A stretch of 64,000 nt of DNA from Pseudomonadota bacterium (GTDB lineage: Bacteria > Campylobacterota > Campylobacteria > Campylobacterales > Sulfurimonadaceae), in the NCBI GenBank assembly GCA_043797085.1, contig JAZDQA010000007.1, positions 32,001 through 96,000 of the forward strand. Direction: 5' to 3'. Below the pieces are notes generated by a model. That model was not told where the DNA came from. It did not search any database and was given only the letters and a program-made list of their open reading frames with translations. The first letter of the stretch is position 1. Each line of letters begins with the position of its first letter. Shown piece by piece: positions 1 through 64,000 of the stretch. The translations under genes were made by a program, and so were the position numbers.

Positions 1-1283
1 GCTGCAGCCAGTGTCGATCGTTTCCGCGCGTACCATCCTTTGGGGTCATTCGGATTAATCTCTTGAGGTACACGAGCATGTCCGTTTGCTACCTCGTCAT
101 GCGATTCGCTGTAGATAACCCGGTCAAAGGCATCATCGTTATAACGGTATAAGATGGCATCACGGATGGCTTCGAGTGATCGCTGCTCATCTTGGGGTGT
201 TATTACCGCCTGACGTATGGGATGGACAAACATGGCATCCCACTGAGAGGCGAAACCAGCACCGCCCGCTCCAACCTCTTTGGTGAGCCATTTATTGTTT
301 TGAAGATCCTCAGCGATCGAGATCCGACCGGGAAATTTCTGTGTTATTTCGCTATTGATCCACTGAAGCAGGCGCCACCCATCAGGAATATCCTGTACTT
401 CGGAACCGTTGACCGTACGAATAAACTGGGTGCAGTCGAAGCGGATACCATCTACATGATACTCCTCTAGCCACATCATAACGTTATCCATGAGGTAGTG
501 ACGAACCTCTTCTCGTCCGTAATCGGGTCTAGTTTCCCCCCATGGAGTAATCGCCCGAATATCGTTGTAGAAATAGATTCCGCCGCGACCGTTTTCACTC
601 CAACCGTCAAACTGCCACAGATCAAGATCACTAGGACCTAGGTGGTTGTACACAACGTCCAGTATCACTGCAATATCGGCTTGATGGGCGCGCTTGATAA
701 ACTGTTTAAACGCCAACGGTCCTCCGTACTCACCATCTACCGAAAAAATATGGGAAGGGTTATAACCCCATGAGCGTTCTCCCGCGAACTCTCCTATGGG
801 CATAATCTGTATCGCATTGACACCGAGTTTTTTCAAATGTCCCAGACGCGCGGATACCGATGAAAACTCACCCTGATGGACAACGTCTTCTTGATCATTG
901 AACGTCCCGACATGCAGTTCGTAGATGACAAGTTCATTCCACGCTGCGATGGTAAACTCATCCCCCTGCCAGTCAAAACGTGTATCGTGAACGATGGCAT
1001 TGCCGATCGAGTTCGTCACTTCACGGGCATACGGATCGATCCGCTTGAACTCACCGTTTTGCGTAGAGAGGAGAAACAGATATTGATCATCCGCATGAGC
1101 CTCAGCGACATTGGCATACCAATAGCCATTTTTCTCAGAGTGCATCGGGTGCGTGGCAGCGTCCCATTCGTTGAACGATCCGATAACGGATACGCGTTGT
1201 GCATGGGGTGCCCACACACGAAAAGCAACTCCCCCAGCGTGCAGAATCGCTCCCATCCCTTTTATTTTAGTTTCATTACTCAT
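1..1283 (-). CDS. GH13 alpha-amylase-family protein (CBM48 + catalytic domain; branching enzyme/TreZ-like), 3' end truncated by the window edge
   Basis: Absent from the ORF track. Manual translation from ATG 1283 gives MSNETKIKGMGA..FRVWAPHA..DPYARE..IYELHVGTF..WGYNP..LDVVYNH..DGIRFD..IAED..SESHDE, which are the GH13 conserved regions. Confidence 0.88.
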   Translation of the reverse strand, partial: MSNETKIKGMGAILHAGGVAFRVWAPHAQRVSVIGSFNEWDAATHPMHSEKNGYWYANVAEAHADDQYLFLLSTQNGEFKRIDPYAREVTNSIGNAIVHDTRFDWQGDEFTIAAWNELVIYELHVGTFNDQEDVVHQGEFSSVSARLGHLKKLGVNAIQIMPIGEFAGERSWGYNPSHIFSVDGEYGGPLAFKQFIKRAHQADIAVILDVVYNHLGPSDLDLWQFDGWSENGRGGIYFYNDIRAITPWGETRPDYGREEVRHYLMDNVMMWLEEYHVDGIRFDCTQFIRTVNGSEVQDIPDGWRLLQWINSEITQKFPGRISIAEDLQNNKWLTKEVGAGGAGFASQWDAMFVHPIRQAVITPQDEQRSLEAIRDAILYRYNDDAFDRVIYSESHDEVANGHARVPQEINPNDPKGWYARKRSTLAA

Positions 1284-1286
1284 GGT

Positions 1287-2597
1287 TTAATTCTTTTTTT
1301 GTAACGACTCATCGCATTCCATACAAACTTTATTCCGTCCGCTTTTTTTGGCGTTATAGAGTTCTATGTCTGCTTGTGAATAAAATGTGTCTGCTGTACT
1401 TAATTGATCGAATACTGCAACACCGATGGATGCTGTTATGTACTTAGAAGCACTGTTATGCTGATGTTCAATGTGCAACTCTTCAATAGCAATACGTAAT
1501 TGCTCAGCCTGCTGATAAATTTCGTTCTGTGTATTTGCGGTACAAATAATACCAAACTCTTCACCGCCTAAACGAAAGCAAAAATCACTTGCACGATGAA
1601 AATGTTTTTGAATGGTGCTTGCTATGGCAATTAAAACATCATCCCCTCGCAAATGTCCATACGTGTCATTGTAAAGTTTGAAAAAATCAACGTCAAGCAT
1701 AATGAATGCAAGAAGTGTATGGTTACGTTTTATACGGTTTATTTCTCTTGGTAAAATTTTATTAAAATATCGTCGATTGAAGAGGGCTGTCATGCCATCG
1801 GTAAGCGCTAAATGTTTTAATTTCTTTTTGTAGTTTTCTGCATGGGTTATATCGGTAAACGTAACAACAAATCTATTTTTGTCAAATGGTGATGCTCTAA
1901 CTAAAAAAATATGATCTTCATTGGTAGCGGGATTTTTAATTTTTGCTTTTGCATCTCCATTGCGATATTTTAGAGTTTTATTGATCCATGTAGGATGATT
2001 AGAAAGAAATCCGTTTTCCTCAATAAAAAGCTCACTAATACTTTTATGTTGGCTCATAAAAGTCATGAAATCTGAAAAACCAAAGAAATTCAGCATTTTT
2101 TTATTTGCCATTATAAGTTTGGTATTGTCTGTCAAAATAACAAAACCATCTTGCGTGTCTAAGAGTTTTTGGATGTAGTTTTCGTTTTCAATAACTCCGG
2201 TAGTATAAATTTGATTTTCATATTTAATGTAGTTTGTATGTACGAGAACAGGGTAAAGGTTTCCATCTTTTGCTTTGTGAATAGTATGGTGTTGGAAGTT
2301 TTTTTTAACCGTAAAATTTTCCAAAAAAACATCATTCAAAAAAGAATCTTGAAAATGGATATCTATATCGCCTATGGTCATATTCAAAAGCTCTTCTCTT
2401 GAATAATGGTATTTGTGTACAAAGGAATCATTAACATAGACGAAACGATGATTTTGATCCGCTACAAAAATTAGGTTATTGATGTGATTGATTATATAGT
2501 CAATAAATTGAACTTTCTCTGTTTGTAACCCTGTATTAATAGGGTCGGAAGAGAATTTTGAACTTAATAATAAATCCAGAATATTTTTAAAATCCAT
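1287..2597 (-). CDS. PAS-domain diguanylate cyclase (GGDEF)
   Basis: Two PAS-like segments, then TDGMTALFNRR, DVDFFKLYNDTYGH and RLGGEEF. Confidence 0.92.
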   Translation of the reverse strand: MDFKNILDLLLSSKFSSDPINTGLQTEKVQFIDYIINHINNLIFVADQNHRFVYVNDSFVHKYHYSREELLNMTIGDIDIHFQDSFLNDVFLENFTVKKNFQHHTIHKAKDGNLYPVLVHTNYIKYENQIYTTGVIENENYIQKLLDTQDGFVILTDNTKLIMANKKMLNFFGFSDFMTFMSQHKSISELFIEENGFLSNHPTWINKTLKYRNGDAKAKIKNPATNEDHIFLVRASPFDKNRFVVTFTDITHAENYKKKLKHLALTDGMTALFNRRYFNKILPREINRIKRNHTLLAFIMLDVDFFKLYNDTYGHLRGDDVLIAIASTIQKHFHRASDFCFRLGGEEFGIICTANTQNEIYQQAEQLRIAIEELHIEHQHNSASKYITASIGVAVFDQLSTADTFYSQADIELYNAKKSGRNKVCMECDESLQKKN

Positions 2598-2795
2598 TTG
2601 CGTCTTCTCTCTTATTTATTATCATAATCCGTATGCAAGTACTATCACTTCATCCAAACGAGGATTATTAGAATCAAATCTAGTAGTATTTTGAAAATAG
2701 TCTAACTTAGAATAATGACTTTTTTATGGATGTTTGAAGCACTTCACTTTATAAGAGAGGAGTTTATGAGGAGGAGGGGGCTTACTGCTGTTTCT

Positions 2796-3992
2796 TTACA
2801 AATATGTTTTTAAAAGCTCTGGTGTCACACCGTATGATTTGAGCAGTAATGCAGCGGTGGATACGTCATTGTTTTCGAGTTTTAATGCTGCAATGTAGAT
2901 TCTTCCCAGTAAACCTGAGTGAACGAGGAGGGCATCTTTGATTTCATCGGTGGGATTAAGGGAGTGGACGATTTGGTCTACTGGAAGATTCATGACACCT
3001 TCCAATAATGAATATAAAGCAATCAATCGTGCGCTTTCGATCAATTCTTCACAAGGGTTTGGGGAAGCATAGTCGAGTAATTTTAATATTACATCAACCC
3101 GATTTTGGGTAAAAAAAGTGTAATTATTGATGCTTGCGGTTGAGCTTGTCCCTGATTTGGAATAAATGATGAGTAGAAGCCATTGGGTCAGAGCATTTTT
3201 CCCCATTCTGTCTATCATTTCTTTGATGGAGGATGCTTGGTAGGTATATTCAGGATGAGTTGAGGTTAAAAACTGAATGAGCTGAAGAGAAAGGGCGCTT
3301 TGGCGCTTGAATGCGGTGTAAATTTCCTCCAGTGAGGCATCCGTTTGCAAAAGCGAAAACAGCGAGAGAACATCCCCGTTTTTAGGATCAATGCGAGGAT
3401 GGGTGATGAGATGCGATTTGGCGAAATAAAACCCTTGGAAGTAGTCAAATCCAAGTAATTGATACGCTTCGAAAAGTTCATAAAATTCGATTCGCTGTGC
3501 AATGAGCTTTATCTGTCCAAAAGGGTTTGGAAAAAAGTGTAACTGCTCTATATCGGTTTGGTTGACGTCAAATTTTGCAAAAGAGATACAAGAAAAAAGA
3601 GGACCGAAATCTTCGAGATATTGGGGATGGAAGGAGGCGTTATCAAGCGCGAATTGATACCCGTTAGAGTGATAATAGCGGATGGCATCATGAATCTGAG
3701 CGGTATGTTTCATGGTCTCTGAGAGTTCAAAAACAAATTTTTCTTTAGGAAGGGTACGAATAATGTCTGTCAGCATGAGCGGACCATCGGTGTTAATAAA
3801 CGCCAGAGAGTCTCCAAAACTTGCAGCTGTTCCGATTTGATTCAGAATATTGACCAAGACGGAACTTGTTGCATGTCTCGGATCATCGATGCTGCATTTT
3901 CCTTCTTCATCGCGATAAAAAAATTCATATCCGATTATTTGCTCGTTACAATTCATAATGGGTTGACGAGCAAGGCTAAGGGTATTATTCAT
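2796..3992 (-). CDS. EAL + HDOD domain protein (YuxH/PdeH-like, degenerate EAL)
   Basis: ARQPI..GYEFFYR, FALDN, KFDV and FQGFYFAK, followed by a helical HDOD-like C-terminus. Confidence 0.8.
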   Translation of the reverse strand: MNNTLSLARQPIMNCNEQIIGYEFFYRDEEGKCSIDDPRHATSSVLVNILNQIGTAASFGDSLAFINTDGPLMLTDIIRTLPKEKFVFELSETMKHTAQIHDAIRYYHSNGYQFALDNASFHPQYLEDFGPLFSCISFAKFDVNQTDIEQLHFFPNPFGQIKLIAQRIEFYELFEAYQLLGFDYFQGFYFAKSHLITHPRIDPKNGDVLSLFSLLQTDASLEEIYTAFKRQSALSLQLIQFLTSTHPEYTYQASSIKEMIDRMGKNALTQWLLLIIYSKSGTSSTASINNYTFFTQNRVDVILKLLDYASPNPCEELIESARLIALYSLLEGVMNLPVDQIVHSLNPTDEIKDALLVHSGLLGRIYIAALKLENNDVSTAALLLKSYGVTPELLKTYL

Positions 3993-4153
3993 CTGAACAC
4001 TTTATAACTAATAGATACAGGAAGTGTAGCGTATTTTGCTTTTGAATACTAGAAAAATTTTTCAAATAAATCATGTTGCATCTTTATACCTTACTAAAAC
4101 ACTGTGTTTACTAGACAATAAAATATACTTCTGTTAGAATGCCATCAAATATT

Positions 4154-4171
4154 ACTGAATGAACATTCAGT
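4154..4171. promoter_or_regulatory. Perfect palindrome ACTGAATG-AA-CATTCAGT upstream of cysK (candidate TetR operator)
   Basis: 8-bp perfect inverted arms; matches the TGAAT-N4-RTTCA motif found at four other promoters. Confidence 0.6.
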
Positions 4172-4244
4172 TTTGTTGTTTTAATCAAGCGATTTTAGGT
4201 GTGAGTTACATCACGAGGAGTCTTTACTAAAGAAGGAGGGAACA

Positions 4245-5177
4245 ATGAAAATAGCTGCCAACATTACTGAATTGATTGGTAATACACCATTGGTGAAATT
4301 GAAGTTTGAAGAAAATGAAACCATACTGTTAGGTAAATGTGAATTTATGAACCCGTCCGGATCGGTAAAAGATCGAATCGGAAGTAACATGATTCTTCAA
4401 GCAATAAAGCGGGGAGAGATTACACCTGAGAGTGTCATCGTAGAACCTACGAGTGGAAATACCGGGATTGCGCTTGCCTCTGTTGCTGCAAATCTTGGAT
4501 TGAAATTGATTCTTACAATGCCCAGTTCAATGAGCCTTGAACGCAGACGTATTTTAGTGGCGTTGGGGGCTCAAATCGTTTTGACTGAACCTGCAAAGGG
4601 AATGGGCGGAGCAGTTTCAAAAGCATTGGAACTTTCTCAAACCTTGCCCAATGCTGTTTTGCTGCAGCAGTTTAATAATCCGGATAACTCCGAGATTCAT
4701 AGAGTGACAACGGCAGAAGAGATATGGAGTGATACGGACGGTAAAGTAGATATTTTTGTCGCTGCTGTCGGTACCGGGGGAACGATTACAGGTGTTGGGG
4801 AAGTGTTAAAACGCTATAACCCAAATATTCAGGTGATTGCTGTGGAACCGGATACATCTCCGGTCTTATCAGGAGAACCCGCCGGAGCGCATAAAATTCA
4901 AGGTATTGGTGCCGGGTTTATTCCACAAGTGCTCAATACGAAAGTCTATGATGAAATTGTTCGGATCACGAACGAGGAAGCCTTTGAGACTTCGAGAGAA
5001 ATCGCAAAAAAAGAGGGGTTGCTGGTAGGAATTTCTGCCGGAGCCAATGTTGCCGCAGCACGTAAAATTGCGGCCCGCCCTGAGAATAAAGGGAAAATAA
5101 TCGTAACGATTTTGTGCGATACCGGTGAACGGTACTTGAGTACGGAGCTTTACGAGTTTCCAGTGGAGAACAGTTGA
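4245..5177 (+). CDS. cysK: Cysteine synthase A (O-acetylserine sulfhydrylase)
   Basis: NPSGSVKDR (PLP lysine), EPTSGNTG, GTGGT and HKIQGIG; AGGAGG RBS. Confidence 0.96.
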   Translation: MKIAANITELIGNTPLVKLKFEENETILLGKCEFMNPSGSVKDRIGSNMILQAIKRGEITPESVIVEPTSGNTGIALASVAANLGLKLILTMPSSMSLERRRILVALGAQIVLTEPAKGMGGAVSKALELSQTLPNAVLLQQFNNPDNSEIHRVTTAEEIWSDTDGKVDIFVAAVGTGGTITGVGEVLKRYNPNIQVIAVEPDTSPVLSGEPAGAHKIQGIGAGFIPQVLNTKVYDEIVRITNEEAFETSREIAKKEGLLVGISAGANVAAARKIAARPENKGKIIVTILCDTGERYLSTELYEFPVENS

Positions 5178-5178
5178 A

Positions 5179-5409
5179 ATGAGAGACAAACATTATCGAA
5201 GCGTCATCAAAGCAGTCTCCTGGCGAACAGTTGGAACGATTGATACGATGGTTATTTCCTATTTTGTAACCGGAAATTTAATCTGGGCTATCTCAATCGG
5301 ATCGATTGAAGTTCTTACGAAAATGGTCTTATATTATTTTCATGAACGAGCTTGGGACGCAACAAATTTTGGACGAATAAAGGTGGTCAAAAACGACTAT
5401 CAAATTTAG
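5179..5409 (+). CDS. DUF2061 small membrane protein
   Basis: RSVIKAVSWR..YYFHERAW pattern; typical position in a cys operon. Confidence 0.85.
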   Translation: MRDKHYRSVIKAVSWRTVGTIDTMVISYFVTGNLIWAISIGSIEVLTKMVLYYFHERAWDATNFGRIKVVKNDYQI

Positions 5410-5417
5410 GAGTAACG

Positions 5418-6125
5418 ATGAAAAATACGATTGATTTATTGAACAAAAAGTTTGAAAATGAACCGATTGAGAAAATATTGGAATATTTTGCCCAAACCTA
5501 TAAAGAGAAGATAGCCTTAGCTACGAGCTTTGGAGCGGAAGATCAGGTCCTGACAGATTTGCTGCTAAAACAAAATCCTAAGGGTAAAATATTTACCCTT
5601 GATACGGGGCGATTGGCAGAAGAGACGTATACCGTTATGGATCAGACAAATAAAAAATACGGCATCAAGATTGATGTCTATTTTCCCAATACTGCGGATA
5701 TTGAAATTCTTTATCAGCGTCAAGGGATCAACGGATTTCGTGAGAGTATCGAAAATCGAAAAATGTGCTGCCATGTTCGTAAAATCGCTCCGCTGCAAAG
5801 GGCATTAAAAGGATTGGATGTCTGGATAACCGGACTTCGACGTGCTCAATCTGCCACGCGAGATACGATGCGATTGGTCGAATGGGATAAAGCAAACGGA
5901 TTGATCAAACTTAATTTATTGATCGAGTGGAGTGAAGAAGACGTTTGGAACTGTATCAAAGAAAATAAGCTCCCTTATAACGCATTGCATGATCTTGGCT
6001 ATCCGAGTATCGGATGTGCTCCGTGTACGCGCGCAGTAAAAGAGGGAGAAGATATACGTGCCGGGCGATGGTGGTGGGAAAACCCTGAACATAAAGAGTG
6101 CGGATTGCACCTAAACGGAGGCTGA
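5418..6125 (+). CDS. cysH: APS reductase ([4Fe-4S]-type CysH)
   Basis: SFGAED, LDTG, CC pair (MCCHVRK), GCAPCT and KECGLH. Start revised to ATG 5418, which follows AGGAG. Confidence 0.93.
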   Translation: MKNTIDLLNKKFENEPIEKILEYFAQTYKEKIALATSFGAEDQVLTDLLLKQNPKGKIFTLDTGRLAEETYTVMDQTNKKYGIKIDVYFPNTADIEILYQRQGINGFRESIENRKMCCHVRKIAPLQRALKGLDVWITGLRRAQSATRDTMRLVEWDKANGLIKLNLLIEWSEEDVWNCIKENKLPYNALHDLGYPSIGCAPCTRAVKEGEDIRAGRWWWENPEHKECGLHLNGG

Positions 6126-6127
6126 TT

Positions 6128-6220
6128 ATGACTGTTTTATTGGCGATTTTGCGTCAAATATGCGGAGACGACTGTGCGTCGCAACGCGAGGACTTGGCCG
6201 ACTGGGCCTTATTTGTATGA
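6128..6220 (+). CDS. Putative 30-aa small protein
   Basis: GGAGG-6nt-ATG directly after cysH; reads MTVLLAILRQICGDDCASQREDLADWALFV*. Confidence 0.35.
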   Translation: MTVLLAILRQICGDDCASQREDLADWALFV

Positions 6221-6235
6221 ATATTAATGAAAAAA

Positions 6236-6310
6236 TCTGCCTCATAATGAGGCAAGCTTTAGTAGCCCAAGCGGCTAGCGTAGCTAAAGGGATTTTATTC
6301 CTTTGGCGTT
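6236..6310 (-). repeat. Intergenic repeat family AB, copy A
   Basis: Its reverse complement aligns with 20681-20754 (AACGCCAAAGGAATAA..AATCCCTTTRGCTACGCT..TGCCTC-loop-GAGGCAGA). Confidence 0.8.
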
Positions 6311-6326
6311 TAAATAAGGAAATACT

Positions 6327-7235
6327 ATGACTGAAGAACAACTGACCCATCTTAAAGTATTGGAAGCGGAATCGATCCATATTATGCGTGAAGTCATTGC
6401 TGAATTTGAAAATCCGGCGATGCTTTATTCTATTGGGAAAGATTCCTCTGTGATGCTTCATTTGGCATTGAAGGCATTTTATCCTTCAAAGTTACCGTTT
6501 CCACTTTTGCATGTGGATACGACATGGAAATTTAAAGAGATGATCGAGTTTCGTGATCGACGTATCGAAGAACTTGGATTAACGCTGTTGACGCATGTGA
6601 ATCCTGAGGGAGTTGCAAAAGGGGTTACACCGTTTACTCATGGGAGTTCTGTTTACACGGATATCATGAAAACAGAGGGGCTTAAACAGGCGTTGAATGA
6701 GCATAAATTTGATGCTGTTTTCGGTGGAGCACGACGGGATGAAGAAAAAAGTCGTGCCAAAGAGCGGATTTATTCGTTCCGTGACAAAAATCATCGTTGG
6801 GATTCTAAGAAACAGCGTCCTGAATTGTGGAATATTTACAATGGGCGCATTCATAAAGGGGAGAGTATACGGGTGTTTCCGTTATCCAACTGGACAGAGC
6901 TTGATATTTGGCAATACATTTATCTCGAAGGGATCCCTCTTGTTCCTCTTTATTTTGCTGCGCCGAGACCTGTGGTCGAACGTGACGGGGTTAAAATAAT
7001 GGTCGATGACGAACGGTTTCCTCTGGAAGAGGGAGAAATCCCTGTTATCGAGAATGTTCGTTTTCGAACGCTGGGCTGTTATCCGTTGACGGGTGCGGTT
7101 GCTAGTGATGCAGTAACGCTTCCTGACATTATTCAGGAAATGTTGCTGACTAAAACGTCTGAGAGACAAGGTCGTTTGATCGATGCCGATCAGGCAGGCT
7201 CCATGGAGAAGAAAAAAATTGAAGGATATTTTTAA
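6327..7235 (+). CDS. cysD: Sulfate adenylyltransferase subunit 2
   Basis: [36 protein letters not shown] and C-terminal EGYF. Confidence 0.97.
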
Positions 7236-8641
7236 TGGCACATCAATCGGATTTGATAGCTTCAAATATTCAAAGCTATCTGCATGAACAAGAACATAAA
7301 GAGCTGTTGCGTTTTATAACGTGCGGCAGTGTCGATGACGGCAAAAGTACTTTAATCGGAAGACTTTTACACGATTCCAAAATGATTTTTGAGGATCAGC
7401 TCGAAAGCATTAAAAATGACAGTAAAAAATCGGGGACGACAGGGGATAGAATCGATCTGGCACTCCTTGTGGATGGTCTTCAAAGTGAACGGGAACAGGG
7501 GATTACGATCGACGTAGCGTATCGCTATTTTTCGACCGATAAACGCAAATTTATTATTGCGGATACCCCTGGGCATGAGCAATATACGCGCAACATGGCT
7601 ACGGGTGCATCGACGGCAGATTTGGCGATTATCTTGATTGATGCTCGATACGGGATTGTGACGCAGACGCGCCGCCACTCGTTTATTGTTCGTCTTTTAG
7701 GGATTCGCAATGTCGTTGTTGCGATTAACAAAATGGATCTCTTGAAATATGACCAGGATGTGTTTGAAAAAATTGATACTGAGTATCGTGCATTTGCAAA
7801 AGAACTTGGGATAGAGAAAATTTATTCAGTACCGATGTCTGCGCTGGAGGGGGATAACGTTGTTACCCGCAGTGTTCATACTCCATGGTATGAGGGTAAG
7901 ACATTAATAGAACATCTCGAAGAGGTTCCTTTGTCTGCGCCATCGCCGGATGCACCGTTTCGAATGGCGATCCAGTATGTCAACCGTCCCAATCTCGATT
8001 TCAGAGGATTTGCCGGGACGATTGCTTCGGGAAGTATCGGTGTTGGTGAGAGTATAACGGTATTGCCGTCGGGGAAAAATGCTACGGTCAAAGCAATTGT
8101 GACGTATGACGGCGATTTAGAATCAGCATCTACCGCGCAAGCGATAACGTTGACACTGAATGAAGAGATCGATATCAGCCGTGGAAATATAATCATTAAA
8201 ACAGGTGCACCCATCAGTGTTTCGGATGCGATTACGGCAAATCTCGTTTGGATGGATGAAGAGCCCTTTCGTTTAGGGAAAAGCTATTTATTTAAAAGAG
8301 CGTCAACGGTTACCTCTACTGTAGTAGAGGGGATTGATTATCGTGTTGATGTCAATACTCAGGTCCGACAGGCTGCTCATGAATTGGGACTCAATGATAT
8401 TGGTTCGGTTCGTCTGGTATTGGGATCACCTTTGGTCTTTGATACGTATGAAGAAAATCGTCAAACGGGAGGATTTATCCTGATTGACAAAATTACCAAC
8501 AACACAGTTGCTGCGGGAATGATTACCGGCAGTACTCAAAAAGAGGCTAAAAAAGTAGGTGGAGCGTCCGAGTTCGAGGTAGAATTCAACGCCCTTGTTC
8601 GACGTCATTTCCCTCATTGGAATGCACAAATTGTTACATAA
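7235..8641 (+). CDS. cysN: Sulfate adenylyltransferase subunit 1 (GTPase; no APS kinase domain)
   Basis: GSVDDGKST, EREQGITIDVAY, DTPGHEQY and NKMD. Confidence 0.96.
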   Translation: MAHQSDLIASNIQSYLHEQEHKELLRFITCGSVDDGKSTLIGRLLHDSKMIFEDQLESIKNDSKKSGTTGDRIDLALLVDGLQSEREQGITIDVAYRYFSTDKRKFIIADTPGHEQYTRNMATGASTADLAIILIDARYGIVTQTRRHSFIVRLLGIRNVVVAINKMDLLKYDQDVFEKIDTEYRAFAKELGIEKIYSVPMSALEGDNVVTRSVHTPWYEGKTLIEHLEEVPLSAPSPDAPFRMAIQYVNRPNLDFRGFAGTIASGSIGVGESITVLPSGKNATVKAIVTYDGDLESASTAQAITLTLNEEIDISRGNIIIKTGAPISVSDAITANLVWMDEEPFRLGKSYLFKRASTVTSTVVEGIDYRVDVNTQVRQAAHELGLNDIGSVRLVLGSPLVFDTYEENRQTGGFILIDKITNNTVAAGMITGSTQKEAKKVGGASEFEVEFNALVRRHFPHWNAQIVT

Positions 8642-8651
8642 GGAGTAACGA

Positions 8652-10238
8652 ATGGCTTCAGAAACAAAAGCGCAGCGTGTTGAGCGAATCAAAAGCGAAA
8701 AAGACGGATTGGATGTTTTAGACGATATTGCCCGTTATGCGATAAGCGGGGAGGAAATCGACTCCGAAGATATCGACCGTTTTAAATGGTACGGTTTGTA
8801 TACGCAGAATAAAAATCTTCAAGGTCCTGAAGATGAGACTCTCTATTTTATGCTTCGTATTAAAGTAGAAGGTGGCTATCTCAATCGCGAGCAGTTAGCA
8901 GAGATCGGGAAAATATCCAAAGAGTTGGCACGGGATACGGCGGATTTGACAACACGCCAGGACATCCAATTTCACTGGATCAAAGTGACGGATCTTCCGC
9001 AAATTTTCACCCGATTGGCTGCCGTTGGACTTAGTACCATCGAAGCCGCAGGAGATTGTCCACGTAATATCGTCTGCTGTCCGGTAAACGGTATCGATAA
9101 AGACCAAGTCGATGATGTCCGTGATCTGGTCGATGCATTGAATGATTTGTACCGAGAGAATAGGGCGTTTTCCAATCTTCCTCGAAAGTTCAAGGTTGGG
9201 GTGAGCGGGTGCAGCAAGCATTGTCTCTCGCATGAAGTTCAGGATTTGACCTTTACGGCGGTTAAACGTCAAAATGGCGGGATAGAGTTCAGTGTCAGCG
9301 TTGGAGGCGGGCAGGCGAGCAATCGTCGTATCGCAGATCATATCGGATATATCCAGCGTAAAGATGTGGTTGCAATCGCTGAGTCAGTTGCTAAAATTTA
9401 CCGTGATTATGGACGACGTGATAACCGATTAAAAGCACGATTAGGACACCTGATAGAGGATTGGGGTGTTGAGCGTTTTGTGAACGAGCTTGAAAAAGAT
9501 TCGGGCGTGACGTTTGATCCGTATGATCATGCAGCGTTTACTCCGTATCCTCGTCGGAGTCATTTTGGAATATTTGAGAGTACAAAAGAGGGATACAACA
9601 CCATCGGATATGCGATTACCAGTGGACGCATCGGCGGTGAGCGATTGCTCTCATTGGGAAATATTCTCGAATTTTACGGTGCAGAGGGAATTTCACTGAC
9701 GACGACGCAAAACATTGTTGTTCAAGGAGTTCCCTCCGAGGCGACCAAAGCATTTACGGAAACACTGGAAGCGTCATTAGGACTGGAAGCAAATCCATCG
9801 GTCTTTGAAGCACGGACTCTGGCCTGTACGGGACTGAATTTTTGTAAGTTTGCGGTGAGTGAAACCAAAAATCTTGCAATTGAGGTTGTGGCGCATTTGA
9901 AAAGTCGATTTAAAGGTTTTAGCGAGCCTATCAGCATCAGTATCAACGGATGTCCCAATGCCTGTGCGCATCCTCACATCGTCGATCTTGGATTTGTCGG
10001 GTCGATTGTAAAACGTGATGAAGAAAAATTCAAAGGGTTTGATTTGATCGTCGGAGGCCATCTCGAAGGAGAAGAAAGCCGTTTTGCAGTGAAAACCGGT
10101 GTCAAGGTCACTTCGGATGAAGTCGCACCTCTGATTGAATCCTTGATTCAGGAGTATGAGTCGAGTCAAAGCCGTGATTTTGGAAATTTTTTATTGGAGA
10201 AGTATCGTCATGAGCCAACTATTCCGACCGCTTCTTGA
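8652..10238 (+). CDS. Ferredoxin-dependent sulfite/nitrite reductase (siroheme, 4Fe-4S)
   Basis: TTRQDIQFH, NLPRKFK, ACTGLNFC and GCPNAC; cys-operon context favours sulfite reductase. Confidence 0.9.
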   Translation: MASETKAQRVERIKSEKDGLDVLDDIARYAISGEEIDSEDIDRFKWYGLYTQNKNLQGPEDETLYFMLRIKVEGGYLNREQLAEIGKISKELARDTADLTTRQDIQFHWIKVTDLPQIFTRLAAVGLSTIEAAGDCPRNIVCCPVNGIDKDQVDDVRDLVDALNDLYRENRAFSNLPRKFKVGVSGCSKHCLSHEVQDLTFTAVKRQNGGIEFSVSVGGGQASNRRIADHIGYIQRKDVVAIAESVAKIYRDYGRRDNRLKARLGHLIEDWGVERFVNELEKDSGVTFDPYDHAAFTPYPRRSHFGIFESTKEGYNTIGYAITSGRIGGERLLSLGNILEFYGAEGISLTTTQNIVVQGVPSEATKAFTETLEASLGLEANPSVFEARTLACTGLNFCKFAVSETKNLAIEVVAHLKSRFKGFSEPISISINGCPNACAHPHIVDLGFVGSIVKRDEEKFKGFDLIVGGHLEGEESRFAVKTGVKVTSDEVAPLIESLIQEYESSQSRDFGNFLLEKYRHEPTIPTAS

Positions 10239-11514
10239 GGCCGGCGACAAATATTCCCAGATAATCGGCAAGACGATTGGGACACATAAAAAACATTATT
10301 TTGATTATACGGCATCGGGTCTAGCATACGAGCCTATCGAAGAGCGCATTCGCGAAGTCCTTGAAACGTATGCAAACACCCATTCCAAAGAGGCGTCAAT
10401 GGCGGCCAAGACGGACAGTTATTACCGTCAGGCACGCGAACATTTGAAAACGCTGTTAGAATTGGATGACGGATTCGCTATTATTCCTAGTGGATGTGGG
10501 GCGACGGCTGCGGTAAAGCGGTTGCAAGAAATTTTGGGATTGTATATTCCTCCTGCAACACGGGCACGTTATCTTGGGTTAGATACGGCAAAGTTACCGC
10601 TAGTCATCGTAGGACCGTATGAACATCATTCCAATGAAATCAGTTATCGCGAAGCCTTGTGTGAAACGATACGAATTGGTCTGAACGAGAATGGATTGGT
10701 GGATTTAGAAGAATTAGAATGGATATTACGAGCCAATAAAGATCGTGAAATCATCGGTACGTTTTGCATCGCCTCCAATGTGACGGGGACGATTACACCG
10801 TATGCTGAGATTTCGGTATTGCTACGCCGTTACGGTGCAACGGTTTGTTTTGACGCCGCCGCATCGTCACCGTATCGAAATATTCCGTGCGAACTGTATG
10901 ATGCGATGGTCTTTTCCCCGCATAAACTTCTCGGCGGTCCTGGATCGTGCGGATTACTTGCCATACGGAAAAATCTGTTTGATGGTGACCATTCTCCTAC
11001 GTTTGCAGGAGGAGGAACGGTGAGCTATGTGAGCCGTAAGAGCCACACGTTTGTCGATGAAATCGAAGATCGTGAGGATGCCGGAACCCCAGGGATTTTA
11101 CAATTGATTCGTGCGGCATTGTCGTATCAGCTGCGTAATGAATTGGGATTTGAGTGGATCGCATCATCAAAGAAAAAATTGCATTCACATCTCGTCAAAG
11201 AGCTTCGAACGATTCCGGGGGCAGAGTGTTATGGATGTCGAAATGCGGAAAATATCGGTATCGTGTCGTTTAATATTCATAATGTTGACCCTTACGCACT
11301 GTGTGCGTTTTTATCGGATGAAGAGGGATTTCAAACACGTGCGGGATGTTCGTGTGCGGGTCCTTATGGACACGATCTATTAGGGTTGGGGGATGATGAA
11401 CTGCTGGCTTTTAAACCGGGTTGGCTTCGTATCACTATCCATTATTCGCAGACGATTGAGGATGTAGATGCTCTGATCGATGCGATCAAAAAATCAATAA
11501 GGAGGCTCGAATGA
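10210..11514 (+). CDS. Class V PLP aminotransferase, cysteine desulfurase-like
   Basis: YFDYTAS, EHHSN, SPHKLLGG and RAGCSCAGPY. Start revised to ATG 10210. Confidence 0.88.
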   Translation: MSQLFRPLLEAGDKYSQIIGKTIGTHKKHYFDYTASGLAYEPIEERIREVLETYANTHSKEASMAAKTDSYYRQAREHLKTLLELDDGFAIIPSGCGATAAVKRLQEILGLYIPPATRARYLGLDTAKLPLVIVGPYEHHSNEISYREALCETIRIGLNENGLVDLEELEWILRANKDREIIGTFCIASNVTGTITPYAEISVLLRRYGATVCFDAAASSPYRNIPCELYDAMVFSPHKLLGGPGSCGLLAIRKNLFDGDHSPTFAGGGTVSYVSRKSHTFVDEIEDREDAGTPGILQLIRAALSYQLRNELGFEWIASSKKKLHSHLVKELRTIPGAECYGCRNAENIGIVSFNIHNVDPYALCAFLSDEEGFQTRAGCSCAGPYGHDLLGLGDDELLAFKPGWLRITIHYSQTIEDVDALIDAIKKSIRRLE

Positions 11515-12308
11515 AAACAAATGACAAAACGTTAGTAGACGAGTCTGCTGATGAAGTTACCCATAAGAAGGGAAAAGTATATCTTGTAGGCTGCGGACTA
11601 GGTGACGTCGAACTGCTGACACTCAAAGCTGCGCGGATTATCAAAGAAGCACCGGTGATTTTGTATGATCATCTCATCAGTGCTGAGATTTTAGTATTGA
11701 TTCCAAAAAAGAGTCAAAAAATTTACGTAGGGAAAGAAAAAAGCCGTCACAGTATTTCTCAAGAAGAGATCAATGCGTTGATTGTTACCTATGCGAACGA
11801 AGGATTGGATGTTGCCCGACTCAAAAGCGGCGATCCCTATATCTTCGGACGGGGCACGGAAGAGGCCCTTTATCTGATCGAACGAGGGTATGAAGTCGAT
11901 GTGATTCCCGGAATATCTTCTTCGGTAGCAGGGAGTGCCTGTGCAGGTATCCCACCAACCGCGCGAGGATATGCAGCAAGTTTTTCGGTGGTATCGGCAC
12001 ATCTGAAAAATTCGAAGTTTAACAATGACTGGCTTCCGCTCTTGTTACTGCCCAATCATACGACCGTTATCCTCATGGGGCTGAGTGTTGCAAGAGAGAT
12101 CAAAGAAGCTGCTTTGGCACTGGGAGTCAATGGCGATTTACCCGCCGCTATTGTTTCGAATGCATCGCGTCCGAATCAAAGGACGATCGTGACGACTCTG
12201 CAAAATCTCGAAGAAGCTGCAAGTGGGGCACAAAGCCCTGCGGTAATCGTCTTTGGAGATGTTGTTCATCTTCAGGGACGTTTGCCATCTTATTCAAACG
12301 GCCTATGA
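11511..12308 (+). CDS. cobA: Uroporphyrinogen-III C-methyltransferase (siroheme synthesis)
   Basis: VYLVGCGLGD, RLKSGDPYIFGRG and VIPGISS. Confidence 0.92.
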   Translation: MKTNDKTLVDESADEVTHKKGKVYLVGCGLGDVELLTLKAARIIKEAPVILYDHLISAEILVLIPKKSQKIYVGKEKSRHSISQEEINALIVTYANEGLDVARLKSGDPYIFGRGTEEALYLIERGYEVDVIPGISSSVAGSACAGIPPTARGYAASFSVVSAHLKNSKFNNDWLPLLLLPNHTTVILMGLSVAREIKEAALALGVNGDLPAAIVSNASRPNQRTIVTTLQNLEEAASGAQSPAVIVFGDVVHLQGRLPSYSNGL

Positions 12309-13058
12309 TTCGATGTAGTAACCAAGCCCCATGGCATTCTTAACCATGGCAACCGGCAGTTTCTTATTCAGTCTCCACATCAGTGTCCGTACATCATTGT
12401 GCGACTGATGCGCACTTCCCCACACAAAACGGATAATCTGATCAAAGTTCACAATACTTCCTACCTGAGCGATTAAAAGAGACATAAGTGCCCGCTCTTT
12501 TCTCGTCATTTTAATTTCAGCATTTTTATACAAAAGAGTAAAGTCTTTGACTTTGAATTGATAACAATTGCACAGATCGACCGTAGAAGTGTTGGAGTGT
12601 AAATTAAAAACTTTCATCTTTAATTCGTCATATTCCAGATGAAGCTGCTGCATGATACTGTTAGAAACTTTATGCTTTTTAAAACAGTGCAACGCACATT
12701 GAAGAGATGTATGCAAATTGATAGGCTCAAAAGGTTGGACTAGATAACAATACGGATGAGTCTTTTGTGCTTTAAAAAGAGTTGCATCATCTCCACTATT
12801 GCTAAGATAGATAAAAGGTACCTTTCCCTGCTTATCCAAAAAACGCCCTAAAGATAGACTCTCATTGGGCGAGAGAGGATCAATTTGGATAAGTACAACA
12901 TCTGGATTGTAGTCTCTAAGTGAGTTTTCCAGATTTTTCGTTGTAGCTGAACTAAAAAAAAGCTGATAACCATAGGAATCAAGAGAATGCTGTAACGATA
13001 AAACCTCTGTTTCGTTGTCCCCTACTACAAGAACGTTCGTGTTGCTCAAAATATCCAT
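12303..13058 (-). CDS. Atypical response regulator (pseudo-receiver + OmpR-type winged helix)
   Basis: REC-like N-terminus with DVVLIQ and YLVQPF; winged-helix C-terminus (MTRKE..VRTLMWRLNKKL..GLGY). Confidence 0.8.
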   Translation of the reverse strand: MDILSNTNVLVVGDNETEVLSLQHSLDSYGYQLFFSSATTKNLENSLRDYNPDVVLIQIDPLSPNESLSLGRFLDKQGKVPFIYLSNSGDDATLFKAQKTHPYCYLVQPFEPINLHTSLQCALHCFKKHKVSNSIMQQLHLEYDELKMKVFNLHSNTSTVDLCNCYQFKVKDFTLLYKNAEIKMTRKERALMSLLIAQVGSIVNFDQIIRFVWGSAHQSHNDVRTLMWRLNKKLPVAMVKNAMGLGYYIES

Positions 13059-13102
13059 ACTGCTATAACCTTGAAAAATTGTCTTAATGAGTTTGATATG
13101 AA

Positions 13103-13131
13103 ATTATAGTGAATGATCGTTCATTTGTCAA
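13103..13131 (-). promoter_or_regulatory. Consensus sigma70 promoter TTGACA-17bp-TATAAT with palindrome TGAATGATCGTTCA (13110-13123) in its spacer
   Basis: tgtcaa at 13126-13131 and attata at 13103-13108 are the minus-strand -35 and -10, upstream of the 13058 start. Confidence 0.75.
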
Positions 13132-13229
13132 TGAATCAGCTATGTTTTAGTAGTATCGAAAGCATTTAATTTCATTTTTGCTATTGTTTTTTTAAGAGTA
13201 GCGGTATAGAATGCTGTAATGATTTGAAG

Positions 13230-13243
13230 TGAATATAGGTTCA
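13230..13243. promoter_or_regulatory. Palindrome TGAATATAGGTTCA upstream of tetR (candidate autoregulatory operator)
   Basis: Matches TGAAT-N4-RTTCA; lies between a TAGAAT -10-like hexamer and the start codon. Confidence 0.55.
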
Positions 13244-13284
13244 TTCCATAAGTGATAAAAACGTGATAGAAAGCAGACACTAAA

Positions 13285-13899
13285 ATGAAAAATATTCCAG
13301 AAAAACCCGCCACGACAAAAAAAGAAGATCGTAAAACATCCATAATGCAAACAGCGTTAAAGCTTTTCTCCACAGAAGGGTTTTATACGACAACGATGCC
13401 AGCCATTGCTAAAACATTGGGGATGAGTGTTGGAAATTTTTATAATTATTTTGCTTCAAAAGATCAGCTGGCAAAAGAGTTAATGCTGTACATTTCTACC
13501 GTTTTAGGCGATAAACTACGAGAAATCAACATGACGGATGCATCGGTAAAAGAAAAAATCACGATGATTGTTCACATGTATTTTAGCATCGCACGGGAGC
13601 GTCCTGAGCTTATCGAATATTTTTTACGTGTTTTTCTTTCCAATCGGGAAATATTTACAAAAGAGTGTACCGGAATGGTATGTGTCTCCGGTTTTGTAAC
13701 AGAGTTGATGCTGTTTTTTGACGATGGAGTACAAAGCGGAGAGTTAAAAGATCAGGATTTCTTTAGTGCTTTGGGACTCTTTATGGGATATTTGGGGGGA
13801 ATGGTCTTTTTAAACGGGGAAGAGGTTCTCACACATCCATTGGGTGAATACGAAACCGCCATAGCAGAGAACATCTACAATGCTCTGCGAAAACAATGA
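13285..13899 (+). CDS. TetR/AcrR-family transcriptional regulator
   Basis: IMQTALKLFSTEGF..IAKTLGMSVGNFYNYFASKDQL HTH; ATGA overlap with the hydrogenase small subunit gene. Confidence 0.93.
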   Translation: MKNIPEKPATTKKEDRKTSIMQTALKLFSTEGFYTTTMPAIAKTLGMSVGNFYNYFASKDQLAKELMLYISTVLGDKLREINMTDASVKEKITMIVHMYFSIARERPELIEYFLRVFLSNREIFTKECTGMVCVSGFVTELMLFFDDGVQSGELKDQDFFSALGLFMGYLGGMVFLNGEEVLTHPLGEYETAIAENIYNALRKQ

Positions 13900-14780
13900 A
13901 GCCACGGATCAAAGTTTTATGGCTCCAAGGGGTGACCTGCAACGGTAACACCCACTCTTTTTTGAATTATCCTCATCTCTCTTACCTCCTCGAAACGTTT
14001 GAATTTCTCTATCATTCTCTTTTGCCCTGTACCTATACGCTCAAAGAGATTTCGACCTGCGCGCATACCTGTGATATTCTCATTTTTGAGGGAGCGTATG
14101 ACCCTCGTATGGAGCGTGTAGGGACGAGTTTGGAAACATTGGTTCACCATTATGGAAACCATGCGCAGTATGTGATAGCAGCCGGAAGCTGTGCGAGTTT
14201 CGGGGGGATGTTTAAACACAGTGATCCTGAACATATTACGGGACTTGGCTTTGATGAAAAAGAGCCAAAAGGTCCTCTCGCAAACAGTCCAAAGCTGATT
14301 AATCTCTCAGGCTGTCCGATCCATCCGGAGTGGATGGGATATACCCTTCGTATGATTGCGGATAAGAAACCCATAGCAGTGGATGAGTTGCATCGCCCCA
14401 AAGAGCTTTATTCCTATTTGGCGCATCATGGATGTACTCGAAATGAATATTTTGAATGGAAGGTCGATTCAAAATATTTTGGTACCAAAGAGGGGTGTTT
14501 GTTTTACAAGCAAGGATGCCGTGGTCCGATGACGCATGCTTCGTGTAATAAAATATTGTGGAATGACGTGAGTTCTAAAACGCGAGCAGGAACTCCTTGT
14601 TTTGGGTGTACGGAACCTGATTTTCCGCGAGTTAATATGTTTGATACCAAAACCAATATGTCGATTCCACAGGATGTTCCGGTGGGGATTTCCAAGCGAA
14701 GTTATTTAACCATGGCGGGTATCGCAAAATCATTTCACATACCGCGCTTAGAGAAGAGGCTGATCGATGATGACGCGTAA
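13896..14780 (+). CDS. [NiFe]-hydrogenase small subunit, cytoplasmic group 2-type (no Tat signal)
   Basis: WLQGVTCNGN, GSCASFGG, GCPIHP, HHGCTRNEY, GCLF..GCRGP and PCFGC. Confidence 0.9.
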   Translation: MKPRIKVLWLQGVTCNGNTHSFLNYPHLSYLLETFEFLYHSLLPCTYTLKEISTCAHTCDILIFEGAYDPRMERVGTSLETLVHHYGNHAQYVIAAGSCASFGGMFKHSDPEHITGLGFDEKEPKGPLANSPKLINLSGCPIHPEWMGYTLRMIADKKPIAVDELHRPKELYSYLAHHGCTRNEYFEWKVDSKYFGTKEGCLFYKQGCRGPMTHASCNKILWNDVSSKTRAGTPCFGCTEPDFPRVNMFDTKTNMSIPQDVPVGISKRSYLTMAGIAKSFHIPRLEKRLIDDDA

Positions 14781-16074
14781 ATGGATCGAACGGATTGAAG
14801 GAGAAGCTTCGATTGGATTTGAATTTGAAGAGAATAAAGTCTCTTTTGCCAGCATTGCTTTTCCCCATTTTCGAGGGATGGAGGCGATTTTACAGTCAAA
14901 ACCTGCTATGGATGCGCTGGTGATTACTCCTCGCGTCTGCGGGATATGCGGACATTCGCATTTGTTTGCGGCAGTTCGAGCCATCGAATCGGTGTATGCC
15001 AACAGCGGTTTTCCTCTCGAAATATCTCCTAAAGCCCAAATCTTGCGAGAACTTACCCTCTCGCTGGAGCTGATACAAAATCACTTTAAATGGCTTTATA
15101 TGGTGATTTATCCGGAATTGTCTCATTTGCTTCAACGTCCTATTGCTGATTCGTGTCGGCTTAAGGGTGCGTATGCGGCATCTCTTGCGACCAAAATACT
15201 CGCTATTTTCGCCGGACAATGGCCTCACTCCTCGTACATGATACCCGGAGGCGTGACGTGCGATCCTACGTATGTTGATACGATGCGTGCGATGGCGTTG
15301 CTGGATGAACTGGTTCGATGGTTTGAAAAAGAGCTGATCGGTATTTCACTGGCGGAGTATCTCAATATATCCTCTGCAAAAGATCTTTCTTATGTAAATG
15401 GCGATATGCGCGACATCGATAAAATGCTTCGTACTGCCAAGATGCATAAACAGGGTTTTTCGTATGATCGCTATATGGTGTTAGGAAATCATGGATTTTC
15501 TAATCCTTCAAAATATATGAACCGACGGATGGCAAAAGTCAATCCACAATTGGTAACGCTGGAAGATCCTTATACCGTGGATGAAAAAACCTACGCTAAA
15601 AATGCTCTTTATCAAAATAACGCGTTTGAAACCGGTCCATTAGCACGTGCCATTACCAATGGAGTCCCATTTATCAAACATCTGCACCGCAGTTTTCGCG
15701 ACAGTACTTATACTCGTATCATGGCAAGAAGTTACGAAACAGCGCTGCTTTTGAATCATTGTAAAACGCTTTTGCACTCGATAAAGATAGATGAACCGTC
15801 GTTTATTGAACCCCACAAAAAAATCACTTCCCTCAGCGGAGAGGGTATGGGCATTGTCGAAGCACCAAGAGGTCCATTGATCCATAAAGTGACGCTAAAC
15901 AAGGGGATAATCGATCACTATACCCTGATAACACCCACCCAATGGAATCTTTCATGCGGTTCCCCTCAAACCCCAGGACCTGCTCAAAAAGCCATGATAG
16001 GGGCGGATTCTATCGAGACTGCGACGTTTACTTTTCGGTCATTTGATGTTTGTTCGGTTTGTACGACGCACTAA
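14767..16074 (+). CDS. [NiFe]-hydrogenase large subunit, group 2-type (probably 2d), no C-terminal extension
   Basis: L1 motif PRVCGICGHSH; L2 motif SFDVCSVCTTH followed directly by the stop codon. Confidence 0.9.
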   Translation: MMTRKWIERIEGEASIGFEFEENKVSFASIAFPHFRGMEAILQSKPAMDALVITPRVCGICGHSHLFAAVRAIESVYANSGFPLEISPKAQILRELTLSLELIQNHFKWLYMVIYPELSHLLQRPIADSCRLKGAYAASLATKILAIFAGQWPHSSYMIPGGVTCDPTYVDTMRAMALLDELVRWFEKELIGISLAEYLNISSAKDLSYVNGDMRDIDKMLRTAKMHKQGFSYDRYMVLGNHGFSNPSKYMNRRMAKVNPQLVTLEDPYTVDEKTYAKNALYQNNAFETGPLARAITNGVPFIKHLHRSFRDSTYTRIMARSYETALLLNHCKTLLHSIKIDEPSFIEPHKKITSLSGEGMGIVEAPRGPLIHKVTLNKGIIDHYTLITPTQWNLSCGSPQTPGPAQKAMIGADSIETATFTFRSFDVCSVCTTH

Positions 16075-16110
16075 ATTAAATTGCAAATTGTAGCCACTAA
16101 AAGATTTATC

Positions 16111-16186
16111 CTCGTTCCCACTCTCCTGAGTGGGAATGCATACAAGCGTAAAAACAAACGCTCCAACTCAGGAGAGTAGGAGCGAG
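16111..16186. repeat. REP doublet (inverted pair of 28-bp palindromic units)
   Basis: CTCGTTCCCACTCTCCTGAGTGGGAATG (16111-16138) matches an inverted copy at 16159-16186 at 23/28 positions; each unit is itself a hairpin. Confidence 0.85.
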
Positions 16187-16209
16187 AAGTATTTCAAAAA
16201 GGTATTAAG

Positions 16210-16803
16210 ATGATTACCAACAACATGGACGTATTCGCCGAGAAATTCGAGGGCGTTGATCTGCACGGCAAAAAGATTACCAAAGCCGAATTCGATGACT
16301 GCACCTTCGTCTCGTGCGATTTTAGCGAAACCTTTTTTTCTTCTTGTAAATTTACCGAATGCCGTTTCGAAAACTGCAATCTGAGTGTGATGAAACTGAC
16401 GAACACCAAAATGAGCGATGTTGAGTTTGTCTCGTGCAAGATGATCGGGATCGATTGGACGATGGCGGATTGGAAGAGTTTACTCAATGCCGATCCCTTG
16501 CGTTTTCGGGAATGTATCCTCAATGATAGCAATTTTTTCGGTCTGAACTTGGAAGGGTTGGTTATGCGGGAGTGCCGAGCCAAAGAGGTTGATTTTCGCA
16601 ATGGGTCGTTTCAAAAAGCCGATTTTACCCTGAGCGATTTCAAAGGGGCGCTGTTCGGGAATACCCATCTCGAAGGGGCGAACTTTACCGACTCCTCGAA
16701 CACCTCTATCGATGTGCGCTCCAACCATCTTAAGGGGGCTATTTTCAACCGTTATGAGGCACTGTTTCTCCTCGAATCGATGGGGATAATATTAGTAGAT
16801 TAA
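16210..16803 (+). CDS. Pentapeptide repeat protein
   Basis: Tandem five-residue repeats with F/L periodicity (AEFDD CTFVS CDFSE TFFSS CKFTE CRFEN CNLS). Confidence 0.9.
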   Translation: MITNNMDVFAEKFEGVDLHGKKITKAEFDDCTFVSCDFSETFFSSCKFTECRFENCNLSVMKLTNTKMSDVEFVSCKMIGIDWTMADWKSLLNADPLRFRECILNDSNFFGLNLEGLVMRECRAKEVDFRNGSFQKADFTLSDFKGALFGNTHLEGANFTDSSNTSIDVRSNHLKGAIFNRYEALFLLESMGIILVD

Positions 16804-16918
16804 ATATCTCTTCTCCGTCTTATTTCTCCTTTTTTGTCCTATAATTAAACAAGAAATAAAGAATTTCAATTAAATCTTATCTTTTAAATATTCGTTTAAG
16901 TTATTTCGCCGTACTATA

Positions 16919-16932
16919 TGAATGATTATTCA
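16919..16932. promoter_or_regulatory. Palindrome TGAATGATTATTCA upstream of hydA
   Basis: Directly downstream of a TACTAT -10-like box (16912-16917); identical 14-mer at 32014. Confidence 0.7.
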
Positions 16933-16952
16933 TTAATAAGGGGGAAAGGATT

Positions 16953-18191
16953 ATGTCCGATAGAGTTGAAGCGGTTAAAAAACTGTTTACGTCGAAAAGC
17001 TCGCGTGTCGAAACGAACAAAGGCGATACTTATTATCAAGAGTTGTTTGTTCGATGTGAAGCACGACTGAACGAACTGCGTGCGAATACACCTGCAAATA
17101 GATTAGATTTTGCGGATCTTTTAGAAGAAAACGGAATAGACAGACGAGAGTTTATGAAATGGGCGAGTGCTACGACAGCTATGTTGATGCTTCCTCCTAT
17201 GTTTACGCCATTGATTGCGGATGCGGCAGTGATGATGAATCGCGCACCGGTTATTTGGCTCGAACTTCAAGACTGTGCGGGTAATTCTGAAGCGCTTTTA
17301 CGTGCAGATGGACCGAAAATCGATGAAATCGTACTGGATATCATCTCACTGGAATACCATGAGACGTTGCAAGCAGCATCCGGTCATCAAGCTGAAAAAC
17401 AGCTAGAAGAAGCGATGGAGCATTTCAAAGGTAAATATATTTTATTCGTAGAGGGCTCAATCCCTATGGGGATGGACGGTCAATACGGAACCATCGGCGC
17501 AAGCGGTGAAACATTCCATGACCATTTAGTCCGTTGTGCTGCGAATGCTGCTGCGGTTGTTGCAGTTGGTAGCTGTGCGACGTTTGGCGGTGTTCCTGCT
17601 GCTTCTCCAAATCCTACGGGTGCAGTGGGAGTAATGGACGTTGTTAAAAACAAGCCGATTATCAATATCCCTGCCTGTCCTGCCAATCCTGCCAATATGG
17701 TTGGAGTAATCTTGCATTATCTTTTGACGGGTCAAGTTCCTGAACTGGATTCATTGTTACGTCCTAAGTTTGCGTTTGGGTATCGTATCCATGACAACTG
17801 TGAACGCCGTGCTCACTTCGATGCGGGTGAATACGTGGAAGAGTGGGGCGATACAGCTGCACAAAATAATTTTTGTCTCTATAAAATGGGGTGCAAAGGT
17901 CCTATGACGTTTAACAACTGTTCTATCGTGCGCTATAACGAAGCGGTCAACTGGCCAATCGGAGTAGGACGCGGTTGTATCGGTTGTTCAGAACCTGATT
18001 TTTGGGATAAATACGCGCATGAGCGCCCTATGGCGGATGCGAAAATCAAAGCACCTACGGGTGGTGTTGAAAAAACGGTTGACGAATTTGGTTTGGGCAT
18101 GTTGACTGCAGCGGGAATCGGGATTACGATCCATGCAGCAGCCAGTGCGGTAGCCGGTAAACGAGAAAAATCAGGAGAGAGCCATGAGTAA
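16953..18191 (+). CDS. hydA: Membrane-bound uptake [NiFe]-hydrogenase small subunit (group 1b), Tat signal
   Basis: DRREFMK Tat motif, QDCAGNSE, HDNCERR, CLYKMGCKGP, GCIGC and a C-terminal membrane anchor. Confidence 0.94.
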   Translation: MSDRVEAVKKLFTSKSSRVETNKGDTYYQELFVRCEARLNELRANTPANRLDFADLLEENGIDRREFMKWASATTAMLMLPPMFTPLIADAAVMMNRAPVIWLELQDCAGNSEALLRADGPKIDEIVLDIISLEYHETLQAASGHQAEKQLEEAMEHFKGKYILFVEGSIPMGMDGQYGTIGASGETFHDHLVRCAANAAAVVAVGSCATFGGVPAASPNPTGAVGVMDVVKNKPIINIPACPANPANMVGVILHYLLTGQVPELDSLLRPKFAFGYRIHDNCERRAHFDAGEYVEEWGDTAAQNNFCLYKMGCKGPMTFNNCSIVRYNEAVNWPIGVGRGCIGCSEPDFWDKYAHERPMADAKIKAPTGGVEKTVDEFGLGMLTAAGIGITIHAAASAVAGKREKSGESHE

Positions 18192-19959
18192 GCATATTGT
18201 AGTTGACCCCATTACCCGTATCGAAGGGCATTTGCGCATCGAAGCGGTTATCGATGATAATAACACGATTGTGGATGCTTACAGCGCATCGACAATGTTC
18301 CGTGGGATTGAAACGATTTTGCAAGGGCGTGACCCACGTGACTGTGGACTTTTGGCAATGCGTATTTGCGGTGTTTGTACGGGGACGCACTATCAGCGCT
18401 CGATCGAAGCCGTTGAGGATGCGTTTAACATCACCATCCCTAAAAATGCTCGTTTGGTACGTAATTTGATTCAAGGTGCTTTGTATGTGCATGACCATGT
18501 CGTTCACTTTTATCATCTTCATGCACTTGATTTCGTGGATGTTGTTTCCGCTCTTTCGGCAGATCCTGCAAAAACTGCTGCAGAAGCACGAAAATGGGCA
18601 ACGGTTGCCGGCGAAACACCTTTTACCGATGGTGAAAGCGAATTTAAAGCGATCCAAGATCGTGTGGCAAAATTTGTAAAACAAGGTCGTTTGGGAATTT
18701 TCGGAAACGGATATTGGGGCAATCCTCACTATAAATTGACTCCGGAACAAAACCTTATCGGGGTTGCTCACTATTTGCAAGCGTTGGATATTCAGCGTGA
18801 TATGGCGAAAATGCAGGCGATTTTGGGCGGTAAAAATCCTCATCCTCAAAGCATTGTAGTTGGCGGGGTAACGTGTGTTCAGGATATTCAAAATCCTGCT
18901 CGTTTGGCACTGTTCAAATCGCTTCTTTTGGAAGGGCGTAAATTTGTCAAGCAGGCGTATTTACCTGACGTTTATATGGCGGGGACAATGTACGCAGGCG
19001 AGGCAACGGACTCTAAAGCAACATTTACCGAACTTATGGGCGGCAAAGGGGTTGGCGGAACCGGCGGCGGATTGCTCAACTACATGAGTTACGGTGATTT
19101 CCGTCTCGATGATACCGGTTTTTACAAATCGGCACTTCTCTTCCCAAGCGGAGTTGTGATGAATGGAGATGTTTCTAAAGTTCTTCCGTTGGATGAAGAA
19201 AAAATCGTTGAAGATGTGACGCACGCATGGTACAAAGGGGACAAACCTCTCCATCCGTATGACGGGCAGACGATTCCTGAATATACCGGTTTGGATAAAC
19301 GTGCCGATGGTATCGCGTATCTTAAAACCAAAGAAAAATACAGCTGGATCAAATCACCGATTTACAATGATTCTCGCGTTGAAGTAGGACCGTTGGCACG
19401 TATGGTTATCGGTGTTGCAGCAAAAGATGAGCGTATTACAAAATACGTCACCAACTTCTTGACGCGAGGGAATCTCCCGATTGCGGTGTTGTTTAGTACG
19501 GTTGGACGTACAGCGGCACGTGCTATCGAGACGGAATTAATGGCAGATGTCATGGTGGAATGGATCGATGAACTGGCTAAAAATGTTGCATCTGGAGATA
19601 AAAGCACATGGACAGAGTTTGACTTTGATGCAGTGAGCGTCAGTGCAAAAGGTCGCGGGATGGCAGAAGCTCCTCGTGGAGCACTGGGTCACTGGGTTCG
19701 TATTGAAAACGGAAAAGTAGCCAACTATCAAGCCGTCGTCCCCTCAACATGGAATGCCGCTCCGCGTGACCACAAAGGGCGTTTAGGTGCGTATGAAGCA
19801 AGTTTGATCGGAACCAAAGTTGCCAATCCTGAGCAACCGCTTGAGATTATACGTACCATTCACAGTTTTGACCCTTGTATCGCATGTGCGGTTCACGTTG
19901 TCGATACCAAAGGTAAAGAGCTTGCTGTTTACAAAGTAGATACTGTTTGCAGTATTTAA
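18184..19959 (+). CDS. hydB: Uptake [NiFe]-hydrogenase large subunit (group 1b)
   Basis: DPITRIEGH, RICGVC and DPCIACAVH with a cleavable C-terminal extension. Confidence 0.96.
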   Translation: MSKHIVVDPITRIEGHLRIEAVIDDNNTIVDAYSASTMFRGIETILQGRDPRDCGLLAMRICGVCTGTHYQRSIEAVEDAFNITIPKNARLVRNLIQGALYVHDHVVHFYHLHALDFVDVVSALSADPAKTAAEARKWATVAGETPFTDGESEFKAIQDRVAKFVKQGRLGIFGNGYWGNPHYKLTPEQNLIGVAHYLQALDIQRDMAKMQAILGGKNPHPQSIVVGGVTCVQDIQNPARLALFKSLLLEGRKFVKQAYLPDVYMAGTMYAGEATDSKATFTELMGGKGVGGTGGGLLNYMSYGDFRLDDTGFYKSALLFPSGVVMNGDVSKVLPLDEEKIVEDVTHAWYKGDKPLHPYDGQTIPEYTGLDKRADGIAYLKTKEKYSWIKSPIYNDSRVEVGPLARMVIGVAAKDERITKYVTNFLTRGNLPIAVLFSTVGRTAARAIETELMADVMVEWIDELAKNVASGDKSTWTEFDFDAVSVSAKGRGMAEAPRGALGHWVRIENGKVANYQAVVPSTWNAAPRDHKGRLGAYEASLIGTKVANPEQPLEIIRTIHSFDPCIACAVHVVDTKGKELAVYKVDTVCSI

Positions 19960-19969
19960 GGAGCCAATC

Positions 19970-20680
19970 ATGAAACAGGGGTATACACAAGTCAAACGTA
20001 TGACACCCGCCATGCGCATTATTCATTGGGTAAATGCGATCTGTATGGTTGGAGCCGTCATCACAGGTCTTTATATCGGACATCCGTACTATCAGACGTT
20101 CATAGCGGATGGTGCGGTCGATAAGTATGTTATGGCGTGGAACCGTTATGGACATTTTATTATCGCGATTATTTTTGACGTTACATCGGTCATCATCGCG
20201 TATTTGTATTTTTTCAGCCGATTTGAAAAGCCGTATAAAAAGCTTATTCCGAATGGGAAAAATATTACCGAATTTAAAGCGGTATTGGTCAATCTCTTAA
20301 CGTTAAATCGTAAAAAAGAGTTTGATTCCTCCCATGCGGACAGTTTCAATACCGTTTATTTTACGATTTTTCATATACTTTTGATATGGATGCTTTTTAC
20401 AGGGCTTCAATTGTATGTGCATGGATTGGCGTCTGGAATCAGTTCTATTGGAGCATGGTGGCCGTGGATGCTTCATCTTGTGACAGACTGGACAATTCCT
20501 ATTACAGGCGGAAGTTTGATGGATGTTCGTATGGCTCACCATCTTACCATGTGGTTGATCGTATGCTGGGTCGTGTTTCATATATATTACCAAGTGTGGA
20601 GAACCATTTTCTGGAAAGAGGCGGATATCGCCATTGTTATCGGCGGATCTAAGTTTGTTAAAGACGATACACTAGATTAG
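19970..20680 (+). CDS. hydC: Hydrogenase b-type cytochrome subunit
   Basis: Four transmembrane segments with heme His ligands (RIIHW, YGHF, AHHL, FHIY). Confidence 0.92.
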   Translation: MKQGYTQVKRMTPAMRIIHWVNAICMVGAVITGLYIGHPYYQTFIADGAVDKYVMAWNRYGHFIIAIIFDVTSVIIAYLYFFSRFEKPYKKLIPNGKNITEFKAVLVNLLTLNRKKEFDSSHADSFNTVYFTIFHILLIWMLFTGLQLYVHGLASGISSIGAWWPWMLHLVTDWTIPITGGSLMDVRMAHHLTMWLIVCWVVFHIYYQVWRTIFWKEADIAIVIGGSKFVKDDTLD

Positions 20681-20754
20681 AACGCCAAAGGAATAATACC
20701 CAAGGGGGCACGCCGAATCCCTTTGGCTACGCTTGCCTGCCTCTTCGAGGCAGA
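20681..20754 (+). repeat. Intergenic repeat family AB, copy B, carrying a 19-nt insert (20697-20715)
   Basis: Homologous to the reverse complement of 6236-6310. Confidence 0.8.
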
Positions 20755-20842
20755 ATATTCTATGACGAAGATTAGCTTTTTTATAATCCTCCGGTGGGAG
20801 AGCTATAAAAGAACTATGTATTTTAGTTAACAAAGGGCAATT

Positions 20843-22765
20843 ATGGCATTTACGTTAGAGGTTCTTACCTCTTTTTCTCAACCTACGATTAAAAATTATT
20901 TGATTGCGATTATCCGTACATTCGGGATTAAAGCCGTTGTTCATCAACAAAAAACAAAAATTATTTGTGCTTTTGATAGTAATGATGAAAAACTCCAAGC
21001 GTGTCTGGAAGCGATCGGTACCAATCTTCCTGCATCGTGTTTCATGAGTAAAAGTGAGTTTTACGACATCGAGGGAGAACCCCAAACGGTTCCCGATTTC
21101 GAGGTAGAATATCCGGTTGCTTTGGGATTGTGTCCTGCTTGTCAAAAAGAGATGTTTGACCCTTCCTCAAAGCGGTACTATTACCCCTTTACTCACTGTA
21201 CCCATTGCGGGGGGCAATACGCTTTTTTCGATCATTATCCTTACGAGCGACGTAATACCTCCTTTTCCTATCTGAAACCGTGTGCTACGTGTGAGCGCGA
21301 ATCCGTCAGTTTTGGACGACGAGAAAAACAGGTATTAAACTCCTGTCACGAGTGCGGTATTCCAGTAAAACTGACCCATAAAGGCAATGAACGCTACGCC
21401 AACGATGCAGGAAGTTTTCGCACGATGTTTGAAGTTGCGGCGAAAGCATTACGCGACGGTAAAACACTTTTGATGAAAACGACGATGGGGTATCGGCTCT
21501 TTTATCGTGCGGATAAACTGGAACAAGGTTCGGTTTTAATGCTGACCAATGCGATGAAAATCACAGAGTATTGTTCTCTCATCCATGATGAATTTAATGC
21601 ACTGCTGAGTATCGAGCGTCCGATTTTACACGTGGCACTCAAAGATGAAACCCTGCGAAGTACGTTTGGCTCAACCATCGATGTCAAATATCCTGATGAG
21701 GGATTTTCGATTTTACTGGGGAAAGAGTTGACACTTTTAGGACTTGATTTCATCGTCTATAAGGCATTGGAAGCACCGTGTAATGCGGATTTTTTGATGG
21801 ACTTTGATTTAAACATCCAGTCGCAAAGCGATATGCGTCTTTTTATCAACAAAGAGGTGAAGTTTATCGCTTCGGGTGAGCGTGTTTCCTTTCCTGCACG
21901 TCTCCCATTTGGTACCGATACCCTTAGTATTGCCAATGGATTGGTAGGCATTAAAGATGAAAAAGGGATGCTGTTTGATCAGATGGAACGTTTTTCTTCG
22001 GCTTCCACGCTCAAAGTCAATCAGCTCGAAACCGAAATCCCTACCGTCCAATCCGCTAATTTTCACACGATGGCGGAAGATGAAGCGTCGTTTATGTCAG
22101 TCATTGCCGAGCATAACAAATTTGGAACCAAAATCGTCGGAGCTTATTTTGAAGGGGAACCGTCGTTTTTGTATTATGATGGGAAAAAAGTGATTCGAGT
22201 CGTCCCTCCTAAACCTTTTAGCGGTGTTGATCTGAGAGAAAAAATAGGGTCACTACGTGAGGGATCAAATCGGCTTATGGAAAATATCGAAAAGAAATTT
22301 CCTGAAATCTTTGAGGTTTTGTTAGTATTAGAAAAGAGCAATGCGACCCTTTTTGAAGCGACGGCGATGATTTTGGGACTGAAAGAAAAAAGCTATGAAG
22401 GGGTAATGAAAGAAGCGCTGAAGTTTATCGGTAAAGGGGGACTGCAAATCGATACCAAAGTGCATGACAACCGATTTAACCATGTTGCCTTTTTATCCAG
22501 TATCATCAGCTATAAAATAGCGGGTGTCGATTCAGTCTATTTGAGTTATTCTATCTTCGAATCATTTGGGGATTATTTCAGCGAACTTCTCACAGAGATT
22601 AGAGGGAAAACCAAGGCAACCGATATTGTTCTTTGCGGATCGTATTTCGCGGGACAATCGCTCTTTAGCCGTCTACAGAGAAATTTGAAGGCAACCCCTG
22701 TGCTGATGAATATGAATTACCCCATTGGGAAGGAAAACTGCGTTGTTGGTGGAGTCTACTTATAA
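20843..22765 (+). CDS. hydE: HydE, HypF-like hydrogenase accessory protein of Campylobacterota
   Basis: HypF-like Zn fingers (CPAC..RYYYPFTHCTHCG, CATC, CHEC) with a degenerate remainder; lies between hydC and hypF. Confidence 0.7.
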   Translation: MAFTLEVLTSFSQPTIKNYLIAIIRTFGIKAVVHQQKTKIICAFDSNDEKLQACLEAIGTNLPASCFMSKSEFYDIEGEPQTVPDFEVEYPVALGLCPACQKEMFDPSSKRYYYPFTHCTHCGGQYAFFDHYPYERRNTSFSYLKPCATCERESVSFGRREKQVLNSCHECGIPVKLTHKGNERYANDAGSFRTMFEVAAKALRDGKTLLMKTTMGYRLFYRADKLEQGSVLMLTNAMKITEYCSLIHDEFNALLSIERPILHVALKDETLRSTFGSTIDVKYPDEGFSILLGKELTLLGLDFIVYKALEAPCNADFLMDFDLNIQSQSDMRLFINKEVKFIASGERVSFPARLPFGTDTLSIANGLVGIKDEKGMLFDQMERFSSASTLKVNQLETEIPTVQSANFHTMAEDEASFMSVIAEHNKFGTKIVGAYFEGEPSFLYYDGKKVIRVVPPKPFSGVDLREKIGSLREGSNRLMENIEKKFPEIFEVLLVLEKSNATLFEATAMILGLKEKSYEGVMKEALKFIGKGGLQIDTKVHDNRFNHVAFLSSIISYKIAGVDSVYLSYSIFESFGDYFSELLTEIRGKTKATDIVLCGSYFAGQSLFSRLQRNLKATPVLMNMNYPIGKENCVVGGVYL

Positions 22766-22771
22766 ACTAAC

Positions 22772-22863
22772 GTTACACACTTTCCGAGCAAAGCCCGCAA
22801 AGTGGCAGGGACAAATGTCCCTACAACCCCCTAAAGCTACCCGTATCTTTCGAATACGGGAGA
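22772..22863 (+). repeat. 92-bp structured intergenic repeat, family CD, copy C
   Basis: 80/92 identical to the reverse complement of 51741-51832; three hairpins. Confidence 0.9.
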
Positions 22864-22873
22864 AGAACTATTT

Positions 22874-25135
22874 ATGATCAGTTATAAAATTACGATCAAA
22901 GGGTTAGTACAGGGGGTCGGATTCCGTCCATTTGTCTACCGCGAAGCCAAGACTCACGGAATGATGGGTTTTATCATCAACACTGCCGATGGAGTCGTTA
23001 TCGAAGCTGAAGGAGTAAACTCTGATGCTTTTATTAACGCTTTACGAGAAAATCTTCCTAAACATGCCCGTATTGATTCGATGGAAATAGTTGAGCATGA
23101 ACCGTGCGGTTATACCGATTTTGAAATACGTGAGAGTACTCTTGGCGTGGGTAGTGTTGCTATTCCTCTCGACACTGCTTTGTGTTCCGCCTGTCAAGCG
23201 GAAATGGATGACCCCTCTAATCGCCGTTACCGCTATCCGTTTATCAACTGCACCGATTGCGGTCCTCGTTACACTATCCTTCAAATCCCCCCGTATGACC
23301 GCGTTCGTACGTCGATGAAACAGTTTACGATGTGTGATGCCTGTCATGCTGAATATACCGATCCGACCTCGCGCCGTTATCATGCCGAACCTATCAGCTG
23401 TCCTGATTGCGGACCGACGTTGACGTTTTTGGACAATAAAGGGTCAGAGATAGAGGGTGATCCCATCGCGTTAGCGGTTGAGATGCTCAAAGAGGGGAAA
23501 ATTATCGCACTCAAAGGACTTGGGGGATTTCATCTGATGTGTGATGCGACTTCCGATACCGCCGTGAGTGAATTACGACTGCGCAAACATCGTAAAGCCA
23601 AGCCACTGGCCGTGATGTTTGGCTCACTTGAACAACTCCAAGAGTATGCTGTGATGGATGAAGTGGAGAAAGCGCATATCATGGGAGCTATCAAACCAAT
23701 CGTAATCGTCCATGCTAAAAACGATACAAATCTCTCGGAACACATAGCCCCTTTGATTGACCGAATCGGAGTATTTCTCCCCTATACCCCGCTTCATCGA
23801 TTGCTGTTTGAGGCTATCGATTTTCCGTTGATTGCCACCAGTGCCAACATCAGTGATGAGCCCATCATCGTCAGAACCGATGAGATTGTCCACAGACTGG
23901 GAAATGTTGTGGACGGGATTTTAAGTCATAATCGCACCATCGTCAATGCGCTCGATGACTCCGTAATCCAAATCGCGCAGGGACGTGTTGTGATGTTACG
24001 GATGGGGCGTGGATTTGCACCGCATACGCTTCTTTTGACAAACTCCATTGCGAAAAATATTTTAGCCCTCGGAGCACACCAAAAAAGTGCAATAGCTCTC
24101 GGAGTCAAAAAAAATATGGTGTTGAGCGGGCATATCGGTGATTTGGGAAGCATTGAAGCCGATGGCTATTTTGAAAAGACGATTCAAACGTTTAAACGGT
24201 TTTACGAGTGTGAACCAACACTTATGATTACCGATTTGCATCCGCATTACTCCTCAACACGCTATGCCCAAGTGCAAAAAAAAGAGCATTACGGAATCCA
24301 ACACCACTATGCGCATATACTTGCTTGTATGGGAGAATATGGTTTGGATGAAAAAGTGCTGAGCTTTGCGTTTGACGGTACGGGATACGGTGACGATGGG
24401 AAACTTTGGGGGGGAGAGGTGATGATCGCCGATACGCACGGGTTTGAACGGATCGGATTTTTAAAACCGTTTGCCCTTTTAGGCGGTGATAAAGCGATCA
24501 AAGAACCTCGCAGAATTGCGTTGTCGCTGTTGTTTGAGAGTTATAGCCTCGATGAAGTATTGGTATTGAAGTCACCCGTAACCGAAGCTTTTTTAGAGTA
24601 TGAAATCCGTCAGCTTCACCACATGTGGACTAAAAAACTTAATTCTCCGTTGAGCAGTTCGATGGGGCGGCTTTTTGATGCGGTTGCCTCATTGGGGGGA
24701 TTTATCCAAACTCTCGATTACGAAGGGCAGGGGGGGATGATTATGGAGCGTTTTGCGGATGACGCGATTACTCTACCGTTTGATTTTACTGTGACGGATA
24801 GGGAAATCGATATATCTCTTATGGTGAAACAAATTGTTGCATTAAGTACACAAAGCGATTCAAAACGGCTCATAGCCAGCCGATTTATCGCGACGGTTGA
24901 GGCGATGATGCAGTATTTTGTTAACATCTATCCTGAACTGCCAATTGTTATCGGTGGCGGGGTTTTTCAAAATCGTGCACTTATGTCTCGACTTTACCGA
25001 GATTTTGGTGAGGGAGCGTTTTATGCCCAACAGCAAACGCCGATCAATGATGGATCGATTGCATTGGGACAGCTCTATTATGCTGTGCATAATGAGTATT
25101 CTAAAGATGGATCCCCGGGTCAAGCCCGAGGATGA
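22874..25135 (+). CDS. hypF: Carbamoyltransferase HypF
   Basis: GLVQGVGFRPF, two Zn fingers, KGLGGFHL, DLHP, QHHYAH, FDGTGYG and NDGSIALGQ. Confidence 0.96.
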   Translation: MISYKITIKGLVQGVGFRPFVYREAKTHGMMGFIINTADGVVIEAEGVNSDAFINALRENLPKHARIDSMEIVEHEPCGYTDFEIRESTLGVGSVAIPLDTALCSACQAEMDDPSNRRYRYPFINCTDCGPRYTILQIPPYDRVRTSMKQFTMCDACHAEYTDPTSRRYHAEPISCPDCGPTLTFLDNKGSEIEGDPIALAVEMLKEGKIIALKGLGGFHLMCDATSDTAVSELRLRKHRKAKPLAVMFGSLEQLQEYAVMDEVEKAHIMGAIKPIVIVHAKNDTNLSEHIAPLIDRIGVFLPYTPLHRLLFEAIDFPLIATSANISDEPIIVRTDEIVHRLGNVVDGILSHNRTIVNALDDSVIQIAQGRVVMLRMGRGFAPHTLLLTNSIAKNILALGAHQKSAIALGVKKNMVLSGHIGDLGSIEADGYFEKTIQTFKRFYECEPTLMITDLHPHYSSTRYAQVQKKEHYGIQHHYAHILACMGEYGLDEKVLSFAFDGTGYGDDGKLWGGEVMIADTHGFERIGFLKPFALLGGDKAIKEPRRIALSLLFESYSLDEVLVLKSPVTEAFLEYEIRQLHHMWTKKLNSPLSSSMGRLFDAVASLGGFIQTLDYEGQGGMIMERFADDAITLPFDFTVTDREIDISLMVKQIVALSTQSDSKRLIASRFIATVEAMMQYFVNIYPELPIVIGGGVFQNRALMSRLYRDFGEGAFYAQQQTPINDGSIALGQLYYAVHNEYSKDGSPGQARG

Positions 25136-25190
25136 CGAGCTATTGTCATTCCCGCGTAGGCGGGCGAAGTGCCCGTTAGGGTGAATCCAG
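25108..25190. repeat. REP-like doublet (GTCAT..ATCCA family) overlapping the hypF stop; right unit carries a 19-nt insert
   Basis: TGGATCCCCGGGTCAAGCCCGAGGATGAC followed by GTCATTCCCGCGTAGGCGGG[19 nt]AATCCAG. Confidence 0.85.
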
Positions 25191-25215
25191 CTAAATTTTA
25201 CACTAAAGGAAAAAA

Positions 25216-25773
25216 ATGAACGCTAAAGTAGCATTGATAGGATCAGGAAACGCATTTTTTATGGATGAGGGGATTGGGCTTTATGCTGGTAAGTATCTCA
25301 AAGAAAATTTTACGTTTGCACCTGAATTGGACATTATCGATGGTGGGACGCTTGGGTTTGGGTTGATGCCTTTGTTGCAAGAGTATGAAGTTGTGATTAT
25401 TGCCAATACCAGTTCTGATGATGACAAAATAATCGGAAGTATTGATGTCTTAAGCGGTGATGAACTCATCGCCAATCAAGGGATCAAAAAAACGGCAAAT
25501 GAAGTCGAGATTACCGAAATGCTCCAAATTTGCTCGATGGCAAACCATTGTGCGCAAACCACGATGGTGAGTATCGTCCCTGAAGATATTATCAGCGTTC
25601 ATGTTGGGGTAACACCTGCTTTGCGCGAAAAATGGCTAGAATATATTGATGTTATTGTGGATGAACTGGCAAAATGCGGGATCAGCAGTACACAAAAAGA
25701 GTCTGTGATGGGATTGGATGAGATACTTGAACAGTTTGCAAACCCCAGTATCGAACACGGCAAAGGGTTTTAA
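25216..25773 (+). CDS. Hydrogenase maturation protease paralogue (degenerate metal ligands)
   Basis: GSGN..DEGIG and IDGGTLG are present, but IIANT and TANEV stand where Asp and His are expected. Confidence 0.82.
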   Translation: MNAKVALIGSGNAFFMDEGIGLYAGKYLKENFTFAPELDIIDGGTLGFGLMPLLQEYEVVIIANTSSDDDKIIGSIDVLSGDELIANQGIKKTANEVEITEMLQICSMANHCAQTTMVSIVPEDIISVHVGVTPALREKWLEYIDVIVDELAKCGISSTQKESVMGLDEILEQFANPSIEHGKGF

Positions 25774-26336
25774 TGTCGATCGTTGTATTGGGTGTCGGGA
25801 ATGTGCTTGAAGAGGATGACGGTGTCGGGATATATGCGTGTGCTTATCTAAATGCCAACTATACGTTCACCTCTGACATAGAGATCATCAACGGAGGAGT
25901 GGAGGGGATCAATCTCCTCAATCTCTTTTTGGAGAACGACCATATCATTATCCTCGACACGATCAATCTCGATGACAGTGCAGGGAGTATCTACAATATC
26001 CCATCCTACGAACTCAGCGGTTATGGGCTCAATAGCGGCGGTGCGCATGAAGTGGGGGTGATGCAGTGTTTGGATATGATCGAGCTGATGGGAAAACCGC
26101 TTCCAAAATCGAATGTATTGGGGATTGTCCCTGCAACCATTTCGTTTCGTATGGGACTAAGTCCAGAACTCAGCAGCCAGTTTGATAGCTATATTGGAGC
26201 GATTGTAAACTATCTCAAAAGCTGTGAGATCGAGATCATCTCCAAAGAGACGAGAACTACGCTCCAAGAAATTATAGACACGTTTAAATATCCTGCTCGT
26301 TTTGATCCTGCACTAAAAACGTCTCAAATTCTGTAA
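25773..26336 (+). CDS. hydD: Hydrogenase maturation protease (HyaD/HybD family)
   Basis: GVGNVLEEDDGVG, ILDT and GAHEVG. Confidence 0.88.
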   Translation: MSIVVLGVGNVLEEDDGVGIYACAYLNANYTFTSDIEIINGGVEGINLLNLFLENDHIIILDTINLDDSAGSIYNIPSYELSGYGLNSGGAHEVGVMQCLDMIELMGKPLPKSNVLGIVPATISFRMGLSPELSSQFDSYIGAIVNYLKSCEIEIISKETRTTLQEIIDTFKYPARFDPALKTSQIL

Positions 26337-28557
26337 TCGGCAATGGTCGGTTAAACAAATATCCTTGATAGGCAGTACATCCATTATTTTCGAGAAATTC
26401 TCGTTGAGCTTGTGTCTCTACTCCTTCGGCAATGACATTCATTTCCAGACCTCGACCCATGGTAATGATGGTTTTGGTGATCATCTCGTCATTTTTTTCT
26501 CCGGGGATATTGTCTACAAACGATTTATCGATTTTGAGCTGAGCGAGAGGAAGTTGTGCCAGATAGGAGAGGGAAGAAAATCCTGTCCCGAAATCGTCCA
26601 TAGAAAAGGTAATCCCTAACTGTTTAAGCGCATTCATCTTTTGGATGGTATCCTCGATGTTTTCGATAACGATACTTTCTGTGAGCTCGAGTTTTAACCG
26701 CATCGGATTGATCCCGCTGGCTTTGATAATACGTTCTACTTGGGTGACATAATCTGATTGCCGAAATTCTTTCCCACTGACATTGACGGCAATTTGAAGC
26801 GTACTCATGCGGGGATCTTTTTCCCATTTTTTGAGCTGAGAGCACGCAGCTTCCATTACCCAGTTGCCGATGGATAAGATTAATCCGGACTCTTCTGCAA
26901 GAGGGATAAAATCATCGGGCGCTACGAGTCCGCGCCGTGGATGCTGCCATCGTATCAGTGCTTCTGCTCCTACGACATGATTTTTTTCATCAACTTGAGA
27001 TTGGTAAAAGAGACGAAATTGCTCGTGTTTGATGGCGTGCTGAAGTTCTATCTCTAATGCACTGCGAAGGTTGAGTGCCTCTTGCATGGCAGGGTCAAAA
27101 AAGCGCAGGGTGTTGCGTCCTGCATCTTTGGCTTTGTAGAGTGCGAGGTCTGCATGTTTGAGGAGATCCTCGACCGTATCATCTTTACTAAGTAAGCTTA
27201 TGCCGATGCTAACCTTGCAATTGTATTCTACGTCATGAAGATTGAACGGTTTTTCCATTGTTTCACGCAGTTTTTCTCCTAGCTGCTGAGCCATTGTTGC
27301 AGCTTCTGTGGATTCTGTGCTTAGAGCATCCAGCAAGACAACGAACTCATCTCCTCCCTGACGACCTACGGTATCGGATTGACGGACACTGGCGCGCAGG
27401 CGTTGAGCTATATCCACGAGTAACAAATCACCCACCGTATGACCGCGCGTGTCGTTCAGTGTCTTAAAATGATCGATATCGACAAACAAAACAGCTCCAT
27501 ACGTTTCGTTTCGACCCGAAGCAGCGATGGTTTGAGCCAGTCTGTCTTGTATCAAGCGACGGTTTGGCAATCCGGTGAGAGGATCATAGTAGGCGAGACG
27601 GTGGATGGCGGCTTCGGCTTCTTTGTCATCGGTGAGGTCTGAAAAATTAGCGACATAATGAGTCGCACCTAATCCGTCAATATTTACTGCGGTAATGGTT
27701 AAGAGTTGGGCATAAAACTCCCCATTTTTACGCTTATTCCACATCTCGCCCTGCCAGTGTCCTTGTTCGTTCAATACTGACAATAAATTCGTATAAAATT
27801 CTTTTGTATGCCGTTCTGACTTTAGCATCGTGACAGCGTGTCCAATTGCTTCTTGCGCAGGATAGCCTGTTATGCGGGTGAAGGCTTGGTTGACTCGCAA
27901 TATAATCCCATGGGCATCGGTAATGATGATTCCGTTTTGAGATTCGAAGGCAATGGCGGCAATGTTGAGATCACTTTGAGTTTTTTTACGCTGAGTGATA
28001 TCGCTCAGTACGAGACGTAATATCAATCCGCCCTCACTGTTTTTTGAAAGTGACGTGTCCAGTTGCGCCCAAAATTGTGTACCGTCCCCCTTTATCATTC
28101 GTACCTCATACGACTGAGCTTGATGGGTTGAAAGAAATTTCTTATGGTGCAGATAATAGTTGTCTTGATCTTCACTGAAAATGAATTTGTTGAGCGGTTG
28201 GTGGATAAGAGCACTTTTTGGGATACCAAGCAAGATGGTGGCGGTGAGATTGGATTGGAGAATTTCTCCTTTTTCATTCAGCGTAAAATATCCTATCGGT
28301 GCCATTTCATAGAGGTCAAAATAGCGTTCTTTCGCCGCGTTAAGTTCAGTTTTACCTTGGCGTAATTCCTCGTTTTGCATCTCAAGCTCGATTTGATGAA
28401 CGTGTAACTCTTGGATCAGATAGCGTACTTTTTCAGGTGAAAAATCTTCGTCAAAAAGTGGAGTATCTTCATGAGAAAGGAGTTCGGCTTTTTCGCGTAA
28501 AATTTGGGCAAGGACCTTTGCATTTTTGGACCCACTTTTGATCTTTTTAGGGCTCAT
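26284..28557 (-). CDS. Coiled-coil + PAS-PAS-GGDEF-EAL c-di-GMP enzyme
   Basis: ELHVHQIELEMQNEEL, YDPLTGLPNR, GGDEF, EALIRW and DDFGTG. Confidence 0.93.
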   Translation of the reverse strand: MSPKKIKSGSKNAKVLAQILREKAELLSHEDTPLFDEDFSPEKVRYLIQELHVHQIELEMQNEELRQGKTELNAAKERYFDLYEMAPIGYFTLNEKGEILQSNLTATILLGIPKSALIHQPLNKFIFSEDQDNYYLHHKKFLSTHQAQSYEVRMIKGDGTQFWAQLDTSLSKNSEGGLILRLVLSDITQRKKTQSDLNIAAIAFESQNGIIITDAHGIILRVNQAFTRITGYPAQEAIGHAVTMLKSERHTKEFYTNLLSVLNEQGHWQGEMWNKRKNGEFYAQLLTITAVNIDGLGATHYVANFSDLTDDKEAEAAIHRLAYYDPLTGLPNRRLIQDRLAQTIAASGRNETYGAVLFVDIDHFKTLNDTRGHTVGDLLLVDIAQRLRASVRQSDTVGRQGGDEFVVLLDALSTESTEAATMAQQLGEKLRETMEKPFNLHDVEYNCKVSIGISLLSKDDTVEDLLKHADLALYKAKDAGRNTLRFFDPAMQEALNLRSALEIELQHAIKHEQFRLFYQSQVDEKNHVVGAEALIRWQHPRRGLVAPDDFIPLAEESGLILSIGNWVMEAACSQLKKWEKDPRMSTLQIAVNVSGKEFRQSDYVTQVERIIKASGINPMRLKLELTESIVIENIEDTIQKMNALKQLGITFSMDDFGTGFSSLSYLAQLPLAQLKIDKSFVDNIPGEKNDEMITKTIITMGRGLEMNVIAEGVETQAQREFLENNGCTAYQGYLFNRPLPITEFETFLVQDQNEQDI

Positions 28558-31148
28558 TGAAAATTTCCTCCTAAGGGCTCATTTAACCGTTCTGTTGTCG
28601 TGATCGCATACATCTCTCCCTTGTCATTCACCAACGCCGTTGCCGTAACCCACACTTCTTTGATTGTGCCGTTCTTGCAAAGCCGTTGTGCGAGATACGG
28701 TTTCAAAATCTCGTTACGGCTGAGCTGATAGATTTTTTCTAACTCTTTTTCCCGTACCTCTTCAGGTATTCGAGTGCGTACATTCATCATCAACGCTTCG
28801 GCTTCACTCCATCCATATATTCGTGCGGCACTGCGGTTCCATTGGAGGATATTTCCCTGTAAATCTTGTACGGAGATAGCATCGTATGCATCACGGACAA
28901 TGGTTGCCATATGGCGCAAAGACTCTTGTGCCCTCATGATTTCGGTAATATCGACAAAGGTGATAACTGCACCCTTGACGATGTTTTCAAGGGTTCGGTA
29001 AGGGATGATATGCATCATGTACCACTGACCTGTCGTGCTGTTTACTTTGATCTCTTTGGGGACCAGCGTCTCTAATACGGTTCGTATGTCTGCTTGCAGT
29101 GTGTGATATCCCACGAGAGATGAGGTGATGTGCCCGACGGGCCGCCCTATGTCGCTTGGAATGAGGTTGATGAGAAGAGTTGCCGAGGGGGTATAGCGTA
29201 AAATACAAAGGTCTTGATCCACAAACAGCGTTGCAATACCGGTACCTGAGAGAAGATTATTCATATCATTATTGGCTTGTGACAAAGCAATGACCTTCGT
29301 TTGCAGTTCAGCGTTGACGGTGGAGAGTTCTTCGTTGAGCGATTGCATCTCTTCTTTTGAGGTTTCGAGTTCTTCGTTCGTGGACTGTAACTCTTCATTG
29401 GAGGATTGCAGTTCTTCGTTCACGAGTTGCATCCCCTCCGTGTTATTGGCATGTATTTCACCAACGTTTAACGGGAAGTTCGCATCGCCGTACAAATACA
29501 GCATATCCCCGTTGGCGCTGACAAGTACACCCGTAGGAGTGTGTTGCGGCAGGGTATTTTCGAGATGGTGTGATTTTGATGACACATAAATTCCTTTGTG
29601 TACAGGTGGAATGATGGGAATGACATTATTGATAAATCCTCGTCGTTCATGCTTGAGGTTTTCATTGCATTCATACAGTTTTGATTTTTCATCCAAACTG
29701 GTAAAAAGATTATTAAACTCACCAATCCCCTCAGAAGTTCCTAAAAACAGTACGCCTCTATCATTAAGAGCATAATGGAATAAGGGGATCACTTTTTTTT
29801 GCAGTACAGAGCCCATATAGATGAGCAGGTTTCGGCAGCTGATCAGATCAAGATTGGAAAAGGGGGGGGCTTTGATCACGTCTTGCTCCGAAAAGATGAT
29901 CATATCCCGAATTTTTTTAGCAATACGGTAGTGTCTTCCATCCGGTTCCAGTGTAAAAAACTTCTCAAGCCGTTGCGGGGTGATATCTTCGGCAATGCTG
30001 ATGGGATAGAGACCGGCACGGGCAACTGCAATGGCTCTGGTATCAATATCGGTGGCAAAGATTTGTACACTATACGGGATTTTAAGTTCCTCGATTCGCT
30101 CTTCTAAGAGGATTGCCAAAGAATACGGTTCTTCACCGCTGGAACATCCGCATGACCAAACACGGATGACGCTATCGGCAGATTTCCCCTCGAAGAGTTT
30201 TGGGATGACTTTCTTTTCCAATACTTCAAAAGCTTTGGGATCGCGAAAGAAATTGGTCACCCCAATCAACAAATCACGAAACAAAGCGTCTACTTCAGTG
30301 GGAGTGTTTTGTAGATATTTGACGTAGTCTTCTATTGAATCCAGTTGATAAATGCTCATGCGACGATTAATCCGGCGACCAATGCTGCTGGGTTTGTAGT
30401 GTGAAAAATCATGACCTGTCTGATCACGAAGGAGGAGAAAAATCTTTTTTAGGCTATTTTCGTGTTTGGGGATGAGAGCAGGGATCGGAATATGAGAAAG
30501 AGACCCCCATGTATGAGCGATATAGTCCATAAGTACGCTTGCCATCTCTTCAGGCGGCAACTCATAATCGACCAATCCCGTAGCGATGGCACTGCCGGGC
30601 ATTCCGTCAAACTGGGCAGAATCACAGTCCTGCGCGATCACCATCCCCCCTTCTTTTTTGATGGCTATAACCCCTTGCTTGCCATCACTGCCTGTGCCTG
30701 AGAGGATAATACCGATGGAGTGTTCACGCAAATCCGCAGCTAAAGAACGAAAAAAGAAATCGATGGGAAGACGCTGACCTCGCGGCTCAGACGGGTCTAG
30801 CAGCTGTAACGTCCCGTCCATCAGGGCTATATTATAGTTTGGAGGGATGACATAAATGCAATTTGGTTCGATTATGACACCGTCTTTGGCCTCTAAAACG
30901 TGCATTACGGTATAACGCCCGATGATTTCCGAGAGGATACTTTTATGATCAGGTGAAAGATGTTGTATCAGAACAAAGGCACAATCAGGATGGTTCCCTC
31001 TGGGCATATTAGAAAAAAATGATTCAAACGCGGCTAATCCTCCCGCAGAAGCACCGATTCCGATGACTGGAAAAGAGGGTTTTCTGAGGATTTGTACTGA
31101 GTCTTGCTGCTTACTGCTGTTTGATTTTTTTGTGTTTGTCAAAAACAT
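28554..31148 (-). CDS. CheB methylesterase-CheR methyltransferase fusion with coiled coil and PAS domains
   Basis: GASAGG, QHL and SGTGSDG (CheB); GVTNFFRD, GCSSGEE and CRNLLIY (CheR); NEELQS repeats. Confidence 0.92.
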   Translation of the reverse strand: MFLTNTKKSNSSKQQDSVQILRKPSFPVIGIGASAGGLAAFESFFSNMPRGNHPDCAFVLIQHLSPDHKSILSEIIGRYTVMHVLEAKDGVIIEPNCIYVIPPNYNIALMDGTLQLLDPSEPRGQRLPIDFFFRSLAADLREHSIGIILSGTGSDGKQGVIAIKKEGGMVIAQDCDSAQFDGMPGSAIATGLVDYELPPEEMASVLMDYIAHTWGSLSHIPIPALIPKHENSLKKIFLLLRDQTGHDFSHYKPSSIGRRINRRMSIYQLDSIEDYVKYLQNTPTEVDALFRDLLIGVTNFFRDPKAFEVLEKKVIPKLFEGKSADSVIRVWSCGCSSGEEPYSLAILLEERIEELKIPYSVQIFATDIDTRAIAVARAGLYPISIAEDITPQRLEKFFTLEPDGRHYRIAKKIRDMIIFSEQDVIKAPPFSNLDLISCRNLLIYMGSVLQKKVIPLFHYALNDRGVLFLGTSEGIGEFNNLFTSLDEKSKLYECNENLKHERRGFINNVIPIIPPVHKGIYVSSKSHHLENTLPQHTPTGVLVSANGDMLYLYGDANFPLNVGEIHANNTEGMQLVNEELQSSNEELQSTNEELETSKEEMQSLNEELSTVNAELQTKVIALSQANNDMNNLLSGTGIATLFVDQDLCILRYTPSATLLINLIPSDIGRPVGHITSSLVGYHTLQADIRTVLETLVPKEIKVNSTTGQWYMMHIIPYRTLENIVKGAVITFVDITEIMRAQESLRHMATIVRDAYDAISVQDLQGNILQWNRSAARIYGWSEAEALMMNVRTRIPEEVREKELEKIYQLSRNEILKPYLAQRLCKNGTIKEVWVTATALVNDKGEMYAITTTERLNEPLGGNFQ

Positions 31149-31226
31149 CCCTTATTAAAAAGTTATCTTTTATCTTTACAATAATAGCTTATGTTTTTAA
31201 TTATAGCATTTATCTATCAAAAATTT

Positions 31227-31910
31227 TCATAGTTCAGCACGAAAATAAAGCCGTTCAAGTATTTTTGAACGCACTTGTATCGGGGTATTAAATTTGAATT
31301 CCGCTTCTTTGAGATAATAGGGGAAATGTTCATCACTGACCCCTTTAAAAGTCATAATAAAGTTTTCAAAATAGTACCAAAAACGTGTAATCGCATTATC
31401 GTGTTCGGATATTTTGATGATTTTACTGCTTCGCATGAATTTCGAAAATTCTTTGGCGTAGACGTCTTCGAGGTTGTCTTCTAAAAATTGTTGTTTGTAG
31501 ACTCCCAAAGAGGGCATTAAAATGGTGTAAACATGTTCACCATAGGAAAAGGTCAGAAAATTATGGGAGTCAAAAATAGCTTTTTTATTAGGACGTTTTG
31601 ACTTTTCGAGATAGAGATATTCTTCGTATTGAGACTCTTCACTGCGATGAAGATGGTATTGCTCTTCGCAATGTTTTGCCGCAAGATGACGAAAGGCTTG
31701 GTAATACTTCAAAACGGTAGCATAACTAAGAGCAAGATTTTTTGAGGCAGCAAGGGCATTTTCCTCATTGCAAAAGCAGTCCATCACTCTCAAAATCTGA
31801 TGTACACGCGCAGGACTGTACTTTTTTTTGCATTGACTGCATTTGACCATTCCATCATTCAGCAAATAGAGCGCATGGTGACAGTAAATACAATTATGAG
31901 TATGTTGCAT
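31227..31910 (-). CDS. IS1595/IS1016-like transposase derivative, probably catalytically inactive
   Basis: CIYC..CSQC Zn ribbon, HTH-like segment and C-terminal FKGV..HFPYYLKEAEFKFN; I saw no terminal inverted repeats. Confidence 0.7.
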   Translation of the reverse strand: MQHTHNCIYCHHALYLLNDGMVKCSQCKKKYSPARVHQILRVMDCFCNEENALAASKNLALSYATVLKYYQAFRHLAAKHCEEQYHLHRSEESQYEEYLYLEKSKRPNKKAIFDSHNFLTFSYGEHVYTILMPSLGVYKQQFLEDNLEDVYAKEFSKFMRSSKIIKISEHDNAITRFWYYFENFIMTFKGVSDEHFPYYLKEAEFKFNTPIQVRSKILERLYFRAEL

Positions 31911-32013
31911 TAAAGTATTGTATCACGAAGAAAATCAAACTGTAGTCCTAAAAATAAATAAGAAGATTATTTTTTTAGTTTCTTTTTATTCTATTGTCTT
32001 ATAATCGTTTATC

Positions 32014-32027
32014 TGAATGATTATTCA
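32014..32027. promoter_or_regulatory. Palindrome TGAATGATTATTCA upstream of the Ni permease/hyp operon
   Basis: Downstream of TATAAT (32000-32005); identical to the hydA site. Confidence 0.7.
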
Positions 32028-32045
32028 TAAAAGAGTGAGGATGTT

Positions 32046-32687
32046 ATGGAACTGGGTTTAATCGTAATTTTTTGGTACGGTATCTTACACGCTTTTGGTC
32101 CCGACCATTTGACCGCTATTGCTGATTTCTCAATCGGTAAAAATGCGAAAAAAACCTTTATGACGGTCAGTGCGTTTGCTGTAGGTCACGGGTTGATGCT
32201 TTTTATGTTTGCAAAGTTGCTCCAGTATTTTTCCATTCCCGAAACGGTAACCGCGTATGGTGATATTATTGCTTCCAGTGTTATTTTATCCATAGGGATT
32301 TATCTACTGTATATGGTTTACAGTAATAAAATTCATCTGCACTCCCATATCCATGATAACAAAAAACACGTACATATATGGTTTGGAAACGAACATGAAC
32401 ATCAATCAAACGGCGGGAGCAGTTCAGCTTTTAGCATTGGTGTTTTGATGGGGATTGGCGGGGTGCGCGGGATGTTGGTGACGCTGGGTATGATGCAGGG
32501 GCAAAGTATTGATTTTACAATGATTTTGGCATTTATTTTAGGTGTTATGGTGGTATTTATGGCGTTTGGATGGGTGATATTATGGATCAATAAAGATATA
32601 CTCACCAATATACAAAACGTACGCCGTGCATTTGCTACGGTGGGTGCTGTTTCCGTTTTAGTCGGCGGAAATATGCTTTTGGCGTAA
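32046..32687 (+). CDS. Nickel/cobalt permease (NiCoT/UreH-like)
   Basis: HAFGPDH signature, GHG, His-rich loop and about six transmembrane segments; first gene of the hyp operon. Confidence 0.85.
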   Translation: MELGLIVIFWYGILHAFGPDHLTAIADFSIGKNAKKTFMTVSAFAVGHGLMLFMFAKLLQYFSIPETVTAYGDIIASSVILSIGIYLLYMVYSNKIHLHSHIHDNKKHVHIWFGNEHEHQSNGGSSSAFSIGVLMGIGGVRGMLVTLGMMQGQSIDFTMILAFILGVMVVFMAFGWVILWINKDILTNIQNVRRAFATVGAVSVLVGGNMLLA

Positions 32688-32695
32688 ATTCCTCT

Positions 32696-32779
32696 GTCAT
32701 TCCGTACTTCATGTGCCCTTTAGGGTAGATACGGAATCCATAAGTATTAGATGGATACCGTGTCGTAGCACGGTATGAC
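32696..32779. repeat. REP-like doublet (GTCAT..ATCCA family); left unit carries an 18-19-nt insert
   Basis: GTCATTCCGTACTT[insert]GATACGGAATCCA paired with inverted TGGATACCGTGTCGTAGCACGGTATGAC. Confidence 0.85.
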
Positions 32780-32819
32780 GAAAAATGGAAAATAAAATAA
32801 CAAGTAGAGGATTTTAAAA

Positions 32820-33632
32820 ATGTGCAAAGACTGCGGATGTTCAATTACGGATCATGATCACCACAACCATGACGACCACCATCACGATCACGACGGTCAT
32901 CACCATGATCACGGAGATCATCATTCTCATACCCATCAAGCGGCGCATGAAACATTGCACCATAACCCACAGCTCAATGATAAAAAAACCATTGATGTTA
33001 TCAAGAAAATTTTAGATAAAAACGATCAGGAAGCACACCATAACCGTGAGCATTTTAATGAGCATGGAGTGTTGGCGATTAATCTAATGAGCTCTCCGGG
33101 AAGCGGAAAAACAGCGTTGCTAGAAGCAATGGCTGGAATTTCTCCATTTAAATTTGCCGTCATCGAAGGAGATTTGGAGACATCACGTGATGCAGATCGT
33201 CTGATTGCAAAAGGAATCAATGCCGTGCAGATTCAAACAGGAAGTGCCTGCCATCTGGATGCGTTTATGGTTCATAAAGGGCTTCATGATTTGCCGATTG
33301 CTGATTTGGATGTCTGTTTCATCGAAAATGTGGGGAATCTTGTCTGTCCGGCGAGCTATGATGTGGGGAGCCATCTCAATATCGTTTTGGTTTCCATCCC
33401 TGAGGGTGAAGACAAAATCGCCAAATATCCGGTGATGTTTCGAACAGCCGATTTGATTTTGATCACAAAAACCGATTTGCTCCCGTATTTCAAATACGAC
33501 ATGGAACGTGAGAAATCCGAAGCCCGTAAAATCAAACCGAATGTCGATATTTTAGAGGTCAATATCAACGATGAAGCCTCCGTTAAACGAGTGATCGAGT
33601 GGATTGAATTTAAACGAAAGATGAGAGCGTAA
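32820..33632 (+). CDS. hypB: Hydrogenase nickel incorporation GTPase HypB
   Basis: MCKDCGC, His-rich tract, SPGSGKT, CHLD, ENVGNLVCP and TKTD. Confidence 0.96.
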   Translation: MCKDCGCSITDHDHHNHDDHHHDHDGHHHDHGDHHSHTHQAAHETLHHNPQLNDKKTIDVIKKILDKNDQEAHHNREHFNEHGVLAINLMSSPGSGKTALLEAMAGISPFKFAVIEGDLETSRDADRLIAKGINAVQIQTGSACHLDAFMVHKGLHDLPIADLDVCFIENVGNLVCPASYDVGSHLNIVLVSIPEGEDKIAKYPVMFRTADLILITKTDLLPYFKYDMEREKSEARKIKPNVDILEVNINDEASVKRVIEWIEFKRKMRA

Positions 33633-33634
33633 TT

Positions 33635-34000
33635 ATGTGTTTATCGATACCTTCAAAAGTGGTCAAAATTGACACAGAGTTCAATATCGCAACTGTCGAT
33701 ACGATGGGAGTACAGCGAACCGCAAGTTTGGAATTGATGGAAGAGGGCTCTGTTGTGCTTGGCGATTATGTCCTTTTGCACATCGGTTTTATTATGAACA
33801 AAATCGATGAAGAAGACGCGATGGAATCGTTGCGGGTGTATCAGGAGATCCTCGAAGCGCTGGATGAAGAAGAGCGTCGAGCACTTGTTTTAGAAGACGA
33901 TAATTGCGTCAATCGAGAAACTCTCTTGGGGGAGAAGGTGAATGGCGAAGCCAGAGAAGCTCCCCTGGGGGACAATTGTGCCAATCGAGAAGCTCCATGA
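33635..34000 (+). CDS. hypC: HypC chaperone with a repeat-derived C-terminal extension
   Basis: MCLSIP and GDYVLLHIG; duplicated DNCxNRE tail. Confidence 0.93.
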   Translation: MCLSIPSKVVKIDTEFNIATVDTMGVQRTASLELMEEGSVVLGDYVLLHIGFIMNKIDEEDAMESLRVYQEILEALDEEERRALVLEDDNCVNRETLLGEKVNGEAREAPLGDNCANREAP

Positions 34001-35142
34001 GCTCACTGGAGTTAAAAGATCTGTATGACGGATTTCGAGATGCGGAGGTGATTAAAGGGTTTCAAAAACTTATCGCTTCCGAAGCCAAAAAGCTCGATCG
34101 TACCGTCAATATCATGGAAGTGTGCGGCGGGCATACCCATACAATTATGAAATACGGTCTGACGCAACTGCTCCCTAAAAACATTAACTTTATCCATGGA
34201 CCCGGTTGTCCTGTGTGCATCATGCCAAAAGAACGCATTGATCATGCGTATGTACTTGCCCTGCAAAGTGATGTGATTTTGCTCACGCTTGGGGATATGA
34301 TAAAAGTTCCGGGAAGTCATGGCTCACTTCAAGATGCACGTGCAAAGGGTGCAGATGTACGCTATGTCTATTCGCCGATGGACGCGCTCAAAGTTGCCGA
34401 GGAAAATCCCGATAAAAAGATTGTTTTCTTTGCCATCGGATTTGAGACTACGACACCAATGACAGCCGCATTGCTCGATATCGTCATTAAAAGAGGGATT
34501 AAGAATATCTTTTTTCATATCAACCACGTCACTGTACCCGAAGTGATGACAGAGCTGATCGATAGCCGAGATGAACACGTCAACAGCTATGACCACCGTA
34601 TCGATGCGTTTATCGGACCTTCTCACGTCAGTGTTATCAGCGGATCGAAAATCTACGAAAAGTTTCCCAAAGAGTATCATATTCCTGTCGTCGTAGCGGG
34701 ATTTGAACCCGTCGATGTGATGGAAGCTATTTACATGATGATCAAACAGTTTAACGAGGGGCGAAGCGATTTGGAAATCCAGTACAAACGACTCGTCACC
34801 CCTGAGGGAAATCTGAAAGCGCAAGGCCTTATCGAACACTATTTCGAGAAAGTGGATTTGTTTAAATGGAGAGGGATGGGAAATGTTCCCAACAGCGGGT
34901 TGAAGCTTCGGGATGAATTTGCACCGTATGATGCGGAGGTATTGTTCAAAGATATTCTCCCATACGAAGAGATCGACGACCATAAACTCTGTATCTGCGG
35001 TGATATCTTACGCGGATTTGCCAAACCTCAGGAATGCAGTGTATTTGGAACAGCATGCAAGCCCAGTTCTCCATTGGGAAGCTGTATGGTGAGTTCAGAG
35101 GGGGCGTGTGCTGCTTATTATAAGTATGGAAATTTATTGTAG
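33997..35142 (+). CDS. hypD: Hydrogenase formation protein HypD
   Basis: MEVCGGHT, GPGCPVC, GFETT and CMVSSEGAC. Start revised to ATG 33997 (ATGA overlap with hypC). Confidence 0.96.
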   Translation: MSSLELKDLYDGFRDAEVIKGFQKLIASEAKKLDRTVNIMEVCGGHTHTIMKYGLTQLLPKNINFIHGPGCPVCIMPKERIDHAYVLALQSDVILLTLGDMIKVPGSHGSLQDARAKGADVRYVYSPMDALKVAEENPDKKIVFFAIGFETTTPMTAALLDIVIKRGIKNIFFHINHVTVPEVMTELIDSRDEHVNSYDHRIDAFIGPSHVSVISGSKIYEKFPKEYHIPVVVAGFEPVDVMEAIYMMIKQFNEGRSDLEIQYKRLVTPEGNLKAQGLIEHYFEKVDLFKWRGMGNVPNSGLKLRDEFAPYDAEVLFKDILPYEEIDDHKLCICGDILRGFAKPQECSVFGTACKPSSPLGSCMVSSEGACAAYYKYGNLL

Positions 35143-35153
35143 GTAGGGATAGT

Positions 35154-35828
35154 ATGAATAATCATAACTGCTTGAAAAAATTAAAAGAGTATAAAAAATA
35201 CGTTAAACGTTTTGTTAACTCTCGCAAGAGCAGACCTAAAAATATTCATACCTTGAGAGTACTAAGCCGAGAACTCTATTCATTGCTTAGTGATGCTGAC
35301 CCTTTTTACGAAAGAGTCAAAAAAGTAATTAAAATAAGCAATAAAATAAGAGATACCGATGTTTTTTTTGAGATCTTTCTCCCATCTTTGCCAAAAAAAT
35401 ATCGCAATAAGCTGGAGATAGAGAGTATAAAAAAATATACCATGAAGAGTAGAAAAAAGAAGATAGAGAAGCTGCACAAATATCTAAAATCTTTAGTTAT
35501 TCCTAAAAGTGTTCTGTTCGCAAGTGAGAATCATGAATTGACTTTTATTAGCAGCGAAGAGTTGAGATTAGATAAAACCCAGTTGCATAAATATAGAATT
35601 TATATAAAAAAAGTATTGGCAAAAGAAAAAAACAGCTTTCCGATAAATGAGACAAAAATAAAAATTCTGACTAAAATCAAAGATATTTTAGGAACGATAC
35701 ATGACAATTATAATGGGATGGAGAGGTTAAGTATGTGCAGTGTAAATCCTGTTTTGCTAAGTGAAATAGAAAATTTTATACAAGAAGAGAATGTAAAACT
35801 TTATAATCAATTTAAAAGCTTAAATTGA
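35154..35828 (+). CDS. CHAD-domain protein (polyphosphate-binding family)
   Basis: IHTLRV, IRDTDV, LHKYRIYIKK and LGTIHD; very Lys-rich. Confidence 0.75.
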   Translation: MNNHNCLKKLKEYKKYVKRFVNSRKSRPKNIHTLRVLSRELYSLLSDADPFYERVKKVIKISNKIRDTDVFFEIFLPSLPKKYRNKLEIESIKKYTMKSRKKKIEKLHKYLKSLVIPKSVLFASENHELTFISSEELRLDKTQLHKYRIYIKKVLAKEKNSFPINETKIKILTKIKDILGTIHDNYNGMERLSMCSVNPVLLSEIENFIQEENVKLYNQFKSLN

Positions 35829-35848
35829 AAAGATATGAGGAGTCTATC

Positions 35849-36331
35849 ATGAAAAAAGTTTATTTAATCAGACATGCCAAATCAAGTCGGGAGGATTTTT
35901 TACTCGATGACTTTGAGAGACCGTTGAATAAAAGAGGCAAATTTGATGCACCTTTAATGGGCGCTAGACTACACGATAAAAAAATTATGCCCGACACAAT
36001 CTTGTCAAGTCCGGCAGTTAGGGCTAAAACTACGGCAGAGATAATTGCAAAAAAAATAGGATTTGAAAAAGAGATTGTATTTATAAAAGATATTTACGAA
36101 GCAAGCGCGACGACACTTCACAAAATATTGACCAAAATAGCGGATAAAAATAATATAGTGTTTTTGTTCGGACACAATCCGAGTTTGAATGAACTGGCTG
36201 AAAACTACATTCATTTTAACGAAAACATCCCGACATGCGCAGTCGTGGAAATAGACTTTGACTGTAACAGCTGGGCAGATATAAGTGCAGACAATGCAAG
36301 ATTAGTCTTATTCGATTATCCGAAAAAATAA
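35849..36331 (+). CDS. SixA-like histidine phosphatase
   Basis: LIRHAKS, RPLNKRG, SSPAVRA and GHNP. Start revised to ATG 35849, after GAGGAG. Confidence 0.9.
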   Translation: MKKVYLIRHAKSSREDFLLDDFERPLNKRGKFDAPLMGARLHDKKIMPDTILSSPAVRAKTTAEIIAKKIGFEKEIVFIKDIYEASATTLHKILTKIADKNNIVFLFGHNPSLNELAENYIHFNENIPTCAVVEIDFDCNSWADISADNARLVLFDYPKK

Positions 36332-36461
36332 AAGAGCAGGGGAGGGCACGCCGCTTATAGAATTTATGTTGGGTGTTATTTTTAGAATCAATACAAAAGG
36401 TCGGTAATGATTTTATTGAAACAGGAATACTATAAAACAACAAACTTACCAAAGGAAAAAA

Positions 36462-36689
36462 ATGAGTGAAGAGGAAAAAAACAAAAACAATCCGTTGGAT
36501 GGGATTAAACTTCAGGAGATTTTAGAGAGTTTGGTTGAACGTTATGGATTTGAAGAGTTAAGTCGTCGCATAAATGTTAGATGCTTTTTGATAAATCCGA
36601 CTATAAACTCATGTCTAAAGTTTCTTAGAAAGACACCTTGGGCGAGAACGAAGGTGGAAGAGTTATATATAAAGATTATGAAAAAGTAG
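36462..36689 (+). CDS. VF530/DUF2132 small DNA-binding-like protein
   Basis: NPLDGIKL..RCF..LKFLRKTPWARTKVEELY. Confidence 0.85.
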   Translation: MSEEEKNKNNPLDGIKLQEILESLVERYGFEELSRRINVRCFLINPTINSCLKFLRKTPWARTKVEELYIKIMKK

Positions 36690-36698
36690 GTAGAAAAG

Positions 36699-37697
36699 AT
36701 GACAAAAACAATCACATTAGCCCAAGGCAACGGCGGCGAAGAAAATGCGCAGCTTATTTCGAAAATCTTTTACAAACATTTCAAAAATGAGATTTTAGCA
36801 AAAAGTGAAGATGCGGCGATTATTGATGGTGGTCGTTTAGCTTTTACGACTGACAGTTTTACCGTGAGTCCCATCTTTTTTGACGGTGGCGATATCGGCA
36901 AACTCAGTATCTGCGGAACGTGCAATGATTTGGCGATGATGGGGGCGAAACCTACGTATATGACGTGTGCGGTGATTGTCGAAGAGGGGTTTCCGATTGC
37001 TGATTTGGAAAAAATTGTTCGGTCGATGAAAAAAGAGCTTGATATTAATGGAGCTATGATCGTGTGCGGAGATACGAAAGTGGTTCCGCGCGGGGCTGTT
37101 GATAAGATTTTTATCAATACAACCGGTGTCGGAGTCGTCCAAAAAAGCGGGATTTCATCAAACAGTGTCAGTACTTCGGATAGTATTATTATTTCCAACC
37201 AAATAGGCAAGCACGGTGCGACGATTTTTGCCAACCGTGAGGGGATGGAGTTTAGCTCTGCCTTGCAAAGCGATTGTACTTCGTTGTGGCCGTTGGTCGA
37301 AAAACTCCTCGCTGAGGGTATTGCGATCACGGCAATGCGTGATGCAACGCGCGGCGGTGTCGCAGCAGTGCTCAACGAGTGGGCTGCGCAATCAAAAGTG
37401 TGTATCGAAGTAAGTGAAGAAACGCTTCCCGTGAGCGATGAGGTACGGGGAATTTGTGAAATACTAGGATTTGAAGCGTACAACCTTGCCAATGAGGGGA
37501 CATTTGTTTTGGCGGTAAAGAGAGAAGATGCCCAAAAAGCAGTAGAGATTTTGCAGGGCTTTGAAGAGGCACATCATGCGGCGGTTATCGCTGAAGTAAC
37601 GCATCAGTATGACGGACGTGTTGTCTTATTAAGTGCATGGGGATCGAAACGGTTTATGGATTTACCGACGGGTGAGTTATTGCCTCGGATATGTTAA
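36699..37697 (+). CDS. hypE: Carbamoyl dehydratase HypE
   Basis: TTDSF, GDTKVV, MRDATRGG and C-terminal PRIC. Confidence 0.96.
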   Translation: MTKTITLAQGNGGEENAQLISKIFYKHFKNEILAKSEDAAIIDGGRLAFTTDSFTVSPIFFDGGDIGKLSICGTCNDLAMMGAKPTYMTCAVIVEEGFPIADLEKIVRSMKKELDINGAMIVCGDTKVVPRGAVDKIFINTTGVGVVQKSGISSNSVSTSDSIIISNQIGKHGATIFANREGMEFSSALQSDCTSLWPLVEKLLAEGIAITAMRDATRGGVAAVLNEWAAQSKVCIEVSEETLPVSDEVRGICEILGFEAYNLANEGTFVLAVKREDAQKAVEILQGFEEAHHAAVIAEVTHQYDGRVVLLSAWGSKRFMDLPTGELLPRIC

Positions 37698-39388
37698 AAG
37701 AGCGAAAAAAGATGCGTATTTTACTGGTGATAAGTGCTTTCAATTCACTTTCCCAGCGTATTTTTTGTGCCCTTCGAGATCGGGGTGAAACGGTAGGTGT
37801 CACGTTTGCCATTAATGACGCTCAGCTTATCAAAGAAGTGACTGCCTTTAAACCGGATTTTATCCTATCGCCGTTTTTAAAAAAGCGTATTCCACAAAGC
37901 ATCTGGAGCTCTATCCCAACTTTTATCGTCCATCCCGGAATCGCAGGAGATCGTGGAGCGCATGCACTCGACTGGGCTATTATGAACGAAGAAAAAAGTT
38001 GGGGTGTGACAATATTGCGAGCAAACGGTGAATACGATGCGGGGGATATTTATGCTCACGGTACGTTTGAAATGCCCAAAGGCAATAAAGCTTCTGTATA
38101 TCGTAATGCAGTGAGTATCCTTGCATCCAAACTGGTTGAGGAGCTGTTAGTGTCGCTTGATAATTCTTCTTTTGTCCCTATGTCACAGCATGAACACAGC
38201 CTGCACGGTTCAGCACATTTGGTAATGACACAACTGGATCGTCGTATCGATTGGGAGAATGATACCACCGATGAGATACTCAAAAAAATTCATGCAGGGG
38301 ATAGTCATCCAGGGGTCGTCGATACTATTTTGGATGTGGAATGTTTTTTGTATGGGGTACATAAAGAGGCAATATTGAGAGGCGGGATCAAAGAAGTTTT
38401 AGCAAAGCGTGAGGGGGCGATTTGTATCGGGACGAAAGACGGTGCGATTTGGATTTCCCATCTCAAGGAGCAACAGAGTATCAAACTCCCCGCAACCTAT
38501 GTTCTCAAAGATCGGCTAAAAGGAGTGCGAGAAGATCGGTTGCCGCTCTTTGTCGATCCGAAATTGGTGACATTTAAAGAGATCACGTTTTATCAGCATG
38601 ATGAGGTCGGGTACCTCGGATTTGATTTTCATAACGGCGCGATGGGTGCCCATCAGTGTGTTCGATTGAAGTACGCATTTGATCACCTCAAGCAATCGGG
38701 TATTAAAGTTCTGGTATTGATGGGAGGATCTGATTTTTTCTCCAACGGGATTCATCTCAATATCATGGAAGATTCCAAAAAATCGGATGAGGATGGATGG
38801 TCGAATATCCATTCGATGAATGAAGTCGTCAAATCCGTATTGTTGTGTGATGAGATATTGACGGTGAGTTCGCTTCATCGTAATGCGGGAGCGGGAGGGG
38901 TGTTTTTGGCTCTTGCCTCCGATTATGTAATCGCACGTGATGGGGTTGTCCTCAATCCCCATTATAAGACGCTTGGATTGCACGGAAGCGAATATTGGAC
39001 GTATAGTTTGCCGCGCCGTGTTGGAGTTCAAAAAGCAGATGAGTTGACAAGTGCATGTTTGCCCATCAGTGCCAAGGAGGCGGTTAAAGTCGGATTGGCA
39101 GATGCGCTTATGTCTGAAGAAGATGAAAAATATTTTGAAGAGCTTCATTTTTATTGTCAGGAACTGTATGCCGATGAAGAAAAATATTATGAGTTCTTAG
39201 ATAGCAAACGTGACACCGTCAGCAATCCCGATTTTTTGAATGAGATTCAACAGTATCGCGAAAAAGAATTAGAACAGATGCATCCAAGTTTTTACGAGGC
39301 GAACAGCGATTTTAACACTCTTCGTAAAGAATTTGTCTATAAACTTTGTCCGATTAAAACCCCAAGTTATCTAAAAGGAGTAGGTTAA
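37691..39388 (+). CDS. hoxX: HoxX/HypX (formyltransferase + enoyl-CoA hydratase domains; CO-ligand synthesis)
   Basis: AFNSLSQR, HPGIAGDRG..LDW, FSNGIHLN and GSEYWTY; the true start may be ATG 37712. Confidence 0.9.
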   Translation: MLKERKKMRILLVISAFNSLSQRIFCALRDRGETVGVTFAINDAQLIKEVTAFKPDFILSPFLKKRIPQSIWSSIPTFIVHPGIAGDRGAHALDWAIMNEEKSWGVTILRANGEYDAGDIYAHGTFEMPKGNKASVYRNAVSILASKLVEELLVSLDNSSFVPMSQHEHSLHGSAHLVMTQLDRRIDWENDTTDEILKKIHAGDSHPGVVDTILDVECFLYGVHKEAILRGGIKEVLAKREGAICIGTKDGAIWISHLKEQQSIKLPATYVLKDRLKGVREDRLPLFVDPKLVTFKEITFYQHDEVGYLGFDFHNGAMGAHQCVRLKYAFDHLKQSGIKVLVLMGGSDFFSNGIHLNIMEDSKKSDEDGWSNIHSMNEVVKSVLLCDEILTVSSLHRNAGAGGVFLALASDYVIARDGVVLNPHYKTLGLHGSEYWTYSLPRRVGVQKADELTSACLPISAKEAVKVGLADALMSEEDEKYFEELHFYCQELYADEEKYYEFLDSKRDTVSNPDFLNEIQQYREKELEQMHPSFYEANSDFNTLRKEFVYKLCPIKTPSYLKGVG

Positions 39389-39729
39389 TGCACGAATATT
39401 CTATTGTTCAAGCGTTATTAACGCAGTGTGAAGATATAGCACGTGAAAATGAAGCCCAATCGGTTAAAAAAATTATCGTTAAAATCGGCAAGATGAGCGG
39501 AGTGGAACCCCATCTGCTGGAAATGGCGTTTAATACATTTAAAGAGAAAACGGTGTGTGACGGAGCAGATTTTGTGTTGAACGTACAACCTCTGGTGATC
39601 GAATGCAAAGAGTGCGGAGCCGTGAGCACATTGGAAGAAATTTTTTACAAATGTCCAGCTTGCGAAAGTCTGGATGTCAAAGTGATCGACGGTGAAGATA
39701 TGTATTTAATGACCTTGGAAATGGAGTAG
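39388..39729 (+). CDS. hypA: Nickel metallochaperone HypA
   Basis: MHEYSI, CKEC and CPAC. Confidence 0.96.
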   Translation: MHEYSIVQALLTQCEDIARENEAQSVKKIIVKIGKMSGVEPHLLEMAFNTFKEKTVCDGADFVLNVQPLVIECKECGAVSTLEEIFYKCPACESLDVKVIDGEDMYLMTLEME

Positions 39730-39732
39730 AAG

Positions 39733-40482
39733 ATGCAAGAATATTGGGAATTGTATATGAAGACAATCGATGGCAACATCGCGTCGGTTTTAGTGAATGC
39801 AGGTGTTTCGGTAGAGTTGCCAAGTGACGATAAGTATTTTATGGGATTTATCAAGGTTAAAATGAATTCACCGAGCGATAAAGGACTTATTGCAGAAGAT
39901 GAAGAAGCACAACTCTCGTTTATCGAAGATAAAATTGAGATGGAATCACTGCGATATCGTATCGGAACCTATGTCGGTAAAATCGTTTCTAACGGTGAAA
40001 TGACTTTTATTTATTATCTCAAACACGATTTTGAATGGCCGGATATGGTTCAAGCCGCGATGAAAGAGTTTTCAACGTACAGCTATGAATATGGTGCAAA
40101 AATGGACAGTGAATGGGAAATATACCATAAACTCCTTTTTCCGACTCCCATTGAGTGGCAAATTATCCAAAATCACAAAGTCTGTGATAATCTAAAAGTC
40201 CAAGGCGACTCACTTCACCTCCCTCGTGCCATTGAGCATAAAGCCTATTTTGAGACGGGTGAACAACGAAATTCTTTTATTGAGCGTCTTGAATCAGAGT
40301 CTTTTAAAGTCAAAGATTTTATCGAAGCAAATGAAAATACCCCTATGGTCGGGATGAGTTTTTACCGTCAAGATAAACCGTATTACTACGATATTGATGC
40401 GTTAACTTTGCATCTTATCGAACTTTCTCATCAATGCGGCGGGCAATATGACGGTTGGGAAACCAGTGTGGTAAAAATTTAG
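39733..40482 (+). CDS. DUF695 / RraB-like domain protein
   Basis: N-terminal WELY..IASVLVN and C-terminal GGQYDGWET. Confidence 0.7.
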   Translation: MQEYWELYMKTIDGNIASVLVNAGVSVELPSDDKYFMGFIKVKMNSPSDKGLIAEDEEAQLSFIEDKIEMESLRYRIGTYVGKIVSNGEMTFIYYLKHDFEWPDMVQAAMKEFSTYSYEYGAKMDSEWEIYHKLLFPTPIEWQIIQNHKVCDNLKVQGDSLHLPRAIEHKAYFETGEQRNSFIERLESESFKVKDFIEANENTPMVGMSFYRQDKPYYYDIDALTLHLIELSHQCGGQYDGWETSVVKI

Positions 40483-40579
40483 TGCAAAAAAACTGAAAAT
40501 GTATTCACTTTTAAGAGAGTTTAATCTAATCACGGGGATAATAGCCATATAAACGTCTAAACGTTAATAAGGAGTGGTT

Positions 40580-42010
40580 ATGGATCATCAGGATTTAATA
40601 AAAAAGTTACAAGCACGCGAAGGTCTTTCACGACGTGATGCCCTAAAAATGATGGCACTCTCACCCGTTACCGCATCCGTATTGGCAGGGTCTGCTGTTC
40701 CAACGACATTATCGGCTTCTTCTTCGAATGCGGTGGGAAAAATCGTTATCGTCGGGGGTGGTTCAGGTGCGTTGATGGCTCTTTCTCGTCTTCGCCGTGC
40801 TTTATCAAAACCTGATATTACGGTTATCGCGCCCAATGAAAAACATGTCTATCAACCGGGACAAATCTTCGTAGCAGCGGGTGAATATGCTCCGGAAGAT
40901 ATTATTTTTGATAACAAAGGTTATATTGGAGAGGATGTAACGTGGATCAAAGACGAAGCCGCAACGTTCGATCCCGATAACAACAAGCTCACAACCAAAG
41001 GCGGTACGGTCGTTGATTATGATTATCTCATTGTAGCAACGGGTGTACAGTACCATTATGAGCAAATTGCAGGACTGACTTCGGATATGATCGGTAAAAA
41101 CGGTATTTCCAGCGTCTATCTCAGTGATCTGGCAAAGGGAACGGCAGAGGGGGGAACCATTACCCATGAATGGTTTAAAGCGCTTCATGAAGCAGCAAAA
41201 ACCTCTAAACCCCGCGTTATTTGTACTCAACCCTCAACCCCGCTCAAATGTGGCGGAGCTCCTCAAAAAATTCTTTATCTCAGTGATGATTTCCTCAAAC
41301 GTGATAAATTAACGGCAGACTTTACTTTTGCTACGGCAGGAGAAAAACTTTTTGGTCTTCCTGAAATTGATGCGGCACTGCATAAAGTCCAAGAAGGCTA
41401 CGGTAATATCACCAATAAATTTGCTCATGAACTCATCGCCATCGATGCCGAGAAAAAACTCGCAACGTTCCATCACAAATACGAAGTGAAAGGGGAGTAC
41501 GACAAAGAATTCGAAGAGTATGAGATGATTGAAAAAGAAGAAGATGTCACGATGGAATACGATTTTATCCATATTACTCCTCCGACTTATGCGGTCGATG
41601 CAGTTGCTAACTCATTGCTTGGATGGCAAAAAGGGACGGCAAAAGGGTGGCTTGAAGTAGATCGTGAGACATTACAACATCGTCGTTACAAAAATGTCTT
41701 CGGGATTGGAGATGTGTGCGGTATTCCCATCGGTAAAACAGGGGGAAGTGCACGTCATCAAGGACCGATTGTCGTGGGAAATCTGATTTCAGTGATGGAG
41801 AAAAAAGAACCGACATTAAAATTTGATGGTTATACTGTATGCCCTCTCAAAGTTTCTTACGGTGAAATAATCATGGCAGAGTTCAACTACGACGGGCTTG
41901 CTCCCTCTTTTCCTCTCGATCCGGCAAAACCAAGATGGGTATGGTGGGCATTTGATCTCTATATGCTTCAACCGATGTATCGTTACTTGATGCTGAACGG
42001 AATTATGTAA
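40580..42010 (+). CDS. Tat-signal type II-like sulfide:quinone oxidoreductase (SqrB-like), copy 1
   Basis: SRRDALK, VGGGSG, KCGGAPQKI and DGYTVCP. Start revised to ATG 40580, after AAGGAG. Confidence 0.82.
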   Translation: MDHQDLIKKLQAREGLSRRDALKMMALSPVTASVLAGSAVPTTLSASSSNAVGKIVIVGGGSGALMALSRLRRALSKPDITVIAPNEKHVYQPGQIFVAAGEYAPEDIIFDNKGYIGEDVTWIKDEAATFDPDNNKLTTKGGTVVDYDYLIVATGVQYHYEQIAGLTSDMIGKNGISSVYLSDLAKGTAEGGTITHEWFKALHEAAKTSKPRVICTQPSTPLKCGGAPQKILYLSDDFLKRDKLTADFTFATAGEKLFGLPEIDAALHKVQEGYGNITNKFAHELIAIDAEKKLATFHHKYEVKGEYDKEFEEYEMIEKEEDVTMEYDFIHITPPTYAVDAVANSLLGWQKGTAKGWLEVDRETLQHRRYKNVFGIGDVCGIPIGKTGGSARHQGPIVVGNLISVMEKKEPTLKFDGYTVCPLKVSYGEIIMAEFNYDGLAPSFPLDPAKPRWVWWAFDLYMLQPMYRYLMLNGIM

Positions 42011-42117
42011 AGGTAACATAAATTATTATTTTTTGTAATAAATATGTCATTTTAAGTTAAATAGCATGCTTTATGCAATATCATTGAGAGATTGACTAAA
42101 GTATAAAAACATACGGG

Positions 42118-42510
42118 GTGAAGATGAGTTCAGAACATGTATTAAAAGATACCGATTTTTTGGTATCACAAACCGATGAAAAGGGAAAAATCCTTTTTGC
42201 AAACGAAGATTTTTGTAAAGTTGCAGGGTATACACTGGATGAGTTGGTTGGAAAACCGCATAGTATTGTTCGTCATCGCGATATGCCTAAAGCGGCATTC
42301 AAAGATTTATGGGATACCGTCAAAAGCGGTAAAGTATGGACCGGTTACGTTAAAAATTCGACGAAAAGCGGAGGATTTTATTGGGTGTATGCTACCGTAT
42401 ATCCAAATATCGCGTGCGATAATGGGAATTGTGGATTTTTATCATGTCGTCGAAAAGCTTCTACGGATGAAATCGCCGAAGCAACTCGTTTGTATAAAAC
42501 GATGAGTTAA
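42118..42510 (+). CDS. Stand-alone Aer-type PAS sensor (CetB-like)
   Basis: [25 protein letters not shown] and YWV. Confidence 0.88.
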
Positions 42511-42520
42511 GGGAGATAAC

Positions 42521-43630
42521 ATGAACAATTCAATGAAAATAACTATTTTGGTCATTTTATCTGCTCTGGGTGTGTTAATAGGGCTTTTGACACAAAGTGT
42601 CGGTGCTCTTATCGGAGCACTTATTGTTACTCTTGTAACGGCTATATGGCTGATCGGTTCAACAAATGAGGGTGAATTAAAAATTCATGCTCAATTGGAT
42701 GCATTTTTGCAACTGATGCAGTTTAAACGTAATCGTATTCCCAAGATGGTTGGAGAAAGCGGAAGTACGGAAGCGAAATTAAATGCATTGGCGAGTGCGC
42801 ACGAAGAGATGCTGTTGCAAGATACTCTCGTTGCAGGAGAGATGGTTCTTTTAGCCGATAAGGTACGTCAAGGACATTATGCGTGCAGGGTAGGGAGTGA
42901 TTCTAAAACTCCTCATGTTCATTTGCTTCGAAAGACAATGAATAATATGCTGGATGCAACTGAGGCGAATTTAGACATGGCTATACGTGTTTTAGAGGAT
43001 CTTAGTGAGGGACATTTTAGCAAACGTGCTTCGGTCAATGTTGATGGAAAAATGGGCAAAATGCTCTCCAAAATTAATGATCTTGGAATAGCATTGGAAT
43101 CTATGGAACGCCAAAACAATGAAGCCAATGAAATTTTAGATAACAATACGAAAAATCTTAAGTCGACCATTGAAACTCTAAGATCGACAAAATTCGTTGA
43201 GCTTAACGGGATGATTAACTCTACCGTAGAGCGTATACAGCGTGTTGCAAGCAAAGAGCATGAACTTTCCGGAAATCTCCAAGCACTAGTTGGAAATGCG
43301 CAAGAGACCAAAGCGATTTTGGTAACCATCGGAGATATCGCCGATCAAACGAATCTTCTCGCATTGAACGCCGCCATCGAAGCAGCCCGTGCAGGTGAAC
43401 ATGGACGCGGATTTGCGGTTGTTGCGGATGAGGTACGAAAGCTTGCTGAACGTACCCAAAAATCTCTTTCCGAAATCTCTGCAACGATTAACGTATTGAT
43501 CCAAGCGATCAACGATAACAGCGAGTCATTGAACCAAAATATGGATGAGATGATGAATTTGACCGATTATGTCGGAACCGTTGATAAAAAAATGGATGAA
43601 CTTCTTGTCTCTATGGATTCTATGAGTTAA
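42521..43630 (+). CDS. Methyl-accepting chemotaxis protein (CetA-like)
   Basis: N-terminal transmembrane hairpin without a periplasmic domain; [38 protein letters not shown]. Confidence 0.92.
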
Positions 43631-43703
43631 CGAGTTTTAGTGCATCTCTTTTGATTAAGGGGTGCCAATTCACTGCGCGTCTTTCCCCTTTTTTTAGTAT
43701 TAT

Positions 43704-46328
43704 ATGAAAAATTATTTATCGGGAACATTTATGCAACTTCCACAACCTATTTATTTTAACGACTACAAACCCAGCGATTACACGATTACATCGTGCCTTT
43801 TAGAATTTATTATTGACAACGGTTCGACCCGTGTGGATAATGTTATGGAAATCAAACGTCAAAATCCGGATGCCAAAGAGCTTCGACTTGACGGTGAGAT
43901 GATGGATATTGAGCTTTTATGGATCAATGACGAACTCTTTAGCGAAGAGATGTACGTCAAAGAAGAAAATTTTATCCTCCTTCCGCTCGATGCCGATGAA
44001 GCACGAATCCGCGTCATTACCCGTCTCTATCCCGATGACAACACTGCACTAGAAGGATTGTATCGTTCAGGGGGTATTTGGTGTACTCAAAATGAGCCTG
44101 AAGGATTCCGCCGTATCACCTACTTCATCGACCGACCCGATGTAATGACTCGCTTTACCACCAAAATTATTGCCAATCAAGCACTTTGCCCTATATTACT
44201 GGGAAATGGAAATCTTGTAGGAACGGCAACACTGGAAAATGGAAAACATCTTGCCATTTGGGAAGATCCTATCCCTAAACCTTCGTACCTTTTTGCCCTT
44301 GTCGCGGGTGATTTGGGGAGCATTCACGATACGTTTATCACGATGAGCGGTAAAAAAGTTGATTTGGCGATCTATTGCGACCGAGGAAATGAAGAGAAAT
44401 GCCACCACGCCATGCGCAGTTTGAAAAAAGCGATGACATGGGATGAAGAGACATACGGACGGGAGTACGATTTAAGCGTCTACAACATTGTTGCCGTGGA
44501 CAGTTTTAACATGGGGGCAATGGAAAACAAAGGATTGAACATCTTTAATTCCCATTATGTTTTAGCCGATGAGAACAGTGCAACCGACAGCGATTTTATG
44601 GGGATCGAGAGCGTTATCGCCCATGAGTATTTTCACAACTGGACGGGAAACCGTATTACGTGCCGAAACTGGTTTGAACTGACGCTCAAAGAAGGTCTGA
44701 CGGTCTTTAGAGACCAATGTTTCAGCGCCGATATGAACTCGCAGCTCATCGGGCGTATTGATGATGTTCAATCACTTCGTGAGCGACAGTTTGTCGAAGA
44801 TGCGGGTCCCACTGCCCATCCCATCAAACCCGATCACTTTATCGAGATCAACAACTTTTACACGGCAACGATTTATGAAAAAGGTGCCGAAGTGATTCGG
44901 ATGCTGTATACGCTGTTGGGGTACGAGAAATTCCGACTCGCGATGGACACCTATTTTGAACACTTTGATGGTCAAGCCGTAGGAACAGAGGAATTTTTAT
45001 GGGCGATGCAAACGCAAAGTCCTCTGGATTTAACCCAGTTTAAACGATGGTATTCTCAAGAGCGTACCCCAACTCTCAAAATATCGAGCTATTACGATGC
45101 CGTCGCACAAACTATGACATTGACGATCACGCAAAGCATCCCCAAAGACACCCAAGGGCGTGAACAACTTCCGTATGCGTTTCCTTTGGCGCTTGGATTG
45201 CTAGACAGTTTAGGCGGGGATATATCGCTAAAAAGTACCAATGCTGTGATGATTCATGCGGGGATTGTGTGGATTGATCAAGCAATCAGCACTCTTGTAT
45301 TTAATGAGGTTAATGAAGCTCCAAAACTCTCTCTTAATCGTCATTTTAGCACTCCGGTCAAAATAGAGTGCGAAGAGTTGGATTACCCCTTTTTGATGGC
45401 GATGGACAGTGATGGATTTGTAGGCTATGAAGCGTCACAGGTTTTCGGGATGGAAACCATCGAAAAAATGATGAAGGGCGAATCGATCAATCCACAATTT
45501 GTAAAAGCCTACGGAGTGATTTTGTCTGATGCGTCGTTGGAGCCGATGTTTAAAGCACAGCTACTAGGATTACCTAGCATTAGCACAATGATGCAGCGCC
45601 AAGAGATTTTGGACGTTGATGCGATTCATACGGCGCTTGAAACACTTAAAAAATATTTGGCATCACACTACAAAGAGAAAATTATCACTCAGATGGAAAC
45701 CCAGTATGAACCGTTTAACGGGGAGATAGACGCACTAAGCATGGCGTCACGAGCACTAAAAAATCGTTATCTAGGACTTCTTATGAGTCTTGAAGACGAA
45801 TCCATTTCCAAAATATGTACAACGCATTACAAAGAATCGGTTAATATGACGAGTCGTTTAGCCACATTGGATTTACTTGAAAATTATGCTCCGCAGTTGG
45901 CGCTTGAGGCATTAAGCGATTTTTATCAAAAACATTCTCATGAAACCTTGGTAATGAACAAATATTTTTCCCTTCTTTCGTCTTCACGACGAGAGGGGAC
46001 GCTAGAGCGTGTTATTGCCTTACAAAACAACGCTGCCTACGATATGAAAGTCCCAAATTTAGTACGTGCACTTATCGGAAGTTTTGCCCGTAATGCCGTT
46101 GCATTTCATCATGTTTCAGGAAGAGGGTATACGTTTGTTGCAGACAAAGTGATTGAAATAGATGCCTTTAACCCTCAAATCGCTTCGGGGCTTGCAGGAG
46201 CGTTTAAAAGTTACGGGAAACTTTCACCGTTGCAAAAAGCAAAAATGGGGATTGAACTGGAACGGATCAAAAATCATCCGAATCTCTCGAATAATGTCTA
46301 TGAAATTGTTTCGAAGATTTTACAGTAA
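43704..46328 (+). CDS. pepN: Aminopeptidase N
   Basis: GAMEN and HEYFH..E; the true start may be ATG 43731. Confidence 0.96.
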   Translation: MKNYLSGTFMQLPQPIYFNDYKPSDYTITSCLLEFIIDNGSTRVDNVMEIKRQNPDAKELRLDGEMMDIELLWINDELFSEEMYVKEENFILLPLDADEARIRVITRLYPDDNTALEGLYRSGGIWCTQNEPEGFRRITYFIDRPDVMTRFTTKIIANQALCPILLGNGNLVGTATLENGKHLAIWEDPIPKPSYLFALVAGDLGSIHDTFITMSGKKVDLAIYCDRGNEEKCHHAMRSLKKAMTWDEETYGREYDLSVYNIVAVDSFNMGAMENKGLNIFNSHYVLADENSATDSDFMGIESVIAHEYFHNWTGNRITCRNWFELTLKEGLTVFRDQCFSADMNSQLIGRIDDVQSLRERQFVEDAGPTAHPIKPDHFIEINNFYTATIYEKGAEVIRMLYTLLGYEKFRLAMDTYFEHFDGQAVGTEEFLWAMQTQSPLDLTQFKRWYSQERTPTLKISSYYDAVAQTMTLTITQSIPKDTQGREQLPYAFPLALGLLDSLGGDISLKSTNAVMIHAGIVWIDQAISTLVFNEVNEAPKLSLNRHFSTPVKIECEELDYPFLMAMDSDGFVGYEASQVFGMETIEKMMKGESINPQFVKAYGVILSDASLEPMFKAQLLGLPSISTMMQRQEILDVDAIHTALETLKKYLASHYKEKIITQMETQYEPFNGEIDALSMASRALKNRYLGLLMSLEDESISKICTTHYKESVNMTSRLATLDLLENYAPQLALEALSDFYQKHSHETLVMNKYFSLLSSSRREGTLERVIALQNNAAYDMKVPNLVRALIGSFARNAVAFHHVSGRGYTFVADKVIEIDAFNPQIASGLAGAFKSYGKLSPLQKAKMGIELERIKNHPNLSNNVYEIVSKILQ

Positions 46329-46338
46329 GCTAATAAAC

Positions 46339-47898
46339 CTAATCATATTGAGTTAAATTTTTAAGCATTTGCTTGAAAATTATTTTATGAATAAAATAAA
46401 GAGTGTACCAATAGAGGTATCCAAACAACCCTTCAGGATCAAAATAGGGTCGCATAATAAACAGCGCTTCATCGGTTTGTTCTATTTGTTCGATTGAAAA
46501 TTGAAGCCAAACATTCCCCGGTGTTTTCATATTGGCTTTGAGTCGCAAAACTTTGCGATTGGTTTTGTTGATGTAGTAGGTTACAACCCAAAAATCGATT
46601 CTATCCCCAACACGCATAAGTTTTGGAGATCGTCGTGCCCAATTGTTGAGTCCTGGACCTCCCAATAAAGTATCAATAAAACCACGTATTTTCCATAAGT
46701 AGGATAAAGAGTAATAGCCGTTTTTTCCTCCGATCCCTTTAACGCGATTAAAAATTAAATCGGCTTTATCCATGGGAATTTTTTTTGAATATTCATCAAA
46801 AATAAGACCATTTCTTGCTTGTGACGTTATAAATCCAAGTTGTTTTTTTGTTTTTTCATTCAGTACCGATATCTCATAAGGGGTGTCCCATGAGCTGTTT
46901 ATGTAACCCTCTTCGCTGCGCTGCGAAGCAATAATAATAGCATCATCGAGTGATGTGATTTTGATTTTAGGGTCTTTGTCGATTTTTGAAACCGGAAACT
47001 CTTCAACGACGGCATCACAATATGCTCCAGCGATGAGTCGATAGATTAGAATATAGGGCATACCCGACATGCGAGCAGCAAACCAGCTGATCACCTTGGG
47101 CGTTAACCATAGGCTTGCAAACGGGATAGGGATGAGATGCATTTTTTTTTGTAATGTTAGCTTGACATATCGCATAACAATATCACTGTATTGAAGGTCT
47201 TCGCCACATCCAATTTCGACGATTTGTCCATGATAAAGAGGGTTACACAAGGCATGGATTAAATAGTCTATGACATCATTAACAAAGATAGGTTGGCAGA
47301 ACCCTTCTTCTTTTCCTAAATCAGGGATAAAAGGGAGCTTGTCTCCCAGAGCACGAATCAGCTCAAAACTGGCCGATCCCTCACCTATGATAACACCGGC
47401 ACGAAATTCTGTGACACAATCATGGCGAAGACGCAAGTGCTGCGCGGTTTCCTGCCTGCTTTTAAGATGTTTAGAGAGAGGTTTGTCGGGTCTGTCTATT
47501 CCCAGTCCCCCGAGATAGATAATTTGTTTGACCCCTGCTTCTTTGGATACGGATGCTACAAGTTCAGCTAAACGATTGTCGAGATTTAAAAAGTTTTCTG
47601 CTTCGGTAGTTAACGAATGAATGAAGTAATATACGGCATCTACCCCGCGTAAGAGTTCGCGAATATTGTGATGTTCTTTCTCTTCAATGTCGATGGAAGC
47701 GATGCATATTCTCGTCTTGGTATGTTCAAATAAGGCACATTCTTCATTAATAAAAGACATTTTTCGTGACTCACGTACAAAAATGGTTACGTAATGACCA
47801 AGATTGTAAAGCTCCATCAATACTTTCGTACCAATGTAGCCTGTCGCTCCAAAAATAGCGATATGTTTAAGCTTGCTGGGTTGTGATTCATTTGGCAT
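46339..47898 (-). CDS. Atypical SDR/NAD(P)-binding protein with DUF2867-like C-terminus (YbjT-like)
   Basis: GATGYIG, HLKSRQET, IGGKNG, GDRIDFW and GYLYWY. Start revised to ATG 47898, after AGGAGG. Confidence 0.85.
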   Translation of the reverse strand: MPNESQPSKLKHIAIFGATGYIGTKVLMELYNLGHYVTIFVRESRKMSFINEECALFEHTKTRICIASIDIEEKEHHNIRELLRGVDAVYYFIHSLTTEAENFLNLDNRLAELVASVSKEAGVKQIIYLGGLGIDRPDKPLSKHLKSRQETAQHLRLRHDCVTEFRAGVIIGEGSASFELIRALGDKLPFIPDLGKEEGFCQPIFVNDVIDYLIHALCNPLYHGQIVEIGCGEDLQYSDIVMRYVKLTLQKKMHLIPIPFASLWLTPKVISWFAARMSGMPYILIYRLIAGAYCDAVVEEFPVSKIDKDPKIKITSLDDAIIIASQRSEEGYINSSWDTPYEISVLNEKTKKQLGFITSQARNGLIFDEYSKKIPMDKADLIFNRVKGIGGKNGYYSLSYLWKIRGFIDTLLGGPGLNNWARRSPKLMRVGDRIDFWVVTYYINKTNRKVLRLKANMKTPGNVWLQFSIEQIEQTDEALFIMRPYFDPEGLFGYLYWYTLYFIHKIIFKQMLKNLTQYD

Positions 47899-48062
47899 TA
47901 GAAGACGCCTCCTGTTTTTTATACTTGTCAATATGTAATCATAGTCCATGTATATGACTGATGGGTTAACTGCCCTTGATGCAGAAAATTTTATCATTTA
48001 CTTTTTAGTATTAAAATCCAAGTAAGTAGAATGGTTCTACGCTGATATTCATTTTTCAATAG

Positions 48063-50279
<2,217 letters not shown>

Positions 50280-50421
50280 TTTTACTGTCAAGATTATCGT
50301 TAAAATGACGTATAAATTAAATATTTATAATTACTTTTAGCATTATTTATCTTTATTCCTTTAAATAAAGTTTGACAAAGAATCCGATATACTTATGATT
50401 ATTATAATGTAAAGGATTGTT

Positions 50422-51504
50422 GTGATTAAAATTTTACCAACGATTGGGATGCTTTTTATCGCATCACTCTCATTGTGGGCCAACTCCTCAAAAGAGTGTG
50501 TGCAATGTCACAGTTCCATCGTAAAAGAGTGGGAAACATCGGCGCATGCCATGGCGCACAGCAGTAAAAATGAACTGTATGCCAAAATGGTTGCCGGTGC
50601 TGCAAAAACCAACGGTGTTGAGCCTGCTAAAATAATGGAAAACTGTAATATTTGTCACGCACCCGCTGAGGATATTAAAGTTAAAGAAGAGGGTGTGGCC
50701 TGCGTTGCGTGCCATAGAATCGATGCGATAGAACATCAAAACAAAAGCAAACCCCCAATCGGTATGAATACCATTCGCTGGATGAAAGAAAACGTTATGG
50801 CAGGTCCTAGCGGAACAGGTAATTCTCCGTATCATGGGATTGTAAAACGTCCTTTCATGGAAGCAAACAGTGATACATTGTGTCTGGCGTGTCATAACGT
50901 GATGAAAAACAAGCAAGACATAGCTGTGTGCAATACGGGGGATGAACATCGCCGCGGCACAACCCAAAATACCTGTATCGAATGCCACATGGGCGATACA
51001 AAAATGGGACTCGTCTCTTCGCTTTCGACCTCCAAAAAGATGATGCGCTCTCATGGATTTCACGGTGCACGCAACAGTGAAATTTTGACCAAAGCGGTTG
51101 ATTTGAAACTTGCCAAAAAGAATGCTGATTTAACTCTAACGCTTACCAATCTCTCAAGCCACAATTTTCCGACGGGCACAGGCGTACGCATCGCTATGGT
51201 TGTCAGTGAGTTTTACAAAGGCAATGTAAAAATTTCCACGCAAACCGAAAAACTGGAAGTTATTTTTGCAGCAGCTGATGGCAACATAACCCTCCCTCCA
51301 ATGGCAAGTAAAGAACTAAGCGATACCCGTCTCAAACCTAATGAAGTTCGCATATTGGGCATCGTTATTCCAAAAGGAAGTACACACGCGGTTGTAACGA
51401 TCAATTATAGATTGGCAAAAGAGTCAATCGTCGAGAAATTTCAACTGAGTGACGAGAGGTTTAAGAAAGAGTATCGGGTCGTATCAAAAAAGATCAAACT
51501 TTAA
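50422..51504 (+). CDS. Periplasmic pentaheme c-type cytochrome
   Basis: Signal peptide; five CxxCH motifs (CVQCH, CNICH, CVACH, CLACH, CIECH); beta-rich C-terminal domain. Confidence 0.9.
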   Translation: MIKILPTIGMLFIASLSLWANSSKECVQCHSSIVKEWETSAHAMAHSSKNELYAKMVAGAAKTNGVEPAKIMENCNICHAPAEDIKVKEEGVACVACHRIDAIEHQNKSKPPIGMNTIRWMKENVMAGPSGTGNSPYHGIVKRPFMEANSDTLCLACHNVMKNKQDIAVCNTGDEHRRGTTQNTCIECHMGDTKMGLVSSLSTSKKMMRSHGFHGARNSEILTKAVDLKLAKKNADLTLTLTNLSSHNFPTGTGVRIAMVVSEFYKGNVKISTQTEKLEVIFAAADGNITLPPMASKELSDTRLKPNEVRILGIVIPKGSTHAVVTINYRLAKESIVEKFQLSDERFKKEYRVVSKKIKL

Positions 51505-51535
51505 TGCCTCTTGAATAAGGCATAAAGAATTTATT

Positions 51536-51703
51536 TTATAACGATGAATTGGCTTTTTGCTGCAATGAAGCGTGTTGGATTTCCAACTCTTCAAGCCGTT
51601 CCATTTTTTGGTAATGGCGCAGGTTTAAGGTGGTAAATTTGTAGCCTAAAAAGATGATCAAAGGCCAAAGCCCCAACCATAGAAATGCTTCGATGTATTC
51701 CAT
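51536..51703 (-). CDS. 55-aa single-TM protein, probable cytochrome bd small subunit
   Basis: Absent from the ORF track. AGGAG RBS; MEYIEAFLWLGLWPLIIFLGYKF..; last gene after cydB. Confidence 0.7.
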   Translation of the reverse strand: MEYIEAFLWLGLWPLIIFLGYKFTTLNLRHYQKMERLEELEIQHASLQQKANSSL

Positions 51704-51740
51704 AATATTCTCCTAGTAAAGTTCTGTCTTGAAGAAGCAA

Positions 51741-51832
51741 TCTCCCTCATCCGGAAGATGTGGGTAGCTTCAGGGGATTGTAGGGACATTTGTCCCTGCC
51801 ACTTTTTGGGCTTTGCTCGAAAAGTGTCTAAC
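51741..51832 (-). repeat. 92-bp structured intergenic repeat, family CD, copy D
   Basis: Its reverse complement is 80/92 identical to 22772-22863. Confidence 0.9.
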
Positions 51833-51837
51833 ATCAA

Positions 51838-52950
51838 TTAGTAGCTAAATGGATCGTTTTTGATCTCATCATGAGTGATAGGGCGAGCCATCGCTCTCCA
51901 AACGACTACAATATACCCTAATACGACAGGAACGAATAAAGAGACATATCCCATAACTGTTAAGGTGTATCGGCTGCCTGAACTGTTTGCCGTGGTCAAT
52001 GAACTTTGAATATCGACGTACGATGGATAAAAAGGTGCGCTTCCTACTCCCGTAGAAAAAAGAAGGGCAAAAACCATCAATACCGTTCCGGCAGCGGCAC
52101 ACCAGAATCCCGATTTTTTAGCTCTTATTCCTCCGAGAAGAAAAAGTCCCAATCCGATGACAAAAGGGGCTAGAACACTTATAGGATAGGTCATAAAGGT
52201 ATGAAAATAGCGATTCATTTCGATTAACACTCGATTATTTTCTACCATAAGTCCCGGAATGATAAAAATCCATGTAGCATACGCCGCTAAAGCAGCAACC
52301 GTGACGAGCATCTCAATGTGGAGCTTTTTGAGTGTTGAGCGTCTGATTTCATCCTCTTCAACGCTGTTAAGAATATACAACATTCCTAAAATACGTGAGA
52401 GCATCATTACGCTCACTCCTCCCAAAAGATTAAAAGGGATTAGTAATGCTTCAAGACCTCGCGTTGCAACCATCCAGTGTGACAGGTTCGTATCGTCCAC
52501 GATAAATGCTCCCCCTGAAAACATCGTAGAGATAATGACACCGATCAAAAAGGGAGCAAGATAGCCGTTGATACTCAAAAAAGTTTCGTACAAGCGTGAA
52601 CCGTAGACATTCCCTTTTTTAGTTCGGTATTCATACGAAACGGCTTGGATGATATAAGAGAACAATAGCGTCATCCATGCGAAATACGCGCCTCCGAAAC
52701 TCACGGCATAAAAGAGTGGAAACGCCGCGAAAACAGCACCTCCGAAAAGAACAAGGGTCGTAAAGCCAAGTTCCCATTTGCGTCCGAAAACATTGTAAAG
52801 CAAAGTTTTATCCGCTTCATTTTTGGCAATGGAGGGGATTAGAGCCTGACCTCCTTGAACAAACAGCATCATCGCTAAAAATCCGCCCAAGAGGGAGACA
52901 ATCCCCCACCAGTAATTTTGAAGCCATAGCAGTTCCCACGTCTCAAACAT
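51838..52950 (-). CDS. cydB: Cytochrome bd oxidase subunit II
   Basis: KWELGFTTLVLFGGAVFAAFP and SLTTANSSGS..TL; polytopic membrane protein. Start revised to ATG 52950. Confidence 0.93.
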   Translation of the reverse strand: MFETWELLWLQNYWWGIVSLLGGFLAMMLFVQGGQALIPSIAKNEADKTLLYNVFGRKWELGFTTLVLFGGAVFAAFPLFYAVSFGGAYFAWMTLLFSYIIQAVSYEYRTKKGNVYGSRLYETFLSINGYLAPFLIGVIISTMFSGGAFIVDDTNLSHWMVATRGLEALLIPFNLLGGVSVMMLSRILGMLYILNSVEEDEIRRSTLKKLHIEMLVTVAALAAYATWIFIIPGLMVENNRVLIEMNRYFHTFMTYPISVLAPFVIGLGLFLLGGIRAKKSGFWCAAAGTVLMVFALLFSTGVGSAPFYPSYVDIQSSLTTANSSGSRYTLTVMGYVSLFVPVVLGYIVVVWRAMARPITHDEIKNDPFSY

Positions 52951-54481
52951 GATCGTCTCCTTTTTCGGCAATGTGCGGTCCATTGGCTATCGCCGACATC
53001 ATAATCTTTATCTCTGCAATTAACAGCGTCGTAAAGAGGATGGCAAACGCCCAAAAGGTAATTTTAACTGTCATAGTACTCAGGGCACTTACCCCTTTCA
53101 TCGTGGGGAGAAGGTCTTGGATAACCCACGGTTGACGTCCCACTTCAGCAACAATCCATCCCGCTTCGCACGCAACAAATCCAAGCGGAATGGACATAAA
53201 GGTAATCCATAACGCCCAGTGTGTATTGATGAGTTCATTGGTCATTGAAAGATACAACAGAACGATAAATAAAACGATAAAAAAGGAGCCCAGTCCGACC
53301 ATTACGTGGAAACTGTAAAAGGTCAATGCGATGGGGGGAACCGTTTGAAGCGCATCGGTGAAATGACCGTAGCCCATGTACGATTGGTTTGCATCAAACG
53401 CTTTTAAACTTGCTTCTGCGTCAGCGGTATTGTTCGATTTCTTGGCTTCATGGTAGGCATCTAAATCACTCAATGCCGCACGTCCTCGTTGTATTTTCTC
53501 ATCGGCACTCATAATACCGAACTTTTCATTGCCATTGATGAGATCATTGATCCCTGGAACAAAAGCGTTAATGTCGTGGTATCCTAGAAGTGAGAGGGCA
53601 TAGGGTATTTGAATGTCTCCGTAAAACTCCGGAAGATCATCACCCACTTTTTTATCCGGATTTAAAATTCCAAATGCAACAATCCCTGCACGCCCTTCAC
53701 CCTCATAAAGCCCTTCCATTGCCGCAAGTTTCATCGGCTGTTTTTGAGCCACTTGATGTGCAGATTCATCACCGCTTAAAAGTAAAAAGAGAGATGCAAA
53801 GAGTCCAAAAGAAGAAGCGACGATAATGCTGCGGCGGGCAAACTGTGTTTCGCGTCCACGGATCAAAAACCATGCAGAAACGCCGACGACGAAAACAGCA
53901 GCGGTTACATATCCACCGCCGATGGTATGGAGAAATTTGGCAACGGCAACCGGAGAGAAGATCACTTCCCAAAAGTTCCCCATCTCATAGCGCATCGAAT
54001 CGGGATTAAAATTCATCCCAACGGGATGCTGCATCCAGCCGTTTGCGACTAGAATCCACAATGCCGAGAGATTGGTTCCGATGGCAACCAGCCAAGCGGA
54101 TGTGAGGTGAAATCCTTTTGAGACGCGGTTCCACCCGAAGAAAAGAACAACAAAAAAAGTCGATTCGAGAAAAAAAGCAAAAATCCCCTCGATTGCCAGC
54201 GGTGCGCCGAAAATGTCCCCGACGATCCACGAGTACGCTGCCCAGTTGGTTCCAAACTCGAACTCCATGATAAGACCAGTTGCAACGCCGATAACGAAGT
54301 TGATTCCGAAAAGTTTGACCCAAAACTTGGTCGTAGAGAGCCATTTCTCATCCCCTGTTTTGACGTAAATCGTTTCCATAATGGCAACAAGAAAAGAGAG
54401 TCCAAGCGTGAGCGGAACAAATAAAAAGTGGTAAATTGCCGTTAACGCAAACTGCGCACGCGACCAGTCGATGAGATCCAT
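52943..54481 (-). CDS. cydA: Cytochrome bd oxidase subunit I
   Basis: SRAQFALTAIYHFLF, EFEFGTNW, QPMKLAAME and EVGRQPW. Confidence 0.97.
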   Translation of the reverse strand: MDLIDWSRAQFALTAIYHFLFVPLTLGLSFLVAIMETIYVKTGDEKWLSTTKFWVKLFGINFVIGVATGLIMEFEFGTNWAAYSWIVGDIFGAPLAIEGIFAFFLESTFFVVLFFGWNRVSKGFHLTSAWLVAIGTNLSALWILVANGWMQHPVGMNFNPDSMRYEMGNFWEVIFSPVAVAKFLHTIGGGYVTAAVFVVGVSAWFLIRGRETQFARRSIIVASSFGLFASLFLLLSGDESAHQVAQKQPMKLAAMEGLYEGEGRAGIVAFGILNPDKKVGDDLPEFYGDIQIPYALSLLGYHDINAFVPGINDLINGNEKFGIMSADEKIQRGRAALSDLDAYHEAKKSNNTADAEASLKAFDANQSYMGYGHFTDALQTVPPIALTFYSFHVMVGLGSFFIVLFIVLLYLSMTNELINTHWALWITFMSIPLGFVACEAGWIVAEVGRQPWVIQDLLPTMKGVSALSTMTVKITFWAFAILFTTLLIAEIKIMMSAIANGPHIAEKGDDHV

Positions 54482-54496
54482 GGTACGGTTCCTTTG

Positions 54497-54688
54497 TTAG
54501 GGATTAAAGGTTTCTGCAATTCGTGCAGGAGCCTCTTGCGGAGCATTTTTATAAGGGTTGTCCGAAAAAAATTGAAAAAGTCCCCAGATGATGATGAGTT
54601 TAAGAACGAGTACCATCATCAGCTTATTTTTAAGGTTCATCGCGCGCCATAAATCACGATACATGGATGCGATAGACTCCAGTTTCAT
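54497..54688 (-). CDS. DUF4492-like small membrane protein upstream of cydA
   Basis: MYRDLWRAMNLKNKLMMVLVLKLIIIW pattern and position; ATG 54688 follows GGAG. Confidence 0.65.
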   Translation of the reverse strand: MKLESIASMYRDLWRAMNLKNKLMMVLVLKLIIIWGLFQFFSDNPYKNAPQEAPARIAETFNP

Positions 54689-54690
54689 AC

Positions 54691-55077
54691 TTATCTCCAT
54701 TGCAATTCTTCGATCAGATGATCGTAAACATACTGAATTTTTTGCGCATCGGGTTCACCTTTGTAATCCATTTGAGCACGTGCGATTGTAGTGTTTTGTT
54801 CCTTGATCGAAATACGGATATATCCATCAAAGTCAGTTCCTAAGGAACGGCTTTGGGCATTGGTACAATGGGCACTGTGAGTATAGACTTCTAAGTGAAG
54901 GGGAGCCTTGGAATCGTTTTTAAAATCGCTCTTGAGAGTACCGCTTATATCCTCAATATAAAGTGCCAAGGGAGGATGTGCGATGAAATCAGGCTTTGCG
55001 ATTTCAGTATAAATTTCCCGTTCCAAGCATCCGCCGAGAAACAGGAGGTAGAACAGGAGAAATAAATATTTTTTCAT
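54691..55077 (-). CDS. Putative lipoprotein
   Basis: MKK, a hydrophobic stretch and an LGGC lipobox. Confidence 0.7.
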   Translation of the reverse strand: MKKYLFLLFYLLFLGGCLEREIYTEIAKPDFIAHPPLALYIEDISGTLKSDFKNDSKAPLHLEVYTHSAHCTNAQSRSLGTDFDGYIRISIKEQNTTIARAQMDYKGEPDAQKIQYVYDHLIEELQWR

Positions 55078-55080
55078 GAG

Positions 55081-55506
55081 CTATACGTGGGAGTGCTGTC
55101 CACAGCATTTTCCAGTATGTGAATGTGCGTGGCCGTGGGTGTGAGTTTTATGATCATGTTCTCCCAAGAGTGAATCAAAGTTGTCAGAGGTTACTTCGAC
55201 CAGTTCGTTGGCATGAAGCAACTTTAAGGCATCTGTTGCGGTTAATCGGGTATGTCCAGCAAAATAGACTTTGATTCCATAACTTTTTAGTAATACAAAC
55301 GGATTCATCCCCAAATGAGAGATGATTAAAACATCAACATTGTTCGCGACTAAGATCCGCGCAACATCGCGTCCGCCGTTTTGTTCCATCTTTTCGACGG
55401 TTATTTCGTTATCATCATTTGCAAATGCAAAATATTTGGCATTCCCAAAGAGTGGAGCCAGAGCAGCATCGGCAGAAGCAGTTTTAACGGGCATAGAAAC
55501 TATCAT
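55081..55506 (-). CDS. NifB/NifX-family protein with His/Cys-rich tail
   Basis: FGNAKYF and LIISHLG; tail HDHKTHTHGHAHSHTGKCCGQHSH. Confidence 0.85.
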   Translation of the reverse strand: MIVSMPVKTASADAALAPLFGNAKYFAFANDDNEITVEKMEQNGGRDVARILVANNVDVLIISHLGMNPFVLLKSYGIKVYFAGHTRLTATDALKLLHANELVEVTSDNFDSLLGEHDHKTHTHGHAHSHTGKCCGQHSHV

Positions 55507-55521
55507 AATAAATCCTTTGGA

Positions 55522-55896
55522 TTAATGGTTTGAGCAGCTCATATCGCTGTTCATAAGGGTAAGCTGATTGGCTAAAAAAGCGTTCAGCGATTGTTCGACA
55601 TTGAGCGATATGTTATCGTGATAAACCGCTAATCCCTTTTGTGCAAATCCTTGTAGCGGTGAGCCGCCTATTCCTGAAACAATCAGGGCATTAGCTCCGA
55701 GAATACAGATATTTTCGACTGCACCACCACATCCGCTTGCTTTATGACCTTCGTTTTTGACGACACTCACATCTTCAATTTTTCCTTCTTGAGTCAGTTC
55801 AACGACAGTATAAAAGTTGGCTCGACCAAAATGGGCATCTCGTTTTGAGAGGAGACCGTGGTGTTCATTGGTAGGGAATACTATTTTTGTATTCAT
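55522..55896 (-). CDS. NifB/NifX-family protein
   Basis: AHFGRANFY, GCGG, LIVSGIG and C-terminal SCSNH. Confidence 0.85.
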   Translation of the reverse strand: MNTKIVFPTNEHHGLLSKRDAHFGRANFYTVVELTQEGKIEDVSVVKNEGHKASGCGGAVENICILGANALIVSGIGGSPLQGFAQKGLAVYHDNISLNVEQSLNAFLANQLTLMNSDMSCSNH

Positions 55897-55930
55897 AGTT
55901 AAACTCCTTGTGTAAATTTCTATAAGTAAT

Positions 55931-56067
55931 TTAGCATATGTAAAATTAAAATGATATTAATACTATCTTATAATACATATAACTTGCTCTTAATATGCCT
56001 AATATACAAGATTTTACGCTATTCAGAAAGTGTTATGGCGAAATAAATTATAATTATCATATGTAAA
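55931..56067. promoter_or_regulatory. Two near-identical palindromes TTA(G/T)CATATGTAAA (55931-55944, 56054-56067) in the divergent promoter region
   Basis: 13/14 identical with a CATATG core; one lies near each divergent start. Confidence 0.55.
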
Positions 56068-56081
56068 TACTAGGGAATACG

Positions 56082-56708
56082 ATGAAAACAGGAAAAAAAC
56101 GAAATATTACCTTCAAACCTACTTGCTTTTCATATGGTCCTTTAACTCAATTACCCAAAGAAACCATGCAATTACGAGATGATGAACTCGAAGCGCTCTA
56201 TCTAGCCGATTTTAAAGTTCTGTATCATGAAGAGTGTGCACTTTCGCTCGGAATTTCTCGTCCGACGTTTGCCAAGCTGATTAAACAAGCGCGTAAAAAA
56301 ATGGTAGAGATGGTGATGTATGGCAAAGCCATTGAGCTCATACGAGAGCCTCATAGTTTCACTCTCGTATTTCCGACAGATGATCGTATCTCAATTCATC
56401 CTTATTTTTTAGTTGCCAAACTGTTTGCTTTTGCTAAAGTTGAAGAAGGGTTAATTTCATCGATTACGTATAAAGAGAACCCGATATATCGAGAACTTTT
56501 TCAAAATGAGGCAGAAATTGTGAACGATGAAAGTGCCAAAGGACTTGCTGCGGGTCGGATTATTCCGCCACTTTTAGAAGAAGCGACCATTTTAGTTGCA
56601 CGAACGCTTGGGGATGGGATACGACGAAATATCGAGGGGATGGGGATAGCCATTGAGCTAACCCAAACTAGCAACCTTGATACGGTTATTGCTGAGTTGA
56701 TAGTTTAA
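56082..56708 (+). CDS. DUF134 HTH protein fused to a NifX-like domain
   Basis: DELEALYLAD..CALSLGISRPTFAKLIKQARKK; C-terminal FPTDD..HPYF..LGDG. Confidence 0.8.
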   Translation: MKTGKKRNITFKPTCFSYGPLTQLPKETMQLRDDELEALYLADFKVLYHEECALSLGISRPTFAKLIKQARKKMVEMVMYGKAIELIREPHSFTLVFPTDDRISIHPYFLVAKLFAFAKVEEGLISSITYKENPIYRELFQNEAEIVNDESAKGLAAGRIIPPLLEEATILVARTLGDGIRRNIEGMGIAIELTQTSNLDTVIAELIV

Positions 56709-57084
56709 TTCCCTTAACCCAGCCCTCCATCGTTTCATTGATTGCATACATCGGTGCTTCTAAAAAGGTGATAACAAAATTTTCACCCATATCGCACACA
56801 CCAATGGAACGAGGGCGGGGGGCCATCATTTCAGGTCTGGGCAGTTTTTGACCGAAACAAAAGATGACCATCTTCGCTTCACTCATGAGAGGATTAATCT
56901 CTCCGCCAAGAGAAGTTGTATGGGCGTGATGGTCGAACTCTCCGATGTAAGCGGCAACTGGATTCGCTGCAATTTGATCTTTTAAATAGCTGATGATCCC
57001 ATCGACATTGGAGTAACGTGATTCTTTTTTAGCGATTTCAAGTGTATAGATGGGATATTTTTCCATAAAAGTGGTCTGTTTCAA
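56686..57084 (-). CDS. Conserved hypothetical protein (DUF302-like fold possible)
   Basis: FDHHAHT..IFCFG..RPRSIGV; follows the sqrF-like gene on the same strand; TTG start. Confidence 0.6.
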   Translation of the reverse strand: MKQTTFMEKYPIYTLEIAKKESRYSNVDGIISYLKDQIAANPVAAYIGEFDHHAHTTSLGGEINPLMSEAKMVIFCFGQKLPRPEMMAPRPRSIGVCDMGENFVITFLEAPMYAINETMEGWVKGIKLSTQQ

Positions 57085-57124
57085 AACATGTTTCCTTAAT
57101 TTTGTTAGTTTAGATAAAGCTCTA

Positions 57125-58294
57125 TTACATCCCGGGAATACGAGGAATATAACCCATTTTCGACATTTTGTAATACCATCCCCATCCGATTTTCATCCAA
57201 TGCCCTATAATCGGCATAGGGATGAGGAGTGCTTTTTTATCGTCACGGTAAACAAACCCTGCACCATTGCCCATATCCATAACACAGAGGATATTGAGGT
57301 GATTTTTGTACCCTTTTTTCTCCCCGGATTTGAGACCGACGGTTATTGCGCTGTTGTGAGCGGCATTGCGTGCCATGACTTCGGCGATGTGCCCTTGTTT
57401 GGCTTTCCAGTCGGGACCTTCCAGTGCCGCAGCATCACCGATGGCATACCATCCTTTAACCCCTTCAATTTCACAAAAATCATTAATACGGATAAAGTCG
57501 GCATTGTTGAGGGGTAGATTGCTCTCTTTGATAAGCTGCTGTCCGTTACCAGCGGGGATAAACATTGTTAAATCACTCTCGAGATTGCTTCCATCTTCAA
57601 AAACGATTCTTTCGGACTCAAAACGGGTAATTTTTTTACCGTACCGTTCGCCAAAGTTATTTTTTTTGAACATCATCGCCATGAGATTGAGGGCTTTTTC
57701 TCCCATACGTGCACCAGGAGTTGCCATCGGGGCGAAAAATGTCATTTCGAAATTATCTCGAATTCCCAATTTTTTGAGTTTATGATGGAGGTTAAAAAAG
57801 AGCTCAAATCCAGGACCGCCTCGTACACCGCTTGAGTCATTGGGATTGCCGCCAAATCCGAATGCGATTTTCCCCGATCCTTTTTCGATTAAGGCATCAA
57901 TTCTTTTTTTGAGTAACAGTGATTGTTCCGGAGCTCCACAAATAGAGAGTGTATGTTCGAGCCCTTCATGTTTCATTTTTCCCGAGCCCAGTGCTATTAC
58001 GAGGTGATCGACTTGGCATTCACCCTCTTTTTCAAGTGTGATGGTTTTTGTAAGAGCATCGATTGCAATGACACGATCAAGGGTGAGGACAAAATTGTGA
58101 CGTTCTGCAAATTTATTTAGGGGTAAAGCAACATCATCAAAGGCATACGTTCCAACGGGAATCCAAATTGAGATAGGGAAGCTATAGAGATAGTCCCGAT
58201 CGCTGATCAGCTCGACGTCAAACCCTTCTTTTCGGTAAAAAATTGCTGCTTCAAGTCCGGCAATCCCACCGCCAATAATGGTAACATTTTTCAT
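57125..58294 (-). CDS. Type VI sulfide:quinone oxidoreductase (SqrF-like)
   Basis: GGGIAG, SICG, GFGGNP..VRGGP.FE, KQGH and LCVMD. Confidence 0.8.
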   Translation of the reverse strand: MKNVTIIGGGIAGLEAAIFYRKEGFDVELISDRDYLYSFPISIWIPVGTYAFDDVALPLNKFAERHNFVLTLDRVIAIDALTKTITLEKEGECQVDHLVIALGSGKMKHEGLEHTLSICGAPEQSLLLKKRIDALIEKGSGKIAFGFGGNPNDSSGVRGGPGFELFFNLHHKLKKLGIRDNFEMTFFAPMATPGARMGEKALNLMAMMFKKNNFGERYGKKITRFESERIVFEDGSNLESDLTMFIPAGNGQQLIKESNLPLNNADFIRINDFCEIEGVKGWYAIGDAAALEGPDWKAKQGHIAEVMARNAAHNSAITVGLKSGEKKGYKNHLNILCVMDMGNGAGFVYRDDKKALLIPMPIIGHWMKIGWGWYYKMSKMGYIPRIPGM

Positions 58295-58355
58295 TGTTAT
58301 ACCCTTTTAAATATTGTTTGCAAATAATAATTATTGCTTTTAACTATCAATGTGA

Positions 58356-58384
58356 ATTATAATATGAATGACGCTTAAAGTCAA
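58356..58384 (-). promoter_or_regulatory. sigma70-like promoter TTGACT-17bp-TATAAT for the sqrF-like gene
   Basis: agtcaa at 58379-58384 and attata at 58356-58361 on the + strand. Confidence 0.55.
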
Positions 58385-58412
58385 TGGTATAGTTTATTTA
58401 TACCGTCAATTT

Positions 58413-58658
58413 TTATTTATGAGAGATGGTTTTTTTTGAAGAGAAGAGTCTTTTGCCTAGTTGGAGTATCATTCGTAAGATTGCGATGATACTGTATACA
58501 ATGGCTGTATAAACGAGAGGGTGAAAATAGTTACCCTTCTCCATCATAGTGGCAAAACGAAGCAATGGATTGTTTAGAAGATCGGGATGCATCAGGAATG
58601 CTAAAATTGGCAGTAAAATACCAAAAATAGCAATCTCCCGAAGCAAAGTTTTGTTCAT
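58413..58658 (-). CDS. Small two-TM membrane protein
   Basis: Two hydrophobic segments with MHPD and HPL; starts 1 bp after the upstream stop. Confidence 0.7.
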   Translation of the reverse strand: MNKTLLREIAIFGILLPILAFLMHPDLLNNPLLRFATMMEKGNYFHPLVYTAIVYSIIAILRMILQLGKRLFSSKKTISHK

Positions 58659-58659
58659 T

Positions 58660-60093
58660 CTACATTAAACCGCGCATCATCAAATGCCAGTACATCGGTT
58701 TGAGCATATAGAGGTCAAATGCCCACCAAATCCAGCGTTCTTCTTCAACAGCAAGAGGAAACGACGGTGCAGCACCGAGGTAATTGAACTCAGCTAAGAT
58801 AATTTTGCCGTATTGAGTTTTCAACGGACATACCGTGTAGCCGTCAAATTTTTCAGTAAGGGCTTTTTTCTCCATTTGAGAAATCAGATTGGCAACCATA
58901 ATCGGTCCGTGATGGCGAGCACTTCCTCCAGTTTTACCCAGTGGGATACCGCACACATCACCGATTCCGAAGACATTAGGGTAGCGATTGTGTTGAAGTG
59001 TGTCTTGATCCACTTCCAGCCACCCTTTTGCTGACCCTTTTTGCCATGCAAGGGCTGAATTAAAGACAGCATCCGGTGCAGACATCGGAGGAACAATATG
59101 GATAAAATCGTATTCCATCGGTACACGCTCAACGGTGGTGATGGTTTCATACTCTTCTAAATCTTCGTCGTAAGCCCCTTTGGTCTCTACTTTGGTTTCA
59201 AACGTAGCGATTTTTTTCTCCCCGTCGATAGCAACGAGATTGTGTTTAAATTTATTGGTGATATTTCCATAACGCGGTTGAACCACTTCATTGAGTGCTT
59301 TGTTGACAGCAGGAACACCGAAAAGTTTATCGCCGTTAAGGGCAAAGGTGAAATCAGCCGTTAGTCCATCTTGTTTGAGAAAGTCATCACTGAGATAGAG
59401 AATCTTTTGGGGAGCACCACCACATTTGATCGGAGTTGCAGGCTGAGTACAGATGACGCGAGATTTCCCTTTTTTCGCCGCTTCTTTAACGTCATTAAAC
59501 CACTGCCATGTAATAGAACCGCCCGCAGCTGTCCCCTTTTCCAAATCATTGAGATAAACGCTAGAAATACCATTTTTACCGATCATATCGATGGTAAGAC
59601 CTTCGATTTTTTCATAATGGTAGACTAATCCAGTGGCTACAACGAGATAGTCATAAGAGACTTTTTCCCCTTTTCGAGTAGTAAGGGTATTGTTGTCGGG
59701 ATCAAATGTAGCGACTTCGTCTTTGATCCATTTGACATCATCGGGAATCAAATCGAGATTGCTTCCCATAATGTCTTCAGGTGCGTATTCACCCGCAGCG
59801 ACAAACACTTGTCCCGGTTGGTAAATATGACCTTCGTTTGGAGTGATGATCGTGATGTCTGGGTTGGAGAGTGCTTTGCGCAAACGTGCCATCGCCATAA
59901 TACCGCCGGCACCACCGCCAACGATAACAATTTTACCTTTGGCATCTGAAGCCATAGCATTCGTACCATTACTGCTGCCAGCAGAGGCAAGAACACCTGC
60001 CGCGATAGGGGAAAGACCCATAAAGCGTAGCGCTTCACGACGGGTCATACCGGATTTGATTTCATTGAGTGCGTCAAGTTCGAGTTTAGACAT
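58660..60093 (-). CDS. Tat-signal type II-like sulfide:quinone oxidoreductase (SqrB-like), copy 2
   Basis: TRREALR, VGGGAGG, KCGGAPQKI and DGYTVCP; close paralogue of 40580-42010. Confidence 0.82.
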   Translation of the reverse strand: MSKLELDALNEIKSGMTRREALRFMGLSPIAAGVLASAGSSNGTNAMASDAKGKIVIVGGGAGGIMAMARLRKALSNPDITIITPNEGHIYQPGQVFVAAGEYAPEDIMGSNLDLIPDDVKWIKDEVATFDPDNNTLTTRKGEKVSYDYLVVATGLVYHYEKIEGLTIDMIGKNGISSVYLNDLEKGTAAGGSITWQWFNDVKEAAKKGKSRVICTQPATPIKCGGAPQKILYLSDDFLKQDGLTADFTFALNGDKLFGVPAVNKALNEVVQPRYGNITNKFKHNLVAIDGEKKIATFETKVETKGAYDEDLEEYETITTVERVPMEYDFIHIVPPMSAPDAVFNSALAWQKGSAKGWLEVDQDTLQHNRYPNVFGIGDVCGIPLGKTGGSARHHGPIMVANLISQMEKKALTEKFDGYTVCPLKTQYGKIILAEFNYLGAAPSFPLAVEEERWIWWAFDLYMLKPMYWHLMMRGLM

Positions 60094-60102
60094 AAAAGCT
60101 CC

Positions 60103-61584
60103 TTAATATTTATAACGCACAAATGCGCGAAATTCTTGAGAATGGTCGAGATTAGGTTCTAATGGATTATCCCAGTAGCATGTTGTATTGGCGCGATAGT
60201 GGTGATCCAGATAGGTATAGCGAATTTGTGCACTCAGATTTTTCCCGACAATCGGGATATTCCAGTATCCTTCATATGCATTACCGCGCGTGGCGATTTT
60301 AGAGCCGATAGTAGAATCTTCAGCCCATGTCATCGGTGTCCAGTACTTACTTCCATAGTTATACTCTAAACCGAAACGCCCTCCGTCGGTGATTTGATCG
60401 GGGAACAAAAAACCTGCCCAGAAGCTGTATCCAGTTTTATTCTCAGCTGAACCTAGCATTCGATAGCCACTTTCAGGATTAGTTGAACTCATTGCCGTAC
60501 TGGCAAAGAGGGTCGATTCTTCTAAAAATTCGTTATCCTCACCTAAGCCATCGAGTTGATACGAGAGTGCAGCTAAATGAGTCGTTCCTGATGCAGTTTT
60601 TATCTCTGTAGTGAGTCCATCTGTTGCGACTTTTTCACCTTTAGAATTCATGATCATGGAGTATTGGGCCATCAGATTATGTTGACCGTCATTGTAGATT
60701 GACATTGGCATAACGATAAAGTCAACTTGATTGTCTTCTGCTGCAGTGTCGATAAAATTTGTCGCAGAGATAGTTCTGCTTGCCGGATCATGGGCACGTC
60801 CGTAGACCACTTTGAGATACGATCCAGGAAATAAGACTTTATCAAAATCAAATTGCATCATGACACCGTCAACTTCCATGTTGGTGATATGGGCTAATGG
60901 TGAGCCCGCAGCATCATCGCTCATCATTTCACGATGGTTAGCCAAAAAGCCATCCGTTGCTGCTCGGCGTCCGGCACTGACGTTCATCGGTACATCCCAG
61001 TCATTTCCAAATTTATAAACAAAATAGGCTTGACGTAAACGGATGTCGACATCATTAGGACGTGAGCTTTCTTGCCAAATTTTATCTTCGGCTACTGATG
61101 TATCCGCACCCCAGTTGTAATAGGCGGCAAGTTGACCGTAGAAGAAAAGATCTTTATTGACTTTTGAACCCATACCTAACCACAAACGGTTGGTGAGTAA
61201 AGAGGGATTAGAATAGCCTTGAGCAGCATTGGTACCATCAGGCGAATAGGCGGTTGCGTATTTATTGGTTCCACTCGCAGGAGCACGTTTTGTTGCATTA
61301 TCAGAATAGCTATATCCTGTATTGTGATAAGCACTTCTAAAATCGATATCCCATTTGATATTGTCATTAGCACTTTGTGCGTTGACTTTGGAGAGCATGT
61401 CACCTTGAGAGATTTGGGTCTCTTGGAGAACGATTTGTGTTTGTTGTGTTGTTCCTTGGGTTTTTTCAAGCTGTTCAATCCGTTGGATCAGTTTTTGGAT
61501 TTGTGCTTGCAGTGCGGCTTCATCGGCGATTAAGTTTCCGGTAAAGAGAGATGCCGCAATAAGTGATAAAGTAATTTTTTTCAT
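60103..61584 (-). CDS. DUF3373-like outer-membrane beta-barrel protein
   Basis: Signal peptide, N-terminal coiled coil (LQAQIQKLIQRIEQLEK), amphipathic beta strands and C-terminal FVRYKY. Confidence 0.7.
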   Translation of the reverse strand: MKKITLSLIAASLFTGNLIADEAALQAQIQKLIQRIEQLEKTQGTTQQTQIVLQETQISQGDMLSKVNAQSANDNIKWDIDFRSAYHNTGYSYSDNATKRAPASGTNKYATAYSPDGTNAAQGYSNPSLLTNRLWLGMGSKVNKDLFFYGQLAAYYNWGADTSVAEDKIWQESSRPNDVDIRLRQAYFVYKFGNDWDVPMNVSAGRRAATDGFLANHREMMSDDAAGSPLAHITNMEVDGVMMQFDFDKVLFPGSYLKVVYGRAHDPASRTISATNFIDTAAEDNQVDFIVMPMSIYNDGQHNLMAQYSMIMNSKGEKVATDGLTTEIKTASGTTHLAALSYQLDGLGEDNEFLEESTLFASTAMSSTNPESGYRMLGSAENKTGYSFWAGFLFPDQITDGGRFGLEYNYGSKYWTPMTWAEDSTIGSKIATRGNAYEGYWNIPIVGKNLSAQIRYTYLDHHYRANTTCYWDNPLEPNLDHSQEFRAFVRYKY

Positions 61585-61638
61585 CTATCTTCCTTGAGTT
61601 ACATTGGTGTTTTCGGGAGGGTTAAGAGGAGAAGATTC

Positions 61639-61658
61639 ACGAAACCCAAAGGCTTCGT
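61639..61658 (-). terminator. Intra-operon hairpin (possible terminator or mRNA stabiliser)
   Basis: ACGAAGCC-TTTG-GGTTTCGT followed by a pyrimidine-rich tail on the minus strand. Confidence 0.45.
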
Positions 61659-61667
61659 AAAAATGAC

Positions 61668-62000
61668 TTAGCACGAAGGAATATTACCGCTGTCGCGTGC
61701 AAAGTCGTGAACGAAATCATATAAATGCGTTTCAATTTTTTTATACTTATCGCTTTCAAAGAACTCTTTACCTGCTGGACATGCTTCGGTCATTTTTTTA
61801 TTTAATGTGCCCGCTTTATAGGCTTTATCCCAATCTGCTTGTTTGTATTTAGCAGCAAATACGCCACCGGTAATCCCACATGTTTCTTTGAGATTTTTTT
61901 GGTAAAGTTTTTTACCTTTTTCTGCATCAGCAGAAGCCGTTGTACTAAAGAGTGTAAGACTAAGAAATGCTGCTAAAGCAATTTTAGAGAATGAATGCAT
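61668..62000 (-). CDS. Secreted small protein with three Cys including a C-terminal Cys (cytochrome c-like start, no CxxCH)
   Basis: Signal peptide ending ASA, then DAEKGKKLY, ETCG, EACP and DSGNIPSC-stop. Confidence 0.75.
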   Translation of the reverse strand: MHSFSKIALAAFLSLTLFSTTASADAEKGKKLYQKNLKETCGITGGVFAAKYKQADWDKAYKAGTLNKKMTEACPAGKEFFESDKYKKIETHLYDFVHDFARDSGNIPSC

Positions 62001-62359
62001 GGTTTTTTTCCTTAAGGAGGTAATTTTATGAGTACCAAAAGATACTCTAATGATTGTCAGCGATGATGATACACTTGGAATGATAAAAATAATATAAAAT
62101 TAACTGTATTATTATCTGACATTATAATTAATAATTTATTCGTCAAATAAATATTTATAATAATTCTATATAATGTATAAAATGGAGTAAAAAAGCATTA
62201 AAATACAAAAAACTATACTGTGTAAAAAAGTAACACTACTCAGCTTTATTAAAATTTTAGTCTAAATTATAAGGATTAAATTAAGGATGTGATAGCATTG
62301 TGACGTAATAGGATTATAATCGTCTTTTATGGAATTTGAGTAATAGGTAGGGAGAAAGT

Positions 62360-63829
62360 ATGGCAAGATTAGTTGTTTTAGGCGGCGGTGTCGCTGGACA
62401 CACAGCAGCAACATTCGCAGCAGATTGGCTTGGAAGTGATCATGAGGTAGTCGTGGTCACTCCAAATGCAAAATGGAATTGGATTCCTTCAAATATTTGG
62501 GTTGGCGTCGGTCAAATGTCTAAAGAAGAGGTCACTTTTGATCTTGATCCTGTTTACAAAAAAGCAGGGATTACGTATAAACAAGCCAAAGCAGTAAGTC
62601 TTAATCCTGAGGGAAATGCTTCTGGTGACAAACCTTTTGTTACGATCGAGTATACAGGTCAGGGTAAAGCGGGTAAAAGCGAAGAGGTAACATATGATTA
62701 TCTCATCAATGCAACAGGACCAAAGCTAAACTTTGGAGCAACTCCTGGCTTGGGCGAGGGTTCATCATTGGGTGAGCACACTGTTTCAGTATGTACAGCA
62801 GATCACGCAGAACATGCATCTCATGAACTTATGAAATGCATAGAAAAAATGAAAAAAGGGGAACATCAAAAATTCCTCATCGGTACGGGTCACGGTATGT
62901 GTACATGTCAGGGTGCAGCGTTTGAATATATCTTCAACATTGAACATGAACTCAACAAAGCTGGCGTCCGAGATAAGGCTGAGATCAAATGGATCTCAAA
63001 TGAATCATTTTTAGGTGACTTCGGTATGGGCGGATTGCACATGAAAGTGGGCGGTTACGTTGTCAGTTCACGTATCTTTACTGAGTCATTGTTTGCTGAG
63101 CGCGGTGTTGATTATATTACCGGTGCGCACGTGAACAAAGTTGAAAAAGGGAAAGTCACCTACGAACTTCTTGATGGTTCTATGGGTGAAGAGACATTTG
63201 ACTTTTCAATGCTGATTCCACCGTTTGCAGGGGTTGGTCTAAAAGCGTACAACAAAGCAGGGGATGACATTACCGATACGGTATTCGCTCCAAACGGCTT
63301 TATGAAAGTCGATGCGAACTATACTCCTAAACCATACGAAGAGTGGAAAGCATCTGATTGGCCTCGTACCTATCAAAATCCTACCTATAAAAATCTTTTT
63401 GCAGCAGGAATTGCATTTGCACCTCCTCACATCATCTCTAAACCTGCAAAATCACCAAACGGTACAGTGATTAATCCAACTCCTCCACGTACAGGTATGC
63501 CAAGTGGTATTATCGGTAAAGCAGTGGCTCACAGTGTTTGTTCATTGATTAAAGATGGTGAAGGTGCTCATTTGCATGAAGCATCTATGGCAGAAATGGG
63601 TGCGGCATGTGTTGCATCAGCAGGTAAAGGTTGGTTAGACGGACAAGCGGCTGCAATGACTGTTTTCCCTGTTGTTCCTGACTTTGATAAATATCCGGGA
63701 ACGGGGCGCGATACCGATTATACCTTTGGTGAGATTGGTTTAGCAGGTCATTGGATTAAGCATATTCTTCACTATTTGTTTATGTACAAAGCGAAGCTAA
63801 AACCGTTCTGGAAAGTAATTCCGGAATAA
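62360..63829 (+). CDS. sqr: Type IV sulfide:quinone oxidoreductase (SqrD-like)
   Basis: LGGGVAGHTAA, SVCT, GHGMCTCQGAAFEY, PPRTGMPSG and ACVAS. Confidence 0.88.
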   Translation: MARLVVLGGGVAGHTAATFAADWLGSDHEVVVVTPNAKWNWIPSNIWVGVGQMSKEEVTFDLDPVYKKAGITYKQAKAVSLNPEGNASGDKPFVTIEYTGQGKAGKSEEVTYDYLINATGPKLNFGATPGLGEGSSLGEHTVSVCTADHAEHASHELMKCIEKMKKGEHQKFLIGTGHGMCTCQGAAFEYIFNIEHELNKAGVRDKAEIKWISNESFLGDFGMGGLHMKVGGYVVSSRIFTESLFAERGVDYITGAHVNKVEKGKVTYELLDGSMGEETFDFSMLIPPFAGVGLKAYNKAGDDITDTVFAPNGFMKVDANYTPKPYEEWKASDWPRTYQNPTYKNLFAAGIAFAPPHIISKPAKSPNGTVINPTPPRTGMPSGIIGKAVAHSVCSLIKDGEGAHLHEASMAEMGAACVASAGKGWLDGQAAAMTVFPVVPDFDKYPGTGRDTDYTFGEIGLAGHWIKHILHYLFMYKAKLKPFWKVIPE

Positions 63830-63864
63830 ACCATCTATATTTAAAAAATACTAAGGAAATAATT

Positions 63865-64000
63865 ATGGCAGTAAAACCTGAAGAATTTAATTTTGCAAAA
63901 AATGATAAATTCAATAATGCAATGATCCCGGGAAAATTCGCTCGAGCTATGCGTACGTGCAAGATTTGGCAGTTTATCCGTTTTGTAATCATTAACCTCA
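63865..64000 (+). CDS. Small protein downstream of sqrD (SqrX-like), truncated by the window edge
   Basis: Absent from the ORF track. AAGGA RBS; MAVKPEEFNFAKNDKFNNAMIPGKFARAMRTCKIWQFIRFVIINL.. Confidence 0.6.
   Translation, partial: MAVKPEEFNFAKNDKFNNAMIPGKFARAMRTCKIWQFIRFVIINL

Follow-up and report, generated by a model that had tools for sequence, protein, structure and literature searches.

The analysed window, a stretch of 64,000 nucleotides from a Campylobacterota draft genome (G000; 2.4 Mb, 95.9% complete), carries three short inserts located among hydrogenase-maturation genes, each inside a repeat. Records that share its repeats (L030) suggest that the genome belongs to Sulfuricurvum. 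At the first of them, site B, a Ni-hydrogenase cytochrome b gene and a hypF-like gene flank host repeat B (20681..20753, minus strand), a member of the H5 family in which a GCGTAG...GGCGTT frame surrounds a variable hairpin. The loop of this repeat contains a 19-nt module (20697..20715, minus strand) made of a CGGC leader and GTGCCC-CCTT-GGGTA. A paralogous H5 repeat, copy A (6237..6310, plus strand), gives the empty form of the host when read on the minus strand, its empty site lying between 6294 and 6295. Relative to this empty site the module can be placed in a single way, with no mismatches, and the clean 19-nt insertion without target duplication proposed in a first-pass annotation was recovered at exactly 20697-20715. 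A contig from a groundwater RNA library spans the filled site with one difference and no gap and may share its source with the window; read mapping, made on contigs only, which drop rare variants, listed no joint skipping the insert, a result that carries no weight either way. Host repeat B also lacks 17 nt between 20737 and 20738 that are present in three orthologues. This loss is situated 22 nt from the insert, has no other instance in G000 or in the searched loci, and may be coupled to the insertion.

The second insert is a 19-nt module with a CGAA leader and a GGGTG end (25165..25183, plus strand) in the 3′ stem arm of an NTS/CGTC-1 palindrome (host family H1; 25145..25190, plus strand), which is broken at GCGGG^AATCC and fits the NTS consensus in the available text of PMC11893778. 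An empty CGTC-type palindrome of family H2 is its partner (25108..25137, minus strand). The third is an 18-nt module with a CAT leader (32710..32727, plus strand), inserted at ACTT^GAT into the loop of an H2 palindrome (32696..32740, plus strand) whose CGTC-type partner is again empty (32752..32780, minus strand). Both of the REP palindromes that had been said to carry matching inserts thus do so, except that the third insert is one base shorter than proposed, since the T at 32709 belongs to the host. The two hosts do not form one family, as had been supposed: they represent different CGTC-type subfamilies, filled in the 3′ stem arm in one case and in the loop in the other. A sixth repeat family is present as a 99-nt pair (22765..22863, with an inverted copy at 51741-51839); it is empty in the window and module-filled in three congener loci (L360, L426, L428). 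This pair has a third copy elsewhere on contig C7 and a very high summed depth in run X3. No match to Rfam was found in the window, which further contains repeats with a 21-nt period (29326-29438) inside an 864-aa ORF (28554-31148) and an inverted pair of paralogous genes that are ~75% alike (40931-42024 and 58646-59742).

Copy number, host repeats and empty sites

The pattern GTGCCC-N3-4-GGGTR occurs far above chance, with three matches in the window, where 100 shuffles gave a mean of 0.05, and 17 in G000 against 1, 1, 0 and 0 in four order-4 Markov simulations. Relaxing the loop to 1-7 nt raised the count in G000 to 30, some of these being chance matches in genes; a hand-curated list, which includes one-mismatch copies with known leaders, comprises 29 copies. 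None of the 29 lies more than 30 nt inside any ORF of at least 90 aa, their neighbours are ordinary housekeeping and metabolic genes, and their leading-strand bias is 18:11 (p=0.26).

Five repeat families of G000 hold both empty and filled copies: H1, the NTS/CGTC-1 palindrome (3 filled, 11 empty); H2, the CGTC-type palindromes, filled in the loop; H3, GAGC..TGTCGAA (2 filled, 11 empty); H4 (9 filled, 14 empty); and H5, the host of site B (2 filled). Repeats of the NTS/SRM type are targets of Ssn nucleases, for which a consensus is given in PMC11893778, and CGTC-tagged REPs are described in PMC3733652. The likeness to both is a likeness of the hosts, which are targets and not the element itself; no insert of the present type is described in the available text of either source, and GTGCCC has no match in that of PMC3733652. 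Among congeners, H3 or CGTC repeats stand on both sides of small GIY-YIG genes at 9 of 30 loci, which identifies the hosts as Ssn-type repeats. The genes so bracketed are of two kinds (L822-L827, L829, L831, L834), and these loci are Ssn-like modules whose cognate H3 repeat is unlike NTS. The small GIY-YIG gene of G000 itself has no such flanks, and no host-flanked gene of this type was found in that genome.

The polarity of the inserts was addressed by comparing the intergenic region of each window site in the 29 best-matching congeners. At site B the host repeat is kept in four of them (L155, L156, L160, L165) and is empty in all four, so the insert is derived, and the empty-site orthologues sought for it exist; the other 25 carry different repeats or none. 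No congener has the same host at the other two sites (1 and 7 loci being unresolved), and polarity there rests on paralogues. At the third site two congeners (L218, L220) have a different, filled host. Orthologues of 20680-20843, 25080-25216 and 32687-32820 hold different repeat families or extra genes in the same gaps; the intergenic gaps at the three window sites are hot spots of repeat turnover. Loose host-anchored patterns returned mostly noise. Other small inserts were met in the same kinds of site: an unrelated 36-nt micro-element with a C start and a TTGTTT end, several copies of which occupy the same H3 loop site (L193, G283/G288), and further short inserts of different sequences in the NTS 3′ arm from metagenomes (L496, L503, L506, L555, L576, L580, L604).

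Ends and targets of the module

Boundaries were called without assuming the ends, using 194 distinct motif matches in G000 and congener loci. An empty match within five mismatches was available for 102 of them and within three for 77. In 67 of the 77, the best placements included a right end directly after GGGTR; the remaining 10, mostly one-base shifts from host mismatches, were left out. The insert starts with C in 41 of 41 unambiguous cases and in 67 of 67 compatible placements. Lengths for the 67 are 17 nt (12 inserts), 18 (35), 19 (5), 20 (10) and 21 (3), with one each of 30 and 32 nt. The left flanking base is T in 35, G in 18, A in 10 and C in 4 placements, the right one T in 23, G in 22, A in 20 and C in 2; no base is shared at either end in 41 placements, and one left base in 16. 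The result is always a precise addition with the same two ends, with neither target duplication nor target loss. A 1-nt target duplication behind the A/G end was ruled out, both ends occurring with either flank. The unit is 5′-C-(2 to about 22 nt)-GTGCCC-loop(2-7)-GGGTR-3′. Of the consensus N4-GTGCCC-N4-GGGTR put forward from the window, the GTGCCC/GGGTR core stands, while the two N4 elements do not: the unit always begins with C, the leader measures 3-5 nt in short forms and reaches about 22 nt in long ones, and the loop spans 2-7 nt. Short forms have one hairpin and long forms add a second. Terminal inverted repeats, a feature of MITEs and SMRs, are absent, the ends being C... and ...GGGTR.

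Leaders track targets: 3-nt leaders are found in loops, CRAA and CATT at GG^AA in 3′ arms, and the long two-hairpin form at GA^TGAC. The idea of the leader as a guide pairing with its target yielded no rule on inspection. One loop is entered at two offsets (CT^TGA and CTT^GA), one palindrome carries two inserts (L424), and one unit is situated inside the loop of another (L570). These cases establish that independent events took place; since the sites are related and many of the filled composites almost identical, such events must be far fewer than copies. Targets include loops and 3′ arms of unrelated hairpin repeats, tandem heptamers, genes, and the unit's own loop and ends. The proposed targeting of hairpin DNA therefore describes a strong preference in the present genome and not a rule, given the insertions into heptamers, coding DNA and the unit's own ends.

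In the integrated unit, TGCCC and GGGTA form a 5-bp stem with a G.T, and the preceding G is unpaired. The invariant first C complements this unpaired G, so a 6-bp stem arises only once the two ends meet (GGGTA|C), the leader then becoming a second loop. Among seven non-canonical variants in NTS 3′-arm sites, six keep every pair Watson-Crick or G.T, two of these changing both partners (L562, L161). No covariation of the first C and its partner G was seen among the variants; one locus (L403) breaks that pair, and several decayed G000 copies break the stem. The folded circle was not stable when calculated with ViennaRNA (+0.9 to +2.7 kcal/mol), the first C gaining only 0-1 kcal/mol.

Distribution across genomes and head-to-tail copies

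Matches were found in 59 of 65 congeners, at 0-42 copies each versus 0-5 for the reversed pattern, a few of the matches being conserved coding sites. In a sample of 250 other genomes of the phylum, 57 had matches, at most three each and near background. A GTDB scan gave at least 120 matches, most of those listed being chance; one 17-mer accounts for 19 of the 120 listed, versus ~2.5 expected under equal variants (p ~1e-11). We followed up 15 outside genomes picked from the listed matches, with the reversed pattern as a control. An Endozoicomonas MAG had 102 copies against 1 for the control, an Arenicella MAG 15 against 1, a deltaproteobacterium 9 against 1 and a Clostridiales MAG 9 against 5; three of the 15 genomes showed no excess over the control (G321, G324, G335). 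Contexts outside the genus comprise CGTC loops in Cupriavidus, GTAG-type repeats in Bacillota, heptamer arrays in Sulfurovum and coding DNA. Outside copies have longer 5′ parts and again start with C where an empty site is available. The module family spans Campylobacterota, Gamma- and Betaproteobacteria, Bacillota, Deltaproteobacteria and phage contigs. In a metagenome sample of 120 loci of NTS repeats with extra sequence, which were mostly tandem repeats or chance, six carry the module at GCGGG^AATC and one a variant.

Insertion in frame within a coding sequence was also observed. A dipeptide epimerase gene of Sulfurimonas contains a 33-nt member that adds 11 residues and is absent in 11 of 11 orthologues, the four closest lacking exactly 33 nt and seven more distant ones 36. 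A deltaproteobacterial PurL gene carries an insert of 24 nt relative to nine and of 27 nt relative to one of the 10 orthologues listed, its ends being unresolved.

From the end-pairing stem, head-to-tail copies were predicted before they were searched for; they were then found in viral sequences. No tandem copies were found in G000, in five copy-rich genomes or, apart from one chance-like match, in 860 further loci. An exact CAY-type pattern is found in none of the viral contigs. A total of 84 viral stretches, mostly chance, included clear tandem units in six loci of one contig and in four other contigs, the latter as dimers (L896, L913, L917, L921); two more were doubtful. The richest contig is Mu-like, of phage or prophage origin (IMGVR_UViG_3300001567_000294; bases 770-32449 covered), and contains 53 units, all of 18 nt, at 31 places, with 22 GGGTR|C junctions and arrays of up to six. 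With a search pattern free of the initial C, a C start was recovered in 50 of 50 units at L947 and in three of five elsewhere in the contig, the other two being judged chance. Tandem neighbours differ in 15 of 22 cases and are identical in seven. The places show a 27:4 strand bias, the majority are antisense to genes, 20 of the 31 are in open frames, and five have GTA as the left flank. The predicted junction exists, and the mixed-variant arrays are as expected from repeated insertion at the unit's own end or from multimers; slippage with gene conversion is a possible origin as well. Both the portal gene and the transposase gene of this contig are broken across two frames (L947 5150-6686 and 15441-17964), which suggests a decaying prophage or sequencing error.

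A possible route of movement and its relatives

No mobilising enzyme was found near the inserts, as the first-pass annotation had noted for the window. The check that it suggested, for co-occurrence with HUH/RAYT transposases or reverse transcriptases (RTs), gave no consistent partner. Y1_Tnp has no hit in G000, a 95.9% complete draft, or in the five highest-copy genomes of the genus; it is present in 25 of 66 genomes of the genus (5 of 16 copy-rich versus 9 of 23 copy-poor) and shows no correlation with copy number, and module hosts closely flank none of 30 Y1 loci. Most of these genomes are drafts, which lose IS, so the absence of a mobile gene is weak evidence. No DUF559 was detected, IS110 was found in one of five copy-rich genomes, and IS91 Y2 in none of the five, with controls equally silent. 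The RT of G000 belongs to a diversity-generating retroelement (L003, G000:C11:90819-94412), in which an RT and a bAvd-like gene lie beside phage tail-type genes in a prophage region; three of five other genomes have an RT, and none was found in G303 or G296. On the Mu-like contig (bases 770-32449), no HUH or RT was found among 54 ORFs compared with Pfam or 33 compared with PHROGs. The module itself has no GTAG or CGTC tag at the hairpin foot, no C|T cut pattern and no flanking RAYT gene.

The module is very probably mobile as such and, at 17-21 nt, one of the smallest mobile DNA units seen. Our preferred reading, held with about even confidence, is that of a non-autonomous ultra-small module moved by an end-joined, single-strand cut-and-join route. 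By folding, one strand would pair its invariant first C with the G opening GTGCCC and stack it on the 5-bp hairpin, and this fold would bring both ends to a single nick in a 6-bp stem with a conserved G.T mismatch. A candidate strand-transferase acting in trans, most likely of the HUH/tyrosine type, would swap two phosphodiester bonds, releasing an end-joined single-stranded unit (junction GGGTA|C) to be pasted into exposed single-stranded DNA. Filled composites would also be copied along with their hosts, and much of the copy number may reflect such hitchhiking. This route is favoured by the empty orthologues, fixed C ends, variable flanks, nesting, in-frame insert, predicted junctions, 27:4 strand bias in the Mu-like contig and pair-keeping stem variants, and by the fact that a joined-end circle and strand-specific, duplication-free transfer are established for IS200/IS605 (PMC5027513). 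It is weakened by the missing enzyme and Y1 correlation, by the lack of a fixed 4-5-nt 5′ target and of a C|T pattern, by the lack of tandem copies in G000, five copy-rich genomes and the 860 further loci, by the unstable folded circle and missing first-C covariation, and by a non-significant 18:11 strand bias at sites that are not independent.

It is possible, although we would not favour it, that the module had few origins and then spread passively, filled hosts being amplified or gene-converted via short flank homology and arrays growing by slippage or unequal exchange, with no element-specific enzyme or free intermediate. Such a history would account for the correspondence between subtype and target (CAC-type in loops, CRAA/CATT at GG^AA arms, the long type at GA^TGAC), for ~20 near-identical long-type composites in G303, for targets that resemble the junction in the Mu-like contig (GTA on the left) and in Deltaproteobacteria, for the identical tandem neighbours and for the 17-nt loss close to insert B. 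However, it is at odds with one unit lying between unrelated flanks in five host families, coding DNA and its own loop, with the two offsets in one loop, with identical ends across phyla and with the predominance of differing tandem neighbours. That the filled repeats represent the original state, from which the empty ones derive by precise deletion, or that the motif is due to chance, we regard as extremely improbable; none of the three outcomes named as refuting in the first-pass annotation was obtained. Orthologues give polarity at only one of three window sites, the other two having no same-host congener; yet chance is contradicted by the motif frequency, the host tallies of G000 contain more empty than filled copies, and one unit that interrupts five unrelated repeats at host-specific positions, plus a conserved enzyme gene, cannot be an ancestral part of them all. 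The four empty site B orthologues and the epimerase insert absent in all 11 orthologues contradict it directly.

Movement through RNA, with a transcribed hairpin excised or circularised as RNA and then reverse-transcribed or reverse-spliced into targets, appears unlikely. The conserved G.T and the tolerated T.G positions would suit G.U pairs, G000 has an RT, and its copies between co-oriented genes are in sense orientation in 15 of 19 cases (15:4) compared with 32:32 for empty targets (p=0.035). But this bias was not replicated in 235 congener loci (23:25 versus 66:67, p=0.87), which weakens the RNA route, and a sense-strand preference was rejected; moreover, copies in the Mu-like contig are mostly antisense to genes, the G000 RT is part of the retroelement, no RT was found in G303 or G296, and Rfam gave no match. 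More doubtful still is capture at Ssn nicks, whereby the hosts are cut by their own GIY-YIG single-strand nucleases and a short hairpin oligonucleotide is pasted in during repair. The H3 and CGTC hosts on both sides of small GIY-YIG genes and the match of H1 to the NTS consensus speak for it, whereas GTAG-type repeats, heptamer arrays and genes carry inserts as well, G000 has no such host-flanked gene, and SsnA, according to the available text of PMC11893778, cuts upstream of NTS and not in the loop or 3′ arm.

Several known elements resemble the module. SDR1-8, the small dispersed repeats reported by Elhai et al. in 2008, are said to be 21-27 nt long, to nest in themselves and to insert into heptamer arrays. 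The module shows both the nesting in itself (L570) and that in tandem heptamers (Sulfurovum arrays). It is shorter, with 62 of 67 inserts at 17-20 nt, three at 21 nt and two at 30-32 nt. In the available texts on SDRs (PMC5861425, PMC4390886, PMC3116915, PMC2884548), these are repeats of Nostocaceae, of which SDR5 inserts into HIP1, and no SDR-like repeat is reported outside Nostocaceae among HIP1-rich genomes. Both are ~20-nt, non-coding and precisely inserted into other repeats, with no known mover; the module differs in occurring in several phyla and phages and in many target types, SDRs not being known outside Nostocaceae, and, as far as the descriptions of SDR1-8 go, in its fixed C...GGGTR ends and head-to-tail arrays. 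Haloquadratum walsbyi has PATEs and terminal-only derivatives of the IS605 type, some as small as 52 bp, as well as SMR-A, which inserts into palindromes of other elements and whose mobilisation is called enigmatic (PMC3119063). Like the module, PATEs and SMRs are transposase-free and, in the available text, cause no target duplication, SMR-A sharing the preference for palindromes. They are larger (52-110 bp or longer versus 17-21 nt), and SMRs have terminal inverted repeats and PATEs palindromes near both ends, whereas in the module a single 5-bp hairpin occupies the 3′ end. IS200/IS605 elements move by 'peel and paste', which needs a fixed 4-5-nt target and includes a joined-end circle (PMC5027513), and TnpA-REP, guided by GTAG, cleaves at C|T or C|A (PMC8266576). 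As described in the available texts, both are precise, duplication-free and strand-specific around an imperfect hairpin, like the module, and the counterpart of the circle junction, joined ends, was observed in its genomic tandem arrays. Unlike them, the module has no fixed 4-5-nt target, GTAG guide, C|T site, or linked or co-occurring Y1 gene.

The first-pass annotation knew of no description of such an element; we found none of the module family, but its kind is in print, as SDRs and the Haloquadratum SMRs and PATEs. Literal motif strings matched no paper, and no description of the family was found in the openly available literature (subscription papers and supplements were outside the scope) or in the available text of bioRxiv 10.64898/2026.10.21.760802. 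Judged by these comparisons, the module, real, sharply bounded and more widespread than was first supposed, is probably a smaller, cross-phylum SDR-like mobile repeat, which departs from each known class in at least one tested feature and yet appears to work like them.

To our knowledge, the movement of 20-nt repeats has lacked an explanation ever since the description of SDRs, and no partner protein of CGTC-type repeats was known before Ssn. The module offers a sharp handle on these questions: each of its ends is defined to the base, its 5′ part is freely variable, and the end-pairing rule predicted tandem arrays. Tentatively, it may exemplify pan-bacterial minimal elements that move as 17-21-nt end-joined single-stranded dumbbells, in which the junction-only 6-bp stem would be the whole recognition signal and the leader free cargo (2 to about 22 nt), an undescribed strand-transferase or repurposed housekeeping enzyme pasting them into whatever single strand is exposed, irrespective of the target sequence. 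If true, the dumbbell route would supply the mechanism that SDRs and other micro-inserts have so far lacked, and would lend itself naturally to inserting short DNA without scars. The module edits proteins, as in the 11 residues of the dipeptide epimerase and the 20 of 31 places in open frames of the Mu-like contig, and it interrupts Ssn target hairpins. It thus supplies proteins with small insertions and is at the same time a parasite of parasites.
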